Of a DNA stretch of 64,000 nt, positions 1 through 64,000 are shown in pieces. The notes under the pieces are model-generated. The model made no database searches, had not been told where the DNA came from, and saw only the letters and a list, made by a program, of their open reading frames with translations. The translations under genes were made by a program, and so were the position numbers. How positions within the stretch are numbered: the first letter of the stretch is position 1; every line of letters starts with the position of its first letter. The stretch covers positions 2,449 to 66,448 of the IMG/VR virus record IMGVR_UViG_3300021399_000161; one strand, given 5' to 3'. This DNA is from a virus.

Positions 1-130
1 GCGGCATATATGTAGATCGGAATGATCAGAACATAGTCAGCTTCGAGTGGTATAAGCACCAAGTCCGCAAGACCGGCAAGCATTATCCTGAGATCACGAC
101 AATGATCGAAGCCATGCGGAGGTAATGCCA

Positions 131-319
131 ATGCTGAGAACTGACAGAGACCGCGCCACCTGTGAGAAGTACAGCGCACGGGATGAAACCGGCCACGTGC
201 ATTGCGGTGAGTGCCCGCTTGTAGTGGAGAGCGGCGCACTGCTGTGCAAGGCAACGGCACATTATGACTGGCATCTGCGGGAGTGGGTGCCGGATGAGAA
301 GGGGACGGAGGGACAATGA
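131..319 (+). CDS. hypothetical small Cys-containing protein
   Basis: ORF track 125..319; second ATG at 131 sits 9 nt after GGAGG; CGECP motif. Confidence 0.35.
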   Translation: MLRTDRDRATCEKYSARDETGHVHCGECPLVVESGALLCKATAHYDWHLREWVPDEKGTEGQ

Positions 320-552
320 AGAACACGCTACAGGACGTCAACAATTATCTTTTCGAGGCCATCGAGCGCCTTGATGATTGCACCACGGACGAAGAACTCG
401 ACCGCGAAATCAAACGCGCACGGGCTGTCCGTTCCGTTGCGGAAACAATAATCGACAACGGCGCACTGATCCTTGACGCACAGAAACTCTATGCGCAGTA
501 CCGAGGCATGGAAGATCTGCCGGGTCTGCCGCTCTTTGAGGGCGGTGCCTGA
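316..552 (+). CDS. hypothetical protein
   Basis: 78-aa ORF whose stop overlaps the next start (TGATATG); phage-like acidic/helical composition. Confidence 0.45.
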   Translation: MKNTLQDVNNYLFEAIERLDDCTTDEELDREIKRARAVRSVAETIIDNGALILDAQKLYAQYRGMEDLPGLPLFEGGA

Positions 553-553
553 T

Positions 554-1198
554 ATGTGGCATCCGACAAACGAACAGCGGGAATGGTTCCGGGAGAACTG
601 CCGGGGGAAGAACTACCGGCAGATAGCCGAAGCGTTCACGGAACGGTTTGACATTGAGATGTCAGCAGTACGGGTGAAGTCCTTCATGCAACGCAATCAT
701 CTGCGGACAGGGTTACCGCAGCGTTTCCAGCTTGGGCATATCCCATACAACAAGGGCAAACACATGAAGCCGCCGCCCAACGTCTTCAAGCCCGGGAACA
801 TCCCACACAATCACCTGCCGGTGGGGACGGAGCGCGTCCAGAAGCACGGCTATCTCTACGTCAAGATTGCAGAGCCGAACATCTGGAGACCGAAGTCTGT
901 GCTGTTCTACGAAGCGGCATTCGGCCCTGTGCCGGAAGGATACCATGTGGTATTCGCTGACAGGGACATTCGCAACTTCAACATCTGGAACCTGAAGGCG
1001 GTACCAGTGTCAGAGATATCGACCATAAACCGTCTTGGACTGCCATACTACAGTCCTGCCTCACTGGAGACAGCCAGATATGTTGCAAGGCTGGCAAGCG
1101 CGATCAGCAGAGTACAGAAAAACCGACATCGCAAGCGGAAAAAGGAACTGCGGGAACAACAGCAGCCAATAACACAACCTGGAGGGGTTTCGAAATGA
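554..1198 (+). CDS. HNH homing endonuclease (HNH_3/AP2-like)
   Basis: Motif GYHVVFADRDIRNFNIWNLKAV fits the HNH_3 pattern; basic C-terminal tail; ATG at 554 overlaps upstream stop. Confidence 0.65.
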   Translation: MWHPTNEQREWFRENCRGKNYRQIAEAFTERFDIEMSAVRVKSFMQRNHLRTGLPQRFQLGHIPYNKGKHMKPPPNVFKPGNIPHNHLPVGTERVQKHGYLYVKIAEPNIWRPKSVLFYEAAFGPVPEGYHVVFADRDIRNFNIWNLKAVPVSEISTINRLGLPYYSPASLETARYVARLASAISRVQKNRHRKRKKELREQQQPITQPGGVSK

Positions 1199-1386
1199 AA
1201 TTATTCGTGGAAGACGTAGCAATCCTGACCGACCTTGAACGGGAAGGAGCAATACCGCTGAAGTGCAAGATGGGGCTGGACAGGGACATGCTGAGTATCA
1301 CCTACGAGGGCAACCGTGATGGGTGGATCCTGAAGGTTCCCGTGGACGCCCTGAAGAAGGTTATTCTTGAGGATGATCTGAAATAG
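1195..1386 (+). CDS. hypothetical protein
   Basis: 63-aa ORF with ATGA overlap to the HNH gene. Confidence 0.4.
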   Translation: MKLFVEDVAILTDLEREGAIPLKCKMGLDRDMLSITYEGNRDGWILKVPVDALKKVILEDDLK

Positions 1387-1397
1387 GGCATAAATCA

Positions 1398-1780
1398 AGA
1401 CCAATCATGGATGGAGCTGTGACTGGGATTTTGGATTTTGGCATGGAGACCAATTCCCAGTAGGCGCTTTCCGGTCGATAATGAGATTCCGCATTCCTGA
1501 TTTCCATTTGGGATTTTTCACAGGACCACATATGACGATTCCATTTGGGATTTTCGTGGATACATACAAAAGCCAGAACCAATTTGAGATTTTCGCAGGA
1601 GCACATATGGCAGGAAAAACCAGAAAGAGGAAACACGTAAAGATCACACGAACCGGGGAGTCAGTCTTCCCGGTTTCTATACCGAATAACAAAGGGAAAC
1701 CAATGCACCCGGTTTTCAATCCAAACAACGAAGGGGAGAAAATCTTCCCGGTTTCCATCACAGATAGTGAAAGAGGGGGA
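1398..1780. repeat. Iteron cluster I: at least 4 copies of CCATTTGGGATTTT-like repeats and 3 copies of CTTCCCGGTTTCYAT, upstream of the helicase gene
   Basis: Direct repeats read in the sequence; the listed ORFs 1481..1789 and 1405..1818 are repeat-derived. Confidence 0.6.
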
Positions 1781-1785
1781 TCGCC

Positions 1786-3318
1786 ATGAGCGGGAATGAG
1801 CAAAACGAAGCCAGTCAAGGGAAGAAGCCAGCCAAGGCCGAGACTCCGAAGAGCACCCCCGTCAACATGGCAGAGGCCTACTTACGGTCCGGGCTGACGG
1901 CAGATGACTTCCTGACGGATACCTGGCCGGAGAAAATCAATATTGAACCGAAGGACATGGATCTGAGCATGAAGACGTTTCTGTTCCATAATCTGAATGC
2001 CAAGGGAGAACCGACCGGCGTCAATGACTATAGGATATATACCTATCTCACCCACACGCAGCACATAATCACATGCGGGAAGGTGGTGTATCTATATAAG
2101 AACGGTTATTACCAGGAAGACCTGAGTGAGACGCTGCTGACATCCCTGATTGGGGACTGTATGTTGGAGCAGTTCTATCGTTCAAACACTGTAGCCAGGG
2201 TGCATAAGATGTTCCTCCAGAGGAACGAACTTGTGAAGAGGCCGGAAGAGCTGAACCGATACAACAGCCGTTTCATCAATTTTCAAAATGGGATGTATGA
2301 CGTGACCAGAAGGAAACTGTATAACCATGAACCGAAGCTGCTTTCTACCAATCAGATACCGTGGGATTATGACCCGGCAGCAGACCACGGACCCGGAGAT
2401 GAAATTGAGAAATTCTTAGCTTATGCGATCCCTGACAAGGATGACAGGGAGATGCTTCTGGAGTACATCGGCCTGTGCTGCACAAAGGATGTCCATCAGC
2501 AGAAGATGTTGGTGATCTGCGGAGACGGCGGCACTGGAAAGAGCACCGTGATAAATCTCATTCAGAAGATCGTTGGGAAGCGGAACACTTCGAACGTGGC
2601 TATGTCAAAGCTGTCGATGAATTTTCAGGCAATCAGGATGATGGGGAAGCTGCTCAATTCCTGTGCCGATTTGGAAATTGACGCCCTTGATGACGTGACC
2701 ATGATCAAGAAACTGATAGGAGAGGACAGTATTTCGGATTCATACAAAGGCAAGGATATCATTTCATTCGACAACTATGCGAAACTGTTATTCTCGACAA
2801 ACGAGTTGCCGCTAGTTCGAAATGAGAAAACTGAAGGCTTCTATCGGAGACTTCTTATCCTCACCATGAACGAAAAGCCCGAGAAGCGCGATTCGAAGTT
2901 ACCGGAGAAGCTGGAAAAACAGATACCGTATCTGCTCCACATGGCAATGGAAGCACTCCACAGGATGTATGAACGTGGGTATATCATCGAGTCAGCCGGA
3001 TCCAAGGAGAAGGTCCGTCAACTGAGAAACGACAGTGACACCATCGAGGCATTTCTGTTTGATTGTTGCAAGACAGGGAATACTGAGAGCAAGGTAGAGC
3101 GCAAGATCCTGTATGACAGATACGTCGAATACTGTAAGGACAACGAGAGGCAGAGCCATCAGAAGAACAACTTCCTGAAGGCATTGAGGAACAAAGGCTT
3201 CCCGGAATGCAAAGTCGGTGGAACGTGGATGTTCAGAATGATAAATCTGAAGGAGGCAGATGGAAGTGGCTTCATGCCGGTCCCGGAAGGAGAGCCGGAG
3301 ATACCATTCCCGAGTTGA
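1786..3318 (+). CDS. P4/D5-family SF3 replicative helicase (phage/plasmid primase C-terminal domain type)
   Basis: Walker A VICGDGGTGKST; D5_N-like region upstream; 510 aa; RBS GAAAGAGGGGGA. Confidence 0.75.
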   Translation: MSGNEQNEASQGKKPAKAETPKSTPVNMAEAYLRSGLTADDFLTDTWPEKINIEPKDMDLSMKTFLFHNLNAKGEPTGVNDYRIYTYLTHTQHIITCGKVVYLYKNGYYQEDLSETLLTSLIGDCMLEQFYRSNTVARVHKMFLQRNELVKRPEELNRYNSRFINFQNGMYDVTRRKLYNHEPKLLSTNQIPWDYDPAADHGPGDEIEKFLAYAIPDKDDREMLLEYIGLCCTKDVHQQKMLVICGDGGTGKSTVINLIQKIVGKRNTSNVAMSKLSMNFQAIRMMGKLLNSCADLEIDALDDVTMIKKLIGEDSISDSYKGKDIISFDNYAKLLFSTNELPLVRNEKTEGFYRRLLILTMNEKPEKRDSKLPEKLEKQIPYLLHMAMEALHRMYERGYIIESAGSKEKVRQLRNDSDTIEAFLFDCCKTGNTESKVERKILYDRYVEYCKDNERQSHQKNNFLKALRNKGFPECKVGGTWMFRMINLKEADGSGFMPVPEGEPEIPFPS

Positions 3319-3905
3319 GATTTTTGGAAGTATGATTGCAGGTTCGAGTTGAGATTTCTTGAAGTGGTTTTCGAAATGAGATTTTTCCACGAATGTCTGA
3401 CCTGAATTTCGAAATGAGATTTTCCCAGGAGATCTACAATACAGATTTCGAAATGAGATTTCCGCAGGAATTCTGCTTCTGATTTCGATTTGAGATTTTC
3501 AAAGGCGAACCGGTAACCAAATAACGATTTGAGATTTCCTGAAGAACCTGACAAGCGAAAACAGATTTGAGATTCCGCAAAGAACCCGACAATCAAAACC
3601 CGATTTGGGATTCCCGTAGAACCTGGCAAACAAGAGCCGATTTGAGATTTCTAGGGCCGATATTCCATTTGGGATTTCCCGAAGTGAATGTCGATTTGAG
3701 ATTTCCGGAAGTAAACACAAAGTCAAAAATCAAATTGAGATTTTTCGAGGTAAACTCGAAGTCGAAAATCGATTTGAGATTTTTTGGAGCACACTCGAAT
3801 CCAAATTCCATTTGAGATTTTTCAAAGTGCCCCATAAACCCAATTTCCATTTGAGATTTTCGAAAGTAAAACCATACCCAAAATTCGATTTGAGATTTTT
3901 CAAAC
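3319..3905. repeat. Iteron cluster II: about 17 degenerate direct repeats of GATTTGAGATTTYCNNAAG at a period of about 35-40 bp
   Basis: Read directly; variable 14-25 nt spacers; unit lengths are not multiples of 3, so the overlapping ORFs 3567..3815 and 3593..4246 are artefacts. Confidence 0.7.
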
Positions 3906-3923
3906 CACTTGGAGGTGTAAACG

Positions 3924-4483
3924 TGAGAGTTGATATTGTCAATTATTCCGATAACTGGCAGGCCGTCAAGGATGCCGCAATGAACACAATTGGGATTGAG
4001 TCTGGCAAGTACCCTGACAGCAGCTGGAAGTGGAAAATGCTGAAGGCCGAACACAGCCCAATCAGATTGATCGAGCTGACAATTCGAATTGAGGATATCC
4101 CCTATTGGGTTTCGACGCATCTTGTCAGGCACAAAATCGGGGTGGAACATTTCGTCTCCACTCAGCGGACGGACCGCACTGGCATAAACCGAAATGAGTT
4201 GCCACAAAACGCCCCTGTCTGCCACACCATGAGGATAAACGCTCAAGCCCTGATTGCTATGAGCCGGAAACGGTTATGCCATCAGGCCGCACCGGAAACG
4301 CGTTCGGCGTGGTCTCAGGTCATCGCGGCGGTTCGTGAGGTCGAGCCGGAATTGGCCGCTTGCTGTGTTCCGGAATGCATCTATCGCGGCCACTGCCCCG
4401 AACTGAGATGCTGCGGAGCGTTCGGATCTGGCAAGTTCCAACTGAGACGCGCCGCATACATAAACGGAGTCGAGATGTTCTGA
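3924..4483 (+). CDS. thyX: Compact ThyX-like flavin-dependent thymidylate synthase homologue
   Basis: GTG start after GGAGGTG; RHK-X7-S motif (RHKIGVEHFVS) matches the ThyX RHR-X7-S signature; HSP..L.I and INAQALIAMSRKR blocks parallel T. maritima ThyX; Cys-rich C-terminus. Confidence 0.6.
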
Positions 4484-5575
4484 GGACACAGAGACACCCC
4501 GCAGAAGCCCGTCAGGAGGCCACACAGCCCCCGTCAGGCCGTCAGGGTGGATTTTATCCCGCCAACGGTCAGAAACCGTCTGGTGAGCCGCCAGGAGAGC
4601 CGAAGCCCCACACGCGCACCCGCGCGAGTTGCACCGGATTTTTTGAATTTGGGAAATTGAATACAAAAATAAACGCCGGTCAGAAAGTCGATTTTTTTCT
4701 GGCCGGTTTCGATTTTTGGAGATTTTTCTTGCGGAATGTCTGCCGATCTGGTGTTCGGACCTGGCAGCCCGGTCACCCCTTGGTCGGTCTCTGGGCGGCA
4801 CCTGGGATCCGTCAAGGCCCCCGAAAAGCGCCCCTTGCGCCCCTTGGAACCCGTCAAGGGAACCCGGAAGCCATGCCCGCCCCGCTTGAGACCTTCAGAG
4901 GATCCCCGGAAGAGGCCGCAAGCCGCCCTTACATCACTGGCCAGCCCGGAAGGACCTAAACCAGCCGGAAGCCTTGACCGGTCCGGAAGATCCGGAAAGC
5001 CTATAGGATGAGACCGGCAGCACGACAGGCCGCCGGACGCCCTACAGGATGAGGAAAGCACCCACGGCCAGCGCAAGCGGACCGAAAGAGACCCGGAAGC
5101 GCGACAGACCGCCGGAAGCCGCCAGGACTACAGGCAGACCGCCGGAAGAGGCAGACCCGAAAAAACTACAGGCAGACCGCACACCAGGCAGCCACCAAGA
5201 CAGACAGCCGCAAAGGCAGACCGCCGGACCTATAACCCGCCGGACATGGAAACCACGCCCCGCACGATCTGCCGCCGGACATGGTAAGACATCCGAACAA
5301 AACACCAGTAGCCGCCGGACATGATGAGACCAAGACGGCAGGCAAGCCGAAATCCTACTATATATAGAAGGCACCCGGACAGGATCCCCGGAAGCTGTGA
5401 CGGCCTTCTTCATGTCGGCAGATCCGGAAGCCGTGACGGCCTTCTTTCCTGTATGAGATCCCCCGAAAGTGTAAACCCTTCTATAGCAGATCGGAAAAAC
5501 GGAAACGTGAATGCTTTCTATATTATAGAAGCTATTCTTCTGAACTACCGCCCGAAACCTACTTATATATAGAAG

Positions 5576-5782
5576 TCACTCACCACCAGCGCCGGAAGAG
5601 TCCCGCGCGATCTTTTCCGCAATCGCTTCTTTTATATAGGTATTTACCCCTATGCCAGCAGCAGCCGCCGCCGGTTTCAAGATGTTTTCAAAGTAATCTG
5701 CCTGCAGATCTAGCGGCACGCGCTTGTAGTTTTTCGCAGCGTATTTCATAGACGCCCTTTTTTGTGCTTCACTCGTTGCCAA
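5576..5782 (-). CDS. Ribbon-helix-helix (Arc/CopG-like) DNA-binding protein
   Basis: KRVPLDLQADYFENIL...AAGIGVNTYIKEAIAEKI fits the RHH pattern; TTG start 8 nt after GGAGG. Confidence 0.55.
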   Translation of the reverse strand: MATSEAQKRASMKYAAKNYKRVPLDLQADYFENILKPAAAAAGIGVNTYIKEAIAEKIARDSSGAGGE

Positions 5783-5854
5783 TCTTCACGCCTCCAATCT
5801 ATCAGAACACAAGAAAACACAGTTTCTCAAAGTGAGTATAACACACAATGGAAA

Positions 5855-5955
5855 ACACGTACATGCATATATTGCACAAAACACTGCTATAAATGTACGT
5901 GCATTTTAGCGAGTATTCCGATATTGCTATAAACGTACGTGCATAGTATAATAGC
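5855..5955. promoter_or_regulatory. Divergent promoter/operator region: 21-bp direct repeats YTGCTATAAAYGTACGTGCAT (5883-5903, 5923-5943) plus a partial third copy; the second repeat overlaps a -35 TTGCTA / 17 bp / -10 TATAAT promoter
   Basis: Read directly; lies between the RHH gene (-) and the rightward early genes. Confidence 0.55.
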
Positions 5956-6027
5956 ATCATCAAAGAAAAGCGACGCCCCGAAAGAGACGCCGCCGCACTT
6001 TGAAAACTAAATAGGGAGGTGAAAGCC

Positions 6028-6159
6028 ATGTTAACGGAATTTGGTTACACCGGCAAGGTTGACGGGATCGAATACGCGACCGAGCAGGAAGCCAAAGAAG
6101 CCAACAAGGACAACACCAGGGAGGCGGCAAGGCCGCCCCCGCTCCACTATTTGGTTTGA
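6028..6159 (+). CDS. hypothetical small protein (43 aa)
   Basis: Strong RBS AGGGAGGTGAAAGCC before ATG; too short for the ORF track. Confidence 0.4.
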   Translation: MLTEFGYTGKVDGIEYATEQEAKEANKDNTREAARPPPLHYLV

Positions 6160-6893
6160 TAATAACAGAAATGGAAATAGAAAACAAGAGGCAACAAAAG
6201 TTAGTAAGCAGGGCCGACGAGCCGAGCGCCGCCGGATCTGCTGAACACCAGATAGCCGAGGGAAACAGATTTACCAGAAAGGAAGAAAAAGCCATGACGA
6301 AAAAGAACATGATCAATCTTGAAACCCTGAAAAACGAAATCCGCGCGGAAATCGGAACAGACGCCGCATATCTGGCCGCCGATTATAGCGGATGCAGCAG
6401 CTACATTGAAGACGCGATTTCCGAACGCGCCGACAGCGAAACCAGCATTTACTATCCTGACATTATCAAGTTCATTTCCGAGAACGTCGAAGCCGTCAAC
6501 GATACAATACAGGAGTTTGGATGGGATGGAGCAGGCGCGGACCTGTACAAAGCCGGTCAGCTGGCCGAGTACCTGAAAATTCAGGCGGCATACATGGAGC
6601 AGGAAGCCGGAATCATCCGCTTTGCGGCGGTCATGGACATCATCAGCACGGGACGCGATGAGATCAGCGCGGAAACCTGGGAGGCGATCACGGCGGAACT
6701 TGAAAACCTGGATGCAAGCAGCAGGTTCGATGATATCACCGATATTGTAACGGCCGCACTCGAAGCGGAAGACGCCGAACAGGAAGACGCGGCAAGCGCC
6801 CTTGATGAGATCCGCGACCGGATGACGGCAGGCTTTGAAGGCATCGCGGCAACTGTTGCCGATCAGGGAAGCCCGGAAGCCGTCAAGGCATGA
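6156..6893 (+). CDS. highly acidic hypothetical protein (alternative start at 6294)
   Basis: 245-aa ORF rich in D/E with blocks such as DASSRFDDITDIVTAALEAEDAEQEDAAS. Confidence 0.5.
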   Translation: MIITEMEIENKRQQKLVSRADEPSAAGSAEHQIAEGNRFTRKEEKAMTKKNMINLETLKNEIRAEIGTDAAYLAADYSGCSSYIEDAISERADSETSIYYPDIIKFISENVEAVNDTIQEFGWDGAGADLYKAGQLAEYLKIQAAYMEQEAGIIRFAAVMDIISTGRDEISAETWEAITAELENLDASSRFDDITDIVTAALEAEDAEQEDAASALDEIRDRMTAGFEGIAATVADQGSPEAVKA

Positions 6894-7099
6894 AGGAGGC
6901 GCGGACATGATCGAGAAGAGAAACCGCTTTTATATAAAGTTGCGGCGGGTATTCCCCGCCCGACTTGCCTACAAAATAACCGTTGCAGTAGTGAGATGAT
7001 AGCAGCCTGGACGGCGGACGGAAACGCGGGACCGACACCCGCGCTGGGTATTCTGGTAACTTGAAGACCTAGCACACCAAAGAAAAGGAGTAAAAGTAA

Positions 7100-7558
7100 A
7101 TGAAAAAGAAGAACCTTTTTGATAAGGTCATCAAAGCCGCAACGGCGGCAGGCGCCAACGCCAGAATAACCGCCATAGGCGCGGGACTGTACCACGACGG
7201 AAAACAGCATGGTGAAATCATAGATATTGTTTTTGTCAGTATAGACAGGTACAAATACGGCCACTACAACGGAAATTCGACACGGATTGCACAAGAAGCG
7301 AGAAAAGCAATTTCACGGGTAAAAGGAACGACAATAAAGGAAGTGTCACACCCCGGTTTTTACATCTACCAGGTATACACGACAGCCGACGCGGAACGCG
7401 CGGAAGCCTTACAGAAAGAAGCAAATATTTTTCTTGAAGCGTTCCACCAGGAGCACCACCGGCAGAACGCAGCAGGGGAAAAGCTGGACACAGACAAGGC
7501 CATAGCCTCTGGACATGAAGCACTGAAGGCGGCAGGATACACAAAAGAGGCAGCGTGA
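7100..7558 (+). CDS. hypothetical protein
   Basis: RBS AAAGGAG before ATG; 152 aa. Confidence 0.5.
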   Translation: MKKKNLFDKVIKAATAAGANARITAIGAGLYHDGKQHGEIIDIVFVSIDRYKYGHYNGNSTRIAQEARKAISRVKGTTIKEVSHPGFYIYQVYTTADAERAEALQKEANIFLEAFHQEHHRQNAAGEKLDTDKAIASGHEALKAAGYTKEAA

Positions 7559-7575
7559 AAGAAAGGAGCAACCAC

Positions 7576-7746
7576 ATGAAAAAATATATCTGTTTTGACA
7601 CGGGCGAAACCTGGACGGAAGCGGAAATCCAGGAAGGGTACAACGCAAACCCGGACTTGATCGACACATATCCGGAATTTTCGGACTACCTGGAAAGCCT
7701 GCTTGCACTCGGACGGCAGAAAAGCGGCGGGATCGTAGAAGCATGA
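7576..7746 (+). CDS. hypothetical small protein
   Basis: RBS AAAGGAGCAACCAC before ATG. Confidence 0.4.
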   Translation: MKKYICFDTGETWTEAEIQEGYNANPDLIDTYPEFSDYLESLLALGRQKSGGIVEA

Positions 7747-7761
7747 AAGGAGGAAAACAGC

Positions 7762-7986
7762 ATGACGCAATTTAACCCCTACTTGATCAGAGAAGCCCGC
7801 GCGATATTTTCCCGCGTATACGTCGACCAGGAAACCGAAACCGCCTATATAGGCAGCGAAACGGCCACGGAAGGAGACCGAGTAAGAGTATATATTTCCG
7901 GGTTTGAGTATGAAGAACCCGCGATTATACGCACAAATGAAGAGTTACGGGATCTTGTTTGGGATCATAGCTTGCCTTTTTGCTAG
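7762..7986 (+). CDS. hypothetical small protein
   Basis: RBS AAGGAGG before ATG. Confidence 0.45.
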   Translation: MTQFNPYLIREARAIFSRVYVDQETETAYIGSETATEGDRVRVYISGFEYEEPAIIRTNEELRDLVWDHSLPFC

Positions 7987-8003
7987 AAAGGAGAGAGAAG
8001 AGC

Positions 8004-8192
8004 ATGGACAACTACTACAAAGCATACGCGGCCCGATACAGGGCCGCAAGCGCCACACAGAGACAGGAAAGCCGCCAGCACTGGACAAGATGCCATGCGG
8101 CGAACATGGAAACGGGCAGAGACGATCTGATTATTTTTTCCGGTCAGATCCTGGCAGCGATTGCGGTTATAGATGCAGAAGAGAAAAAGTGA
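8004..8192 (+). CDS. hypothetical small protein
   Basis: RBS AGGAGAGAGAAGAGC before ATG. Confidence 0.4.
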   Translation: MDNYYKAYAARYRAASATQRQESRQHWTRCHAANMETGRDDLIIFSGQILAAIAVIDAEEKK

Positions 8193-8212
8193 AGAAGGGA
8201 GAAAGAGAAGCC

Positions 8213-8668
8213 ATGAAAAAATTTATTCAGATTGCAATTATTATTACTTGCGTTTTGTTTTCCGGCTACGTTGAAGGCCACGCCGCAACGATAACGAAAC
8301 AGGCAGCCAAGACCACCACGACCAAACCCACCAGGAAAACCGACAAGAAAATAATCAAAGATTTCTGCCGGAAGAATTTTCCCGGATACCGCGTCCGGAT
8401 CCGTCCAGCGGAAGAGACCACCGACGCGGAAATAGCAGCCAGGAAGGGGAAAAAGATTGTCTATGTTGACGTCTTCCGGACCCGCGCAACCAGCCGCACC
8501 GCCGGAAAGGTCACGACAAAAGGCCCCTTCTATGGGAACCGCATCAAGTACGCACACAAGGCCAGGAAGGGACAAAAAGTCACGGCTTATTATCTGTATA
8601 ACCCCGAAACCGGATACACAGACGATATCATAGCCACTGTCAGCGGCGGAAAGATCCGGACGGAATGA
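8213..8668 (+). CDS. secreted or lipoprotein-like protein with N-terminal signal peptide
   Basis: MKKFIQIAIIITCVLFSGYVEGHAAT signal sequence; RBS GGGAGAAAGAGAAGCC; followed by a terminator. Confidence 0.55.
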   Translation: MKKFIQIAIIITCVLFSGYVEGHAATITKQAAKTTTTKPTRKTDKKIIKDFCRKNFPGYRVRIRPAEETTDAEIAARKGKKIVYVDVFRTRATSRTAGKVTTKGPFYGNRIKYAHKARKGQKVTAYYLYNPETGYTDDIIATVSGGKIRTE

Positions 8669-8687
8669 AAAATGTAAATGCAGCCAC

Positions 8688-8722
8688 CAGGGGACGCGCA
8701 AGCGCCCCCCGCTTTTTATTGC
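8688..8722 (+). terminator. Rho-independent terminator
   Basis: GGGGACGCgcaaGCGCCCCCC hairpin followed by GCTTTTTATT. Confidence 0.6.
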
Positions 8723-9952
8723 CTTGACTGGCACCAGGAAAGCCACGAAACCCGCATAGAAACCGCCTAGCAGCCGCATACAGACAGCAGACAGACGGAC
8801 ATATAGAAAGACCCGGAAGCCGTCACAAAAGGCCGTAAAAGGCCATACAGGAAGCCGCCACAAAGCACCCCGAAAAGGCCATAGGCAGGACGGTAAAGAA
8901 GAACTCGAAACAGGCCATACAGGGAACCGCCGCAAAGCTGGACATGGAAAGACGCCAGGAAGATACCAGCCGCCAGGAGACAGAAGCCCGGAAGACTGGC
9001 AGCAGATCGGAAGACATGGAGACATGCCCGGAAAGCTGGAGACGGGACACAGACAGAAAGCCGGAAAATCTGCTATCAGACCGGCAGACACCAAAATCCA
9101 AAACCACCAACAGCGGGACCGCGTAAGCGGTCCTTTTCCGCGTCCAGGATCGCACCGAAATAGAATTTTCCCCCGCCTTGGATCCCGCCGGAATGAAATT
9201 TTTCCCCGCAAAAAGCACTCCAAAACCCCGCCGGAATTGGGGCAAAAGTGGTTGAAAAAGTGCCCCAAGACATGCCCCTAAACCCCGCCAAAAATGCCCC
9301 ATTGGGGCATCACACTCAGAACGTTAAAAGTTTAACAATTACAGAAAATTCGAATTGGGGCAAAAATACCCCTGTTAGGGGCACGTTTTTTTACCATTTG
9401 CCCCTAAAAATGCCCCATCAAAAACCCCGTAGTTATAGGCTTTTTTGGGGTATTGGGGCATAAGGGGAATATATATATAAGTTAAAAAAATTATGTATAT
9501 GTATAGTGCATGTATTACATATATAAAGAATAACGGCAAAAATCATGCCCTTTTTGCCCCTAGACTGAATAGGGGCATGAAAACATAGAAAAGTTGAGTG
9601 TGTGCCAACCAGGAAGAGAAGCGGCTTTCCTGGTATAGGCCATCCAGGGGAAACCACCTTGTCAGGCGTCACGATCTGCAAAGCAGCGGCCACCTCCTTG
9701 ACAGGCTTTACGATCTTGCGCGGTTCCTGCCTTGATCGGCTTATACGGTCCGCAAAGAGACTTCACACCCTGTCAGGGCATCCAGTCCGGATCCTGGATA
9801 CAGCTTGCCTTGCCAGGCTTTACGGTCCGGAATTTCCGTATACGTCCCAATGCGCCCCGCCGCACGTTGTACAATGGTTATATAGGGCACGCAAACCCGA
9901 TACAGGGCGCCTAGGACGCCCAAATAGACCACTACAGAAAGGATTGCAGACC

Positions 9953-10522
9953 ATGCCTAGAGGCGGAAGCAAAGACGGGAATAACAGCCCCTTGATAGGG
10001 GATAACGGCGTTCTCGCCAGTACCGACGAGTTGACAGCCCTAACGCGGAACATGCGCGAAAACTTCATAAAGGATCTGTCGCGGCCGCCTGTAGATCTTC
10101 ATGACCCGGAAGCTACAAAAGAAGCTATATATAACTATCTCCTAGACTGTGAGCAGCACGGGAAACGCCCCGGAAACATGGGTTTATATAGGGCGCTGGA
10201 CATATCGCGGCAGGACGTTCACAGCATAATTACGGGACGCGATAAGAAGAAAGTAAGCCCTGAATGCTGCGACATTCTGAAAAAAGCGTTGCAAATGTTA
10301 GGCGAATACAGGGAGCAGCTAGGCGCACAAGGCAAGCTAAATCCTGTCACTATGATTTTTTGGCAAAAGAACTACGACGGACTACAGGACGCCCAGCAAA
10401 TAGAAGTCACCGCCCAGCAGGGCCCGGCCGCATCCATGACGCCGGAAGAGATAGCCAGGCAGATAGAGAAGGACATACCAATAGACGCCGACTATCAGGA
10501 GACGGACGGCGGCACACAGTAA
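9953..10522 (+). CDS. terS: terminase small subunit (Terminase_2/P27-like)
   Basis: NPVTMIFWQKNYDGLQD resembles the conserved 'IFLLKNNFGYKD' block of terS proteins; 189 aa; sits upstream of HNH and terL. Confidence 0.6.
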   Translation: MPRGGSKDGNNSPLIGDNGVLASTDELTALTRNMRENFIKDLSRPPVDLHDPEATKEAIYNYLLDCEQHGKRPGNMGLYRALDISRQDVHSIITGRDKKKVSPECCDILKKALQMLGEYREQLGAQGKLNPVTMIFWQKNYDGLQDAQQIEVTAQQGPAASMTPEEIARQIEKDIPIDADYQETDGGTQ

Positions 10523-10907
10523 GGGATACAGTAGCCCTATAGGCAGCCATACAGAGCTATATAGGGCACTATACAAGGCACTATGCAGGACACACACTAT
10601 CATAGACTATACACAACAGCCGCAATTATCAGACAATAAGCAATAGAGCGGCGCCGCATGCAGTAGCATATATAAAATGTATAGTTTGAGATGCTAATTT
10701 GTGTTATTTCGGGCATAGATCACTACGTCAAACACGGGTTTTCTGTATAGATCTAACCACGGTAAAGCGGTAAAGCATCCACCAGGGCACACCAGCCCCG
10801 CCGCGCTGCCTTGTCAGGCGGGACCCGGGCGGGGGTCTATATGCAACGAGTAGCCGCCCCGGTAAATCCCCAAAATACTCCGCATACAAAAAAGGCGAGG
10901 TAACTTC

Positions 10908-11552
10908 ATGGCAAAGACTCAGTCGATAATTGAAGCAACCCGATATGGTCGAGGGCGCGAGTTTCACGAGGAAATACATGCCGCGATGGAAGGCGTCTGT
11001 GCGAACTGCGGCAGTACGAAGCACATAGAGTACCATCACATAGTGCCGTTGCGTCTTGGTGGTACAAACCGGCTGACGAATATTGTGCCCTTGTGTCATA
11101 GATGTCATGCGGCGGCTCACAACGGAAGGCACGTGAAGCATTATGCGGATCACCCGAAGGATAGCGGTCGGCCTGCGAAATGTGACAACGAGGCGGCGTT
11201 TGAGGCATTGGATCTGCTTGCTGCCGGGGAGATAGGTGTCCGTAGATGTAAGGCTCTCATGAACCTGTCTGATCGAACACAGCCGCAGAAAGTAACGCAG
11301 TATAGCATCTGGAGAGAGAAGCGTGGGGTTACGAGCCTTCGGAACTTCTTGGATGTAAAGATAACGAACAGTCCGATGTCGGTAGAAGACGGTTGCGTGA
11401 TTGGAGAGGTGTCATACGCTGACGGGCGCACAGAGTCTATCTGTTTCAACGACACGGGGTTGAATGACAGCACGGTATACAGGGTACGCAATCAGGGGTA
11501 TGGGTTCATGACCTGGGGAGACATAAAAAAGCGGCAATGGATGGCAGTGTGA
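10908..11552 (+). CDS. HNH endonuclease (terminase-associated)
   Basis: CANCGSTKHIEYHHIVPLRLGGTNRLTNIVPLCHRCHAAAH is a classic HNH motif with a zinc-binding Cys pair. Confidence 0.8.
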   Translation: MAKTQSIIEATRYGRGREFHEEIHAAMEGVCANCGSTKHIEYHHIVPLRLGGTNRLTNIVPLCHRCHAAAHNGRHVKHYADHPKDSGRPAKCDNEAAFEALDLLAAGEIGVRRCKALMNLSDRTQPQKVTQYSIWREKRGVTSLRNFLDVKITNSPMSVEDGCVIGEVSYADGRTESICFNDTGLNDSTVYRVRNQGYGFMTWGDIKKRQWMAV

Positions 11553-11964
11553 GGCACGGTTTTGCGTTTTTGAATGCAGCTGCGTGGCGATACGGGTTTC
11601 GTATTGATAGGAGATAATTATGGCAGTATTGATACCGTTTACTATCATCCTGAACATCATATTCCTTGGCATCCTTGCCTTTTTCACAAAAGACCTTCAT
11701 TGGGGGACTGAGAAGGACAGGGTATCGATTATTGGGTTTGGGTTCATGATTGGGACGATAATTCTGAACATCATTCTCCTGTGCCTTGGTTGAAAGTTCA
11801 TAAACAAAGAGTGCAGGCTATAAAGGAACAGAGGACGAAAGCCACAGAGTCCATGCTGCCGATACCCGGAAGGCGGAGCCTTCCCCTTGTCGGGTGAGCA
11901 CTTGGCTCTTGATAGAAACTGGATATTTGATTTGTGTGTCTGGGATACATACTGGAGGAAATCT

Positions 11965-12375
11965 ATGAGTGAGAATAAGAAAGTGACTACTTGTCCCGAG
12001 AAGAAGCCAATTCCCGGCATGACAACCACCCCTGAGAAGAAAACAATCCCGGGCATGACCACCTGTCCCATTTGTCACCGGGACTTTCCGCTGATTGCGG
12101 AGGAGGCATACATAGCCAGGAATGTAAAGATGGGTGGTCTGGCAGCATCTCTCACGGGTACGGAACCGACAATCTACGATGTCATTGACTGTCCGCACTG
12201 CGGCTGTCAGGTGCGTTTGCAGGAGCGGCTTCGGGTTCACAATCCCATGGATGACTTCGACCTTGAGCTGGAAGACGATGATGTCGATGACTTCGATGAT
12301 GACTTCGATGATGAGGATCCCGAAGATGACTTTGACGCCGGGGAAGATGATGCAGAAGGATCAGAAGCCGACTGA
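11965..12375 (+). CDS. zinc-ribbon protein with poly-acidic C-terminus
   Basis: CPICH...CPHCGC motifs; DDFDLELEDDDVDDFDDDFDDEDPEDDF tail; RBS GGAGGAAATCT. Confidence 0.45.
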   Translation: MSENKKVTTCPEKKPIPGMTTTPEKKTIPGMTTCPICHRDFPLIAEEAYIARNVKMGGLAASLTGTEPTIYDVIDCPHCGCQVRLQERLRVHNPMDDFDLELEDDDVDDFDDDFDDEDPEDDFDAGEDDAEGSEAD

Positions 12376-13315
12376 CGGTTCCGGTCACGACGGCTTCGAT
12401 TATTCCGACTTTGAGGATGATTGCGAAGCGTCGGAAGATGAGGAATACGAGTAGGGCATATCTTTGGGTGATAGATCACATGGTTTGGCCATCTAGCATG
12501 ACCGATACACTGAAACAAGTTGGCCATACTCATTTACTCTCCTTTTTCATACGTTTTGGCGGGTGCGGGGCATTCCTGCATTCGCCGCATTGATTGATCA
12601 AGGCATCGTGTGACGATGACACACTTGGGCAGTCGCGACATGGCGTATTCCGACCTTGACCGGCATGGGAGGCGGCACTTCATGCTGACAGGTGAGCGGA
12701 TATGCCACCACGGTGCAACTCCGTGGCTGTCCACTATGCGTGGTGGTTGGATTTGGGGTCGCTACGTGGCGTTCCGTAGTCTCTATGCGGGACATCACAC
12801 AGCATCACAGCATCTTCGTCTGTTCCGGCCACACGAAGACACGCAGCACTGAACCGATGGACGCATCGGGGAGGGAGCCTGTGTACGTAAACCGGCGCAC
12901 CATGGACGCATGGGAGCTGGCGGGTGCATAGGTATAATTGGGGCATAGCATCAGGGTTGATCTGTCCCTGGTGATGTTCCAGACGTTGGTGTTGTAGCAG
13001 AAACGGGGATACATCGGGCAGTGTTTTCTGGTATCCGCCTCTTTGGCAATGTGGGGTGGTCTGTCAGTGGCTGACGCTTGAATGTGTTTCTATTACCCAC
13101 CTCAACATCAAAAAACGTGCAGGTTATCCCACTTGGCGTAAGTAGGGAACGCGCCGGGGCTGGCTCCTCTGGTCAGCCTGATGGAGATACGGGTCCGAGT
13201 CCCGTAGTGGGAGGTTGGTCGGCCACATGCATGAAAGAGGAATACCGCTCCTCCCAACGAACCTCGCCCCTGATTGCGTGTGGTTCGGCCATTATTGTGA
13301 TTGTGGACAAAGGAT

Positions 13316-15025
13316 ATGCAGAGACAACAGACGCTTGAGCAGAACAAAGACATCATCCGAAAACTTCATACGCTTGACCTGAATGACGTGAAAATCCTGA
13401 CCATGCTTTACGACATGTGCCTGGCTATCAAGGATGAAGACATCGATATGGCGAAGACCGAGATGAAGACGGTCAAGAACCGTGCGGCTTCCCTGACAAG
13501 GACTGTTGGAAAGCCTGCCGTGGAGTTGTATTGGAATGCCATGCTGTTTCTGGCGCAGAACCGCTGCCTGGATGAGGCGCTTATATACCTGGAAAGGTAT
13601 CGCCTGCCGGAGGACCGGTTCTATCTTCCGAGACGGAAGGTGTTCCTGAAGTTAGGTATCACACAAGCATTGCAGAGACTCATAGATGACGAAATAGATG
13701 TTCTTACATTGTCTTGCGCTCCTGGAATCGGAAAGACCACGATGTCCGAAATGTTCCTGTCCCTATGGATTGGATGGGATCCGGATGCCTGTAACCTGTT
13801 CAGCTCCCATTCCGGGCATGTCACCCGCATGGTATATGATGTCATCAGCAACATCATCGGGGCAGACTTGAAGAAGGGGCAGATACCGGAGTATGCCTGG
13901 CGGGAGATTTTCCCGACTGTCAATATTCAGGATGTGAATGCGAAGGAGGAGACGATCAACCTTGGCAAGTTCAAACCATTCAAGAGCATCACGTTCAGGG
14001 CTATCAATGCTTCTCAGACTGGCGTCACCCGTGCTGATGGGCTGTTGTATTGCGATGACCTATGCTCTGGCATTGAAGAGGCCCTTTCGAAGATACGTCT
14101 CGATAAGCTGTGGCAGAAGTACACCACAGACCTGAAGACCAGAAAGAAGGGTGGGCGGCATGGCAGGCGCGTGAAGGAACTGCACATAGCCACCCGGTGG
14201 AGTGTCCATGATGTCATTGGGCGTCTCCAGAGGCAGTATGAGGGAGATCCGCGCTGTGAATTCATTTCATATCCGGATATCGACCCTGAGACCGGGAAGA
14301 GTAACTGGAACTATGATTACGGCGTAGGGTTCGATGAGGCATATTTTGAGGACATCCAAAATACCCTTGACGATATCACCTACAAGTGTCTGTACAAGAA
14401 CCAGCCGATAGAACGAGAAGGCCTGCTGTTTGAGCCGGATCTGCTTCGGCGCTTCAGGGAACTGCCGCCGGGCAAGACGCCGGATGCCATATGGGGCTTC
14501 CTTGATCCGAAAGGTACTGGTACGGACTACAATACCTTGGGCGTCTTCTACCAGTACGGGACAGATTACTATCTGGCCGATGTAGTATTCCGGAATATCG
14601 ACCCGTACATGCTTGACCGGCTGAATGCCAATATGCTGATTGAGCATGACGTGCAGATCTGTCAGATTGAGTCGAACAAAGAAGGCGTAAGGACCGGAGA
14701 CGAGATACAGAGACTGGTGAAGGAAGCCGGTGGGCGATGCTCCATTGAGAAACGGTATTCGACTGCCAACAAGGAGACACGTATCATTGTCAATTCGCCG
14801 TGGGTGATACAGCACGTCCTGTTCCTGGAGGGCAAGTCTCCGGACAACCCTGACGGGTATGCTCCGAATTCCGAGTATGGGCAATTCATGGCGGCGCTGA
14901 CAAGCTACAGCCAACTTGCGAAAAATCCGCATGATGATGCACCGGATATGGTGACCATGCTTGCGATACATGAGGGTGGAGACAACCTGTCTCCTATAGC
15001 AACTATTTTCACTGGAGTTATGTGA
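13316..15025 (+). CDS. terL: terminase large subunit
   Basis: Walker A-like SCAPGIGKTT; about 570 aa; position between terS/HNH and portal. Confidence 0.8.
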   Translation: MQRQQTLEQNKDIIRKLHTLDLNDVKILTMLYDMCLAIKDEDIDMAKTEMKTVKNRAASLTRTVGKPAVELYWNAMLFLAQNRCLDEALIYLERYRLPEDRFYLPRRKVFLKLGITQALQRLIDDEIDVLTLSCAPGIGKTTMSEMFLSLWIGWDPDACNLFSSHSGHVTRMVYDVISNIIGADLKKGQIPEYAWREIFPTVNIQDVNAKEETINLGKFKPFKSITFRAINASQTGVTRADGLLYCDDLCSGIEEALSKIRLDKLWQKYTTDLKTRKKGGRHGRRVKELHIATRWSVHDVIGRLQRQYEGDPRCEFISYPDIDPETGKSNWNYDYGVGFDEAYFEDIQNTLDDITYKCLYKNQPIEREGLLFEPDLLRRFRELPPGKTPDAIWGFLDPKGTGTDYNTLGVFYQYGTDYYLADVVFRNIDPYMLDRLNANMLIEHDVQICQIESNKEGVRTGDEIQRLVKEAGGRCSIEKRYSTANKETRIIVNSPWVIQHVLFLEGKSPDNPDGYAPNSEYGQFMAALTSYSQLAKNPHDDAPDMVTMLAIHEGGDNLSPIATIFTGVM

Positions 15026-15041
15026 CGGGAGTGGATAGCGG

Positions 15042-15494
15042 ATGGACAAGTCTTTGCTGGCAGAATATGAGAGTGCCTGTAAGCTGATTGACGAGACCGA
15101 GAAGGATCTGAAGAAGCTGGTGGAAGCCAGTGAGAACGTCCTTCAGGACTCTGTGGTCGGCTCCAATCCTGTATTTCCGTATGAACCAAGGAAATTCCAC
15201 ATTGAGGGTATCGGTGGATATGTGAGCACGGAAGAGATATCCCAGTTCAGAGACATATTGAAGAGGCGCAGGGCTGCCGCAAAAAAACTACGGCTCGAGG
15301 TAGAGGCGTGGGTGAACACGATCCCACCGAGGATGCAGCGCATTGTCAGGCTCAGATATTTTGAAGGGGATACATGGGAGAAGGTGTCGGCGAAGATGGG
15401 CTTCACGTCTCCGAATGCGGCCAGAATGGCACTGGACAGGTTCCTGAAGGATGATTGTGGGAAAAATACCGAAAAAATCCTTGAGAACGCTTGA
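15042..15494 (+). CDS. sigma-70 region-4-like / ArpU-RinA-family putative late transcription regulator
   Basis: C-terminal block RIVRLRYFEGDTWEKVSAKMGFTSPNAARMALDRFLK resembles a region 4.2 helix-turn-helix. Confidence 0.45.
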   Translation: MDKSLLAEYESACKLIDETEKDLKKLVEASENVLQDSVVGSNPVFPYEPRKFHIEGIGGYVSTEEISQFRDILKRRRAAAKKLRLEVEAWVNTIPPRMQRIVRLRYFEGDTWEKVSAKMGFTSPNAARMALDRFLKDDCGKNTEKILENA

Positions 15495-15625
15495 CATGTT
15501 CGTTTTGTGCCGATAGTTTGAAAGTGGAAGAACAGCAGTATATGAGATGTGCGCGACCCGCATGTCTCTATTTTTTTGCGAACAGGACGTGCCGTTGGTG
15601 CGTCTTTTTGTGTTCGGGTGACGAG

Positions 15626-15796
15626 ATGGCGAAAGAAAAAATGGATTTCCGGTGCGGATCCTGCGGGAAACTGCTTGCCAGAACCAACGGCGATACAGAG
15701 ATAAAATGTCCGAGGTGCGGTTCTGTCAATATTTTGGACGCCGAGACCGGTGAAGTAAGTCACACTCCGAACCGGCGGGGTGACAAAGGCAGGTGA
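15626..15796 (+). CDS. Com-like zinc-ribbon protein
   Basis: FRCGSCGKLLAR...IKCPRCGS has two CxxC pairs as in Mu Com; overlaps the portal start. Confidence 0.4.
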   Translation: MAKEKMDFRCGSCGKLLARTNGDTEIKCPRCGSVNILDAETGEVSHTPNRRGDKGR

Positions 15797-17402
15797 TCTT
15801 GTGGACGGCGCATACCTGAAAGAATACGATCTGGAACTGCTTGGCAGAAAAAGGATATATACGGATGCCGATGAGATTACTGCAAAGAATATCTTCGGTG
15901 TTCTGAGTCAGGCAATGACGATCCATGAGATTAACATGCGGGAAGAGTTATACCTGCTGCGATACGAAAAGGGCGTTCAGCCGCTCGTAAGGGAGAAAGT
16001 TGTCAGAGACGAGATAAATATCGAGGTCTCCGATAACCTGGCGAACCAGATTGTCGAATTCAAGCTGGGTTATAACTACGGGAACCAGATATCCTATGTT
16101 CAGCGCGGAAACAAGGACATCTCGGGAGGCTCACCCGATGAAGATGACGATGCCGTAAGCCAGCTGAACGAGATGAATGACTTCGAGGGTGCCTATGCCA
16201 AGGATCAGGAGTGCTTCAGGTACATGGAGATCACGGGCATCGGGTATGAGATGATCGACGTGAAGCGCGACTATGACGGCACTTCCGTATTTGATCTGCA
16301 CGTTCCGCACCCCATGTACACATTTGTTGTGTACAAGAACGACATTGGCGAGACTCCCATGATGGGAATTACCTTCCGTCAGCTCGAGAACGGAGACAGG
16401 TACTTCACGTGCTACACGAAGGACACGCTGTTTGAGGTCAAGAACCTTGGCGAGATCGTCAATGGGGAACGAAAAGCCATATGGGGGTTTGATTCACAGC
16501 TTCCGGGCTATGCCGGTGAGAAGAACCCGCTCGGCATGATCCCGATTGTGGAATTCAACCGGGCATATGACCGCATGGGCGTGTTCGAACGGCAGATATC
16601 CATGATGGATGCGCTGAACGTGGAAGTCTCAGACTTTGTGAATGCGGCGGCGCAGGCCTGTCAGGAGATTTGGTGGGGCAATGATTTTGAATTCCCGGTG
16701 GACCCGAACACGAAGGAAATCATCAAACCAAAAACCGGCGGATGGGTGCTGACCAAGACACTGGCGAACGGCAAGACCCCGCTCATTCAGGCAATCACGA
16801 GCACCTTTGATTTCGAGAATGTCCAGAAGAACATCGAAAGTAAAAGGAATTCCATCCTTCAGAAATGCTATGTCCCGCTCCAGTCTGATCCGAGTGGCGG
16901 TTCCACTGCAAGTGCCATGAGTCTGTCTTCTGGATGGTCGGCAGCAGAAAATGCCGCCCAGAAGGAAGAGCAGATCGTCAAGAGAAGCAAACAGCAGATA
17001 TTGGCACTGGAACTGGCCGCAATCAAGGTTCGGTCCTACTGGCTGGAAGGCAGCCCATTGGTTGACCTGAAGCTGTCCGATGTGACCATCAAGTTCACCC
17101 GTCAGAAGACCTATGACCTTGGCACGAAGACCAACGCCATGGTTGCTATGATCAAGTCCGGCATCAATGGCCGGGTGGCCATGCAGACGGTTGACCTGTT
17201 CCCGGATGTGGCACAGGCCTGGGCAGACAGCAAGGAGACAATCGAGAAGTTCCAAGACTCGCTGTTTGACAAGAAGGAAACCGTCCAGACAGACACGAGA
17301 CGTGAGACTTCGGACCTTACTGACCAGACGGGGAACAGCCCCATCCTTGATGGCATGAATACAGATGCTGAGTCAGGTGGTGATGAAGATGTCGATACCT
17401 GA
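15780..17402 (+). CDS. portal protein
   Basis: 540 aa immediately after terL; acidic C-terminus; GTG start (alternative GTG at 15801 after AGGTGA). Confidence 0.75.
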   Translation: MTKAGDLVDGAYLKEYDLELLGRKRIYTDADEITAKNIFGVLSQAMTIHEINMREELYLLRYEKGVQPLVREKVVRDEINIEVSDNLANQIVEFKLGYNYGNQISYVQRGNKDISGGSPDEDDDAVSQLNEMNDFEGAYAKDQECFRYMEITGIGYEMIDVKRDYDGTSVFDLHVPHPMYTFVVYKNDIGETPMMGITFRQLENGDRYFTCYTKDTLFEVKNLGEIVNGERKAIWGFDSQLPGYAGEKNPLGMIPIVEFNRAYDRMGVFERQISMMDALNVEVSDFVNAAAQACQEIWWGNDFEFPVDPNTKEIIKPKTGGWVLTKTLANGKTPLIQAITSTFDFENVQKNIESKRNSILQKCYVPLQSDPSGGSTASAMSLSSGWSAAENAAQKEEQIVKRSKQQILALELAAIKVRSYWLEGSPLVDLKLSDVTIKFTRQKTYDLGTKTNAMVAMIKSGINGRVAMQTVDLFPDVAQAWADSKETIEKFQDSLFDKKETVQTDTRRETSDLTDQTGNSPILDGMNTDAESGGDEDVDT

Positions 17403-18087
17403 TGGCGTCAGTATTGAGGAACTGAATGAATTGTACGAGCGGGAGCGGGGCGATAAGCTGCGCTCCATGCCGTTTGAGCAGTTCTTCGGGGAGATGGATC
17501 TTTCGCAAGCGCAGAAGGAAAAACGCATTGAGACTGCGGAGGACATCTTCGAATTCATGCGTCTGACGATTGCCAGTATGTACTATGAGCGTGCGGCTCT
17601 TGGTTTCGATGAGATGAACCGCCTGGGTCCGGTGATATATACGGACTATACCGCTCCCGCAGAAGGGATTGAACGGAACTACCAACAGATGCTGGAAGAG
17701 ATGGATGCCCCGCATACGGAATACTTCGCGGCTACGCATGCGAGGACAACAGCATTGGAGATAGCACTTGCCACTACGATGCACTCCGATGACCCATACT
17801 TCTACAGCGATGACCGTGTACGGCTGATTGCTGAGAACGAGTCCAATAGCATCTGGAACGACTCGGATTATGCGGACGCCATCCTGACTGGCAAGACCAG
17901 AAAGACATGGCATGCAATTATCGACAGGGTGACACGAGGAACGCACAGGGATGTGAACGGTACTACCATTCCCATCTCTGAACCATTCACTGTCGGAGAC
18001 TCCCTGATGATGTTCCCGATGGATGAGTCAATGGGAGCTGGCCCCGAGGAAATTGTAAATTGCAGATGCTCTGTAACATATCATTGA
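17365..18087 (+). CDS. head morphogenesis protein (Mu F / SPP1 gp7-like)
   Basis: C-terminal NCRCSV motif typical of the Phage_Mu_F family; follows the portal gene; alternative start at 17383. Confidence 0.7.
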   Translation: MLSQVVMKMSIPDGVSIEELNELYERERGDKLRSMPFEQFFGEMDLSQAQKEKRIETAEDIFEFMRLTIASMYYERAALGFDEMNRLGPVIYTDYTAPAEGIERNYQQMLEEMDAPHTEYFAATHARTTALEIALATTMHSDDPYFYSDDRVRLIAENESNSIWNDSDYADAILTGKTRKTWHAIIDRVTRGTHRDVNGTTIPISEPFTVGDSLMMFPMDESMGAGPEEIVNCRCSVTYH

Positions 18088-18273
18088 TGAAAAAACAGAA
18101 ACACATTATCTAGTGATTGAGAGACTGGGAGATGCAACCCGGTCTCTTTCTCTATACGAGTCAGAGAAGACTCCCAAAAACACGACAGCAACAAAAACAA
18201 AATCAATCGTCAGAGAAGACGTAAAAACACACCAAACGGTCAGAGAAGACCTGAAAACACAGGAGGACACAAA

Positions 18274-18804
18274 ATGGCAGAAGAGACACGCACTGAGCAG
18301 ACGCAGGAACCCGCAGAGCAGAAGACCGAACAGGAGATTCCCGAGGTTACGATGGAGTCCCTGAGTGCTGACAACGCAAAGCTGAAGGCGGAAATCGCCA
18401 AACAGAAACTTGCGCTGGACAAGGCGCTTCACAACAACGGTGAACTGACCAAGCAGCTCCGGGCGAAGATGTCCGCTTCCGAGCAGGAGGCAGAAGCTAA
18501 GAGAGAGGCCGAAGAAGCCCAGGCGAACCGCATCAAGGAACTTGAGGATTACAAGCGCCGGTCCGAGGCAAGAGAGAGGTACATGGCTACCATCGGTATG
18601 TCTGCGGATCTGGCGAAAGAAGCGGCTGAAGCAGAAGTATCTGGAGACATGGATGCTCTGGCGTCTGTGTACAAGAGACATCAGGAAGCCGCCATCAGAG
18701 CGAGTGAGGCTGAGTGGCTGAAGAAGCGTCCGATGCCGGAGACCAGCCGGGAGGAGCAGGCGGCAAAAGAGGATCCGTTTCTCAAGGGCTTCAATCAGGG
18801 CTGA
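18274..18804 (+). CDS. scaffolding protein
   Basis: Coiled-coil E/K/A-rich 176-aa protein between the head morphogenesis and capsid genes. Confidence 0.6.
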   Translation: MAEETRTEQTQEPAEQKTEQEIPEVTMESLSADNAKLKAEIAKQKLALDKALHNNGELTKQLRAKMSASEQEAEAKREAEEAQANRIKELEDYKRRSEARERYMATIGMSADLAKEAAEAEVSGDMDALASVYKRHQEAAIRASEAEWLKKRPMPETSREEQAAKEDPFLKGFNQG

Positions 18805-18859
18805 CACATAAGACAGTAGAGTGCCATTGAGCGCCGTAGATGATAAGGAGGACCACAAA

Positions 18860-19228
18860 ATGGCACTTGGTATGAACTATGCCGAGAAGTATTCCCCGAT
18901 AGTAGACGAGCGCTTCGCACTCGGTTCCCTGACCGGCGGAATGGTAAACAACGAGTATGAGTGGATCGGTGTACAGACGGTAAACGTGTACTCGATCCCG
19001 ACGGCGGCTATGAACAACTATAGCCTGACCGGCATGAGCAGATACGGCACTCCTGCTGAACTTCAGAATGACGTTCAGGAGATGACCGTATCCATGGATC
19101 GCTCTTTCACCTTCACAATCGACCGCAAGAACCATGATGACACCATGATGGTCATGGAAGCTGGCCGTGCTCTCCGCAGACAGATCGATGAGGTTGTTAT
19201 ACCTAGACAGAATTGGGTCGCTGCGTAG
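18860..19228 (+). CDS. major capsid protein, N-terminal segment (putative exon 1)
   Basis: Strong RBS AAGGAGG; capsid position; ends in tandem stops TAGTAA immediately before the HEG insertion. Confidence 0.5.
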   Translation: MALGMNYAEKYSPIVDERFALGSLTGGMVNNEYEWIGVQTVNVYSIPTAAMNNYSLTGMSRYGTPAELQNDVQEMTVSMDRSFTFTIDRKNHDDTMMVMEAGRALRRQIDEVVIPRQNWVAA

Positions 19229-20048
19229 TAATACGCATACGAAAACTTGCTTAATTGCTGGAAACTCTCCTGTTTGATAGGTTGCAGGAGACAATCAGCA
19301 GCCAAACTGAATAACGTAATTATGACCACTTAATTGGAGGACAGATATGGAAGAATGGAAAGCTGTAGTTGGGTATGAAGGCTTCTATGAGGTTTCATCT
19401 TACGGAAGAATAAGAAGTATTGATAGATATGTTAAGACTGGGATTCTTCACAGTGAAGCGAAACTTCAAAAGGGGAAGTTATTAAAACTCAACAGGAAAC
19501 GCAGTGGATATCTTTCAGTGGATCTCTGCAAAGAAAACAAGATAAAAACGATGTCCGTGCATAGAATTGTGGCGCTGGCGTTTATAAAAAAGCCGGAAGG
19601 CAAAGACGTCGTAAACCACATCAATCTAGATAAGACCGATAATCGCGTAAAGAATCTTGAATGGGTTACTTGCAGAGAAAACACACAACACGCCGCTAAA
19701 AACGGAGTGATTTATGGTGGCTTGAGAAAGTTAGTCAGGTGTTGCGAGACTGGAGATACTTTTTCAAGCAGTTACAAAGCCGCTGAATGGTTGAATAAGA
19801 CAAAATTCCATTATTCAAAACAAATTGATTCAATGGGTAAAAACATTCGTGCTTGTTGTCAGGGTAAACGCCCTACAGCATACGGATATCATTGGAAAGA
19901 CGTTATTCAGGAAGGTTCAACGACTAGTCCGTGAGGACGTACACCCAAGTGGGTGGAAATGGCAGGCTCCACGTAAAGTGGATGAAGATATAGTCTTATC
20001 TATGCAGAAATGCATAGCAGTTAATAACGGGCATGGAGATAACGAACC
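19229..20048 (+). mobile_element. HNH homing-endonuclease-containing insertion splitting the capsid gene (candidate group I intron)
   Basis: Non-coding 118 nt and 114 nt flanks around the HEG ORF; flanking capsid segments are in different frames. Confidence 0.45.
19347..19934 (+). CDS. HNH homing endonuclease (NUMOD4 + HNH_3)
   Basis: WKAVVGYEGFYEVSSYGRIRS (NUMOD4) and HINLDKTDNRVKNLEWVTCRENTQH (HNH_3) motifs. Confidence 0.85.
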   Translation: MEEWKAVVGYEGFYEVSSYGRIRSIDRYVKTGILHSEAKLQKGKLLKLNRKRSGYLSVDLCKENKIKTMSVHRIVALAFIKKPEGKDVVNHINLDKTDNRVKNLEWVTCRENTQHAAKNGVIYGGLRKLVRCCETGDTFSSSYKAAEWLNKTKFHYSKQIDSMGKNIRACCQGKRPTAYGYHWKDVIQEGSTTSP

Positions 20049-20555
20049 ATGCTGAAAAAAATGGAGATTGACACCTATCGTATCGCAGCTCTCGTATCTG
20101 GTGCTGTCTCTGCGCAGGTTCATGACGCCGCAGCGGCCAGTGCGACCAACGCCTACGAACTGTTCCTTGCCGGTCAGGAAGATCTTGACAATGCGAAGGT
20201 CCCGCAGGGTGGCCGTTTCGCCATTGTAACCCCGAAGTTCCTCAACTACGTCAAGCTGAGCGATAACTTCATCAAAAAGGGTGACATGGCGCAGCAGATC
20301 GCAATCACTGGTGTGGTTGGCGAGATTGATGGCGTGTATATCATCAAGGCTCCTACCAGCTACTTCCCGACGAAGGTTCAGTGCATCATCACGAACCGGA
20401 TGGTAATGCCGTCCCCGGTTAAACTTCAGGACTACAAGATCCATCAGGATCCGCCCGGAGTGAATGGGTGGCTCGTCGAGGGGCGCATCAGATACGATGC
20501 CTTCATTCTGAACGAGAAGAAGACAGCCATCTCGGTGATCGCAAACCCTTCGTAA
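20049..20555 (+). CDS. major capsid protein, C-terminal segment (putative exon 2)
   Basis: 168 aa in the capsid position; alone it is too small for a capsid protein; weak RBS GGAGA. Confidence 0.5.
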   Translation: MLKKMEIDTYRIAALVSGAVSAQVHDAAAASATNAYELFLAGQEDLDNAKVPQGGRFAIVTPKFLNYVKLSDNFIKKGDMAQQIAITGVVGEIDGVYIIKAPTSYFPTKVQCIITNRMVMPSPVKLQDYKIHQDPPGVNGWLVEGRIRYDAFILNEKKTAISVIANPS

Positions 20556-20941
20556 GTACTACCACGGTATCGCCCGAAGATGGTAGTACGGAAATCTGGG
20601 GCTACTCTATAAGCGACCTTCAGTCTGATGTTGAGATTGATGACGGTGCGATTACTGGCACGTTGTCCTATATCGACACTGGAACTCTTGCCGATGAATG
20701 GGGAGCGGGTAACTTTATCGCACTGAAATTTACGTTGCCTGAAGGAGCAACGCCAGATACCGTCAGGGTTGGCATGGACCCGTCTGTGAGTTCCGGTCTT
20801 CTTCCTCTGGATGAAGATTTGAACGCTATCTGCAAGGTGACCGACAAGGATGGACAGAATTTTGTTGTGGAAACATGGACGGGAGGCTACTGGCACAGGG
20901 ATGTATACGACCTGTCAGGGCTGACGGTTCTGGATGAATAA
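20423..20941 (+). CDS. -1 frame extension open across the capsid stop (possible frameshift-added C-terminal domain)
   Basis: The -1 frame is open from 20423 to 20941 with no ATG start; A_AAC_CCT heptamer lies 2 codons before the TAA; the GTG at 20468 is an alternative independent start. Confidence 0.3.
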   Translation, partial: TSGLQDPSGSARSEWVARRGAHQIRCLHSEREEDSHLGDRKPFVSTTTVSPEDGSTEIWGYSISDLQSDVEIDDGAITGTLSYIDTGTLADEWGAGNFIALKFTLPEGATPDTVRVGMDPSVSSGLLPLDEDLNAICKVTDKDGQNFVVETWTGGYWHRDVYDLSGLTVLDE

Positions 20942-20954
20942 GGAGAGTTATTTT

Positions 20955-21131
20955 ATGATAACCCTTGAAAGAGATGGCAAGAGAATGGAGGTCGCAACTG
21001 AGTTGCAGGCCTCCGTCATGGAGCGGAGCGGTTACACACGGGTGGAGCCGGAGAAACCCGTATCTCCCGAGTCACCCAAGAGCGCGCCGCCGAAACGCAG
21101 ACGGCCCGTGAAGACCGAAGAGGCGGAGTAG
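20955..21131 (+). CDS. hypothetical small protein (basic C-terminal tail)
   Basis: RBS AAGGAGAG before ATG. Confidence 0.4.
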   Translation: MITLERDGKRMEVATELQASVMERSGYTRVEPEKPVSPESPKSAPPKRRRPVKTEEAE

Positions 21132-21159
21132 GCAGCAATCTACACACGAGGTATGTGAT

Positions 21160-21501
21160 ATGGAGACAGAGATCCTGACAGCGGTACAGACGTACTTGGA
21201 ATATACAGGGGAGACCGTGACTGAAGAATTTCTGTCTCTGATCATTGCCTCTGTGATAGAGAATTACAAACAGCAAAGATGTTATCCGGACAGCATGGAC
21301 GAGGAAGCCATCGATGCCGATGTTGAAAAATACTTCACCAACAAAAAGACCTATGTGGCCACACAGGTCATTCCGGCCATCCTTGGGAAGGTCGGCGGTG
21401 AAGGTCTGACATCCATCATCGACAACCAGACTTCCAGGTACTGGAAGACGGACTTCCCTGTCTACTTGCCTGATGTGGTTCCGTATTGCGAGGTGGTCTG
21501 A
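21160..21501 (+). CDS. head-tail connector (gp6-like)
   Basis: TAVQTYLEYTGETVTEEFLSLIIASVIENYKQQRCYP resembles Phage_connect_1 family proteins. Confidence 0.55.
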   Translation: METEILTAVQTYLEYTGETVTEEFLSLIIASVIENYKQQRCYPDSMDEEAIDADVEKYFTNKKTYVATQVIPAILGKVGGEGLTSIIDNQTSRYWKTDFPVYLPDVVPYCEVV

Positions 21502-21503
21502 GC

Positions 21504-21917
21504 ATGAGAAACCTTGTCGCAAACAACCGGCCCCTGTGGTATTCATTGTACTTGGGAGAGACACCGGTGCTTGACGAGAACGGAGACTACACCGGGGAAG
21601 TGCAGCAGTCATATTCCGAACCGGTCAAGTTCATGGCGAATCTGTCAGCCACCCGTGGAACGCAGGGCTTCACTGGAACGGGAAGCACCTTCGACTACTT
21701 CGGTGCTGACATCGATTATTCGCTGATCATCAGCACGGCAGATATGACGCTCCCCATCGATGAGTACAGTCTTGTCTGGGACGTGGAGCCTGCCACTGAC
21801 GGTCAGGGGAACGTGGACTTCAGCAAGGCGCGGTTCAATGTGACTGCCGTAGCCAGAGGCCTTGTCCAGATGAAGTACGCCATCAAGCGGCGGCCAGAGA
21901 CAGAGGTGAGGTCATGA
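21504..21917 (+). CDS. head-tail joining / head closure protein (by position)
   Basis: RBS GAGGTGG before ATG; position in the structural cassette. Confidence 0.45.
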   Translation: MRNLVANNRPLWYSLYLGETPVLDENGDYTGEVQQSYSEPVKFMANLSATRGTQGFTGTGSTFDYFGADIDYSLIISTADMTLPIDEYSLVWDVEPATDGQGNVDFSKARFNVTAVARGLVQMKYAIKRRPETEVRS

Positions 21918-22486
21918 AGATCTCATTCAACGCCTTTTCGCCTGATAGTGTCAGGGCCGCGCAGAAGGCTCTCAAGGAGTACCAGGACAGCCTTGCCGGT
22001 AAATGTACCACTTTCGTCCAGAAACTGGCTGAGATAGGCATAGACACAGCCAGAATGGCGGTTGATACCGTTGACGGGGATGTGGAGTCCCGGTCTATGG
22101 GCAAGTACATCATTTTCCAGACGGAACTTGAACCGTCCAAGCATGGGGCGAAGGCACTCATGATTGCTTCCAACACCGGCCTGATCAAGAGCGAATGGAG
22201 GGCAAAGGACGGAACCGTCAAGGAAGCAGATGTCTCCCCCATCCTGATGGCTGAATTTGGTTCTGGTCTGAATGCCAATAATCCCGATGCTGGCAAGCAT
22301 GGAATGGGTACAGGCACGTTCCCTGGGCAGACTCATGCAGAGGATCCTTCTGGCTGGTGGTGGATGGACGTTGACGGCGAATGGCATCATTCTCATGGCA
22401 TAACCCCATCGATGCCCATGAGCAGAGCCGCCGGAGAGATGTTCTTCCAAATCCAAAGAGTGGCGAAGGAGGTGTTCGGAACATGA
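21914..22486 (+). CDS. tail-completion / neck protein (by position)
   Basis: ATGA overlap with upstream gene; structural cassette. Confidence 0.45.
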   Translation: MKISFNAFSPDSVRAAQKALKEYQDSLAGKCTTFVQKLAEIGIDTARMAVDTVDGDVESRSMGKYIIFQTELEPSKHGAKALMIASNTGLIKSEWRAKDGTVKEADVSPILMAEFGSGLNANNPDAGKHGMGTGTFPGQTHAEDPSGWWWMDVDGEWHHSHGITPSMPMSRAAGEMFFQIQRVAKEVFGT

Positions 22487-22553
22487 GCATTTCCGGTTAC
22501 CTGAGGCGTGTTCGGAACATGAACATTTCTGTTTCCCCGGGAGGTGATGGATC

Positions 22554-22952
22554 ATGATTGACGCGTGGAACCGTGTCATGACCAACCTTCGCATTGCTGA
22601 GAAGGGTGTATGCAGTAGGATTGTTGCAAGTATAAGCGACATCCCTGCCGAGTTACCGGCCATGGCGGTTGAACAGACCGAGAACTATGAAGTGGCTGTT
22701 GACCTTGAGAACACAGAGAATGCAGTGCGATCCATCATCCGGATACAGACATTCTCCAAGAAGAGCCGCATGGAGGCGCGAGAGATCCTGTCCATTGCCT
22801 GTGATGCCATGCGTCAGATGGGATACAGACGGTACTTCGGACCGGAACCTATCCCCAATGTCTCTGACGGCATGATATACCGCATGGAAGCTAGGTTCCG
22901 GCGCACTATCGGGGACGTGGATGAAGAAATCCCGGTATTCCCGGAAGAATAA
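22554..22952 (+). CDS. tail terminator / neck protein (by position)
   Basis: RBS GGGAGGTG; 132 aa. Confidence 0.45.
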   Translation: MIDAWNRVMTNLRIAEKGVCSRIVASISDIPAELPAMAVEQTENYEVAVDLENTENAVRSIIRIQTFSKKSRMEAREILSIACDAMRQMGYRRYFGPEPIPNVSDGMIYRMEARFRRTIGDVDEEIPVFPEE

Positions 22953-23052
22953 GTAACATGAGCGACAAGGGGCTGCCTATGCAGTCTTTTTTGTTTGGAC
23001 AAATAAACAGCAGAGAGCCTTTGAGCGCCTTTTCATACAAGGAGGTATTCAA

Positions 23053-23460
23053 ATGCCTGCAAAAGCGTATAGCACAATTAACACTGTACTGAAAGCTGGC
23101 TCTGGCACAACCCTGACCCAGCTGTGCAAGATCAAATCCTATCCGGATCTTGGCGGTGCACCGGATACTCTGGAAACTACCGACCTGGAAGATACCATGC
23201 AGACCTTCGTCCCCGGCGTCCAGTCTCTGGATCAGATGGAGTTCACGGCCAATTACACTCCCGAGGCGTATGCTACAGTCATTGCATCCATCAACACCGA
23301 GCAGAACTATCAGCTGGAAATGGGAGAGGATGGAGCGCAGGGCATCTTCAAGTGGTCTGGCCAGCACAATGTCTACGTCAACGGCGGCGATGTAAATGCT
23401 GTGCGTGAGATGACCATCGTTGTCACTCCGTCCAGCGCCATCACGAAGGTGACCACCTGA
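23053..23460 (+). CDS. major tail (tube) protein
   Basis: RBS AAGGAGG; 135 aa rich in T/S/G; placed before the chaperone and tape-measure genes. Confidence 0.55.
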   Translation: MPAKAYSTINTVLKAGSGTTLTQLCKIKSYPDLGGAPDTLETTDLEDTMQTFVPGVQSLDQMEFTANYTPEAYATVIASINTEQNYQLEMGEDGAQGIFKWSGQHNVYVNGGDVNAVREMTIVVTPSSAITKVTT

Positions 23461-23593
23461 TAGGAGTCAGGAGGCTTGCCTGAACAGCTAACCAACAGGG
23501 GAACATGTCTATGATGTGTTCCCCTTTTTTTGTATGGGGCATTGAGCGCCCCATCACAACCTTCACTTTTTCGATTCCCAGAAGGAGGAACAC

Positions 23594-23974
23594 ATGAACA
23601 CAGTAACTATCAATGGCCGGGAATACGTCATCCCGGAAATGGACTTCGAAACGGTTTGCCAGTTGGAGGAGAACGGAATCTCCCTTCTTGCGATGGATGA
23701 GAGAAATCCCAAGATTGCTACGATGCTCCGTGCATTTGTCGCATGGATTATGAAGACTACCCCGCAGAGGGCGAGTGCGGAGATCCAGGCGCACTTGAAC
23801 AACGGCGGCAATCTCGTTGACCTGATCACCATCATCACCACCGCTCTTGAAGATTCGGGTTTTTCCAGAGGGAACCGCACAAAAGTGAAGGAGTTCCCGG
23901 ATCATCAGAAGAAGCAGCAGAACAGAAACAAGAACAGAAACAACGGAAGACCTACCGAACCCTCACAGAACTGA
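23594..23974 (+). CDS. tail assembly chaperone (gpG-like)
   Basis: RBS GAAGGAGG; lies immediately before the tape-measure gene. Confidence 0.55.
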   Translation: MNTVTINGREYVIPEMDFETVCQLEENGISLLAMDERNPKIATMLRAFVAWIMKTTPQRASAEIQAHLNNGGNLVDLITIITTALEDSGFSRGNRTKVKEFPDHQKKQQNRNKNRNNGRPTEPSQN

Positions 23975-23988
23975 TCAATGATGTCTGG

Positions 23989-24378
23989 GTGCCCATTGGT
24001 GCAAGGTACTTCATCCCGCTGTCGGAGTTTTATCGTCTCAACCCGAAAAAACTGCAACGGTATCAGCCATATCTGGCAGAGACACGGGAGCTGATGATGG
24101 AAGATATCCATGTGTCTGGGTGGGTATACGGGCAGTACGTGGCCTCTTCGATTGCCAGCAATTTTTCCAAACGTCATAAGTACCCGAAGGAGCCATACTT
24201 CCTTGCCCATCAGCATGACGAGGAGGAAGGCGTTCCCATGACGGATGCTGACAGGTTTGCGGCTTGGGCGGCGGCATTCAATGCCGGTCATAAGGACTTC
24301 AAAAAGGCCGATGGGGAAAATGAGTCCGAAGTCAATGACTTACCGGCAATCGTTTCAGATCCAGACATCACAGAGTAA
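23989..24378 (+). CDS. tail assembly chaperone -1 frame segment (gpT-like, possible G-T frameshift product)
   Basis: The -1 frame is open from 23881 or earlier through the gpG stop; GTG start if expressed independently. Confidence 0.4.
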   Translation: MPIGARYFIPLSEFYRLNPKKLQRYQPYLAETRELMMEDIHVSGWVYGQYVASSIASNFSKRHKYPKEPYFLAHQHDEEEGVPMTDADRFAAWAAAFNAGHKDFKKADGENESEVNDLPAIVSDPDITE

Positions 24379-24430
24379 CCCTTGAGTGCCCAGAGCGCCG
24401 GTCGGGAAAGAAGAAAGACAGGTGCGTTAT

Positions 24431-27400
24431 ATGGGCATGGAAATAGATAGTCTCGAGATTGCCATACAGGCGCAAGCGCGTGAAGCATCCCGAGAAATCG
24501 ATGGTTTATACCAGAAACTTGGCAATGTCGCGTCTGCCCTGAACCGCACTGCGTCAGGGTATCGGTCCGCAGCCAAGGAAGCTGGGCGCATGGCGGCGGC
24601 GTTCCGGTCTATAGCTTCAATCAGGATCCCGAACTTCTCCGGGCTTATCCAGCAGATGGAGTCTCTGAGCAAGATTGACTTCAAGGGAATGACGAACAAA
24701 AAGTTCGAGATCAAAGTCGATGTGGATGTCCCGAAATCTGCCAGTCAGGTTCAGTTCGCCCTGGAGAAGGCGATGGATGCGGTGAAGGTGGATTCCAGTA
24801 AGTTCGCCGACAAGCTGATTGATGAATACAGTCTCACGGGTAAGGCGGCATCCACTGTCAGGCGGCTTGTTTCCGTGATGGTTGCAGAGATGAGCGCCGG
24901 TTTTGACGGTTCCGGTCTCAGTGGTGTCAGCAGCAAATTCAATGATGCCTGGAATCAGATTGATGAGGTCATCCGTGAGCACGGAAAGATTGAGGCTGAA
25001 ACCGTAAGAGATAATCGTGCAATGGTCTCGGAGCAGTACGCCGAACTGGCGGAGACTATGCGCGGTCAGAGCATCGTCATCTCTGACGAACTGAAAAGGG
25101 GTATTGGTCGAACTGAATTTGCGGAAATGATCAAGGAATTTCCAGGATTGTTTGTTCGAAGCGTCAGTCAGGCCAAAAACAGTATCCTGGATCTGAACAG
25201 CGTTTGGGAATCGTGGACAGCCAAGGCCGAAAACGGCGGAAAGGCCGGACAGTTTGCAGATATCCTCTCACGAGATGTTACGAACGATGCCGATCAGGTA
25301 ATGCAGCTTGTGCAGGCTCTCAGAATTGCCAAGGAAGAGGCAAATAAAGTTCGCATATCCGGCCTTGGAGGGGAGTCTGCCGATCTGGCAGGCCAGTCCG
25401 TCAGGTCTTCCGTGCTGGGCATGTCCACTGACATTACGAACGCACTGAAGAATGGTTTCAATCGCGCTATGCAGGAGTCCTCCAAGGATCTCATGATTGA
25501 CGTGGGAGTCAATCAGGAAAAGATTGTCCGTGACATCCAGAGCGCTATCAATTCCGCATCCAATGCTACTTTCAAACCGGTCAAGGTGACACTGGATATT
25601 GATAAGGCCAATATCAAGAACAGGGTCTCTGAGGAACTTCAGAATATCAGCGAAGGGAACCTTACGAGTATTGCAAACGCCTATAAGGAACTGGTAACTC
25701 AGTTTTCAACGCTGAATACCGTTGCCCAGAACGCCAAAGGCGTCAACAACATGATCAACTCTATCCGTAGATTGGCTGATACGGATATGGGTAAGTTCGA
25801 TTCGGTGAAGTTCTCCGAGATGACCAGCGGTATTGCGGCACTGGCATCCATGCCGGATGTGTCCGGTACGCTTTCCAAGCTGATCAATTCCCTGATCCGT
25901 CTGTCTGGTGCGGCGTCCAATATGAATGCGGCAACCAGTGCCATTCCTGCCTTCACCACGGCTATCCGTGACATGTTGGGGGCGGTTGGTCAGGCCAATG
26001 CAGACAAGGGCACTGTGGCGCTTCTGAACACCATCACGAGGCTGTCAGGTAGTGGTCAGGGCATGGCAGATGCAGCGCAGAATATGCCGCTGTTGACGAA
26101 TTCCATAAGGGAGTTCTTCGTAGCAATGTCTCAGGCTCCCGTGGTTCACAATAACACCCTGAAGATGACGCAGGCGCTTGCTCGACTGGCAAAAGATGGG
26201 GGAAATGTCAGGGATGCGTCTGTCAACGTCAACCACGGCTTCAGCGATATGTCGAAGAGCGGAAGCAAATTGCAGTCCGTCCTGAGAGGCCTGTCCACTG
26301 TCGGGAATAAGATAAAGTCTGCATTCCAGGGACTTGCTACGGCAGTCAAGGATACTGTGGGAAATGTAGCGAAGGGAGCCGGAAAGATTGTTGCCGGGTT
26401 CAAGAACATTGGGCGTGGGACAAACCACATCCAGAAAGCCACTCTCAGTCTGAAGAACCTTCTTCAGGTGGCACTCGGTTTCTACGGGATCCGCACACTG
26501 TTCAATTGGGGCAAGGAAGCACTGAAGCTGTCTTCGGATCTGACCGAAGTACAGAACGTAGTGGAGAATTCCTTTGGCACAGAAGGGACCAAGGCGGTTG
26601 AAGAATTCGCTTCCACATCCATCAAGTCTCTTGGGATGTCGGAACTGACCGCCAAGCAGGTGGCCTCTCGTTTTCAGGCCATGGGCAACGCCATGGGCAT
26701 CACTGCCGGTCAGGTAGCGAAAGCCACTGAGCAGGTGTCCGGAAGGATGGAGGAGAGTTACCGTAACGTCGGGGATGGTATGGGCAATATGTCCATCAGG
26801 CTGACCATGTTAGCCGCTGACATGGCTTCCTTCTACAATGTGGAGCAGGATACCGTAGCCGAAGCACTGAATGCTGTTTACACAGGCCAGACAAGGCCTC
26901 TGAGGCAGTACGGTCTCGACCTCACGCAGGCAACACTTCAGGAATGGGCAATGAAACAGGGTATCGACGCAGATATCCAGTCCATGTCCCAGGCAGAGAA
27001 GACACTGCTCAGATACCAGTATGTTATGGCGAATACATCCACCATACAGGGAGACTTCGCCCGGACATCCATGACATGGGCAAACCAGATTCGTATTCTG
27101 AGACAGCAGTTTGAAGTTCTCGGAAGAACAATCGGTGATGTTCTTGTCAATACATTCCGACCGCTTGTCGTGTGGCTGAACACAGCCATGGAGCAGGTCA
27201 TCGCATTTGCGGAGACCATCGGGAATGCGCTCGGGAAGATCTTCGGATGGCAGATTATGCACACTCCGGCGTCCAATGCCGCTGATGTGTATGCAACGCT
27301 CACTGACAGTCTGGAAGATACTGCCGGTGCCGGAGACGACACATCGAGTAGCTTGCAGGACGCAACGAAGGCGGCGGAGGATTACAAAAATACAGTCCTT

Positions 27401-30400
27401 GGCTTTGATGAACTGAACAAGCTGAACGATGTCTCCGAAAGAACCTCCACCCCGTCCTCTGGTTCTGGCGGCGGATCCGGAGCGCCTTCCTCCGCCGGGT
27501 TGAACCCGGTCAGTGCATCGGGGGCAGACTTCACATCCATCAAACAGCCTACTTGGTTCGAGGATTACAAGAGTGAGATTGATAGTCTCCGTGAACTTGG
27601 AGACTACATCAATACGGCACTCACAGATGCCATGAACCGCATCAAGTGGGAAGAGATATACGCAAAGGCATCAGGCTTCGGGACGGGCCTTGCGAACTTC
27701 CTGAATGGCCTGATCAGCCCTGGACTGTTCAGCGCAGTGGCAAGCACTATCTCGAGCAGTCTCAACACGGCACTGCATTTCCTGGATAGGTTCGGCAACA
27801 CATTCAGTTGGACCAACTTTGGGAATTCCATCAGTGCCGGTCTCATTACCTTTTTTGAGACATTTGACTGGAAGCTGGCGGCGAAAGACTTCCTTACGTT
27901 GACTGGCGGGATCTCGACAGCTATAGGGGCTGCTCTGGACAGTTTCAACGCGAGTAACGGATTTGAACTTGTCGGGACGAAGGTTGGCGGATATGTCAAG
28001 GATGTCCTGACCCGGTTCAATTATGATATTGTCGCAGACAATTTCGTGAAACTTGTCAACGGCATCAAGACAGCCATCAGCAGTGCCCTTGACAAGATGG
28101 AAGAGAATGACGGCTTCGGAGTAGTCGGTCGGAAGGTCGGCCATGCTGTCAGGAAGGTTTTGAATACCAATGACTGGCAGCTGTCTGCGCGGAACTTCTC
28201 CAGGCTTACGAACGGCATTATCCGTTCCATCAGAAGCGCCGTTGATGAAGTCGGGCAGAACAATGGTTTCTTCTTCATCGGTTCACAGATCAGTGGGTTT
28301 GTCGCAACCGCTCTCGGTGGAATCGAATGGGAGTCTGAGGTATATCCGGCGGCGAATTCCTTCGCGTCCGGTCTGGCTGGCTTCCTGAATGGGCTGTTTG
28401 ATGAGAATACGTTCTCGACACTTGGCAGTACAGTGGCCGGTCTGATCAACACGGCACTTCACTTCCTTGATACATTCGGGACAGAGTTTGAGTGGGGCAA
28501 TTTCGGTATCTCTCTTGCGGCAGGAATAAATTCCTTCTTCAACACCTTCAATTTTGAGATGCTTGCTTCGGCGTTCAATAATTGGGGTCTCGGTATTCTT
28601 GAAAGCCTCAAAACCATGTTGGTTACTATCAGGTGGTTCGAGATTGGGCAGAATATCGGGAATTTCATCCGTGCCATAAAGTGGGAGAACTGGTTTACTG
28701 GAATTGCCGATTTGCTTGCAGCTGCTGTACAGGCGGTCATAGATACTGCCAAGGGCATCATAGATCCGTCTGGCCTTGGGAACAAGCTGACGGGAGCATT
28801 GGACAACATAAAGACATCCTGTGATAAATTTGTGCAGGCAGTGGATTGGGCAACCCTTGCCGAGTCGGTCAAGAAACTAGTAGACGCTCTCGCGCCTGCG
28901 GTCGCAGGATTTGCGGAAGGGTTGACAACAGCGTTTAGCATACTTGCCGACATTGGCGCAGTAGCCCTGAATGCTATTGGAATTGCCTTCAATCTGATAG
29001 CAAACGCAATCAACTCACTCCCCGAAGGTCTTGTGGAGGACTTCGGCAAAGGCCTTGGTATCGTTGCGGGTGCGTTAGTTACAATCAATGGTCTTGACAG
29101 GGTCGTGTCCATCATAGGTGGAGTCACCACAAAGATACTCGGTTTCGGAACGGCAACCGGGACGGCAACAACAACCGTAGCCAATGCCGGTGGAGCAACT
29201 ACAGTTACAACCGGAATTTTCGGGCAGTTTGCACAGGCCATACTCAAGAGTTCCGGGTTCCTGGAAGGGGCATTGGTAAGCGGTGCGGTAGAAGCAGGAA
29301 AGGGTCTCCAGCTTCTTGATGAACAGACAAGAGGAGAGAACGGTCAGCTCTCTGAGATGGGTGGCGTGATGGATAGCATTGCAACCCAGTTCTCACCCGA
29401 GATGGAAAGCAAGATCCGAGACCTGAAAAACGAACTGGAAAACAACGGAGCAACTGCCGATGAAGCAGCCTCTGCGTTTGCAGATTTCTTCACTGGAGAA
29501 CATGTCGCTCCAGAGAAACTTGAGAGTGCGATGGGCGTTGTCAGGACAGAAATGTCGCTGACAGATGAACAGGGATATCTTCTGGATGAAACGCTCAAAA
29601 GGATGGGCGAGCAGAGCGGAACCACTGGTCAGCAGATGACGATGTCTCAGACTGATTATATCGGCTTCAAAGATGTACTCAACGAGATGGTCAGGGAAGG
29701 CACTCTTGGCGGAGACATGATAGAACACCTTGATGGTGTCCTCCAACAGCAGGTCGGCGCAGGAACTGCGAAGGAAGCCTATGACAAGGTGAAAACTGCC
29801 CTCAGTGAGATGGGGGTTGAAACAGACACTTTCGATACGAAAGTTCAGGAGAAGGTGCCGGGTGCATTCAGCACTATCAGCAATCAGTCTCTGACAGCCG
29901 AGGAGAAAGTCCAAAAAGTCAAAGATGCATTTTGGACGATGGCTCAAGGGATTGGCGAGAAGGCCGGTATCATCAAGTCGCAGGCCGGAGATGCACTTGG
30001 AAATGTCGGAGAGAAGGCTGACGAAGCCGATACAAAAACAGGAACATTCCAGACCAACCTGTTTGCCTTTGCCGGAGGCATCTTCGCACAGGCAGGCCTG
30101 ATGGCGCTTATGGGAACTACATTTGGCACGATGGGTGATAAATCCGAGACTGCCAAGGGGAAGGTCAACGGCCTGAAGGACAAGGTCGGAGAATTCGTCA
30201 GGAGCGTCAAGGATAAGGCTTCAGAAGCAGAGACAAATTCAAAGACCGTTGGTGAAATCGTTCCGAAGGCCATGGGTGAGGCCATGGAGAACAACAAGGG
30301 CAAATTGGAACTGGCATGCACGAATATGTCTAAGACCATCAAGGACAAGACGAATGAGGGACTTGGATGGGACGGAACCTCTTTCGCTGTTGTAGATGTG

Positions 30401-31273
30401 ATTGGCCAGAATGTTGACAGCGGCCTTGGCAATAGCATCACGGAAAATGCCGGGGATGTAGAGGACGCCGCCGAAAAACTTGCCGACACGTCCATCCTTG
30501 GTGTACTGGATACAACGCTTGATGAGAATTCTCCGTCCAAAGAAGCCGAGAAGAGAGGCAAGTATGTAAACGAAGGTCTCGCAAACGGTATAAGCGGCAA
30601 CGCAACAACGGTTACAGAGGCAGTCAGCGATCTTGTGGAAGATATGCTTGGAGAGATTGCAGGGCAGGACGCTCTGGCAGATTTCCTGTCCGCCGGTGAG
30701 GATCTGGCGGCTGAAGTCAAATCCGGGATGGAAACGGAGGATTTCTCCGGTGTAACAAGTACATGGTATTCGGGTATGAACTTCCCTAGCTTCAACACTG
30801 ATATGTATAATGCCGGTCAAGCGGCTTTATCGAACTTCAAGAGGGGTCTGAATGCGAGTACGATGCCAGTGATGTACTACTATGTTGATTCGTACGATGG
30901 GCACGATGTTGATGGTGACCGGATTGACGATAGCTGGACTCCTGTATATAAAGCCACGTGGCGGGCCAAGGGTGGTTTCCCGAACATGGGCGAACTGTTC
31001 GTAGCCAATGAGGCCGGACCCGAAATGATTGGTAAGATGGGAAGCAAAAACGTCGTAGCCAACAATCTCCAGATTACGGAGGGCATCAAGGCCGCTGTTG
31101 TGGATGGCATGATGGAAGTGGCCATGGCTACCGGCGGCAACAGTGATAACTCCGTGCCGTATGTCATCAATATGCGTGTCGTAACCGATGACGATGAGAC
31201 TCTGGCCAGAAGAGTTGAGCGCGGAAGAATGAAGAGGGAAAGCCGGTACAGTCCGACTCCCGCATATGTCTGA
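24431..31273 (+). CDS. tail tape measure protein (about 2280 aa)
   Basis: Giant Ala/Gly-rich protein with internal repeats of about 40 aa (W..NF..L..GI..AI..ALD). Confidence 0.85.
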   Translation: MGMEIDSLEIAIQAQAREASREIDGLYQKLGNVASALNRTASGYRSAAKEAGRMAAAFRSIASIRIPNFSGLIQQMESLSKIDFKGMTNKKFEIKVDVDVPKSASQVQFALEKAMDAVKVDSSKFADKLIDEYSLTGKAASTVRRLVSVMVAEMSAGFDGSGLSGVSSKFNDAWNQIDEVIREHGKIEAETVRDNRAMVSEQYAELAETMRGQSIVISDELKRGIGRTEFAEMIKEFPGLFVRSVSQAKNSILDLNSVWESWTAKAENGGKAGQFADILSRDVTNDADQVMQLVQALRIAKEEANKVRISGLGGESADLAGQSVRSSVLGMSTDITNALKNGFNRAMQESSKDLMIDVGVNQEKIVRDIQSAINSASNATFKPVKVTLDIDKANIKNRVSEELQNISEGNLTSIANAYKELVTQFSTLNTVAQNAKGVNNMINSIRRLADTDMGKFDSVKFSEMTSGIAALASMPDVSGTLSKLINSLIRLSGAASNMNAATSAIPAFTTAIRDMLGAVGQANADKGTVALLNTITRLSGSGQGMADAAQNMPLLTNSIREFFVAMSQAPVVHNNTLKMTQALARLAKDGGNVRDASVNVNHGFSDMSKSGSKLQSVLRGLSTVGNKIKSAFQGLATAVKDTVGNVAKGAGKIVAGFKNIGRGTNHIQKATLSLKNLLQVALGFYGIRTLFNWGKEALKLSSDLTEVQNVVENSFGTEGTKAVEEFASTSIKSLGMSELTAKQVASRFQAMGNAMGITAGQVAKATEQVSGRMEESYRNVGDGMGNMSIRLTMLAADMASFYNVEQDTVAEALNAVYTGQTRPLRQYGLDLTQATLQEWAMKQGIDADIQSMSQAEKTLLRYQYVMANTSTIQGDFARTSMTWANQIRILRQQFEVLGRTIGDVLVNTFRPLVVWLNTAMEQVIAFAETIGNALGKIFGWQIMHTPASNAADVYATLTDSLEDTAGAGDDTSSSLQDATKAAEDYKNTVLGFDELNKLNDVSERTSTPSSGSGGGSGAPSSAGLNPVSASGADFTSIKQPTWFEDYKSEIDSLRELGDYINTALTDAMNRIKWEEIYAKASGFGTGLANFLNGLISPGLFSAVASTISSSLNTALHFLDRFGNTFSWTNFGNSISAGLITFFETFDWKLAAKDFLTLTGGISTAIGAALDSFNASNGFELVGTKVGGYVKDVLTRFNYDIVADNFVKLVNGIKTAISSALDKMEENDGFGVVGRKVGHAVRKVLNTNDWQLSARNFSRLTNGIIRSIRSAVDEVGQNNGFFFIGSQISGFVATALGGIEWESEVYPAANSFASGLAGFLNGLFDENTFSTLGSTVAGLINTALHFLDTFGTEFEWGNFGISLAAGINSFFNTFNFEMLASAFNNWGLGILESLKTMLVTIRWFEIGQNIGNFIRAIKWENWFTGIADLLAAAVQAVIDTAKGIIDPSGLGNKLTGALDNIKTSCDKFVQAVDWATLAESVKKLVDALAPAVAGFAEGLTTAFSILADIGAVALNAIGIAFNLIANAINSLPEGLVEDFGKGLGIVAGALVTINGLDRVVSIIGGVTTKILGFGTATGTATTTVANAGGATTVTTGIFGQFAQAILKSSGFLEGALVSGAVEAGKGLQLLDEQTRGENGQLSEMGGVMDSIATQFSPEMESKIRDLKNELENNGATADEAASAFADFFTGEHVAPEKLESAMGVVRTEMSLTDEQGYLLDETLKRMGEQSGTTGQQMTMSQTDYIGFKDVLNEMVREGTLGGDMIEHLDGVLQQQVGAGTAKEAYDKVKTALSEMGVETDTFDTKVQEKVPGAFSTISNQSLTAEEKVQKVKDAFWTMAQGIGEKAGIIKSQAGDALGNVGEKADEADTKTGTFQTNLFAFAGGIFAQAGLMALMGTTFGTMGDKSETAKGKVNGLKDKVGEFVRSVKDKASEAETNSKTVGEIVPKAMGEAMENNKGKLELACTNMSKTIKDKTNEGLGWDGTSFAVVDVIGQNVDSGLGNSITENAGDVEDAAEKLADTSILGVLDTTLDENSPSKEAEKRGKYVNEGLANGISGNATTVTEAVSDLVEDMLGEIAGQDALADFLSAGEDLAAEVKSGMETEDFSGVTSTWYSGMNFPSFNTDMYNAGQAALSNFKRGLNASTMPVMYYYVDSYDGHDVDGDRIDDSWTPVYKATWRAKGGFPNMGELFVANEAGPEMIGKMGSKNVVANNLQITEGIKAAVVDGMMEVAMATGGNSDNSVPYVINMRVVTDDDETLARRVERGRMKRESRYSPTPAYV

Positions 31274-31408
31274 TAGGGCAGCCGGGGCAACCTGGCTCCC
31301 GCATATGTATGAGAGTGCTGAATTGAATGGCACTCTATAACCCTACAACACGGTGCGTCCTCATAATCGGGGATGCACCGTTTCCTATATATACGGGAGG
31401 TAACTGGA

Positions 31409-31777
31409 ATGGCTAACCACACAGGCATGCTGACGGTCGATGGAACTCCAATCAAGACGCCTTCGAGTATGACCATCGACTATCAGGACGTATCCACATC
31501 GGACGCCGGACGTACTCAGGACGCACTGATGCATAAGAACCTTATCAGCCGGAAGGTGAAGATGGCCCTGTCCTGGTCGAATCCGTCACCGGAGGATGCC
31601 CACACCATCTTGAGGGCGTTCTATCCGGAATACTTCAATGTGACTTACTATGATCCGCTTGAAGGGGATACGGTCACGAAGAGGTTCTATTCAGGAGACA
31701 AGAGCGCTCCGGTCAAGATATGGACGGCAAACAATAAGAGATACGAGACAATCTCTTTTGATATTATTGAGAGGTAG
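31409..31777 (+). CDS. tail component (putative distal tail protein)
   Basis: RBS GGGAGG; lies directly after the tape-measure gene. Confidence 0.45.
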   Translation: MANHTGMLTVDGTPIKTPSSMTIDYQDVSTSDAGRTQDALMHKNLISRKVKMALSWSNPSPEDAHTILRAFYPEYFNVTYYDPLEGDTVTKRFYSGDKSAPVKIWTANNKRYETISFDIIER

Positions 31778-31790
31778 GTGAGAACCGGGT

Positions 31791-34700
31791 ATGTATGCTA
31801 TAAGTTCTGCGTTCCGTACTCAGATTGAGAACGACAACCGCTTCTACGCCGTCCGGCTCGTCTTCACATTTGCCGACAGTACAACCCTGACGGTGACCAA
31901 TTCCTCCCTGTGGGCTGGCGGGGTACGGTTTGAGGACGCTGTTTCCGGGGATAACGAATTCCAGGTAGGCAGTGCCATTGTCAATAAGCTGTCAGTAACC
32001 CTCAATAACATAAATGACGAATTCAGCAGCTACGAATTCGAAGACGCCACTGTCGTAGCATATATCGGGATCAATCTTCCGAGCGGTGCGTCTGAATACT
32101 ATCGGCGCGGCACCTATATTGTAGACACTGCGACAGGACAGAACACATCCCTGATCAAGTTGGAATGTCTGGACTTCATGAAGAAATTCGACAAGGAGTA
32201 TGCCCTTGTCGTGACGAACTATCCGGCAACCGTCCAGACCATTGTTCGGAACATCTGTACGGCCTGCGGAGTCACCCTTCAGACCACTACGTTTTATAAC
32301 GGCACATACGTTGTTCAGAAACGCCCCGAGAGTGATGGCCTGACATGCAGACAGGTACTTGCCTATGCCGCACAGATTGCCTGTTCCTTCTGCCGTATGG
32401 ACCCGATTGGACGTCTCCAGTTCAAGTGGTACGGATCCGCTGACAGCCCCAATCACTCTTTTACTTCTATATATAATATAACCACGAGTCGGTTCATGGT
32501 CGATGTGACGGGCGTCAAGGTCACAGAGGAATTCCCGGAGACCGAGACCGCCAAGAAGGGTGAGTACCAGTACGGTGTTGACGGGTATGTTCTGGACATT
32601 TCAGGGAATGACCTGATCCAGGACGGCACTGCCCAGATAGTGGCCGAGGCAGTAGGCTCACGTGTGGTTGGGATGCAGTTCAAGGTGGTAGATGCCACTG
32701 TATCGTCTGATCCGTCCGTAGAAGCCGGTGATACGGCAACTATCACGGATGAGAAGGGGAATACCACCTTCTTCTATGTGACGAGGGTGGTTTTCGAAAC
32801 CGACAACAGTATGCAGGTCGGCTGTTCTGCGAAGTCTCCAGTGACGAAGGCATCTTCGCAGTATTCCGAGATGACGAGAGCACTCATCAAGGCAAGACAG
32901 ACAGCGGCAGCGCAAATCTCTGAGTATGACCTTGCTGTCCAGAACCTGACCACCCTGATGGCCGAATCGTTTGGTCTGTTCAAGACAGAAGAGGTTCAGC
33001 AGGACGGCTCCACTATCTACATCCTCCACAACAAACCAGACCTTGCAGACTCCAACATTCAGTGGAAGATGACCGCCGGGGCACTGGCAGTCTCCGAGGA
33101 TGGCGGACAGACATGGAGGGCCGGTATCGATGCACAGGGCAACGCCGTGGTCAACGTACTGTCAGCAGTGGGGGTGAACGCTGACTGGATAAGCGCCGGA
33201 CGCCTTGCCGTGTCTGATGCGGGCGGGACGCCTTTGTTCATAGCGGACTACGACACAAAGTCTGTATACATTTCCGGGGACAGAGTGTTTATCGGAGATG
33301 AGTCTGCTACGGATGCAATATCACAGCTGTCCGGCGTGTTAACGGTCTCGTTGTCGAACGAATCTCAGGGGATACCTGTTGACGCAGACGGAGACTACAC
33401 CACATTCCCAACCACTTTCACGAACATCAGGGTGTTGTATGGCGGGCAGGACGTAACCATGTCCTGTACCCTCACCGATAACCCGTTCGGGATAATAGGA
33501 ACCCTGACCAACAACGGTTCCTACTATACATATACTGCAACAGGGATGGATGCGGAGACAGGCTATGTATCGTTCACGGCAAAGTACAATACAGGGACGG
33601 AAACTGTACAGAACACCAAGCGTTTCAACCTGTACAAGGTACGGGCAGGCAAGGACGGCCCGGCAGGTATCGGCGAGGATGCCAGGATCTACTTCATTGA
33701 GCCGACAGCCGATATCCTGAAGCAGGGTCAGGACAATGCCTACATCCCGCCGTCCATTACCTTCTACGCCTACTACAGAACCGGAAGTTCCGTTGACCGG
33801 GTAGCCTATGCCGGGCTGTTCAAGGTGGAAGAGACTACTGACGGGACTACATGGACAACGGTTGAACAGCCAACCACAGTCAAGACTTCGACGGTCTACA
33901 CGCCGTCTTCCACGAACATAGCCGCTGTCAGGGCAACACTCTACGCAGAGGAAGACATCAAGACCACTATCTACGGTCTGGCAGGAGGGGACACGACATC
34001 ATTTATTGCTGATGCAGACGGAGCCATGTTCCAGATAGACAGAGAGGATGTACCCGTCTCTGGTGGCAAGCAGCTTGACATCCAGACCGCCGCAGTGGTG
34101 AAGGATGTCTCTGCACTGGATCAGGATCAGATATTCAATCTTCTGACAAATAACCGTCAGGACGATGCACTGATTTTCCAGAACGGTAGGATTTACCTCA
34201 ATGCCACACAGATGGCCACAGGCGTCTTGTGGTCGAGGAATTCCTCCGGCCCGCAAACCTACTGGAACCTTGAGACTGGTGTGCTACGCATAACCAAGAA
34301 CAACACCACCATCTTCAGCGCAGACACGTCAGGGAATGGCGTGAACATTGTGGCGAACAATTTCAGCCTGACAAGCGGGGAAACTATCGATTCGATAGCC
34401 GACAGTAAGGCAGATGCGGCACTGACAGAGGCCAAAAATTATGCGGATTCTGCCGCCGATTCAGCCGTGGACGGCATGTCCCAGAAGGATGTGTTCGACA
34501 AGCTGACCAAGAACGGGACAGTGCAGGGTTTGAGGCTGGCAAACGGCGAGTTGTATATCAATGCCACATATATCAATTCGGGAACATTGAATGCCGACAG
34601 GATAGGAACCGGCTCCATCAAGTCTTCAAATTATGCGTACTCATCCGGCAATTTCTCGACAGCTGGAACGCTTATTCAGATGAGTAATGGACTGATACGT

Positions 34701-35420
34701 TCCAAGCAGTTTGCGATTGATGGAAACGGGAATGCCATATTCAGCGGCACCTTGTCTGCCGCAACTGGGACGTTCTCCGGTTCGCTGTCTGCCGCATCTG
34801 GAAGTTTTTCTGGTTCGATTACTGGTGGCAGTATAAATATCAATAACAAGTTCAAGGTAGAGAATACGGGTGCTGTTACTGCTTCGGATATGACCATCAC
34901 TGGCGGGAGCATCAAGATTGGCAGTGCCTTCAACGTTACCAGTGCCGGTGCTGTTACGGCATCAAACCTGTCAATTACTGGTGGAAGCATATCAATTGGG
35001 TCGAACTTTTCGGTAAATACAAACGGGGCACTGACCTGCTCTGGAGCAACTATCAATGGAACTATACAATCCACATCCGGAAATCTGCGGACAAGGCTTG
35101 CAAATGGGGCACTGTCAGTAGGATCCATGTCTGGTTCAACCTATACCGAACATGGCAAAATCCAGTTTGATGCCCAATATAGTCGCATAGCTATTACGGG
35201 TGGTAGCAGTGTCTTTATGTATGCTCCAAACAATGTCACTATCTCTGCGGGGCAGTACGGGAATTATTACCTTTCGGTAGACAAAAATAACGGTTGTACG
35301 TTCAGCGATGGCTATTCCAGTGATGGACGGGTATATATTCCTACCGCGATAGATAGCAGCGGGGTAGTGACGAAGTGGGTTCTATTATATATACGCGGCG
35401 GGATACTGAAGACAGTGTAA
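31791..35420 (+). CDS. tail fibre / tail-associated protein (Tal-like) with C-terminal repeats
   Basis: 1209 aa; C-terminal repeats such as GSLSAATGTFSGSLSAASGSFSGSITGGSI and TGAVTASDMTITGGSIKIGSAFNVTSAGAVTASNLSITGGSISIG. Confidence 0.7.
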   Translation: MYAISSAFRTQIENDNRFYAVRLVFTFADSTTLTVTNSSLWAGGVRFEDAVSGDNEFQVGSAIVNKLSVTLNNINDEFSSYEFEDATVVAYIGINLPSGASEYYRRGTYIVDTATGQNTSLIKLECLDFMKKFDKEYALVVTNYPATVQTIVRNICTACGVTLQTTTFYNGTYVVQKRPESDGLTCRQVLAYAAQIACSFCRMDPIGRLQFKWYGSADSPNHSFTSIYNITTSRFMVDVTGVKVTEEFPETETAKKGEYQYGVDGYVLDISGNDLIQDGTAQIVAEAVGSRVVGMQFKVVDATVSSDPSVEAGDTATITDEKGNTTFFYVTRVVFETDNSMQVGCSAKSPVTKASSQYSEMTRALIKARQTAAAQISEYDLAVQNLTTLMAESFGLFKTEEVQQDGSTIYILHNKPDLADSNIQWKMTAGALAVSEDGGQTWRAGIDAQGNAVVNVLSAVGVNADWISAGRLAVSDAGGTPLFIADYDTKSVYISGDRVFIGDESATDAISQLSGVLTVSLSNESQGIPVDADGDYTTFPTTFTNIRVLYGGQDVTMSCTLTDNPFGIIGTLTNNGSYYTYTATGMDAETGYVSFTAKYNTGTETVQNTKRFNLYKVRAGKDGPAGIGEDARIYFIEPTADILKQGQDNAYIPPSITFYAYYRTGSSVDRVAYAGLFKVEETTDGTTWTTVEQPTTVKTSTVYTPSSTNIAAVRATLYAEEDIKTTIYGLAGGDTTSFIADADGAMFQIDREDVPVSGGKQLDIQTAAVVKDVSALDQDQIFNLLTNNRQDDALIFQNGRIYLNATQMATGVLWSRNSSGPQTYWNLETGVLRITKNNTTIFSADTSGNGVNIVANNFSLTSGETIDSIADSKADAALTEAKNYADSAADSAVDGMSQKDVFDKLTKNGTVQGLRLANGELYINATYINSGTLNADRIGTGSIKSSNYAYSSGNFSTAGTLIQMSNGLIRSKQFAIDGNGNAIFSGTLSAATGTFSGSLSAASGSFSGSITGGSININNKFKVENTGAVTASDMTITGGSIKIGSAFNVTSAGAVTASNLSITGGSISIGSNFSVNTNGALTCSGATINGTIQSTSGNLRTRLANGALSVGSMSGSTYTEHGKIQFDAQYSRIAITGGSSVFMYAPNNVTISAGQYGNYYLSVDKNNGCTFSDGYSSDGRVYIPTAIDSSGVVTKWVLLYIRGGILKTV

Positions 35421-35444
35421 ATAGAAGAGGAGACAATCACCAGA

Positions 35445-35702
35445 ATGTTTAACGGATATGATTTATTGGCCATAGAAAACGAGATCTACAACACCATAAT
35501 TGAGATCCTTAACAGAAATAACGTACCCGTGGACGTGGCCTACATCCTCATGGAAGCTGTTTGCAAAAAAATCAGTGATGGTGCTTATTTTGATGTGATA
35601 AATACAATAAGGCTCATGCAGAATCCAACCGTACCGAAGGATGCAGACGGGGCAAGCGCCGGTGAAGGACAGGGCGGAGTTGATGTCGTGGACGGAGAAT
35701 AA
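35445..35702 (+). CDS. hypothetical small tail-associated protein
   Basis: 85-aa ORF ending in a Gly/Asp-rich tail. Confidence 0.4.
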   Translation: MFNGYDLLAIENEIYNTIIEILNRNNVPVDVAYILMEAVCKKISDGAYFDVINTIRLMQNPTVPKDADGASAGEGQGGVDVVDGE

Positions 35703-35742
35703 TAGTTCGGACATCCAGATAAGAACAATAAGAACACCAATC

Positions 35743-35778
35743 AGGAAGGGACTGTCTCCCTTCCTATTATATTGATTG
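35743..35778 (+). terminator. Rho-independent terminator
   Basis: AGGAAGGGActgtcTCCCTTCCT hairpin followed by ATTATATTGATT. Confidence 0.55.
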
Positions 35779-35845
35779 CGGGTATTTACTGTCTGTACTT
35801 ATAGCTGACATTTCTACCCGTGCCTATCATAGGGAGGGAAACACC

Positions 35846-36349
35846 ATGGCAGATACCACCTATACAGTCAAGAAGATAACAGACCTTGCGGCAAACTCGA
35901 CTGCGAATGATACAGACGTGTACGTCTTAGGCAATCAGGGAACCGCTACCATGAGGAGGATCACATTCAGCACAATTGCGAGTGCGATCCTGAACAAGTT
36001 GGCCAGCTTTTCGTTCAGCAGCTTGACTACATCGAGTAAGAACCTGCCCGGCGCGGTAAATGAATTAAACTCGAAAATGGAGCTGACCCTTGTGACGTAC
36101 ACCGCGCAGTATACATGCGCCGCAAATAACGCGCTGGCAATTACTGACAGCGATTTCGGAATGTCAACACCGTCTGGTTTTACGCCGTGCTGTATTACTC
36201 AGGCAACCACAGGAAATAACAATGTGTTAATCCGTGGATACGGTGTAGGCGTTGGCAATAACGTTTTGATCGTCAGAAACGTGTCATCTTCTTCTGCATC
36301 TGCGACTGCAACAATAAGGGTTCTTTATGTCAAGTATGGGCGGCTATAA
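35846..36349 (+). CDS. tail-fibre tip / receptor-binding protein with switchable C-terminal domain (expressed copy)
   Basis: RBS AGGGAGGG; the C-terminal 93 aa after the NS(K/N) junction at 36066-36075 are homologous to three inverted cassettes at 37595-38460. Confidence 0.65.
   Translation: MADTTYTVKKITDLAANSTANDTDVYVLGNQGTATMRRITFSTIASAILNKLASFSFSSLTTSSKNLPGAVNELNSKMELTLVTYTAQYTCAANNALAITDSDFGMSTPSGFTPCCITQATTGNNNVLIRGYGVGVGNNVLIVRNVSSSSASATATIRVLYVKYGRL
36066..36075 (+). repeat. Shufflon core site TAAACTCGAA within the expressed fibre-tip gene
   Basis: The same 10-mer (or its 11-mer variant) occurs in inverted orientation at the 5' junction of each silent cassette. Confidence 0.6.
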
Positions 36350-36364
36350 AATGGCGGTTTAATT

Positions 36365-36383
36365 CAACCGGTGTTCGGTTTTC
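36365..36383 (+). terminator. weak intrinsic terminator after the fibre-tip gene
   Basis: AACCGgtgttCGGTT followed by TTTT; only a 5-bp stem. Confidence 0.35.
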
Positions 36384-36425
36384 CTGGCCTCTGGGGATGA
36401 TAAACTATCCCCGGAGGTGATAGGA

Positions 36426-37436
36426 ATGAGAGATGCACGGAGCATTATCGCACAAAATGTTCTCGGAACACTACTGAAGCACGACGTCGGCCAAGAAGTG
36501 ATTGACGAAACACAGGCAGCACTGGAGCGACAGCTTGACCGGTATGAAGTTCTACCCCGGTGTACAGAAGTGGCGGTGGTAGATGACAGCGCATTGAAGC
36601 ACCTGAAGGATTTTATCCTCTGCAAGAGGATAGAAGGCCGGTCAGAGCAGACTTTGAAGCGGTACTGGTACGAACTGGAGAAGCTGGTCATGTACTTCCG
36701 CAAGCCACTGTCGGATTACACCACGCAGGATCTACGGGATTACCTGGAGTACAGGAAGCGGAACGCCACATACAGGCAGGAGCTGTCCAAGACTACCCTT
36801 GACGGGATGCGGCGGATATACAGTTCCTTCTTCGCGTGGCTGACGGCAGAACGGATCATCAATTGGAACCCGACACTTGCCGTCCGCCCTATCAAGCACA
36901 AGAGGGCGGTGCGGGTGCCGTACTCCGCCGTTGAGATCCAGAAGCTGAAGGAAGCCTGTCAGACGAAGCGGGATGTGGCTATGGTTGACTGGCTCCTGTC
37001 TACGGGATGCCGTGTCGGGGAGCTGCCGACCGTCTCGGTCAGTGCCATAGACTGGCAGAGAAAAAGCTGTGTCGTGACGGGCAAGGGAGACAAGGAGCGG
37101 GTGGTGTACTTCACGGATGTGACGGCCATGCACCTGTCAGAGTATATAGCAGACCGGGGCAGTCAGAGTGATGCCCTGTTCCTTGGACGATCCGGGAAGC
37201 CTATGCAGATAGGCTCCATCCGTGCGGCAGTGCAGCGGATAGGCAGGCGGGCAGGAGTGGCGAAGGTCTTTCCGCATCGTTTCCGCCATACCTTTGCTAC
37301 GCAGATGTGTGCCAAGATGCCGGTCATGGAAGTGGCGTCCTTGATGGGGCATGAGGATATCAGTACCACACAGATCTACTGCCACGTAGATCCGGTATCT
37401 GTAGCGGCAAACTACCGACAAGCCATGGCGGGCTGA
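36426..37436 (+). CDS. tyrosine site-specific recombinase (Rci/XerD-like), putative shufflon recombinase
   Basis: R...HxxR...Y catalytic layout (RFRHTFATQM, HEDISTTQIYCHV); RBS CCGGAGGTGA; sits between the expressed fibre gene and the inverted cassettes. Confidence 0.85.
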   Translation: MRDARSIIAQNVLGTLLKHDVGQEVIDETQAALERQLDRYEVLPRCTEVAVVDDSALKHLKDFILCKRIEGRSEQTLKRYWYELEKLVMYFRKPLSDYTTQDLRDYLEYRKRNATYRQELSKTTLDGMRRIYSSFFAWLTAERIINWNPTLAVRPIKHKRAVRVPYSAVEIQKLKEACQTKRDVAMVDWLLSTGCRVGELPTVSVSAIDWQRKSCVVTGKGDKERVVYFTDVTAMHLSEYIADRGSQSDALFLGRSGKPMQIGSIRAAVQRIGRRAGVAKVFPHRFRHTFATQMCAKMPVMEVASLMGHEDISTTQIYCHVDPVSVAANYRQAMAG

Positions 37437-37524
37437 CCGGCGGCAACTGAACAGGTTTCAGTACACCGGGGACGGCTCCGGTGTTTTTTGCGTGCCCATA
37501 AGCGCTTGTAATTCAATTGGATCG

Positions 37525-37583
37525 ACTTGGAATAGGCTTGGAATTGACTTGGAATTGACTTGGAATTGACTTGGAAGTCAATT
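37525..37583. repeat. Tandem 11-bp repeat (GACTTGGAATT) in 4-5 copies, ending in the palindrome AATTGACTTGGAAGTCAATT
   Basis: Read directly; lies between the recombinase stop and cassette A. Confidence 0.6.
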
Positions 37584-37594
37584 AAACCGCCATA

Positions 37595-37897
37595 TCAGGC
37601 CATCGCAGAGGTTCTGATCCAGACGATTCCAAGCGTAGCCGTGCCAGATATAGCAGACGAGCCAATGTTTCGGATGCTGAAGGCCGTGCCGCTTGAGGAT
37701 GGCCAACCATTCGCCCAACGGATCAGCACGTTGGGATGCCCGGTATTGATGTTATACAGAGCAAAAGGAGTATACCCTGATATGGAGTCAATCCCCAACA
37801 TGGAGCCTGTAATATTCAAAGCAGCTCCGCCTGCAAGATCACTGTAGGTGTACGTGTATGACTGCCTCTGTACAAGGCCGGACAGGTTCGAGTTTTA
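37595..37897 (-). other. Silent alternative fibre-tip C-terminal cassette A (no start codon; TAA immediately upstream of the junction)
   Basis: Translation ...NSNLSGLVQRQSYTYTY...SGYTPFALYNINTGHPNVLIRW...SIRNIGSSAISGTATLGIVWIRTS aligns with the C-terminus of the 35846 gene; junction TAAAACTCGAA. Confidence 0.6.
37887..37897 (-). repeat. Shufflon core site (cassette A junction), inverted
   Basis: Plus-strand TTCGAGTTTTA equals TAAAACTCGAA on the minus strand. Confidence 0.55.
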
Positions 37898-38157
37898 TAT
37901 TATGACTCCAACCACAGTTCCAGCTGATGCTGTGTTTGTGATCGTGGCTGTCGTTCCACTCACCGACACGGTGTAATTAGATGCCGGGATTACCGGATTG
38001 ATGTTGTTCGGGATGAGAATATACAGACCACGAAATCCCGCCACACTGTTGTGACCAGTGAGCAGGATACGATAGGTCTGTTCACTCCCGAAGTCATATT
38101 GGCCCGTTGCTCCCTTTGCGACCGACACTGTGATCCTGGCGTCCTTCGAGTTTATAT
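37895..38157 (-). other. Silent alternative fibre-tip C-terminal cassette B
   Basis: ...DINSKDARITVSV...DFGSEQTYRILLTGHNSV...; junction ATAAACTCGAAG. Confidence 0.5.
38145..38154 (-). repeat. Shufflon core site (cassette B junction), inverted
   Basis: Plus-strand TTCGAGTTTA. Confidence 0.55.
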
Positions 38158-38460
38158 CACTCCTGAGCGAACATAAATCACGCTTACAGCAGCTGTTGCA
38201 GTTACGCTTGCATTGGATATATTGCGGCAAATCAGGATTGACCCGGAAGCAGCGTTGCCATAAAAAGCCTGGAGAAGAACAACATTGCTGCCGGTCGTGG
38301 CTCTCGCAAGTGCTATCGGCGTGTATCCACTCGGGGCTGATATGCCGAAGTTGTTATATGTCAGCCACACGGTGTTGCCGGAACCGACAGTATATTCGGC
38401 TGTGTAGCTCACGATCTTGAACAGCTCCGCCAGGTTCGAGTTTATTTTGTTCCCCATCAA
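38152..38460 (-). other. Alternative fibre-tip C-terminal cassette C (has ATGATG but no good RBS)
   Basis: MMGNKINSNLAELFKIVSYTAEYT...APSGYTPIALARATTGSNVVLLQAFYG...ILICRNISNASVTATAAVSVIYVRSG is strongly homologous to the expressed C-terminus. Confidence 0.6.
38435..38444 (-). repeat. Shufflon core site (cassette C junction), inverted
   Basis: Plus-strand TTCGAGTTTA; flank CAGGTTCGAGTTT shared with cassette A. Confidence 0.55.
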
Positions 38461-38524
38461 CTAGGCTGCATGGCCTTTTCACATCAGACACCATAGTAAA
38501 TCACACCATAGGAGGGCGCCGCCA

Positions 38525-38938
38525 ATGACCATTGCGGAAAGCATCATCAGTATACTTGTGGGGGGAGGGCTTCTGGCCTTCATCCAGTTTCTCATCACAA
38601 GGCACGACAATAAGCACGATAAATTCAAGTCCGTACTGGATGCCATCAAGGGCGTCAACTCGGAGATCGAGGATGTGCGGAAGGAAATAGCAACACTGAA
38701 GGATGATGCTGACCGCCGGGACGCCGTGCAGGCACGGACGCACGTCTTGAGGTTCCGGGACGAGCTGCAAAACAACATCGATCACTCATCCGAGTATTTT
38801 GACCAGATACTGGAGGATGCGGAACGCTACAAGAAGTTCTGTGAGAAGCATCCCGATTTCCCAAACGGCAGGACGGAGGCGGCAATCGAGTACATCACGG
38901 ATGAACACCAGCGGCTTCTCCGGGAACACAAGCTGTAA
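38525..38938 (+). CDS. membrane-anchored hypothetical protein (N-terminal TM, coiled-coil)
   Basis: RBS AGGAGGG; SIISILVGGGLLAFIQFLI transmembrane segment. Confidence 0.45.
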   Translation: MTIAESIISILVGGGLLAFIQFLITRHDNKHDKFKSVLDAIKGVNSEIEDVRKEIATLKDDADRRDAVQARTHVLRFRDELQNNIDHSSEYFDQILEDAERYKKFCEKHPDFPNGRTEAAIEYITDEHQRLLREHKL

Positions 38939-39004
38939 AAAGTTTGCGAACACTGCAAAAAGTTTGCGAAAGCAGGAATTATTCGTGTAAAAGGGGGATT
39001 TACT

Positions 39005-39232
39005 ATGCAGTTACCAAACCGTACATACGATATCCTGAAGTGGGTGGCGATTATCGCGCTCCCCGCAATAAGTACCTTTATCGTAGTTATCAGTAAAATC
39101 TGGGGATGGGCAGACATGGGAAGCATGATCGCTCAGACCGTGACTGCCGTAGCTGTGCTGTTAGGTGCGCTTCTGGGCGTGAGCGCGGCGAACTATAAGC
39201 CGGGAGAAGGTGAAGAGAATGCAGACAGCTGA
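39005..39232 (+). CDS. holin (two transmembrane segments)
   Basis: 75 aa with two hydrophobic helices and a charged C-terminal tail; RBS AAGGGGGA; overlaps the endolysin start. Confidence 0.65.
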   Translation: MQLPNRTYDILKWVAIIALPAISTFIVVISKIWGWADMGSMIAQTVTAVAVLLGALLGVSAANYKPGEGEENADS

Positions 39233-41144
39233 AGAGATGAAAGCCATTGCATGGCGGTATTTCTTATCCCACGGTCTGACAGAAGAGGGCACGGCGGGTC
39301 TGATGGGGAACCTTGTTGCGGAAAGTGACGGGTTTTTCCCGAATAGGGTTGAGTATTTGTGCCTTCGCCGTCTGAAGGAGGCAGGGAAGATATACACCCA
39401 CGCAACGTATACAGCACTTGTTGATGACGGGACAATCAGCCGGGCGGAATTCCTCAACCCACTGCCGGGGCGTGTATATGCTTACGGCCTCGCTCAGTGG
39501 ACGGCGCCTGCCAGAAAGGCCGGTCTATATGACCTGTGCAAGCAGAGAGGCGTATCTATAGCCGATTTGGACACACAGCTAGATTATCTCATGTACGAAC
39601 TGGAAAACAGCTACGTGAGCCTTCTAGCCACCCTCAAGAGCACGCATGACATACTTGCCGCATCGAATGCTGTGCTGACCAAGTTTGAGCAGCCCGCTGA
39701 TATCGGTTTCGCCGTCCGCAAGGTACGGTATGATTACAGTCAGCAGGTTTACGATACCTTCCACAAGGGGGATTCCGACATGAGCAGGGCAGAAGCCGTT
39801 CAGAAGGTCATCGAGATTGCAGCGGGGGAGGTAGGGTATCTGGAGAAGAAAAGCCTTGCCAACCTCGACAGCAAGACGGGCAATCCGGGCGCAGGAAACT
39901 ACACGAAGTATTGGCGTGATATCTATCCGCAATTCCAGGGACAGCCATGGTGCGCCGCCTTCGTCAGCTGGTGCATGATGAAAGCCTTCGGTCTGGAAGC
40001 CGCCAAGAAACTGCTCGGACACTGGCCGTATGTGTACTGCCCGACACTGGCCGCAAAGACCACCAACAAGACGCCTCTGCCCGGCTCCGTGGTCATCTTT
40101 TATCGAAACGGCACCTTTACCCACACCGGCCTTGTAGTGGGCGTCAACGGGCAATCCATCATCACCGTAGAAGGGAACACCTCCGGGGCATCTGGGATAG
40201 TCGCAAACGGCGGCGGGGTGTGCCAGAAGAGCTATCTGCTGACCAGCCTGTCAGGCATGACCAAGTATTATATGCCGGATTATTCGATAGTGGCGAAGGA
40301 GGAAGTGGATATGTACTATGTGCGCTCCAATTGGGCAGACACGGGCAGTCAGACTTACAAAGGTATCAGCTTCGAGAAGGCCAAGGAAGCCTGCAAGAAG
40401 TCAAAGCAGCTCTACGTCTACAACAGCAGAGGTGTGATCCTCTACCCTGTACACTCCGGCGAAAAGGCCAGAATTGAGAGGGCGGTACTGTGGGCGAATG
40501 CGGTCGCGAAAGATAAGCGGCACGGCTACGACAACCGTCACGGATACAGGTGGGGCGAACACGGTGATTATGCCTGTTCTTCGCTTGTCATCACCGCCTA
40601 TCAGAACGCCGGGGTGCCGGTCAAGGACAAAGGCGCAACGGTCACAGCGGATATGCGTGATGCTTTCATCAAGGCCGGGTTTGCTGATGTGACATCGAAG
40701 GTCAACTTTACCACCTGCGCTGGTATGGTGCGTGGGGATGTGCTGATCACTCCGGGCAAACACACGGAAATCTATATCGGCTCCAAGCGCCTGATCGGGG
40801 CCAGAGGCAACGCCACAGGGGACGGTCCGGAGAACGGGAAGGCGGGAGACCAGACTGGCGGGGAGATCGTGAAGAGCGGATACTACAATTATCCGTGGGC
40901 AATCTGCTTGCGCTACGTCGGCCTTCCGAAGAATACCAGGATCCAGTGTGGCTCTTTCAAGCAGAGGCCGAACGCAGAAAAGCTGGTGGAGAATCTGCGG
41001 AGGAAGTTCGACTGCAACGCCAAGGTCGAGAAAGTAGATGAGTGGTACGTGGTCAGGACTCCGAAGCTGACCAGAGAGGATGCTGTCGCTCTCAGGAAGA
41101 AGATGCTGGCAGCGGGATATGAAGCGTCACTGTTTGATGCCTGA
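39219..41144 (+). CDS. multidomain endolysin: lysozyme-like, CHAP, NlpC/P60-like and SPOR domains
   Basis: GLMGNLVAESDGF (lysozyme-like); CAAFVSWCM...HTGLVVG (CHAP Cys/His); CSSLVITAY...GKHTEIYIG (second Cys/His peptidase); C-terminal SPOR-like 70 aa. Confidence 0.75.
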   Translation: MQTAEEMKAIAWRYFLSHGLTEEGTAGLMGNLVAESDGFFPNRVEYLCLRRLKEAGKIYTHATYTALVDDGTISRAEFLNPLPGRVYAYGLAQWTAPARKAGLYDLCKQRGVSIADLDTQLDYLMYELENSYVSLLATLKSTHDILAASNAVLTKFEQPADIGFAVRKVRYDYSQQVYDTFHKGDSDMSRAEAVQKVIEIAAGEVGYLEKKSLANLDSKTGNPGAGNYTKYWRDIYPQFQGQPWCAAFVSWCMMKAFGLEAAKKLLGHWPYVYCPTLAAKTTNKTPLPGSVVIFYRNGTFTHTGLVVGVNGQSIITVEGNTSGASGIVANGGGVCQKSYLLTSLSGMTKYYMPDYSIVAKEEVDMYYVRSNWADTGSQTYKGISFEKAKEACKKSKQLYVYNSRGVILYPVHSGEKARIERAVLWANAVAKDKRHGYDNRHGYRWGEHGDYACSSLVITAYQNAGVPVKDKGATVTADMRDAFIKAGFADVTSKVNFTTCAGMVRGDVLITPGKHTEIYIGSKRLIGARGNATGDGPENGKAGDQTGGEIVKSGYYNYPWAICLRYVGLPKNTRIQCGSFKQRPNAEKLVENLRRKFDCNAKVEKVDEWYVVRTPKLTREDAVALRKKMLAAGYEASLFDA

Positions 41145-41147
41145 TTG

Positions 41148-41178
41148 CGAGGGGGCTTCGGCCCCCTTATTTTTTTGC
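41148..41178 (+). terminator. Rho-independent terminator
   Basis: GAGGGGGCttcgGCCCCCTT hairpin followed by ATTTTTTT. Confidence 0.7.
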
Positions 41179-41277
41179 CTATTCTTAAATAAATGTTGCT
41201 GTTTCAGTTGACATTTAAATAAATGTATGATAATATGCAGACATATAAATAAACACCGATACAGGAGGGCGAAAAAC

Positions 41278-41706
41278 ATGAAAAAGATTATTGACGGCAA
41301 GCGGTATGACACAGACACCGCGAAAGAGATGGGAAGCGATAGCTTCTCAAACAGGCGGGACTTTCATTATTGGATGGAAACCTTATACCGCAAAAACACG
41401 GGTGAGTTCTTTCTACACGGAGAAGGTGGCCCGATGAGCAGGTACGCAGTGACCACTGGCCAGAATGAATGGTCGGGAGGGGAGAAAATCATCCCTCTCA
41501 CAATCGAATCGGCGAAAAGCTGGGCAGAGGAGCATTTGGATGCTGACCAGTACGAGAAGATCTTCGGGGTTGTCACCGAAGACGGCTACAAAAAAACGGT
41601 AACATTCTCCCTCCCGGAGACCATAATAGAGAAGATCAAGCATGATGCCAGCCAGTCAGGCATGACCATGTCGGATTACGTGGCTGACTGCATCGCCAAG
41701 GCGTGA
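41278..41706 (+). CDS. moron: unknown N-terminal domain fused to a C-terminal ribbon-helix-helix domain
   Basis: RBS ACAGGAGGG; C-terminus TFSLPETIIEKIKHDASQSGMTMSDYVADCIAKA fits the RHH pattern; bracketed by two terminators. Confidence 0.5.
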   Translation: MKKIIDGKRYDTDTAKEMGSDSFSNRRDFHYWMETLYRKNTGEFFLHGEGGPMSRYAVTTGQNEWSGGEKIIPLTIESAKSWAEEHLDADQYEKIFGVVTEDGYKKTVTFSLPETIIEKIKHDASQSGMTMSDYVADCIAKA

Positions 41707-41713
41707 GAAAATT

Positions 41714-41739
41714 GGCGGCTAAGTAAGCCGCCTTTTTTG
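41714..41739 (+). terminator. Rho-independent terminator
   Basis: GGCGGCTaagtaAGCCGCC hairpin followed by TTTTTT. Confidence 0.7.
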
Positions 41740-41747
41740 TGCAATAT

Positions 41748-42340
41748 TTTTTTGCCGTCCAGTGATGAGGGCGGCTTTTTTGATGGGCGAATATGCATGG
41801 TTACATGAACAAAATAACCTCAAAATGATGGCATCAGGCCCCAAAGGGTAGTGGGTAAGGGGTCACCTGTTGTCTTTTCATTTTTTGACATGTAACCAAC
41901 CCGCATGGTTACGCGGTTTTTCGCCTGTTGTCTTTTGTTGTCTACTAGGTCAAAATAAGCACTTTTAGGGGTAAAATCTTGCCTTTTTCGGATAAAAGAA
42001 AAACCCGGAAATCCTTGTACCTACGCGGAAAACTCGGATTTTCGGGTGTTGTCTAAAAGTCGGGGTAGTGGGATTTGAACACAAATGAGAAACCCCAAAA
42101 CCCGCATAAACACGCGGTTTTTCGCATATCATCTGTTGTCTTTTGTTGTCTCGTCAAAATTGCGGTTACATAATCATGTAATCACGTGTAACCAGACAGC
42201 TTCATTTCCTGCCTTGTATGGCCTACTTTCAAGGCCATTCCCATCATGTGATCACGACATCGGAAGTATCGTATTCCGGGAAAACGGAAGGCGTGGTTAC
42301 ATTTCTGTTGTCTTTTCCCACTACCCCTAAAACATCACTA
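41748..42340. other. attP region: arm-type direct repeats (CTGTTGTCTTTT x4-5, ACGCGGTTTTTCGC x2-3, GGTTAC x5) and a tRNA 3'-end-like fragment
   Basis: Read directly; 42062-42080 GGGGTAGTGGGATTTGAAC is the reverse complement of a tRNA T-loop plus acceptor 3' strand (TTCAAATCCCACTACCCC); it lies adjacent to the 3' end of the integrase gene. Confidence 0.6.
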
Positions 42341-43395
42341 TCTTTGGTGCTGATAGTAATATCTTTACTTTCCCCAGTGATAAGCCCCGAGAAGTGATCC
42401 GACATCTTATTCGAATACTTATCCGCCGCAATGTCAATCTTGTTCTGGTACACAGCCTTCATGACCGGCGAACCATGACGCCAGCCGCCGAATTCTGCCA
42501 GGTAGATGTCCGGGATCCCCAACACAGCCCCAATCGATGCGTAGTAATGCCGCAGGTCATGGAACCTGATATCTATCCCCAGCTTGTTCCTGAGACGGTT
42601 GAACCGATGTGTCACCCTGTCAGGATGGGAGAGAGTCACGTATGCATCATCCGGACCGTCACCGATCAGGTCAATCACCTGTTGGGGGAGCAGTACGCTG
42701 CGGATAGACTCGGATGTCTTCGGAAAATCTTTGTACACGAAGCCGTCCATGGACTGCACCATGTCGGCATGAACATGGGCGATGCGTCCATCGATATCCT
42801 TATGCTTCAGGGCACATATCTCTCCTCTCCGCATAGACCCGAAAGCCGCCAGTGCGATACACACCTTCAGCTCCTCACCGGCCTGCGTGAACAGTTCCTT
42901 TACGTCATCATCTGATGGAGCAGACCTTCTCGCCTTCGGTTTCTTCGGCAGGGTAGTGCGGAATACTGCATCGGGCCGGAACATATATATGGCCGATGTG
43001 AGCAGTCCATAGATATTCCCGATGCTCTTAGCTGATACCTTCCCGACAAGGCTGGCAACGAAGAGTTGCATATCCTCCGTTGTCAGGTTATACACCAGTT
43101 TATCCTCGATGCGCCCGAAGTGGGTGTTCTGCAAGGATCTGTATGACCTGATGGAAGAGGGGGAGAGTATCTTTTCCTTGGAATAGATGTATCTCTCTAT
43201 GGCTTCTCCCACTGTGATCTCCCTTATGTCTCCCGGCTTTCCCACCTCATCCAGGTGCCTGCCTGCCCTTATTTCCGCCTCCTTCTTCGTCTTCCCGGAA
43301 ATGGCAGTATATACCTTCTTCCCGGTCTTCTTGTCGATGCCGTCATAGACGATCACGCGCCAATTCCCTGACGGCTGTCTTTTTGCAGTTGCCAT
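42244..43395 (-). CDS. int: tyrosine integrase (phage integrase family)
   Basis: FHDLRHYYAS and AVYQNK catalytic Arg/His/Tyr pattern; N-terminal SAM-like domain; 383 aa; arm repeats continue into its 3' end. Confidence 0.85.
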   Translation of the reverse strand: MATAKRQPSGNWRVIVYDGIDKKTGKKVYTAISGKTKKEAEIRAGRHLDEVGKPGDIREITVGEAIERYIYSKEKILSPSSIRSYRSLQNTHFGRIEDKLVYNLTTEDMQLFVASLVGKVSAKSIGNIYGLLTSAIYMFRPDAVFRTTLPKKPKARRSAPSDDDVKELFTQAGEELKVCIALAAFGSMRRGEICALKHKDIDGRIAHVHADMVQSMDGFVYKDFPKTSESIRSVLLPQQVIDLIGDGPDDAYVTLSHPDRVTHRFNRLRNKLGIDIRFHDLRHYYASIGAVLGIPDIYLAEFGGWRHGSPVMKAVYQNKIDIAADKYSNKMSDHFSGLITGESKDITISTKDSDVLGVVGKDNRNVTTPSVFPEYDTSDVVIT

Positions 43396-43536
43396 AATCT
43401 AAGCACTCCTTCCTTCCTCCTGTTCCGGATTTCACCAAGAAACCGAACAGGCGTTTCATTGTGTTTTTCCCCTAAAAGTGCTAAGATCAGAATTGCCTTT
43501 CTTGGACTAGCACTTTTCATAGAGCTGGTTCAGATG

Positions 43537-43576
43537 CCCTCCCTTCATGGCAGTGGGGAGGGTATTTTTATTTTTG
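43537..43576 (+). terminator. intrinsic terminator-like hairpin (plus orientation)
   Basis: CCCTCCC-loop-GGGAGGG followed by TATTTTTATTTTT. Confidence 0.4.
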
Positions 43577-44056
43577 GGCCTCGTCTCTCCTCACTGTCAG
43601 AGACGGTTCAAACGAGATCCAGTAACCGTTGTGTTTTACGCCAAGACCGTAGATGCCTCTGTATCTGTCAATAGCTTCCCGAAGGTATCCTTCTGTACAG
43701 CCAAGATACTCAGCTGTCTCATAGGCGTTCTGGCATCCTGCCTTGCAAGCGTCCACAATGCCGTCAAGGCTTATCATGAGATTATATCCGTAGGTTCGAG
43801 CCTTGACTTCCTGCTTGTAATTATTGGGATCAGCGTAATTCAGTATATCCCCGGCGGATGTCGCATCGTGCCCGATTTCTTCAGCCAGTACGCCAGCCTT
43901 TTCCGCTGAAGTCTTCAGCCTGTCGCTGATGGCTATGTTATGACCGCATATCAGGCCATCGTAGTAGAGCAGTCTTTTCTCCTTTACATTTAACCGCCGG
44001 TCAGCGGCTATGAACAGCATATTTTCGTATTTCTGCATTTCGTCATTCACCTCCAT
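43568..44056 (-). CDS. ImmA/IrrE-like (DUF955) putative anti-repressor protease with a non-canonical AEEIGH motif
   Basis: Layout resembles the ImmA family, but the HExxH motif reads AEEIGH (first His missing); lies in the int-cI neighbourhood. Confidence 0.4.
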   Translation of the reverse strand: MEVNDEMQKYENMLFIAADRRLNVKEKRLLYYDGLICGHNIAISDRLKTSAEKAGVLAEEIGHDATSAGDILNYADPNNYKQEVKARTYGYNLMISLDGIVDACKAGCQNAYETAEYLGCTEGYLREAIDRYRGIYGLGVKHNGYWISFEPSLTVRRDEAQK

Positions 44057-44323
44057 CGAAACAGACTGTCGGTGATTTTATTTTCGGTCATGTGGTGTCA
44101 GATATTTTGAACGCCATAAACGTGTCGAAGCATCTTGGGGTTAATGTTATAATTTGGGTATATAGATACATGAAAATACCCGATAATCGATAAGGCTAGA
44201 TAAAGGAGTGTGTTTATCATGCCATACAAGATTGATGTCAAAATTATTTCCCCGGACATCAGCATCCTTGCGGATGCTTGTAAACGCACCGCAAATCATC
44301 CCAAAAAGGAGGAGACCCAAACC

Positions 44324-44647
44324 ATGAAGCACCCCACAATCGAAATTAAGCGCGGCAATTCAAACGGCGGGAGACAGGTGACACAGATATTCGTTGATGG
44401 GCATCCGATCCACGGCGTCCGTAGTTTCAAACTGGAGCAGGATACCTCACTTGAAATTCCAGTGCTGACATTGGAGATAAATGCCCTGGACATATCCATT
44501 GACTCTCCCATGACCATCAACCACGCCCGTCTTGGGAACGTCAAAGATATCATCTTTGAAAATGAAGGCGTCAACGCAGCCCTTCATGGCCGTTGCCAGA
44601 CTATTGTTGACTGTGAGTCTCCGACAGTAGCACCGTCTCAGTCTTAG
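44324..44647 (+). CDS. hypothetical protein (moron-like)
   Basis: Strong RBS AAAAAGGAGGAG before ATG. Confidence 0.45.
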   Translation: MKHPTIEIKRGNSNGGRQVTQIFVDGHPIHGVRSFKLEQDTSLEIPVLTLEINALDISIDSPMTINHARLGNVKDIIFENEGVNAALHGRCQTIVDCESPTVAPSQS

Positions 44648-45049
44648 TGCTCATATCCTTTCTGATCCAAAACAGAACACTCAGCCCTGCCCCTGCACTG
44701 CACACGTTGCATGATGGGGCAGGAGAACATGGTGCATATCTTTATTACGCCCTCAAAATCATCGGCACGAATATAATCAATAGATACGGTTTGCTTTTTC
44801 CCTGTCTTCTTGCAGATGCCGGTTTCCGAAATCACTTTGCATTTCCTCCCAAATAAAAACCCGGTAACCATAAGGCTACCGGGTGTCTCTCATAGAAAGT
44901 CTCAGGATGGGCGGCGTATCCATCATCTCAGGTACCTTTTTGTCGGTGCGTCGGGAGCCTTTCCGACCTCTGAGACTTATCGGTAGCTTCAATATACTAA
45001 ATGTTTACTGCTCGGTCAAGGCAACGCCACTGTTGACATCATCCCCGTT

Positions 45050-45592
45050 CTAGAAATCCTCCTTCACAATCTCCACGTCATGCCTACGATCCTCATCAGT
45101 TCCAGTGGCATCCGGGTTCTCATGGGCGGCGAGGAGGTCTTGTTCTGCGGTCTGGATGGACAGGAGCGAAGACGCATATTTCTTTAGCTTCTTCTTATTG
45201 TCCGGGAGGAGCCTCCTGTAATTATTGAGGAGTTCCTTTTCATCCGTTGGGAACAAATATGGGTGTTGGGCATTAAATTCATCAGCGAACGCAGAAAACC
45301 GTTCTGCATCTGAAGGGCGTCTGCGTGGAACGTTATACCCCATCAGCCAACCTTCACTAACATCCAAAGCACGTGCCAAAACATATATCTTGTCCTGGAG
45401 CGGTTCGCATTTCCCGTTGCAATACTGACTGAGACTTGATTTATTCATCTTTACATTATGTACTTTGCAAAGCGGCTCGGATAACTTTATTACATCGGCC
45501 TGAGTAAGTCCCCTTTCCATCATTATCTGTTTAAGCCTAGCGGCAGTGGTGCTTTCCTTATTATTCATTGGTTTTCCTCCTTGCTCCCCCAT
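45050..45592 (-). CDS. CI-like repressor (XRE-family helix-turn-helix)
   Basis: ARLKQIMMERGLTQADVIKLSE HTH; divergent from a cro-like gene across a three-operator region; no obvious S24 peptidase domain. Confidence 0.7.
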   Translation of the reverse strand: MGEQGGKPMNNKESTTAARLKQIMMERGLTQADVIKLSEPLCKVHNVKMNKSSLSQYCNGKCEPLQDKIYVLARALDVSEGWLMGYNVPRRRPSDAERFSAFADEFNAQHPYLFPTDEKELLNNYRRLLPDNKKKLKKYASSLLSIQTAEQDLLAAHENPDATGTDEDRRHDVEIVKEDF

Positions 45593-45741
45593 GGCAATAC
45601 AATATCACCTATTGAACAAAAGTTCAATAGCGAAAACTAGAAAAGTTCAGTTTGTTGAATTTTAGTATTGACATGTAGAACAAGACGTGGTAATGTTTTG
45701 GTGGTTCAAGAGTTTGAACATACGGAAAGGAGGTTACCAGA
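45593..45741. promoter_or_regulatory. Immunity switch region with three operators containing GTTCAA/TTGAAC half-sites and a rightward sigma-A promoter
   Basis: Palindromes CTATTGAACaaaaGTTCAATAG (45609-45630), AGTTCAGtttgTTGAAT (45644-45660) and GTTCAAgagtTTGAAC (45704-45719); TTGACA (45668) / 17 bp / TAATGT (45691); RBS GGAAAGGAGG. Confidence 0.65.
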
Positions 45742-45972
45742 GTGGCTTTTGACTATAGCAAACTCAGAGGAAGGATAGTAGAAATATTCCTTACTCAGTC
45801 AGCGTTTGCCGTTGCGATGGGCTGGTCCGAGAGAACCTTGTCACTGAAAATGACCGGACAGAGAATGTGGAAACAGAACGATATTATTAAGGCAGTAAAG
45901 CTGTTAAAAATTGATGAGTCAGAGATTCCGGTTTATTTTTTTACGGCAAAGGTTCAAAGAATTGAACAGTGA
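45742..45972 (+). CDS. Cro-like XRE-family regulator
   Basis: GTG start 8 nt after GGAAAGGAGG; 76 aa; divergent from the repressor gene. Confidence 0.6.
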   Translation: MAFDYSKLRGRIVEIFLTQSAFAVAMGWSERTLSLKMTGQRMWKQNDIIKAVKLLKIDESEIPVYFFTAKVQRIEQ

Positions 45973-45983
45973 GGTGGCGCAGA

Positions 45984-46892
45984 GTGATCAAGATAGACCA
46001 AGAGTTCCAGTCTCTCATCCCGGAGTTGTCTTCGGAGGAATACACGCAGCTTGAAAAGAACATCATCAAAGACGGTATCCGAGATGCCCTGGTGGTCTGG
46101 AAAACAAAGGCCGGAGAAGAAATCCTGATTGACGGACATAACCGCAAACGGATTGCTGATGCTCATCCGGGAATAAGATATGACATCAAGTATGTAGAGT
46201 TCCCTGACAGGGAAGCCGCCAAGAGGTGGATTATCCTCAACCAGTTCGGGCGAAGAAACCTGTCAGCATATGATCGGAGCGTTCTGGCCTTGAAGCTGAA
46301 ACCACTGATTGCGGAGAAGGCAAAGGAGAACATGCTTGCCACGCAGAACAATGAAAATGCATCAGCTTTTCAGAAATCTGATAAGCAGGTCAATACCGCA
46401 AAGGAACTTGCCAAAGCCGCCGGTGTCTCTCACGACACAATCCACAAGGTGGAAACAATCGAAAACAGCAATGACGAACGCCTGAAAGAGCAGGTACGAG
46501 CTGGGGACATTACCATCAACAAGGCATACCACATTGTCAAGGGAGACCCGCCGAACAAATCCATGTCCAAGTTGGTCAAGGAAATGGTAGAGGACGCCAA
46601 ACAGCAGCATCAGGAATTCGAAGAAGCCAAGGCAGAGAACGGGACGGTTTCCTTCTCGGATATCAAAGTCGATAAGGAAAACAAGAAGCTGATCGCCAGA
46701 GACACATGGCAGAAATGCATGAAGATGGGGTCAGCGATTGAGAGCGTAATCCTCAGCCGGGAAGCTGGTGATATTGATCTCGGCCTAGTGGCGTCCGAGA
46801 TGCCGGAAGAGGATCTGCAAATCCTCAAGGAAGCAATCAAGACATGGGCAAAATACCTGTCCCAGATTTACAAGGAGGTGTTCGATGAATAG
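45984..46892 (+). CDS. ParB-like nuclease-domain (ParB/Srx N-terminal) protein
   Basis: ILIDGHNRKRIA contains the ParB DGHxR motif; central HTH-like region AKELAKAAGVSHDTIHKVE; GTG start after GAGGTGG. Confidence 0.55.
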   Translation: MIKIDQEFQSLIPELSSEEYTQLEKNIIKDGIRDALVVWKTKAGEEILIDGHNRKRIADAHPGIRYDIKYVEFPDREAAKRWIILNQFGRRNLSAYDRSVLALKLKPLIAEKAKENMLATQNNENASAFQKSDKQVNTAKELAKAAGVSHDTIHKVETIENSNDERLKEQVRAGDITINKAYHIVKGDPPNKSMSKLVKEMVEDAKQQHQEFEEAKAENGTVSFSDIKVDKENKKLIARDTWQKCMKMGSAIESVILSREAGDIDLGLVASEMPEEDLQILKEAIKTWAKYLSQIYKEVFDE

Positions 46893-47343
46893 GGTTTCGG
46901 AGATAGTCGATATCGAGATCACCCTGATAGAAGAAGAGATGCAACGGTTAGGACGGCACGTGATCCGGACCGAAACAGTTCGCGAACGTGCGTTGAGGCA
47001 CATCTACTTTGACGGGGAAAATGAGGAAACGAAATACTGCACGAGAATTGGCTTCGGGCAGGTCATCCAGTCAAGGCTCCAGACGAGAGGATACCGCTCA
47101 ATCAGGGAAGGCCGGTTCGTCAATGCCGCCAAATGCGATAGCATCCCGTATCTGACAGAACTGCTCAGACACGCAAAACTGACAGCTGACGAAAAGGCTG
47201 CTGTTGCGAAAAGGATCAGCGTATTGAGGCACACGAAGATGACCGGACAGGAAGTGTTCGACACGAGCGGCCTTGACCTGGAAATCATCATCCCGCCGAA
47301 CGAAAAGGAATTCACGGAGATGGTTGAAGCGGACGCTGTATAA
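46885..47343 (+). CDS. hypothetical protein
   Basis: 152 aa; ATGA-type overlap with the upstream gene. Confidence 0.45.
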   Translation: MNRVSEIVDIEITLIEEEMQRLGRHVIRTETVRERALRHIYFDGENEETKYCTRIGFGQVIQSRLQTRGYRSIREGRFVNAAKCDSIPYLTELLRHAKLTADEKAAVAKRISVLRHTKMTGQEVFDTSGLDLEIIIPPNEKEFTEMVEADAV

Positions 47344-47778
47344 GGTCAAGCAGGAGACACCCACTTAGGTATAGTTCCTGCCCCAAACGAAAAGACGTGC
47401 CCAATCCACTACAAACCAGACACGTACTTTTCTGCCTTTTATCTACTATGATCCGTTGTGGTCAGGCGCTCTGGGCGCTCTAACATACCCGCGGATATGT
47501 TAATCAGACCCGTGATCAGGGACACCTTTTTGGAGGGTGATCTGGTAGTGGTATCACACTTCAACGGGTGCGTTTCTTATGAAGAGGCTTACTTCACAAC
47601 CCCGTCGCAAACGCCCCGGGCAGAGGATGCGATTAAACATCCAATGTCCGGTCATAGTGCAGGGGCTGTATCATGAGTTTCCTCATGGGGATACATCACC
47701 TCCTTGTACGACATTTCAGCGGGTTGCAACCTGAATTGTAACACGGGTTTGAAAATATTCAAAGGTGTGGAGGAGAAA

Positions 47779-47988
47779 ATGCACGAGAAAATTATTTTCC
47801 TGTGTAACTCGAAAGGCATCTCAGTGAACGTTCTTGAACGCAAGCTGGGTTTTGGAGCAGGAACTATATCTAAGTGGCGGACATCATCCCCGGCACTGGA
47901 CAAGGCGGTAAAGGTTGCGGATTACTTCTCCGTAAGTCTTGACTGGTTGGCTGGGAGGAACGTGGAAATGAGTAATAAGGAGGAATAA
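47779..47988 (+). CDS. XRE-family HTH protein
   Basis: ISVNVLERKLGFGAGTISKW HTH; RBS GGAGGAGAAA. Confidence 0.55.
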   Translation: MHEKIIFLCNSKGISVNVLERKLGFGAGTISKWRTSSPALDKAVKVADYFSVSLDWLAGRNVEMSNKEE

Positions 47989-48016
47989 GCAAAAGGGGAA
48001 TGGGAGGGACAAGAAA

Positions 48017-48553
48017 ATGAGGTACATCGACACGGATGGCCAACAACGCATAGGCTTCGATTTTTATTGTGACGTCGCGCAGAACATTGTCCGGGCAAGG
48101 AAGGACAAGGGATGGACAGCGGAACAGCTTGCAAAAGAAGCCGGTATCAAGCTGAGCCTGATGAAGCAGATTGAAGGCGTGAAGATCAGGATAGAACTTG
48201 AGATGCTTGAAAAACTGGCAAAGGCACTCAACGTAAGCATCGACTGGCTGATTGATGCAGAAATCCTTTACGGCGGTCAGGATTGCCTTTTCCTGTGTTG
48301 GTCGGAAGCATTTGAGCCTATGCGATTGTACCAGAGAGGGCCAAGTGTAAGAATGGCCTACCTGCTCTTTGTGGATAGGCTAAAGAAGGGGCACATCACA
48401 CCTTTCATGAACGCCCGAGACAGGATAATCGTGAAGCTGGTAGGCGTTCCTGTTTCCGATGCAGAACTTAGGAGAACATACAAGAACCGCACGGAAGAAC
48501 CGGAACCGCTTGACAGCGAAGATGACGAAGGGAGGCCGCCATGCCCAGAGTGA
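48017..48553 (+). CDS. XRE-family HTH protein
   Basis: WTAEQLAKEAGIKLSLMKQIE HTH; RBS GGGAGGGACAAG. Confidence 0.55.
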   Translation: MRYIDTDGQQRIGFDFYCDVAQNIVRARKDKGWTAEQLAKEAGIKLSLMKQIEGVKIRIELEMLEKLAKALNVSIDWLIDAEILYGGQDCLFLCWSEAFEPMRLYQRGPSVRMAYLLFVDRLKKGHITPFMNARDRIIVKLVGVPVSDAELRRTYKNRTEEPEPLDSEDDEGRPPCPE

Positions 48554-48792
48554 GACCGCTCACGCCAGTCAGCCGGTCGGATGTGGAGCAGGACGCACTG
48601 CTTACATGGTTGAGGGTGGGGCTGGCGAGAACAAACATGAGACGGGTTGACCTTTGTAAGTTGACGGGGATTACAGAGGGAACCATGAAAAACAGGTTCC
48701 GTAATCCGGGCAGTATGAAGCTGTCTGAGTTATGGAAGATAGAGGAAGTTCTTGGAGACTTCCGAAGAGGGGAGGGAGAAACAACAAAATGA
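48541..48792 (+). CDS. hypothetical small DNA-binding-like protein
   Basis: VDLCKLTGITEGTMKNRF is a possible HTH. Confidence 0.4.
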   Translation: MPRVRPLTPVSRSDVEQDALLTWLRVGLARTNMRRVDLCKLTGITEGTMKNRFRNPGSMKLSELWKIEEVLGDFRRGEGETTK

Positions 48793-49067
48793 ATAAGTTG
48801 GTAAAGAACGACGGCGGGTTCCGTCCCATGCATGCGGTACTGGAGCGGTACGGCATCGGGAGCACCGACAAGTATGGAAGGGGCATCTGGATATCGCATA
48901 CGGATCTTCCGGCCATTAAGGACGCCATGGATGCGGACCCCACAGCTGTCAGGGGCGAGTGGAAAGGGAAACCGTACCTGTTCGTTCAGGGGAGCAGCAA
49001 GCACAATCACGTGCAGTACGCTGACTTCTCGGGGCTGTTCGAAGGAGGTGTTCCTGATGGCAAATAA
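48789..49067 (+). CDS. hypothetical protein
   Basis: RBS GGGGAGGGAGAAACAAC before ATG. Confidence 0.4.
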   Translation: MNKLVKNDGGFRPMHAVLERYGIGSTDKYGRGIWISHTDLPAIKDAMDADPTAVRGEWKGKPYLFVQGSSKHNHVQYADFSGLFEGGVPDGK

Positions 49068-49362
49068 AATCGCCATGGCGGTGGCGGTTGCCGTGATCCT
49101 CTTCCTTCCGGAGACAAATCGGTTTGATCTGGCAACTGTGATGCTGTTGGGATACGCCTGTGCGTTTTATCTCGTAAGGCACATAGCCGGAGCGCACAGC
49201 CGGTTCCATGCTGAGAGGGAGAGGGTAAACCGGATCCGGTGGATCAGGAGAAACCCTCCGAAGACGCCGAGTCTGAAGGGGATTAGGGATGGCATGGTCT
49301 ACTACGCCCCCAACGGAACGGTCTGGTTTGACTGGATGCCCGCAAAAAAAGAAATGCCCTGA
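49057..49362 (+). CDS. small membrane protein
   Basis: RBS GAAGGAGGTG; IAMAVAVAVILFLP transmembrane segment. Confidence 0.45.
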   Translation: MANKIAMAVAVAVILFLPETNRFDLATVMLLGYACAFYLVRHIAGAHSRFHAERERVNRIRWIRRNPPKTPSLKGIRDGMVYYAPNGTVWFDWMPAKKEMP

Positions 49363-49450
49363 TGCTTGGCAGAGCAAACAGGGCAGGGAAAATACTGAAA
49401 CTGATTTTCCAGTGCTATTTTAGCACAAGAAGCACAAGAGGACAACCATA

Positions 49451-50266
49451 ATGCCATACATATATCGATACATAAATCCAGATGGCGAAACGAAATATAT
49501 TGGAATAATCAAACAAGATACAAATATGCCAGGGCGCTTTTATCAGCACAGAGGAGATGATTGGTACAACGATTGTAATTGGAAAATCCAATATGCGTAC
49601 TACGAGACGATCGCAGACGTGGAAGTGCTAGAAGGCCATCTGATCGCAGTAGAACTTGAACGTGACCACGAACTTTTCAACAAAGCGAAAACAAATTGGG
49701 GCGAATCATCATTTGTAGATGAGAAAACAATTAATTGGAAGGATTATGACGAGAGGGACTTCCCAACGAAAAGCAGGAGGTGTTGTTCTCTCCTTGACAA
49801 GCAGTACAGCACTCTTCAGGATGAAGTCTTTAGTGTTCGCAGACAAATAAAAAGCATAGAGGGACAACTGCGAGATATTAGAGATGACCTTGATAATAAT
49901 ATGAAGCACGATTTCATTGAATGGTTTTACGAAGATATAAAAGTGCTCTCCCGGTCTTCGATACAGAAGGCATACGAGAAAACCGGAATTAAGGCAAACA
50001 CTTCCATAAGCGCTTTGTATCATAGCTACATTATCTACATAAACGAACATGATTGCTACGGATATTACGATGAAGATGCCTTCGTCTATAGGATAGGGCA
50101 AAGAAACAGTGTTTTTAATAACAGTGGTATATATATCGGCGAGTTCAGTGGCAAGAAGTTTGTATTTGGATGTCTCCTTAAAAACGATCCGTTACTTGAA
50201 ACCGCCTTGGGAATATACGAAGAGGAAAAAAGAAGTGCGGTGCTTTCCATAGACATTGGGATATAG
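49451..50266 (+). CDS. GIY-YIG domain protein (homing-endonuclease-like)
   Basis: N-terminal YIYRYINPDGETKYIGI (GIY-YIG) plus conserved Arg/Glu downstream. Confidence 0.6.
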   Translation: MPYIYRYINPDGETKYIGIIKQDTNMPGRFYQHRGDDWYNDCNWKIQYAYYETIADVEVLEGHLIAVELERDHELFNKAKTNWGESSFVDEKTINWKDYDERDFPTKSRRCCSLLDKQYSTLQDEVFSVRRQIKSIEGQLRDIRDDLDNNMKHDFIEWFYEDIKVLSRSSIQKAYEKTGIKANTSISALYHSYIIYINEHDCYGYYDEDAFVYRIGQRNSVFNNSGIYIGEFSGKKFVFGCLLKNDPLLETALGIYEEEKRSAVLSIDIGI

Positions 50267-50286
50267 AATAGCGTATGAGGTGAATA

Positions 50287-51048
50287 ATGGCAAGCTATGT
50301 GTATAAATATGAGAGCAACGGGATCCCGGTATACATTGGAATAACTGACAACATGAAGCGCCGCGTCTCTCAGCATAAAAACGACAAACTGAAAGTGATA
50401 AATAATCCCAAAATACAATTCATAAAGGTTGAAAACAGAGCCGACGCAGAGGCGATGGAAACATACCTGATCAGCAAGTATGATACTGGCTCATACTTCA
50501 ATGTGTCAAAGACAAAGAAAGGGAAAGCAGCGTACTTTGACAGCATCTTTGATAACATTCCGTGGAGTGACTATAACGAGAATACGGACGAAGACATAGA
50601 TATATTTCGACTCGATCTTGCCCATACTGTCCAGACTGTGTATCGCGACCGTGTGATAGAGCGCCAAAAAGGTTTTTCTTTTGACAAGCAACAACAGGAG
50701 AAACACGAGTGCATTGAATATCTAGAGGAAGAAGCAAGGGAGGAACGCAAAATAATACCCATGCTTGAAGACCTTCTTCTAAACCCGCCATCGAACAAGG
50801 TGGTATGCCCAGGTCACCTGTTGGAAAAAGGTATATGTCTTCACAAAAAAAGGCTAAATGCCTTAGAAAGGGCAATATATGTTGTAAGAAAATCGCTCAG
50901 GCCATATAGAGGTTCTGAATTAAAGGAAATGCAAAGAGAATTGGCTACCCTGCCTTTTGTGCTTGAAGACATTATAGATGCTATCAATGAACATGAAGCA
51001 CATGTCAGGCTAATCATGGCGGAAAAGAGGGAGCAAAACAACAAATGA
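50287..51048 (+). CDS. GIY-YIG domain protein (second, tandem)
   Basis: N-terminal YVYKYESNGIPVYIGITDNMKRRVSQH. Confidence 0.6.
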   Translation: MASYVYKYESNGIPVYIGITDNMKRRVSQHKNDKLKVINNPKIQFIKVENRADAEAMETYLISKYDTGSYFNVSKTKKGKAAYFDSIFDNIPWSDYNENTDEDIDIFRLDLAHTVQTVYRDRVIERQKGFSFDKQQQEKHECIEYLEEEAREERKIIPMLEDLLLNPPSNKVVCPGHLLEKGICLHKKRLNALERAIYVVRKSLRPYRGSELKEMQRELATLPFVLEDIIDAINEHEAHVRLIMAEKREQNNK

Positions 51049-51236
51049 TCACATACCGATGCCCCAACAGGGCATGCCCAATCAAGAAACGCTGCTTCAT
51101 CTGCAAGACCGCATCTCCGGTTCCGGAGGATACCACATTCATGGTCAAGTGCCCGGCCTATAAAAAGGACATCATGGTGAATGCGGGGACAGCAAGGGAA
51201 GCAGGGATATTGGATAGACCGCAGTACAATAACTGA
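51045..51236 (+). CDS. small zinc-ribbon protein
   Basis: CPNRACPIKKRCFIC...VKCPAY. Confidence 0.35.
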   Translation: MITYRCPNRACPIKKRCFICKTASPVPEDTTFMVKCPAYKKDIMVNAGTAREAGILDRPQYNN

Positions 51237-51366
51237 AAAACCAAATACAGAACACACATGTGAGAGATCCGCTTTGACGTGATGAGTCACTGGTTTATAG
51301 GGCAAACCATAAATCAGGCTCGTCTTGTCAGGCGGTTTTTTATTGAGTGAAAAGGAGGTAAGGGAG

Positions 51367-53337
51367 TTGGAACATATCAAACTGAAGAGTCTCCATCTGA
51401 AGAACTTCAAAGGCATCACGGAATTCGGTCTGAAATTCGGACCGAAAGTGACCACGGTCTCCGGGAGAAACGCTTCCGGCAAGACCACGCTGATAGACGG
51501 GTTCAGCTGGCTGCTGTTCGGGAAGGACAGTCAGGGAAGGGCAGACTTCCAGATCCGTCCGGTCGATGCAGACGGGAATTTGATCGACAACATCGACATC
51601 GAAGTCGAGGCGGTGCTGATTGTCTGGGACGATGCCGACATGAGACCGAGAACAGTGGAGCTGAAAAAGATCCAGAAACAGAACTGGGTGAAAAAGAGAG
51701 GTTCTGAAGCACCCACATTCCAGGGCAACACGAACACCTATGAGGTGAACGGATACCCGGCCAACCAGAAGGAATTCGAAGGGAAAATCGCATCCCTGAT
51801 TGACGAACAGCTTTTCCGTCTGCTGACCAATCCGAGGACGTTCGCTGCTATGAAGTGGCAGGAACAGAGGCAGACGCTCCTGAAGTTCGTCAGCGAAATC
51901 ACAGATGCTGATGTGCTGGCAACGGATATGGAGACCTTCGCGCCAATTGCAAACGAGGTTGAGGAAGCCGGTGCGGAAAAGGCAAAAGAAAAAGCCGTAG
52001 CTACACTGCGGAAGCTGAAGGAAGAACAGAAGACATACCCTGTCAGGGTGGATGAGGCAAGTAATTCCCTGATAGAAGAGACAGAGGATCCTGATAGCCT
52101 TGGTCAGCGGAAAGCCGAGTGTGAGGCGAAGCTGAAGGCCGTCCAGAACGAGCGTGACAGCCTCTCCGAGAGCCTTAAATCCGTAGGGGATATACAGGCG
52201 CAGATTATGTCTCTGAAGCTGGGAATGGGCGATGTAGAGAGCGATGTAGCTGCCGAGAACGCAAGACGTAAACGGTCATGGGAAAAGGCCGTGGAAGATG
52301 CCGAAGCAGAGCTGAAGAAGCTGGAGTCTGAACGCGAACGCATCCTCTCCGACATCAAGTACAAAGAAGCCGACCTGTCTGCAAAAGACGAGGAATTCTC
52401 GGCACTTGGAGAGGAATTCAAAACGATCAGTGCAAGGGTTCTTCCCGGGGACAAGACGGTCTGCCCCACATGCGGCAGGTCATTTGACCCGGAGAAGATT
52501 GCTGAGATCCAGAAGGAATTCGATGACAGGAAGGCCAGGGACATAGGCCGCGTCAAGACCAGAGGGAAGCAGCTTCACACTGCATCCGACAATATCCGGT
52601 CCGAAATCGAGAGCCTGAAGCAGTCACTGGCGGCAATCACAGAAAAGGTTCCTGAAGCATCTGAAAAGCGCGACAAGACCGTTGAGGCCTTCCGCAAAGG
52701 CGTTCCGGTCACAAACTTCCGTGATACGGACGAGTATAAGGCTCTTGCATCAAAGATGTCCGAACTGGAGAAACAGCTTGCATCCATGGACAACGGGAAT
52801 GCCCGTAAGGCAGCCCTGCATGAGCGCGAACAGGCCATCAGGGACGAACTGTCGGGGATTGATAGGGCTGTCGCAGTGATTGCCTCAAACGAGCGTATAA
52901 AGGCCCGTATCGAGCAGTTACAGGCCGCGCAGATGGAATGTGCACAGAAGGTGGCTGACCAGGAGCGGAACCTGTACCTGTTGGAGGAATTCATCAAGGC
53001 CAAGATGGACATGCTTTCTGACAAGATAAACGGCCATTTCAAATCGGTTCGGTTCAAGCTGTTCCAGACGCAGATAAATGGGGCAGTGAAGGAAACCTGC
53101 GTGATGCAGATCGCATCCAACGGTTCCTATGTGGATTACCTGAACGCCAACAATGCAGCACAGATCCAGGGCGGTCTGGATGTCATCAATGCGCTGTCAG
53201 AGTTATACGGCATCACAGCTCCTGTCTGGTTGGACAATGCCGAAGCCATCAGCACCGGCGGCATCCCGGAGATGGAAGCGCAGATGGTGCTCCTGACGGT
53301 TTCTGACGAGCCGGAACTGGTGGTAACCGCAGAATAA
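51367..53337 (+). CDS. SMC/RecN/SbcC-like coiled-coil ATPase (alternative TTG start at 51325)
   Basis: N-terminal LHLKNFKGI...VSGRNASGKTTLIDGFSWLLFG (Walker A); long coiled-coil; C-terminal VWLDNAEAIS (Walker B / D-loop); RBS AAAGGAGG. Confidence 0.65.
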   Translation: MEHIKLKSLHLKNFKGITEFGLKFGPKVTTVSGRNASGKTTLIDGFSWLLFGKDSQGRADFQIRPVDADGNLIDNIDIEVEAVLIVWDDADMRPRTVELKKIQKQNWVKKRGSEAPTFQGNTNTYEVNGYPANQKEFEGKIASLIDEQLFRLLTNPRTFAAMKWQEQRQTLLKFVSEITDADVLATDMETFAPIANEVEEAGAEKAKEKAVATLRKLKEEQKTYPVRVDEASNSLIEETEDPDSLGQRKAECEAKLKAVQNERDSLSESLKSVGDIQAQIMSLKLGMGDVESDVAAENARRKRSWEKAVEDAEAELKKLESERERILSDIKYKEADLSAKDEEFSALGEEFKTISARVLPGDKTVCPTCGRSFDPEKIAEIQKEFDDRKARDIGRVKTRGKQLHTASDNIRSEIESLKQSLAAITEKVPEASEKRDKTVEAFRKGVPVTNFRDTDEYKALASKMSELEKQLASMDNGNARKAALHEREQAIRDELSGIDRAVAVIASNERIKARIEQLQAAQMECAQKVADQERNLYLLEEFIKAKMDMLSDKINGHFKSVRFKLFQTQINGAVKETCVMQIASNGSYVDYLNANNAAQIQGGLDVINALSELYGITAPVWLDNAEAISTGGIPEMEAQMVLLTVSDEPELVVTAE

Positions 53338-53375
53338 CTGAACAACAAAGCATCCATGGAAGGGAGGGAAAACAA

Positions 53376-53621
53376 ATGAACCTCATCAAAGTGAAGTTTC
53401 TCAGGAACGGCAAACCTTCGGGCAGAGCCTACGCCTACGAGTCTCCGGTACAGGTCGCTGTTGGGGATCTGGTAGATATCAGTCTTGGTTCTCAGGGACT
53501 CGTAACCGAGATTGATGTGCCGGACGAAGAGATAGCGCCGTTTCGGGACAAGCTGAAAAAGATTATCGGATTGGCAGAACCGTCCGAGGAGGATCCCGGC
53601 GATGGCAGTGATATCCCATGA
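53376..53621 (+). CDS. hypothetical small protein
   Basis: 81-aa ORF directly after the ATPase gene. Confidence 0.4.
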   Translation: MNLIKVKFLRNGKPSGRAYAYESPVQVAVGDLVDISLGSQGLVTEIDVPDEEIAPFRDKLKKIIGLAEPSEEDPGDGSDIP

Positions 53622-53949
53622 CGAATGTTGTGGAAATTGCGAACACCACGAGTCCCAAGGTTATGGACTGTATCTCTGCTCCAATCTGAGAAGTCCCGAG
53701 TACGCCAGAGAGACACTGTTCACAGATTACTGTGACCAATACAAGAGCCTGTATGACGCCAGTTTCTTCACTGGCGGCAAGGGCATAAGCAATGAAAAAG
53801 GAGGGAATAAAACATATGGCTTCAACAGCAATTGCAACCAGAAACGAGAATACAAGCGTGTTCTCAAGTTCCGAGGCATGGGGTCTGGCCACGAAGATGG
53901 CCTCCAGTCTGGCACAGTCAACCATCGTGCCGAAGGAATTCCAGGGTAA
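53602..53949 (+). CDS. Cys-rich hypothetical protein (3' end overlaps recT; extent uncertain)
   Basis: CCGNCEHHE...LYLCSNL...DYCDQYK. Confidence 0.25.
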   Translation: MAVISHDECCGNCEHHESQGYGLYLCSNLRSPEYARETLFTDYCDQYKSLYDASFFTGGKGISNEKGGNKTYGFNSNCNQKREYKRVLKFRGMGSGHEDGLQSGTVNHRAEGIPG

Positions 53950-54709
53950 CGCAAACAATGCCCTGATTGCACTGGAACTGGCAAACAGGCTTCAGGTAAG
54001 CCCCCTGATGGTAATGCAGAACCTGTACGTGGTATATGGCCGTCCGGCATGGTCAGCTCAGTACATGATCGCCATGATCAACGGCTCCGGGAAATATGAC
54101 TTCGAACTTCAGTATGACGAAAAGACCGACAAGAACGGAAAGCCTTTCTCCTGTCAGTGCTGGACAGAAAAGAACGGCAGGAAAGTGTCCGGGCCGGTTA
54201 TCGACATGGATATGGCAAAGGCCGAAGGGTGGCTCGATAAGACCGGGAGCAAATGGAAAACCATGCCGCAGATGATGCTGAGATACAGAGCGGCTTCCTT
54301 CTTTGGACGTATGAATTGTCCCGAACTGACAATGGGCATCTACACACAGGAAGAGGTGGTAGAGATCGGCCCGGAAGACTACAGAGAGGTTGAGTCAGCA
54401 CCGCCGGTGGCGGAGGTCGAGAGAACCGTCAAGGAGGATATCTCAGCGAATGCCAACTCCGTCAGTTTCGAAGAGGCGGAAGTAGTTGTCGAACCGGCAC
54501 CTGCCCAGAAGCCGTCCCCGATGCCCGAACCAACGCCTGAAGCCGTGAAGGCCGCAGAGGCCATGCCTGAGACCCCGAAGAAGGGCAGGAAGAAAGCCGA
54601 ACCGAAGCAGGAACCGGCTCCCGCTCCCAAACAGGAAGCCCACAAACAGCCCGAACAGTCAGCAATCGACATTCCTGATGGCGCTTCAGATCCGGGGTGG
54701 TGGGAGTAA
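53816..54709 (+). CDS. recT: RecT-family single-strand annealing protein
   Basis: ALIALELANRLQVSPLMVMQNLYVVYGRPAWSAQYMIAMINGSGKY resembles RecT family; RBS AAAAGGAGGG; Pro/Glu-rich tail. Confidence 0.75.
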   Translation: MASTAIATRNENTSVFSSSEAWGLATKMASSLAQSTIVPKEFQGNANNALIALELANRLQVSPLMVMQNLYVVYGRPAWSAQYMIAMINGSGKYDFELQYDEKTDKNGKPFSCQCWTEKNGRKVSGPVIDMDMAKAEGWLDKTGSKWKTMPQMMLRYRAASFFGRMNCPELTMGIYTQEEVVEIGPEDYREVESAPPVAEVERTVKEDISANANSVSFEEAEVVVEPAPAQKPSPMPEPTPEAVKAAEAMPETPKKGRKKAEPKQEPAPAPKQEAHKQPEQSAIDIPDGASDPGWWE

Positions 54710-55176
54710 TGATCAGCACTGGCACACTGGGTCAGGCCATCCGAGAGATGAATGACGGCCCCCATGACTACACGAAGGACGGCAAGTGTTCGGGGTGTGG
54801 GAATTGTTGCAGTAACCTGCTCCCAATGAGTGCAGGCGAGATAGCAGACATCCGCAGATACATTTCAAAGAACAACATCCGGCCACACAGCAACATCGGC
54901 AGCCCGTTGGCGAAGCCAATCATAGACCTTACCTGTCCGTTTCTGGACACTACAAGGCCGAAGGACAAATGCATGATCTACAGCCATAGGCCATTCATCT
55001 GCCGGGTGTTCATGTGTAACAAGAAGCCGTGGGAGTCAGACATGACCCGGAAAGAATACATGAGGAAACGGTTTGCTGTCGATGTTCGAAAAACATTCTT
55101 CGGAGACCGGCAGACAAAGGAGGATCGCCGCAATGAGAATCATCAGCCAAGACGGGTTAGTGGACTGCCTGTATGA
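54709..55176 (+). CDS. YkgJ-family (UPF0153) Zn/Fe-S cluster protein
   Basis: CSGCGNCC...LTCPFL...C...C cysteine pattern. Confidence 0.55.
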   Translation: MISTGTLGQAIREMNDGPHDYTKDGKCSGCGNCCSNLLPMSAGEIADIRRYISKNNIRPHSNIGSPLAKPIIDLTCPFLDTTRPKDKCMIYSHRPFICRVFMCNKKPWESDMTRKEYMRKRFAVDVRKTFFGDRQTKEDRRNENHQPRRVSGLPV

Positions 55177-55357
55177 CAGCCTGATCCTGAGAATTGAGGA
55201 CACTGCGATAGTCACAAACGCCGGTGGTCAGTACATGGTCTATATGGCGCTCTATTCAACGCCGGTCAAGGCCAGGGCAGCCATGAAGCGTCTGCATGAC
55301 AGCTATCAGCGCATGGACGTGTCGGTGTTCCAGTTCCCGCAGGATGACGAGATCTGA
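55133..55357 (+). CDS. hypothetical small protein
   Basis: RBS CAAAGGAGGATCGCC before ATG; other frame overlaps the upstream gene. Confidence 0.35.
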   Translation: MRIISQDGLVDCLYDSLILRIEDTAIVTNAGGQYMVYMALYSTPVKARAAMKRLHDSYQRMDVSVFQFPQDDEI

Positions 55358-55374
55358 GGCAACCCGGATGACCA

Positions 55375-56079
55375 ATGATTGAGAAGTGTACAGGGGACGG
55401 GAGACTATCCGAAATGAAACTGATGTGTGTGGGGACAGGATCCAAGGGAAATTCATATGTGCTGACCAATGGGCAGGAGTCTCTGATCCTTGATTGCGGT
55501 ATCCGGTTCTGGGACGTGAAGAAGGCCATGAACTTCAATATCCGTGGGATACGTGGAGCCTTGGTGAGCCACACCCACGGAGACCATGCGGCATACATAC
55601 ATGATTACCAGATGTCCGGTATCCCCGTCTTCCAGCCGTACACGATGGAAAGTCTGCGGCAGGATGCACAGTTCGGAGGTTTCAGGGTTCAATCCTTCGG
55701 CGTGATACATGACGTGCCATGCTGCGGGTTCCTGATCCATCACAAAGACTTCGGAAAGATGCTCTACGCCACTGATACGGCCTACATCAAGTATGTGTTC
55801 AAGGGGCTGTCAACCATGCTGATCGAAGCCAATTATGACGAGCGGTACGTGGATAATACACAGGCTAAGTACAGGCACGTACTGACTGGTCATATGAGCC
55901 TTCAGACCACCATGGAATGCATCAGGGCGAACAGCAGTCAGGAGCTGAGACACGTCATCCTCTGTCATCTTAGCGAGAGCAACGGCAATCCGGTTGAATT
56001 CCGGGAGGAGGTCAGCAAGATCGTCCCTCCCGGATGCACCGTAGACATAGCAGAACAGGGCAGGTCAGTGGAACTATGA
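55375..56079 (+). CDS. metallo-beta-lactamase-fold protein (putative recombination-associated nuclease)
   Basis: HTHGDHA motif; linked to recT/ssb as in many Firmicutes phages. Confidence 0.65.
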   Translation: MIEKCTGDGRLSEMKLMCVGTGSKGNSYVLTNGQESLILDCGIRFWDVKKAMNFNIRGIRGALVSHTHGDHAAYIHDYQMSGIPVFQPYTMESLRQDAQFGGFRVQSFGVIHDVPCCGFLIHHKDFGKMLYATDTAYIKYVFKGLSTMLIEANYDERYVDNTQAKYRHVLTGHMSLQTTMECIRANSSQELRHVILCHLSESNGNPVEFREEVSKIVPPGCTVDIAEQGRSVEL

Positions 56080-56118
56080 CACACTGACAACTGCTCACCA
56101 GAAAGGAATTTATCACAC

Positions 56119-56574
56119 ATGGATATTTGTATTTTCGTGGGAAGAGCCACAAAGGATCCTGTCATACGCCAGACAGCAAGCGGAACAACAACGGCATCGT
56201 TCGCACTGGCGGTCGATACAGGGTACGGGGACAACAAGAAGGCAAACTTCTTCAACCTAGTGGCGTTTGGCAAGACAGCTGAGTCCATCGACAGGTTTGT
56301 CCGCCAAGGGACACGGATCATCGTCCAGTCCGAGGCACAGCAGAATGTCTGGGATGATAAGGAAGGAAAGAAGCACTACGATGTCAACTTCCTGATCCGG
56401 TCTTGGGAATTCGCCGAGAGCAAGAAGGACGGAGTCTCTGATGGTGGTTCGTACTCGTCTCAGGGTGCTTCACAGGCTTCCGGGACTGCTTCACAGCCTG
56501 CGGTATCGGCAGTAAGCGCCGGATTCGTGAATATTCCCGACGGGATAGACGATGGAGAACTGCCGTTTGCGTAA
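56119..56574 (+). CDS. ssb: single-stranded DNA-binding protein
   Basis: OB-fold N-terminus; Gly/Ser/Gln-rich linker; C-terminal acidic DDGELPFA tip. Confidence 0.8.
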   Translation: MDICIFVGRATKDPVIRQTASGTTTASFALAVDTGYGDNKKANFFNLVAFGKTAESIDRFVRQGTRIIVQSEAQQNVWDDKEGKKHYDVNFLIRSWEFAESKKDGVSDGGSYSSQGASQASGTASQPAVSAVSAGFVNIPDGIDDGELPFA

Positions 56575-56683
56575 GCGGAATGCGAAGCGCCGTCTTCGGA
56601 GAATGTGGGGGAAGAGAAGATGTCACCACACCCGGCGAGGCTGGGGAAGACGGGGCAGAAAGCAACTATGGGGAGGTGATTGT

Positions 56684-57085
56684 GTGAGCGCAGAAGCATC
56701 CAGACCATCCGAGATCGTCCAGACCTTCATTGACTGGCTTTCCCGGATGCAAGAGGAGCAGGAAGAGGCATGGCAGATTGTCCTTCGTGAGGACAGCAAA
56801 GTTCAGGACTTTCTACATAAGATTGAATTCGAGAGCAACAGCAAGAAACGCGCCCTGATTGACACAAGACTTCATAACTCACGTGTGGAGCGTAGGCAGG
56901 CGAAGGACAAGGCCAAGGCGCTGAAACCCATAAAGGACTTCATCGGGGACGCTTCAAACAGGGGGTTCATAAAACGCCTGAAACGTTTGCAGTCTGACCT
57001 TCAGGCCGAAGAGGATTTTCTGTCGAGCGAGAGGGTGTATAAGCCGAGGGCGAGAGAGGAAGAGACCGATGGGAATAATAATTGA
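56684..57085 (+). CDS. hypothetical protein
   Basis: GTG start 6 nt after GGGGAGGTG; helical K/E-rich. Confidence 0.4.
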   Translation: MSAEASRPSEIVQTFIDWLSRMQEEQEEAWQIVLREDSKVQDFLHKIEFESNSKKRALIDTRLHNSRVERRQAKDKAKALKPIKDFIGDASNRGFIKRLKRLQSDLQAEEDFLSSERVYKPRAREEETDGNNN

Positions 57086-57111
57086 TGCTTTCGCCGGTGG
57101 AGGAAGAAGAA

Positions 57112-57321
57112 ATGAATCCAGTATTTGTATTTTTAGTGATACTTGGTGCAGCACTATTATGGCTGTTATGCTCGTTTGCCTTCAGGTTGATCGGTGGAAT
57201 TGCTACGCATTTCGTGAAGAAGGCTGAAAAGGCCATGAGTGATGAGCCGTCAAAAAAAGATATGTTCGTTGCAGGATTCAAGAGTTCATTGAAAGAAAGG
57301 AGAAAGACGAAGAATGAATAA
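57112..57321 (+). CDS. small single-pass membrane protein (possible SPFH partner)
   Basis: VFVFLVILGAALLWLLCSFAF transmembrane segment; sits just before the SPFH gene. Confidence 0.45.
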   Translation: MNPVFVFLVILGAALLWLLCSFAFRLIGGIATHFVKKAEKAMSDEPSKKDMFVAGFKSSLKERRKTKNE

Positions 57322-58252
57322 AGGAGTAATAGGAGCAATCATTCTAGGCGTAGTGTTCATCATTGCGCTGATTGTGGGATTTTCATGTGCAAAGAAGGTG
57401 CCTGCCGGATATATCGGTATCGTGTATAGCATGAATGGCGGTGTGTCTGATGAAACACTCAATCAGGGATGGCATATCGTTTCTCCGACGAAGGAAGTTA
57501 CGCTCTACTCTGTCGGCATTGAACAGTCATACCTTACTTCGGGCGAAGACGGAGATTCGGAAGGCGATGACAGCTTTGAGGTGCCGTCTTCTGACGGGAA
57601 AGGCCTGAAAGTAGATCTTACATTCACGTATAGATATGACGCAGACAAGGTGACAAACCTGTTTACACGGTTTAAGGGCCAATCTGGCAAAGAAGTCCGA
57701 GACTCGTTCATCAAGCCGAACATTATTTCCTGGACGAAGGAAGTAACAGCAAAGTATCCGGTTACAGATATTCTCGGAGACGAAAGAGCCAATCTGAATA
57801 TCGCTTTGTCAGAGTATATTTCGGAGAAGTTCGCTCCATATGGCATCATCATCGAAAACGTATCTCTGATCGATATTGACGCAGATGATGAAACCAGAGC
57901 ACAGGTTCAGAAAAAGGTAAACGCACAGCAGGAGCTAGAGCTGGCGAAGATTGAAAAACAGACCGCGACGGTTCAGGCCAACAAAGACAAAGAAGTGGCT
58001 TTGATTAAGGCTGAACAGGACAAGGAGACTGCTGAGATTGAGGCGGAACAAGAAAAGATAAAGGCACAAGGCAAGGCTGATGCAATGAAGATTGAGGCAG
58101 AGGCAGAGGCCATGGCAAATGAGATGGTGGCTAAATCACTGACGCCGGAGTTGATCGAGAATAACAAAATCGACAAATGGGATGGAAAGCTCCCAACCAT
58201 TCAGGGGTCCGGTGCAGCAATCGTGGATGTGGGGAGTATCGGAGAGGAGTAA
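57314..58252 (+). CDS. SPFH/band-7 (stomatin/prohibitin-like) membrane protein
   Basis: N-terminal TM followed by an SPFH-like core and an E/A/K-rich coiled-coil tail. Confidence 0.65.
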   Translation: MNKGVIGAIILGVVFIIALIVGFSCAKKVPAGYIGIVYSMNGGVSDETLNQGWHIVSPTKEVTLYSVGIEQSYLTSGEDGDSEGDDSFEVPSSDGKGLKVDLTFTYRYDADKVTNLFTRFKGQSGKEVRDSFIKPNIISWTKEVTAKYPVTDILGDERANLNIALSEYISEKFAPYGIIIENVSLIDIDADDETRAQVQKKVNAQQELELAKIEKQTATVQANKDKEVALIKAEQDKETAEIEAEQEKIKAQGKADAMKIEAEAEAMANEMVAKSLTPELIENNKIDKWDGKLPTIQGSGAAIVDVGSIGEE

Positions 58253-58254
58253 CT

Positions 58255-58560
58255 ATGCCGCCAAAAGACATTCAACCACATGAACTTTTATTCAGCGCAG
58301 ATAATGGCAAGACGTATCAGCCAATGGCGCATATAACTGATGTGCCGGAGATGGTTGTTCCAGATGGATTATCAGAAAATGAAATGTTTGATTTTCAGTT
58401 TCCGCAGGAAATGACGATAACTGTAAACATCAGTCATAAACCATACTGGATGCGTGCCATGTTTGGAGATGCTAAGTCTATCCCGAATAACTGGCTGAAG
58501 ATGCACGGATTTCCAATGCGGAGGAGAAAAACGAAATGGAAATCAAAGAAGGAAAGGTGA
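58255..58560 (+). CDS. hypothetical protein
   Basis: RBS GGAGAGGAG before ATG. Confidence 0.4.
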   Translation: MPPKDIQPHELLFSADNGKTYQPMAHITDVPEMVVPDGLSENEMFDFQFPQEMTITVNISHKPYWMRAMFGDAKSIPNNWLKMHGFPMRRRKTKWKSKKER

Positions 58561-58877
58561 AGGATTTTAAACACTTCGTCGAGATCAATAGCAACGATGG
58601 TTATTCCTACGGTGTTGTGAAGTACATGCACTGGTGGACCGATCTGATGGAAGCGGAAATGGCGAAGGGTAAGAAGCTGGAAGACATTGCCGAGAAGACT
58701 TCCCACGATGCCAACAAAGAAGGTATTACCGGCTTCATGTACGGATATGCGGTGGCTGCGCTTGCTGACTTCTGGGAGTACGGGGAAGAGCTGAGACAGT
58801 GGCATAACGGCAAGTACGGCCATTATGGCGATGGAGTGGTCAATCCGGCAATCATAACCGTTAGGGAGAAGAAATGA
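58536..58877 (+). CDS. hypothetical protein
   Basis: 113-aa ORF. Confidence 0.4.
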   Translation: MEIKEGKVKDFKHFVEINSNDGYSYGVVKYMHWWTDLMEAEMAKGKKLEDIAEKTSHDANKEGITGFMYGYAVAALADFWEYGEELRQWHNGKYGHYGDGVVNPAIITVREKK

Positions 58878-59047
58878 GTATCAGCCGAGAAAACCAAGTT
58901 AAGATCGTCAACGCTATCGGGCAGTACCTGGCGGACCATGCGGACGAACTTTACCTGATAGAGTGCTCTGACCTGACGGGCAATGATATTTGGATACACC
59001 TAAGGAGATGTGAGGCGAAAGATGAGAATCGCAGCCAACAAGGGAAA
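58874..59047 (+). CDS. hypothetical small protein
   Basis: ATGA overlap with upstream gene; RBS AGGGAGAAG; under the ORF-track length cutoff. Confidence 0.3.
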
Positions 59048-59195
59048 TGATTATCCCGTTATCTGCGCAGAATGCCGAGATACGGGCAGGATAACCAGAT
59101 TGCCGGATGGCAACCATCTGACATGCGCCTTGATGGATGAGCGGCCAGTATGGGGCAGTAAACCGAAGTGGTGTCCGAAGGAGAAACACACATGA
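59022..59195 (+). CDS. small Cys-containing protein
   Basis: VICAECRDTGR...CA...WCPK. Confidence 0.3.
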   Translation: MRIAANKGNDYPVICAECRDTGRITRLPDGNHLTCALMDERPVWGSKPKWCPKEKHT

Positions 59196-59812
59196 TCATT
59201 GCAGTAGACAAAGCCCAAAAAGAAGGCAAACACGACATCAAGCACCGGCAGCTCATGGATCTGGGGCACAAACTTGGATACCTGCCGCTCCCTGTCGGGG
59301 ATTACATCGTGGTGGATGATGCGGTCAAGGAAGTCATTCGGAGGCGTGGAGACAAGCTGAAGAAGATGGATCTGCTGGGGGTAACGAAGAGGAGTGTGGA
59401 TTCCAAGTTCGGAATGACCGAAATATACGGCAACGTAATCGGCAAATCCCATCCCCGTTTCCGTGATGAATGCATCTTGGCACAGCAGAACCACATCGAC
59501 TTCTACGTGCTGATCGAGTCCGCCCCGGAAGTAGGTTCTCTGGAGGATGTGAAGAATTGGAAGAACTGGAAACAGTTGTACGCCTACTGCCGCAGGAACC
59601 GTATCAAGACCGGTCAGGGCATGATGGACAGGATCGAAGAATTCGTCCGGCATGGTGGTCAGAAGCCACCTGTTGACGGAGAGCAACTGTACAAGGCCAT
59701 GGTGACCATGTCCGAGAAGTACGATGTACACTGGCGGTTCTGCTCCCCAGAAAATGCCGGGAAAGCGATTGTGGAATTATTGAGTGGTGATCACCAGTCA
59801 AGTGACAACTGA
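59192..59812 (+). CDS. hypothetical protein, possible nuclease (weak ERCC4/PD-(D/E)xK-like GDYIVVDD motif)
   Basis: VGDYIVVDDAVKEVIRRRGDKLKK; function uncertain. Confidence 0.4.
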   Translation: MIIAVDKAQKEGKHDIKHRQLMDLGHKLGYLPLPVGDYIVVDDAVKEVIRRRGDKLKKMDLLGVTKRSVDSKFGMTEIYGNVIGKSHPRFRDECILAQQNHIDFYVLIESAPEVGSLEDVKNWKNWKQLYAYCRRNRIKTGQGMMDRIEEFVRHGGQKPPVDGEQLYKAMVTMSEKYDVHWRFCSPENAGKAIVELLSGDHQSSDN

Positions 59813-59844
59813 GCAACCAACCAAGAAGGGAGGAACCCAAAGCC

Positions 59845-60153
59845 ATGCATAAGCCAGATGGATGTACCTACCCTGATTGCTTCTCCTGCCAACTCCCTGA
59901 CTGCTCATACAGTGAACGGGAGATATTTCTCGATAGACAGGCCGCAAATATGCGGAAACGACGAAAAGCCAAGCCGGAGCAATACCTGGCAGCCCAGAGG
60001 AGACAGCGGGCTGCCATGGAGGCAAAGGATCCCGGACACTATGCCAGACTGGCAAGGGAATATCGGAAGCGGAAAAAGCAGAAGCACAACGCCGTAGAAA
60101 TCGAAATGAAATGGTTAAAGATGACGATATCGAAAACATCCGGCAAACAGTGA
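59845..60153 (+). CDS. small basic Cys-rich protein
   Basis: CTYPDCFSCQLPDC motif; K/R-rich tail. Confidence 0.4.
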   Translation: MHKPDGCTYPDCFSCQLPDCSYSEREIFLDRQAANMRKRRKAKPEQYLAAQRRQRAAMEAKDPGHYARLAREYRKRKKQKHNAVEIEMKWLKMTISKTSGKQ

Positions 60154-60680
60154 CGATGCGGGAGCTGGCAACGTCCTACGGGTACAAGGTCACGCCATCC
60201 GGGTTCTGTAGATGCCCATTCCACAACGATAAGTCCCCGAGCATGAAGATCTACGATGGGCAGCGCGGCTACTACTGCTTCGTCTGCAATAAGGGCGGGG
60301 ATATCTACGATTTCGTGATGGAACATGATGGCGTAGGCTTTGAGGCCGCTGTCAGGAGCATCGCAGACCGATTTGGTATCCACATAAGTGATGGGAAGGA
60401 AGTCAGTCAGGAAGCCCGTCAGAGGATGCTTGAACGGCAACGAGAACGGGAGGCTATGCAGAATGCAGAAGCCGCCAGACAGAAGCGGTTGCAAGCCCTG
60501 TCTGGGGAAATTCAGCTGATGAAAGACTGGTTGGAGAAATGTACGTCCCCGGTCAGCCCACCCTGGAGGGAGAAGAATACATCCACAATCAGCCCACTCT
60601 GGATGGCTCTCCAGAAGCGCATCGAAAACCTTTCCCTTGAATGGGAATACTTGTTTGCCGGACATGATAGGCACACCTGA
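60111..60680 (+). CDS. CHC2 zinc-finger protein (DnaG-primase-type zinc-binding domain only)
   Basis: CRCPFHNDKSPSMKIYDGQRGYYCFVCNKGGDIYDFV; no TOPRIM domain evident. Confidence 0.6.
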   Translation: MVKDDDIENIRQTVTMRELATSYGYKVTPSGFCRCPFHNDKSPSMKIYDGQRGYYCFVCNKGGDIYDFVMEHDGVGFEAAVRSIADRFGIHISDGKEVSQEARQRMLERQREREAMQNAEAARQKRLQALSGEIQLMKDWLEKCTSPVSPPWREKNTSTISPLWMALQKRIENLSLEWEYLFAGHDRHT

Positions 60681-60716
60681 AGTTCATAATCCAACCAGAA
60701 AGAAGGTGAAACATAT

Positions 60717-61220
60717 ATGGATCTGAAACCCATTGGCAAGGCATACGGCGTGACATGTGATATCGCGGAGAAATATTACGGGAAGCCGCTATTCTATTTG
60801 CCTGAGATGATGGCGGAAATGAAGGACTCCGGAAACAGAGAGTGGGTCGAGACCGAGAAAGCATTCCCGATTCCCTTATACTCCAAGCTGACAGACATCA
60901 TTGTCAGGTATTTCTGGAGAGGTTTCCCGTGCATCCGGAAGGAAACCATCAAGCCCGCAATCCTGACCGCATGGAAATACCACAAGAAGTATCTCTTGCA
61001 GCTATTCGAACCAGGCGGACCGCCGAAGGATCTGATGGATGTGATGGTGGCGGAGGCGAACCCCATCATCCTGGACGCTTCGGCTCAATGCATTGACAGG
61101 GATTTTCTTACAGAACTCTGTTTTCAGGCCGCAGATGATGTGGCGAGGCGTCTGGAGAAGATTGAGCAGGTTATGGCCATGGCGGAGCCGGAGACAGAGA
61201 CCACTGAAAAAGCGGATTGA
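60717..61220 (+). CDS. hypothetical protein
   Basis: 167-aa ORF. Confidence 0.4.
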   Translation: MDLKPIGKAYGVTCDIAEKYYGKPLFYLPEMMAEMKDSGNREWVETEKAFPIPLYSKLTDIIVRYFWRGFPCIRKETIKPAILTAWKYHKKYLLQLFEPGGPPKDLMDVMVAEANPIILDASAQCIDRDFLTELCFQAADDVARRLEKIEQVMAMAEPETETTEKAD

Positions 61221-61244
61221 CAAGGGAACCAGAGGTAAAGGGGA

Positions 61245-61433
61245 ATGGATGGGAACCACAGGGCGAAGGATAACGCCACGGATAAGTTCATCCGTTGGGC
61301 GAAGAGGACGGGGAAATTGAAGAATTCATATATGGATAAATTCTACAAACCATCTAAGGAGGCGCTGTTTCAGTTGGAACGAATGCGGAGACAGGCCGCA
61401 AAGGGGGAGAGCAAAGATGAGCCGGGATCATAA
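61245..61433 (+). CDS. hypothetical small protein
   Basis: 62-aa ORF. Confidence 0.3.
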   Translation: MDGNHRAKDNATDKFIRWAKRTGKLKNSYMDKFYKPSKEALFQLERMRRQAAKGESKDEPGS

Positions 61434-61454
61434 AGCGAGAGGGGGCGCAAAAAG

Positions 61455-62009
61455 ATGATCTATGACGAGAAAGACCGGGCACTCAAGGCATACTGCCGTC
61501 AGTTTGCGATGTGTGATGAATGTCCGATTGACACAGAAATGCCGAACCACAAGTGTGGCCAGGGGTACACATTCGGGTATCACGCCTTCAACTCGGCAGA
61601 CCTTAACGATATGTTTGCGATAGCCTTTGCTGGGATGTCAGATCAGGAAGTGAAAGAGATGTATCTGGATGAAACACCAGACCAGACGGAGGCCAACCCT
61701 GACAGTCAGACGGCTGACCAGACAGCGAAAGCGGACGCGGGAAAGCCAGAACTGTCAATGGTTCCGAAAGAAATCATTTACTCCATCGAGCGTGTACGCC
61801 GGTTTGGGAATCAGAAATACGGTTCTCCCGACAACTGGCGGAATGTGAGCATTGACCGATACTGGGAGGCGTTCCTACGTCACACACTGGCGGCATGGAA
61901 CAATATTGAGGCGGTAGATCAGGAAAGCGGGCTGTTGGCAATTGAGCATTGTGCCTGCAACCTGGCTTTCATTCTGGAGCTGATGAAGGAGAAACGCAAC
62001 AATGATTGA
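61455..62009 (+). CDS. hypothetical protein with N-terminal Cys cluster; C-terminus possibly MazG/NTP-pyrophosphohydrolase-like
   Basis: CDECPIDTEMPNHKC; IERVRRFGNQKYG...AIEHCACNLAFILEL; weak call. Confidence 0.35.
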   Translation: MIYDEKDRALKAYCRQFAMCDECPIDTEMPNHKCGQGYTFGYHAFNSADLNDMFAIAFAGMSDQEVKEMYLDETPDQTEANPDSQTADQTAKADAGKPELSMVPKEIIYSIERVRRFGNQKYGSPDNWRNVSIDRYWEAFLRHTLAAWNNIEAVDQESGLLAIEHCACNLAFILELMKEKRNND

Positions 62010-62086
62010 AGTAAAAATCATAACCGCCTGCCTGATGTGGTTGGTTGGGGCGCTGGCGGTGTTTGAGTGGCTGAAGGGGTGAGGGG

Positions 62087-62302
62087 ATGAGGCTGGTAAA
62101 CGAAGAAACCGGAATGGAAATCGGAGTTGCGAATATGCCGGGCAGGGTTAAACCCTGTCTGATAGTCAAAACGGATAACGTGACAACCAAATACGCCTCA
62201 TTCAACAACGATTTTGCGGCCGACCGGTTTATGGAATTGTTATCGGATTTTGTGGGGGCGCATAGCGATGAAGATAGGCCTGATAGATGTGGATGGTCAT
62301 AA
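62087..62302 (+). CDS. hypothetical small protein
   Basis: 71-aa ORF. Confidence 0.3.
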   Translation: MRLVNEETGMEIGVANMPGRVKPCLIVKTDNVTTKYASFNNDFAADRFMELLSDFVGAHSDEDRPDRCGWS

Positions 62303-63222
62303 TTTCCCGAATCTCCCACTGATGAAGCTGTCAGCATGGCACAAGGCACAGGGAGACAGCGTGGAGTGGTATCAACCGTTGTTTTCCGGGCATCTGGATA
62401 GTGTGTATATGTCCAAGGTATTCAGTTTCACGCCTGATTATGAATACCCGGTAAATGCGGATCAGGTAATCAAGGGCGGGTCTGGATACTGCATCGACCT
62501 GGTGGGCGGGAAAGAAACCTATCACGCCGAGAGAGACAGACCACTGCCTGATGAGGTTGAGCATATCTATCCAGACTATAGTCTTTACCCTGACCTGACG
62601 AAGGACACGGCTTTCGGCTTCCTGACAAGGGGCTGCCCCCGTGGATGTGGATTTTGCCATGTTGCAACAAAAGAGGGGGGGGCGTTCACACAAAGTATCA
62701 GAGTTACGGGAATTCTGGAACGGTCAAAAGAACATCATCTTATGCGATCCGAATATACTGGCCTGCCGGGAACATCCGAGACTTCTTCGGCAGTTGGCAG
62801 ACAGCAAGGCAAGGGTGAACTTCAACCAAGGATTAGACATCCGGCTGATCAATGACCGCAATCTTGACCTGATACGACAGATACGCCTTGACAGCATCCA
62901 CTTTGCATTTGATCGATGGCAGGACAAAGATATCATAGAGCCGCGCCTGAGAGCGTTTGCGGAAAAGACAGGCTATGACCGGAACAAGGGAAGGGTGATG
63001 GTTTACATCCTCTGCAACTATGACACGACACTTGAGCAGGACATTTACCGCATCCAGTTATGCAGGGAATTGAATTTCAGTCCGTATCCGATGATATATG
63101 ACAAGGCGCATTGTGATCCGGTCTACAGGCAGCTACAAAGGTGGTGCAACAACTTTATTTTTTGGAAAGTACAGACGTTTGAGGAGTACAGGAAACATGG
63201 GAACCAACACAGCAAAAGATGA
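62268..63222 (+). pseudogene. radical SAM protein gene interrupted by a frame change at a G8 homopolymer (62675-62682)
   Basis: CPRGCGFC is a CxxxCxxC radical-SAM motif in ORF 62214..62855; the protein continues in the next frame (ORF 62641..63222); removing one G restores a single ORF of about 318 aa. Confidence 0.55.
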
Positions 63223-63427
63223 ACACTGCGGAACCTGCCGCTATCACCGATACGACAAGAACAGCCAGGACTACATCTGTACCTGTCCCGAGAGCGAGTT
63301 TATCCGGGTCATCGCGCAATACCTGATTGACCAAGCCGATGAGCTTTGCGTGGTGGAGTGTTCGGATAATGATGGCGAGATTCGCATACGCCTGATGCAC
63401 ACGAAGGGACAGGCAGACGTTAAGTGA
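63197..63427 (+). CDS. small Cys-rich protein
   Basis: RBS GGAGTACAGGAAAC; CGTCRYH...CTCPES. Confidence 0.35.
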   Translation: MGTNTAKDEHCGTCRYHRYDKNSQDYICTCPESEFIRVIAQYLIDQADELCVVECSDNDGEIRIRLMHTKGQADVK

Positions 63428-63460
63428 AGAAACAGCCGGGATTATGGAGGAGGTAAAAGC

Positions 63461-63733
63461 ATGGGAATTATGTTGGGCAACCAAACGCCAGACCAGATTG
63501 CAAGGCGATTAAAAATTGAATTGTCCGAGGAACACAGGGCGGAGCTGTTGGAGACATGGCAGCAGAAGGCAGAAAATATAGCAGTAGATAAGTGGCACTG
63601 TTTCGATATTCCGTTCATGATGGTGTGCGGGAGCAAGGAGGTAGCAGAAAAGTTACGGGATATGTTCCTGACATACGACTTAAGCAAGGGCGAGCGGTTT
63701 CAGATAGCGTGGCAACAACAGCCGGGATTATAG
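63461..63733 (+). CDS. hypothetical protein
   Basis: RBS GGAGGAGGTAAAAGC before ATG. Confidence 0.45.
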   Translation: MGIMLGNQTPDQIARRLKIELSEEHRAELLETWQQKAENIAVDKWHCFDIPFMMVCGSKEVAEKLRDMFLTYDLSKGERFQIAWQQQPGL

Positions 63734-63742
63734 GAGGGGACA

Positions 63743-63967
63743 ATGGAAGATTTTGAAGTAGGCGAATATATCATCTATCACAATGGCGAAAAATACGAGC
63801 TAGGCAGGGTTGCGAGTCTGCGGGATGACGGAGCTTTTGTTTGCTATCATGGCGGCGAAACAGCCGCAAAGACGCCGTATGACCATATGCACAAGCTGAT
63901 TAATGCTTACGTGCTGAAAGAGACGCTGTTAGGCGGCGGACGGTTTGAACGGGAGGCAGATACATGA
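63743..63967 (+). CDS. hypothetical protein
   Basis: RBS TAGGAGGGGACA before ATG. Confidence 0.45.
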   Translation: MEDFEVGEYIIYHNGEKYELGRVASLRDDGAFVCYHGGETAAKTPYDHMHKLINAYVLKETLLGGGRFEREADT

Positions 63968-64000
63968 ACATGAAGAAATTCACCGCCGAACGTGACGAAG

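Follow-up and report, generated by a model that had tools for sequence, protein, structure and literature searches.

Can a phage exchange the tip of its own tail by inverting a segment of its genome? The question is raised by a locus in a window of 64,000 nucleotides of viral DNA (the whole stretch that was analyzed), in which a tyrosine recombinase gene lies between a small tail-tip gene and a stack of inverted reading frames. The window phage, the habitat of which is the gut, is a temperate siphophage of a Clostridia host, probably of the Lachnospiraceae type, with the locus in its late (tail) region. We conclude that the locus is very probably a multi-cassette site-specific inversion system (shufflon), in which the 336-amino acid recombinase is the predicted invertase. 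Its features are as follows.

35846..36067, plus strand: constant N-terminal coding segment of the expressed tail-tip gene, amino acids 1-74, ending ...AVNEL
36064..36075, plus strand: site a, ATTAAACTCGAA, crossover core within the expressed gene, codons L-N-S-K; fits the family consensus
36068..36349, plus strand: expressed C-terminal cassette now in place, 93 amino acids and stop
36351..36364, minus strand: element b, first arm of a 14-nt repeat, the minus strand reading AATTAAACCGCCAT; directly 3′ of the stop of the expressed gene
36386..36419, plus strand: conserved hairpin pairing an anti-SD stretch with the ribosome-binding site of the recombinase (GGAGGTG), from RNAalifold
36426..37436, plus strand: Xer-like tyrosine recombinase, 336 amino acids, predicted invertase, inside the invertible DNA
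37463..37494, plus strand: intrinsic terminator 3′ of the recombinase gene; stem sequence kept in L005, L008, L012 and L013
37521..37583, plus strand: 11-nt tandem repeat TTGGAATTGAC, 4-5 copies, abutting element c
37580..37593, plus strand: element c, second arm of the 14-nt repeat, AATTAAACCGCCAT; directly past the stop codon of cassette A
37595..37894, minus strand: silent cassette A, 99 codons (37598-37894) and stop; fold family as the expressed C-terminus
37887..37897, minus strand: site A, TAAAACTCGAA
37895..38152, minus strand: silent cassette B, 85 codons (37898-38152) and stop; a different C-terminal type
38145..38154, minus strand: site B, TAAACTCGAA
38152..38442, minus strand: silent cassette C, 96 codons (38155-38442) and stop; nearest to the expressed C-terminus
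38435..38444, minus strand: site C, TAAACTCGAA, outer limit of the invertible region

The original prediction placed an open reading frame of 167 amino acids at 35846..36349 on the plus strand, and this is present in the list of open reading frames. It follows a tape-measure gene, the gene of a DUF6711 protein and that of a 1209-amino acid tail protein, with a holin gene further on. Searches of Pfam and PHROG gave no match for the tail-tip protein, and Foldseek comparison with the PDB gave none with E < 0.02. The N-terminus is 80-83% identical in P0002-P0005, the C-termini of which are unrelated after NELN(T/S). From synteny, and from a structural match that is modest, a receptor-binding role is predicted as the most likely one for the variable domain.

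Beyond the recombinase gene, three contiguous cassettes had been proposed on the minus strand. All three are open over 85-99 codons in the reading frame that the core (AAC-TCG) fixes. Cassette A indeed has no start, and the stop directly upstream of its junction is the TAA of cassette B (37895-37897). The same is true more generally, in that all cassettes in the window and in the related loci described below are open for 75-195 codons and none has its own start codon. The proposed homology to the expressed C-terminus was upheld on alignment for two of the three cassettes. BLASTP gave significant matches to cassette C (3e-25, 44% identity) and cassette A (3e-13, 37% identity), but cassette B exhibited no significant homology (E = 0.11). 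Its lack of detectable kinship with the other cassettes counts against a shufflon. We nevertheless count it as a cassette, since it has a site, its frame is open and, in the relative L010/P0006, the constant N-terminus is fused to a sequence 79-83% identical to cassette B.

Some cassette types that one phage keeps silent are in use in another. The silent cassette B of the window resembles the expressed C-terminus of L010. Cassettes that are silent in L005 (9275, minus strand) and L013 (6849, minus strand) resemble the expressed cassette of L009, and one that is silent in L008 (2407, minus strand) resembles the expressed cassettes of L012 and of the window. For two cassettes that are silent in both their loci we obtained dN = 0.05 and dS = 0.39. 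The ratio of ~0.13 corresponds to purifying selection, and these two cassettes are therefore deduced to be translated at least some of the time. Diversification of the DGR type is unlikely, since the locus has neither reverse transcriptase nor template repeat and the cassettes are discrete. Cassettes A, B and C are mutually direct repeats, so that deletion between them would need some means of avoidance, which is a point against a shufflon.

Each cassette is headed by a short core. The view that one core is common to all four sites stands for the 9-mer AAACTCGAA and falls for the 10-mer TAAACTCGAA. The expressed gene, cassette B and cassette C each carry the 10-mer without a mismatch; because cassette A carries TAAAACTCGAA, it is the 9-mer that all four share. 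The 10-mer occurs 4 times in the 64 kb where 0.09 are expected, a number reached in 0 of 100 shuffles. One of these exact copies (3751-3760, plus strand) is unrelated to the locus, and we take it as a chance copy rather than a functional site since it is 32 kb off, in direct orientation and within a repeat-filled AT-rich region. A family consensus (A/T)T(A/T)AAAC(A/T)CGAA is found at the head of 28 cassettes counted in five loci (4 in the window, 6 in L005, 3 in L008, 6 in L013 and 9 in L149), the recombinases of the latter four being 63-84% identical to that of the window. In L012, with a recombinase 92% identical, both cassettes have the variant core AAACACAAG. The variable fifth base of the core is T at all sites of the window and L149, and A at all sites of L005, L008 and L013; such uniformity within a locus fits the requirement of strand exchange. 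A pattern scan of IMG/VR for ATGAATTAAACWCGAA returned 36 loci, all of them discarded as chance matches with no homologue of the recombinase or the N-terminus.

Is the protein encoded between the expressed gene and the cassettes a plausible invertase? The assignment of 36426..37436 to a tyrosine recombinase is borne out by Pfam, with a Phage_integrase match of 4.8e-35 and a SAM-like N-domain. The reading frame is intact, and in a comparison with 20 relatives none of the catalytic residues (R196, K220, H284, R287, H309 and Y318) varies. PF00589 and the SAM-like N-domain are its only domains, and there is no arm-binding domain. The closest structure in the PDB is that of XerA (5hxy, 1e-24). However, the NCBIfam XerA-like model gives 207 bits, under its cut-off of 220, and the scores for XerC (168, cut-off 335) and XerD (145, cut-off 330) are lower. 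Judged by these sequence comparisons, the protein shares the Xer superfamily and domain layout, yet it is not a Xer equivalog.

A second tyrosine recombinase is encoded at 42244-43395, adjoining the lysis genes, with an Arm-DNA-bind_4 match (E = 2.6e-4) that is below Pfam's cut-off. A position beside the lysis genes is usual for a lysogeny integrase, and in the relative L004 the integrase and repressor come after the lysin. We rejected the recombinase of 36426..37436 as the lysogeny integrase, since it has no arm domain, lies between the tail-tip gene and the holin, and the canonical position is otherwise filled. From its sequence it looks like an invertase.

In the mechanism that we propose, the recombinase would recombine the 9-12-nt core of site a (plus strand) with one of the inverted cores heading A, B and C (minus strand). 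Each event would invert all of the DNA between both sites, recombinase gene included, joining codons 1-74 in frame to another C-terminal β-sandwich domain and turning the displaced domain into a silent inverted cassette. The predicted products have 167 (the present one), 173 (A), 159 (B) and 170 (C) amino acids. If the variable domain binds the host receptor, as is most likely, the population of phage and lysogens would hold virions of several adsorption specificities. The original prediction had also been of an inversion fusing the ~74-amino acid N-terminus to a new C-terminus, and this reading agrees with the frames, the conservation of the sites and their uniformity within loci, the reuse of cassettes, the purifying selection and the occurrence of isomers in a relative. 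For the window phage itself the switch is a prediction, and we infer from the above that its recombinase acts on these sites, that the variable domain binds a receptor and that the host range would change.

The isomers were found in a related phage, the recombinase of which (P0058) is 48% identical; its core, TAAACACGGA, is located where Q-L-N-T forms the homologous junction. Its contigs, which come from different samples, show 99.9-100% identity, yet three segments, the recombinase gene among them, are inverted or exchanged exactly at the four cores. The isomers have three different in-frame C-termini, of 203, 202 and 219 amino acids. For the window phage no isomer was found, the nearest relatives in the searched collections having a 92% identical recombinase or an 81% identical N-terminus. 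A megablast search with 9.3 kb matched none of the GenBank phages, and protein-pattern scans of IMG/VR with the recombinase and the tip protein gave no relatives. Of two scans of JGI metagenomes for the core preceded by its 20-nt left arm, one had 0 hits and the other 5, which we attribute to chance.

The tail backgrounds of these loci differ, comprising the small tip gene of a siphophage, a 1015-amino acid Prophage_tail protein and the baseplate module of a myophage. In L013 the same cassettes terminate a Prophage_tail protein. In L004 and L011 the same gene is present with one fixed C-terminus, and both lack recombinase and cassettes; recombinase and cassettes therefore occur together. Among distant relatives (35-42% identity), with sites in the order (+,-) recombinase (+,-), inverting hsdS loci were considered and rejected for L065, the one locus tested, which contains collagen-like and Phage_fiber_rpt fibre genes, a holin and a GH25 lysin. 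None of the related loci covered by a Pfam check contained hsdS.

Might the locus have arisen by inversion and now be static, its cassettes passive and changing on evolutionary time scales only? Inversion between site a and a cassette should flip the recombinase gene, so that frequent unbiased switching would leave about half of the loci each way. In fact the closest group, with recombinases 63-92% identical, comprises five distinct loci, window included, and in each of them the gene runs in the direction of the tail genes. Such an outcome has a chance of about 0.03-0.06, and this constancy is an observation against a shufflon. So is the invariant arrangement of L013-L017 (one relative, five contigs from five samples), and the arrangement is also unchanged in three samples for L005-L007 and in three for L149-L151. 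That no isomer of the window phage was found in the searched collections is a further point in favor of a near-frozen state. However, metagenome assemblies give only the majority arrangement, and so would mask minority isomers. Moreover, an intact recombinase with invariant catalytic residues, a 9-mer that is perfect at 4 of 4 sites, purifying selection on silent cassettes and a related system that is demonstrably flipping in nature are not what a fossil would present, and we regard this explanation as unlikely. The contigs of L013-L017 all stop 51-100 nt past the outermost site. We considered these ends as a sign of heterogeneity but set them aside, since they are ambiguous: a shared lysis module begins there.

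Considerably less credible is a recombinase that serves another purpose (for example integration, the resolution of multimers in the manner of Xer, or mobilization of its own small module bounded by the 14-nt repeat), the cassettes being exchanged by homologous recombination at NELN(S/T). The best family matches are indeed Xer recombinases, although every equivalog score is under its cut-off. The cultured Clostridia phages phiCp-D and TPELB_ph1 have a 31-34% identical recombinase in the same place, between tail genes and holin, with no room for cassettes, and a k-mer screen found no repeated sites there; the recombinase and its flanking repeat are also present in three unrelated tail backgrounds. 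But homologous exchange leaves unexplained the stack of start-less, inverted, core-headed cassettes, a base that is uniform within loci and different between them, and the 99.9%-identical isomers of the P0058 relative with breakpoints at the cores. Finally, the minus-strand segments are most improbable as independently expressed small genes (alternative tip subunits or chaperones, for example): the list of open reading frames does contain TTG-initiated frames of 74, 111 and 102 amino acids over A, B and C, but in A the homology and core begin upstream of the TTG with a stop directly before the core, a scan of the minus strand from 37500 to 38500 found no promoter-like site, the segments are opposed to the late operon, and in relatives the same sequences close the tip gene, in frame, at its 3′ end.

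How does an inversion system of this kind compare with those known? The original prediction set the arrangement, as an R64-like switch in a phage, apart from the classical serine invertases, and the novelty so implied was overstated. Phage-encoded shufflons in which a tyrosine invertase acts on receptor-binding proteins were published in 2018 (Rin, PMC6109161) and later (PMC8778435, PMC13596623), so the kind of switch is already known. The Rin shufflon occurs in prophages of Bifidobacterium breve and B. longum (Mavrich et al., 2018, PMC6109161) and also of Eggerthella lenta (PMC8778435). It too is phage encoded, with an armless XerD-like tyrosine recombinase (likened here by description; PMC6109161) and a separate lambda-type integrase elsewhere in the phage. 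There, too, the 5′ part of a receptor-binding or tail-tip gene is constant and is joined to one or another of several variable 3′ cassettes that have no start codon. A short repeat of ~11 bp, asymmetric in sequence, stands at the head of every cassette, and crossover takes place within the coding sequence. It differs in its hosts (Actinobacteria, against Clostridia here), in its unrelated tip proteins and in its rix core, TTCCCTAACCC, as opposed to (A/T)T(A/T)AAAC(A/T)CGAA. Furthermore, rin is at the outer edge of the cassette array, whereas here the recombinase gene separates the expressed gene from the cassettes, would change direction with each switch and is bordered by an inverted repeat of its own.

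The tail-fibre shufflon of BV01-like phages of Phocaeicola vulgatus (PMC13596623, a 2026 preprint) is similarly a multi-cassette inversion locus that overlaps the distal end of a tail-fibre gene, with a flanking recombinase and 10-bp directional motifs, all configurations being present in reads. Its host belongs to the Bacteroidota, its motif is TGGGAGAACT, its recombinase is outside the array and its cassettes are described as non-homologous (PMC13596623). In the Rci/sfx system of R64 (IncI1), a tyrosine recombinase also carries out more than one inversion, using several asymmetric sites that are short, and thereby exchanges the C-terminal segment of an adhesin-like tip protein, but the target, pilV, is a plasmid conjugative-pilus gene and rci is outside the shufflon. 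The present locus is not of R64 type, its target being a phage tail gene and the best matches of its recombinase being Xer models, not Rci. We know of no resemblance of the window sites to sfx, and no similarity in sequence between the targets was seen. The Gin, Cin, Min and Pin systems (Mu, P1, p15B and e14) also generate alternative tail-fibre C-termini by DNA inversion, Min with multiple cassettes, but they use serine invertases and a Fis-dependent enhancer, whereas this locus has only the PF00589 tyrosine recombinase. In phase-variable Type I restriction hsdS loci (for example pneumococcal ivr/CreX), a tyrosine recombinase lies between the expressed gene and silent inverted partial copies. 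The embedded position is thus the same, but the target is a DNA-specificity subunit and not a virion protein.

The locus leaves the principle unchanged, as this was established by Rin and the older serine-invertase systems, but the family of loci in phages of Lachnospiraceae-type hosts appears to be undescribed. For gut phages that infect uncultured Clostridia, it is above all the host range that is unknown. Behind a single conserved junction (L-N-S/T), many temperate phages of Lachnospiraceae-type hosts hold 2-9 alternative domains for the tail tip, and a single assembled genome therefore under-reports the adsorption repertoire. Assemblies may also break or mis-join at such loci, and duplicated-recombinase scaffolds and recombinase-only contigs were encountered among them. 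The short conserved core offers an easy way of finding such loci and of counting their isoforms in metagenomic reads already available, and the compact, swappable domains of ~90 amino acids are candidate parts for phage retargeting.

The locus is distinguished by a recombinase gene that is itself part of the invertible DNA and lies between the arms of its own inverted repeat, which is of a second class. This perfect 14-nt repeat, ATGGCGGTTTAATT (36351-36364) and AATTAAACCGCCAT (37580-37593), was absent from the original prediction. Element b occupies the same position in L005, L008, L012, L013 and L149. The two elements are identical in the window, L005, L012 and L149, with one or two differences in L008 and L013, and their sequence differs from locus to locus. 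They read AATTAAAC-CGCCAT, in which the TTAAAC arm is common with the cassette cores and the right-hand part is different, so that b and c should recombine only with each other. RNAalifold on six loci predicted 14 pairs in the hairpin ahead of the recombinase gene, 2 with compensatory changes, and TGGAA motifs at ~11 nt spacing recur at the corresponding position in L005, L012 and L013.

Could the recombinase gene be a separately invertible module bounded by b and c? We advance this tentatively, as a possibility on the doubtful side. If true, a flip between b and c would reset or toggle the orientation of the recombinase gene relative to late transcription, leaving the tail tip unchanged; together with the hairpin that would sequester the ribosome-binding site and the phased 11-nt TGGAA repeats, this would make a two-tier, self-regulating shufflon. 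Besides the near identity of b and c within loci and their divergence between loci, three observations favor such a module. In the closest group the distribution of cassettes is variable, yet the recombinase gene invariably runs in the direction of the tail genes. In the P0058 relative a recombinase-only segment, bounded by full cores, is seen in both orientations. Lastly, the sequence of L153 departs from that of L149 directly past element c.

The original prediction read the locus as a tyrosine-recombinase shufflon, with one expressed tail-tip gene and three inverted, silent C-terminal cassettes. It belongs to a temperate siphophage's late operon, preceded by a tape-measure-sized ORF of 2295 aa, a DUF6711-type protein, a 1209-aa tail protein (PHROG 6616, 4.6e-147) and an 85-aa ORF, and followed by a Dp-1-type holin and a multi-domain endolysin.

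Features of the locus and its surroundings
35846..36349, + strand: tip gene, 167 aa
36351-36364 and 37580-37593: elements b and c, the arms of a perfect 14-nt inverted repeat AATTAAACCGCCAT that brackets the recombinase gene
36386-36419: hairpin, in which CC(T/U)C-type anti-SD bases pair with the recombinase's ribosome-binding site, GGAGGTG
36426..37436, + strand: tyrosine recombinase, 336 aa (Pfam Phage_integrase 4.8e-35, SAM-like core-binding domain)
37521-37583: tandem repeat of an 11-nt unit, TTGGAATTGAC, in 4-5 copies; it comes after the recombinase terminator and abuts element c
37598-37894, - strand: cassette A, 99 open codons
37898-38152, - strand: cassette B, 85 open codons
38155-38442, - strand: cassette C, 96 open codons
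42244..43395, - strand: second tyrosine recombinase, 383 aa, beyond the lysis genes (weak Arm-DNA-bind_4 match, E 2.6e-4, under the Pfam cut-off)

The three cassettes are contiguous and lie 3′ of the recombinase gene. The second recombinase is likely the lysogeny integrase, and the phage hence temperate, since a position beyond the lysis genes is usual for such integrases; the related contig L004 has an integrase with a CI-like repressor at the matching place.

The 10-mer TAAACTCGAA is present in four copies in the window, compared with 0.09 expected, and no shuffle reached four. Three of these, at 36066 (+), 38145 (-) and 38435 (-), are site a in the tip gene and the sites heading cassettes B and C. 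The core of cassette A is TAAAACTCGAA, one base different, so that the predicted 10-mer is shared by the expressed gene, B and C only, and the core common to all four sites reduces to AAACTCGAA. The unrelated fourth copy (3751-3760, +) is probably due to chance; it lies 32 kb from the shufflon, in direct orientation, within a low-GC stretch with many short inverted and direct repeats (…ATTGAGATTTTTCGAGGTAAACTCGAAGTCGAAAATCGATTTGAGATTTTT…).

Cassette frames were read from the AAC-TCG of each core. The stop codon of cassette B adjoins the core of A, and that of C falls inside the core of B. Comparison of the expressed C-terminus with the cassettes by BLASTP gave 3e-25 for C, 3e-13 for A and only 0.11 for B. 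The homology proposed for all three is thus upheld for A and C, while B encodes another domain type. The proposed inversion between the expressed-gene site and any cassette site would keep the reading frame in all three cases; the predicted product would be 173 aa long with A, 159 aa with B and 170 aa with C, compared with the present 167 aa. Inversion between a and C would create the junction GGTAAATGAATTAAACTCGAACCTGGCGGAGCTG and the reciprocal junction GGGGAACAAAATAAACTCGAAAATGGAGCTGACC; the junctions with B and A would read GGTAAATGAATTAAACTCGAAGGACGCCAGGATC and GGTAAATGAATTAAACTCGAACCTGTCCGGCCTT, respectively. The variable domain is most likely a receptor-binding tip, a role favored by its operon position and by the fusion to a Prophage_tail protein in contig L013.

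The best family matches of the recombinase are to Xer-type recombinases, with all scores under the equivalog cut-offs (XerA-like 207/220, XerC 168/335, XerD 145/330), and the nearest solved structure is XerA (5hxy, 1e-24). The catalytic residues R196, K220, H284, R287, H309 and Y318 are unchanged across 20 relatives, and Pfam found no arm-binding domain in the 336 aa. The protein is thus a tyrosine recombinase that is intact and has no arm domain.

The strongest support for the inversion mechanism comes from a relative rather than from the window's own phage. The recombinase P0058, 48% identical to that of the window, comes from a prophage of myophage type. Its gene has a ~202-aa gene on one side and more cassettes, then a holin, on the other, a layout matching that of the window. 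Across samples, the DNA of the P0058 contigs is 99.9-100% identical, yet three segments are inverted or exchanged (3391-3946, 3933-5023 containing the recombinase gene, and 5010-5658, in the coordinates of contig L140). Neighboring segments overlap by 14-18 nt, and these overlaps are the four cores, TAAACACGGA(G/T)A, whose orientations alternate. After ...RQLNT the tip gene consequently continues in frame into one of three different C-termini, the products being 203, 202 and 219 aa long, and its junction motif, L-N-T plus core, is homologous to the L-N-S plus TAAACTCGAA of the window. Two ENA scaffolds (L134, L135) have two copies of the recombinase segment and six cores rather than four, for which the simplest explanation is that mixed inversion states were misassembled; these scaffolds warn that shufflon loci get mis-assembled in metagenomes.

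Homologues of the tip protein are few. Four of them (P0002-P0005) have the N-terminal ~76 aa in common with the window (80-83% identity) through ...AVNELN(T), beyond which the C-termini are unrelated. In P0006 (contig L010) a diverged N-terminus is fused via AAACTCGAA to a C-terminus 79-83% identical to silent cassette B. Contigs with recombinases 63-92% identical to that of the window have the same design on differing backbones.

Sites in related loci (plus-strand, minus-strand)
L005: 2, 4; siphophage, small tip gene
L008: 1, 2; small tip gene
L013-L017: 4, 2; constant part is a 1015-aa Prophage_tail protein
L012: 1, 1; 139-aa gene after myophage baseplate genes, variant core AAACACAAG
L149: 2, 7; (T)AAACTCGAA core as in the window

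The 28 sites of five loci (window, L005, L008, L013 and L149) give the consensus (A/T)T(A/T)AAAC(A/T)CGAA with unconserved flanks. The variable core base is T throughout the window and L149 sites and A throughout those of L005, L008 and L013. A base that is constant inside each locus but varies from one locus to the next would be expected if strand exchange needs matching sites, and coding constraint does not demand it, as Ser and Thr are both tolerated there. Counted from the core, all cassettes in these loci have 75-195 open codons, and none has its own start codon. Types of cassette silent at one locus are found expressed at another, and a pair of cassettes, each silent in its own locus (L005 9275, -; L013 6849, -), has dN 0.05 and dS 0.39. 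Two contigs of close relatives of the phage, L004 and L011, have one fixed C-terminus and neither recombinase nor cassettes, so that the switching module is gained or lost as a unit. Their tip genes (L004 6001-6552, L011 160-669) are followed directly by the lysis module, and AAACACGAA is still present in the L004 coding sequence.

Other evidence fits poorly. Every inversion between site a and a cassette would necessarily flip the recombinase gene, which is co-oriented with the tail genes in 5/5 distinct loci of the closest group; only one arrangement was found within each of L013-L017 (five samples), L005-L007 and L149-L151. Possibly switching is rare in these lineages, or one orientation is selected. 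It is also possible that orientation is reset via elements b and c, which the original description of the locus had missed, together with the hairpin and the tandem repeat. Each element directly follows the stop codon of the neighboring cassette, and one of this type is found at the same position in five related loci, reading ..CCGTCAT in L005, ..CAGCCAT in L012, ..CCGCTAT-like in L008 and L013, and AATTAAACCACCGTTT in L149. The arms are identical within most loci and different between loci. They have the TTAAAC of the cassette cores without the right half. The P0058 locus has full cores at the equivalent positions and its recombinase-only segment occurs in both orientations; the sequences of L153 and L149 part directly after such an element. 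That b and c constitute a second class of site, flipping the recombinase gene alone, is a tentative and rather doubtful reading, under which the junction would read CTATAAAATGGCGGTTTAATTGACTTCC. Sites A, B and C are directly repeated relative to each other, and how deletion between direct repeats is avoided is a question raised for the Rin system too (PMC6109161).

The hairpin is kept in six loci, with 14 predicted pairs, 2 of them compensatory. Its conservation over the ribosome-binding site suggests that translation of the invertase is held low. The 11-nt repeat may be an accessory protein-binding array; TGGAA motifs ~11 nt apart occur at the equivalent place in L005, L012 and L013.

The functional kind, a phage tyrosine-invertase shufflon, is already established. 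The Rin shufflon of Bifidobacterium prophages, whose recombinase is of the same general type as that of the window, was published as the first tyrosine-family invertase encoded by a phage; its constant Rc segment is combined with variable Rv cassettes and 11-bp rix repeats, and isoforms were seen in DNA of both prophage and virions (PMC6109161). Eggerthella lenta prophages were later reported to carry a rin shufflon (PMC8778435), BV01-like Phocaeicola phages have an active multi-cassette tail-fibre shufflon (PMC13596623), and systematic surveys list gene-altering inversions in tail-fibre genes (PMC9881135, PMC5903667). Our literature searches found no description of the Clostridia/Lachnospiraceae family, its core, or its embedded, separately bracketed recombinase. 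The family therefore appears undescribed and the principle is known; the window locus is a well-supported case of it, and the evidence gathered across the family is useful.

Among one-genome-per-species contigs, the nearest recombinases (43-46% identical) are in Lachnospiraceae MAGs and Parablautia sp. Marseille-Q6255, so that the host of the window's phage is probably a Lachnospiraceae-type Clostridium. Several of these recombinase genes are immediately preceded by two TAAACACGAA cores, one + and one -, with 300-830 bp between them, which makes a simple two-cassette switch. Recombinases 35-42% identical have four sites arranged as (+,-) recombinase (+,-), with differing core sequences; one such locus (L065), checked with Pfam, has collagen-like/Phage_fiber_rpt fibre genes on one side and a holin and lysin on the other. 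Two cultured phages of Clostridia, Clostridium phage phiCp-D (L001, 4917-5894) and Terrisporobacter phage TPELB_ph1 (L002, 4824-5819), encode a tyrosine recombinase of 31-34% identity, which is annotated 'integrase' and whose gene separates the last tail gene from the holin, and no cassette array was detected in either; TPELB_ph1 has a further, separate large integrase.

Many recombinase relatives are found only on 1.0-2.0 kb contigs with little beyond the gene itself (for P0058, 196/245 index blocks are <2 kb). This fits assembly breaks at the flanking inverted repeats, and the median contig of the collection is also short. Contig L152 may be chimeric, as it runs on into unrelated sequence that looks like membrane-protein genes. 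In the window, a strong stem-loop AGGAAGGGAC…GTCCCTTCCT at 35743-35765 separates the 85-aa ORF from the tip gene and scanned as terminator-like on both strands, so that the tip gene and recombinase may form their own transcription unit.
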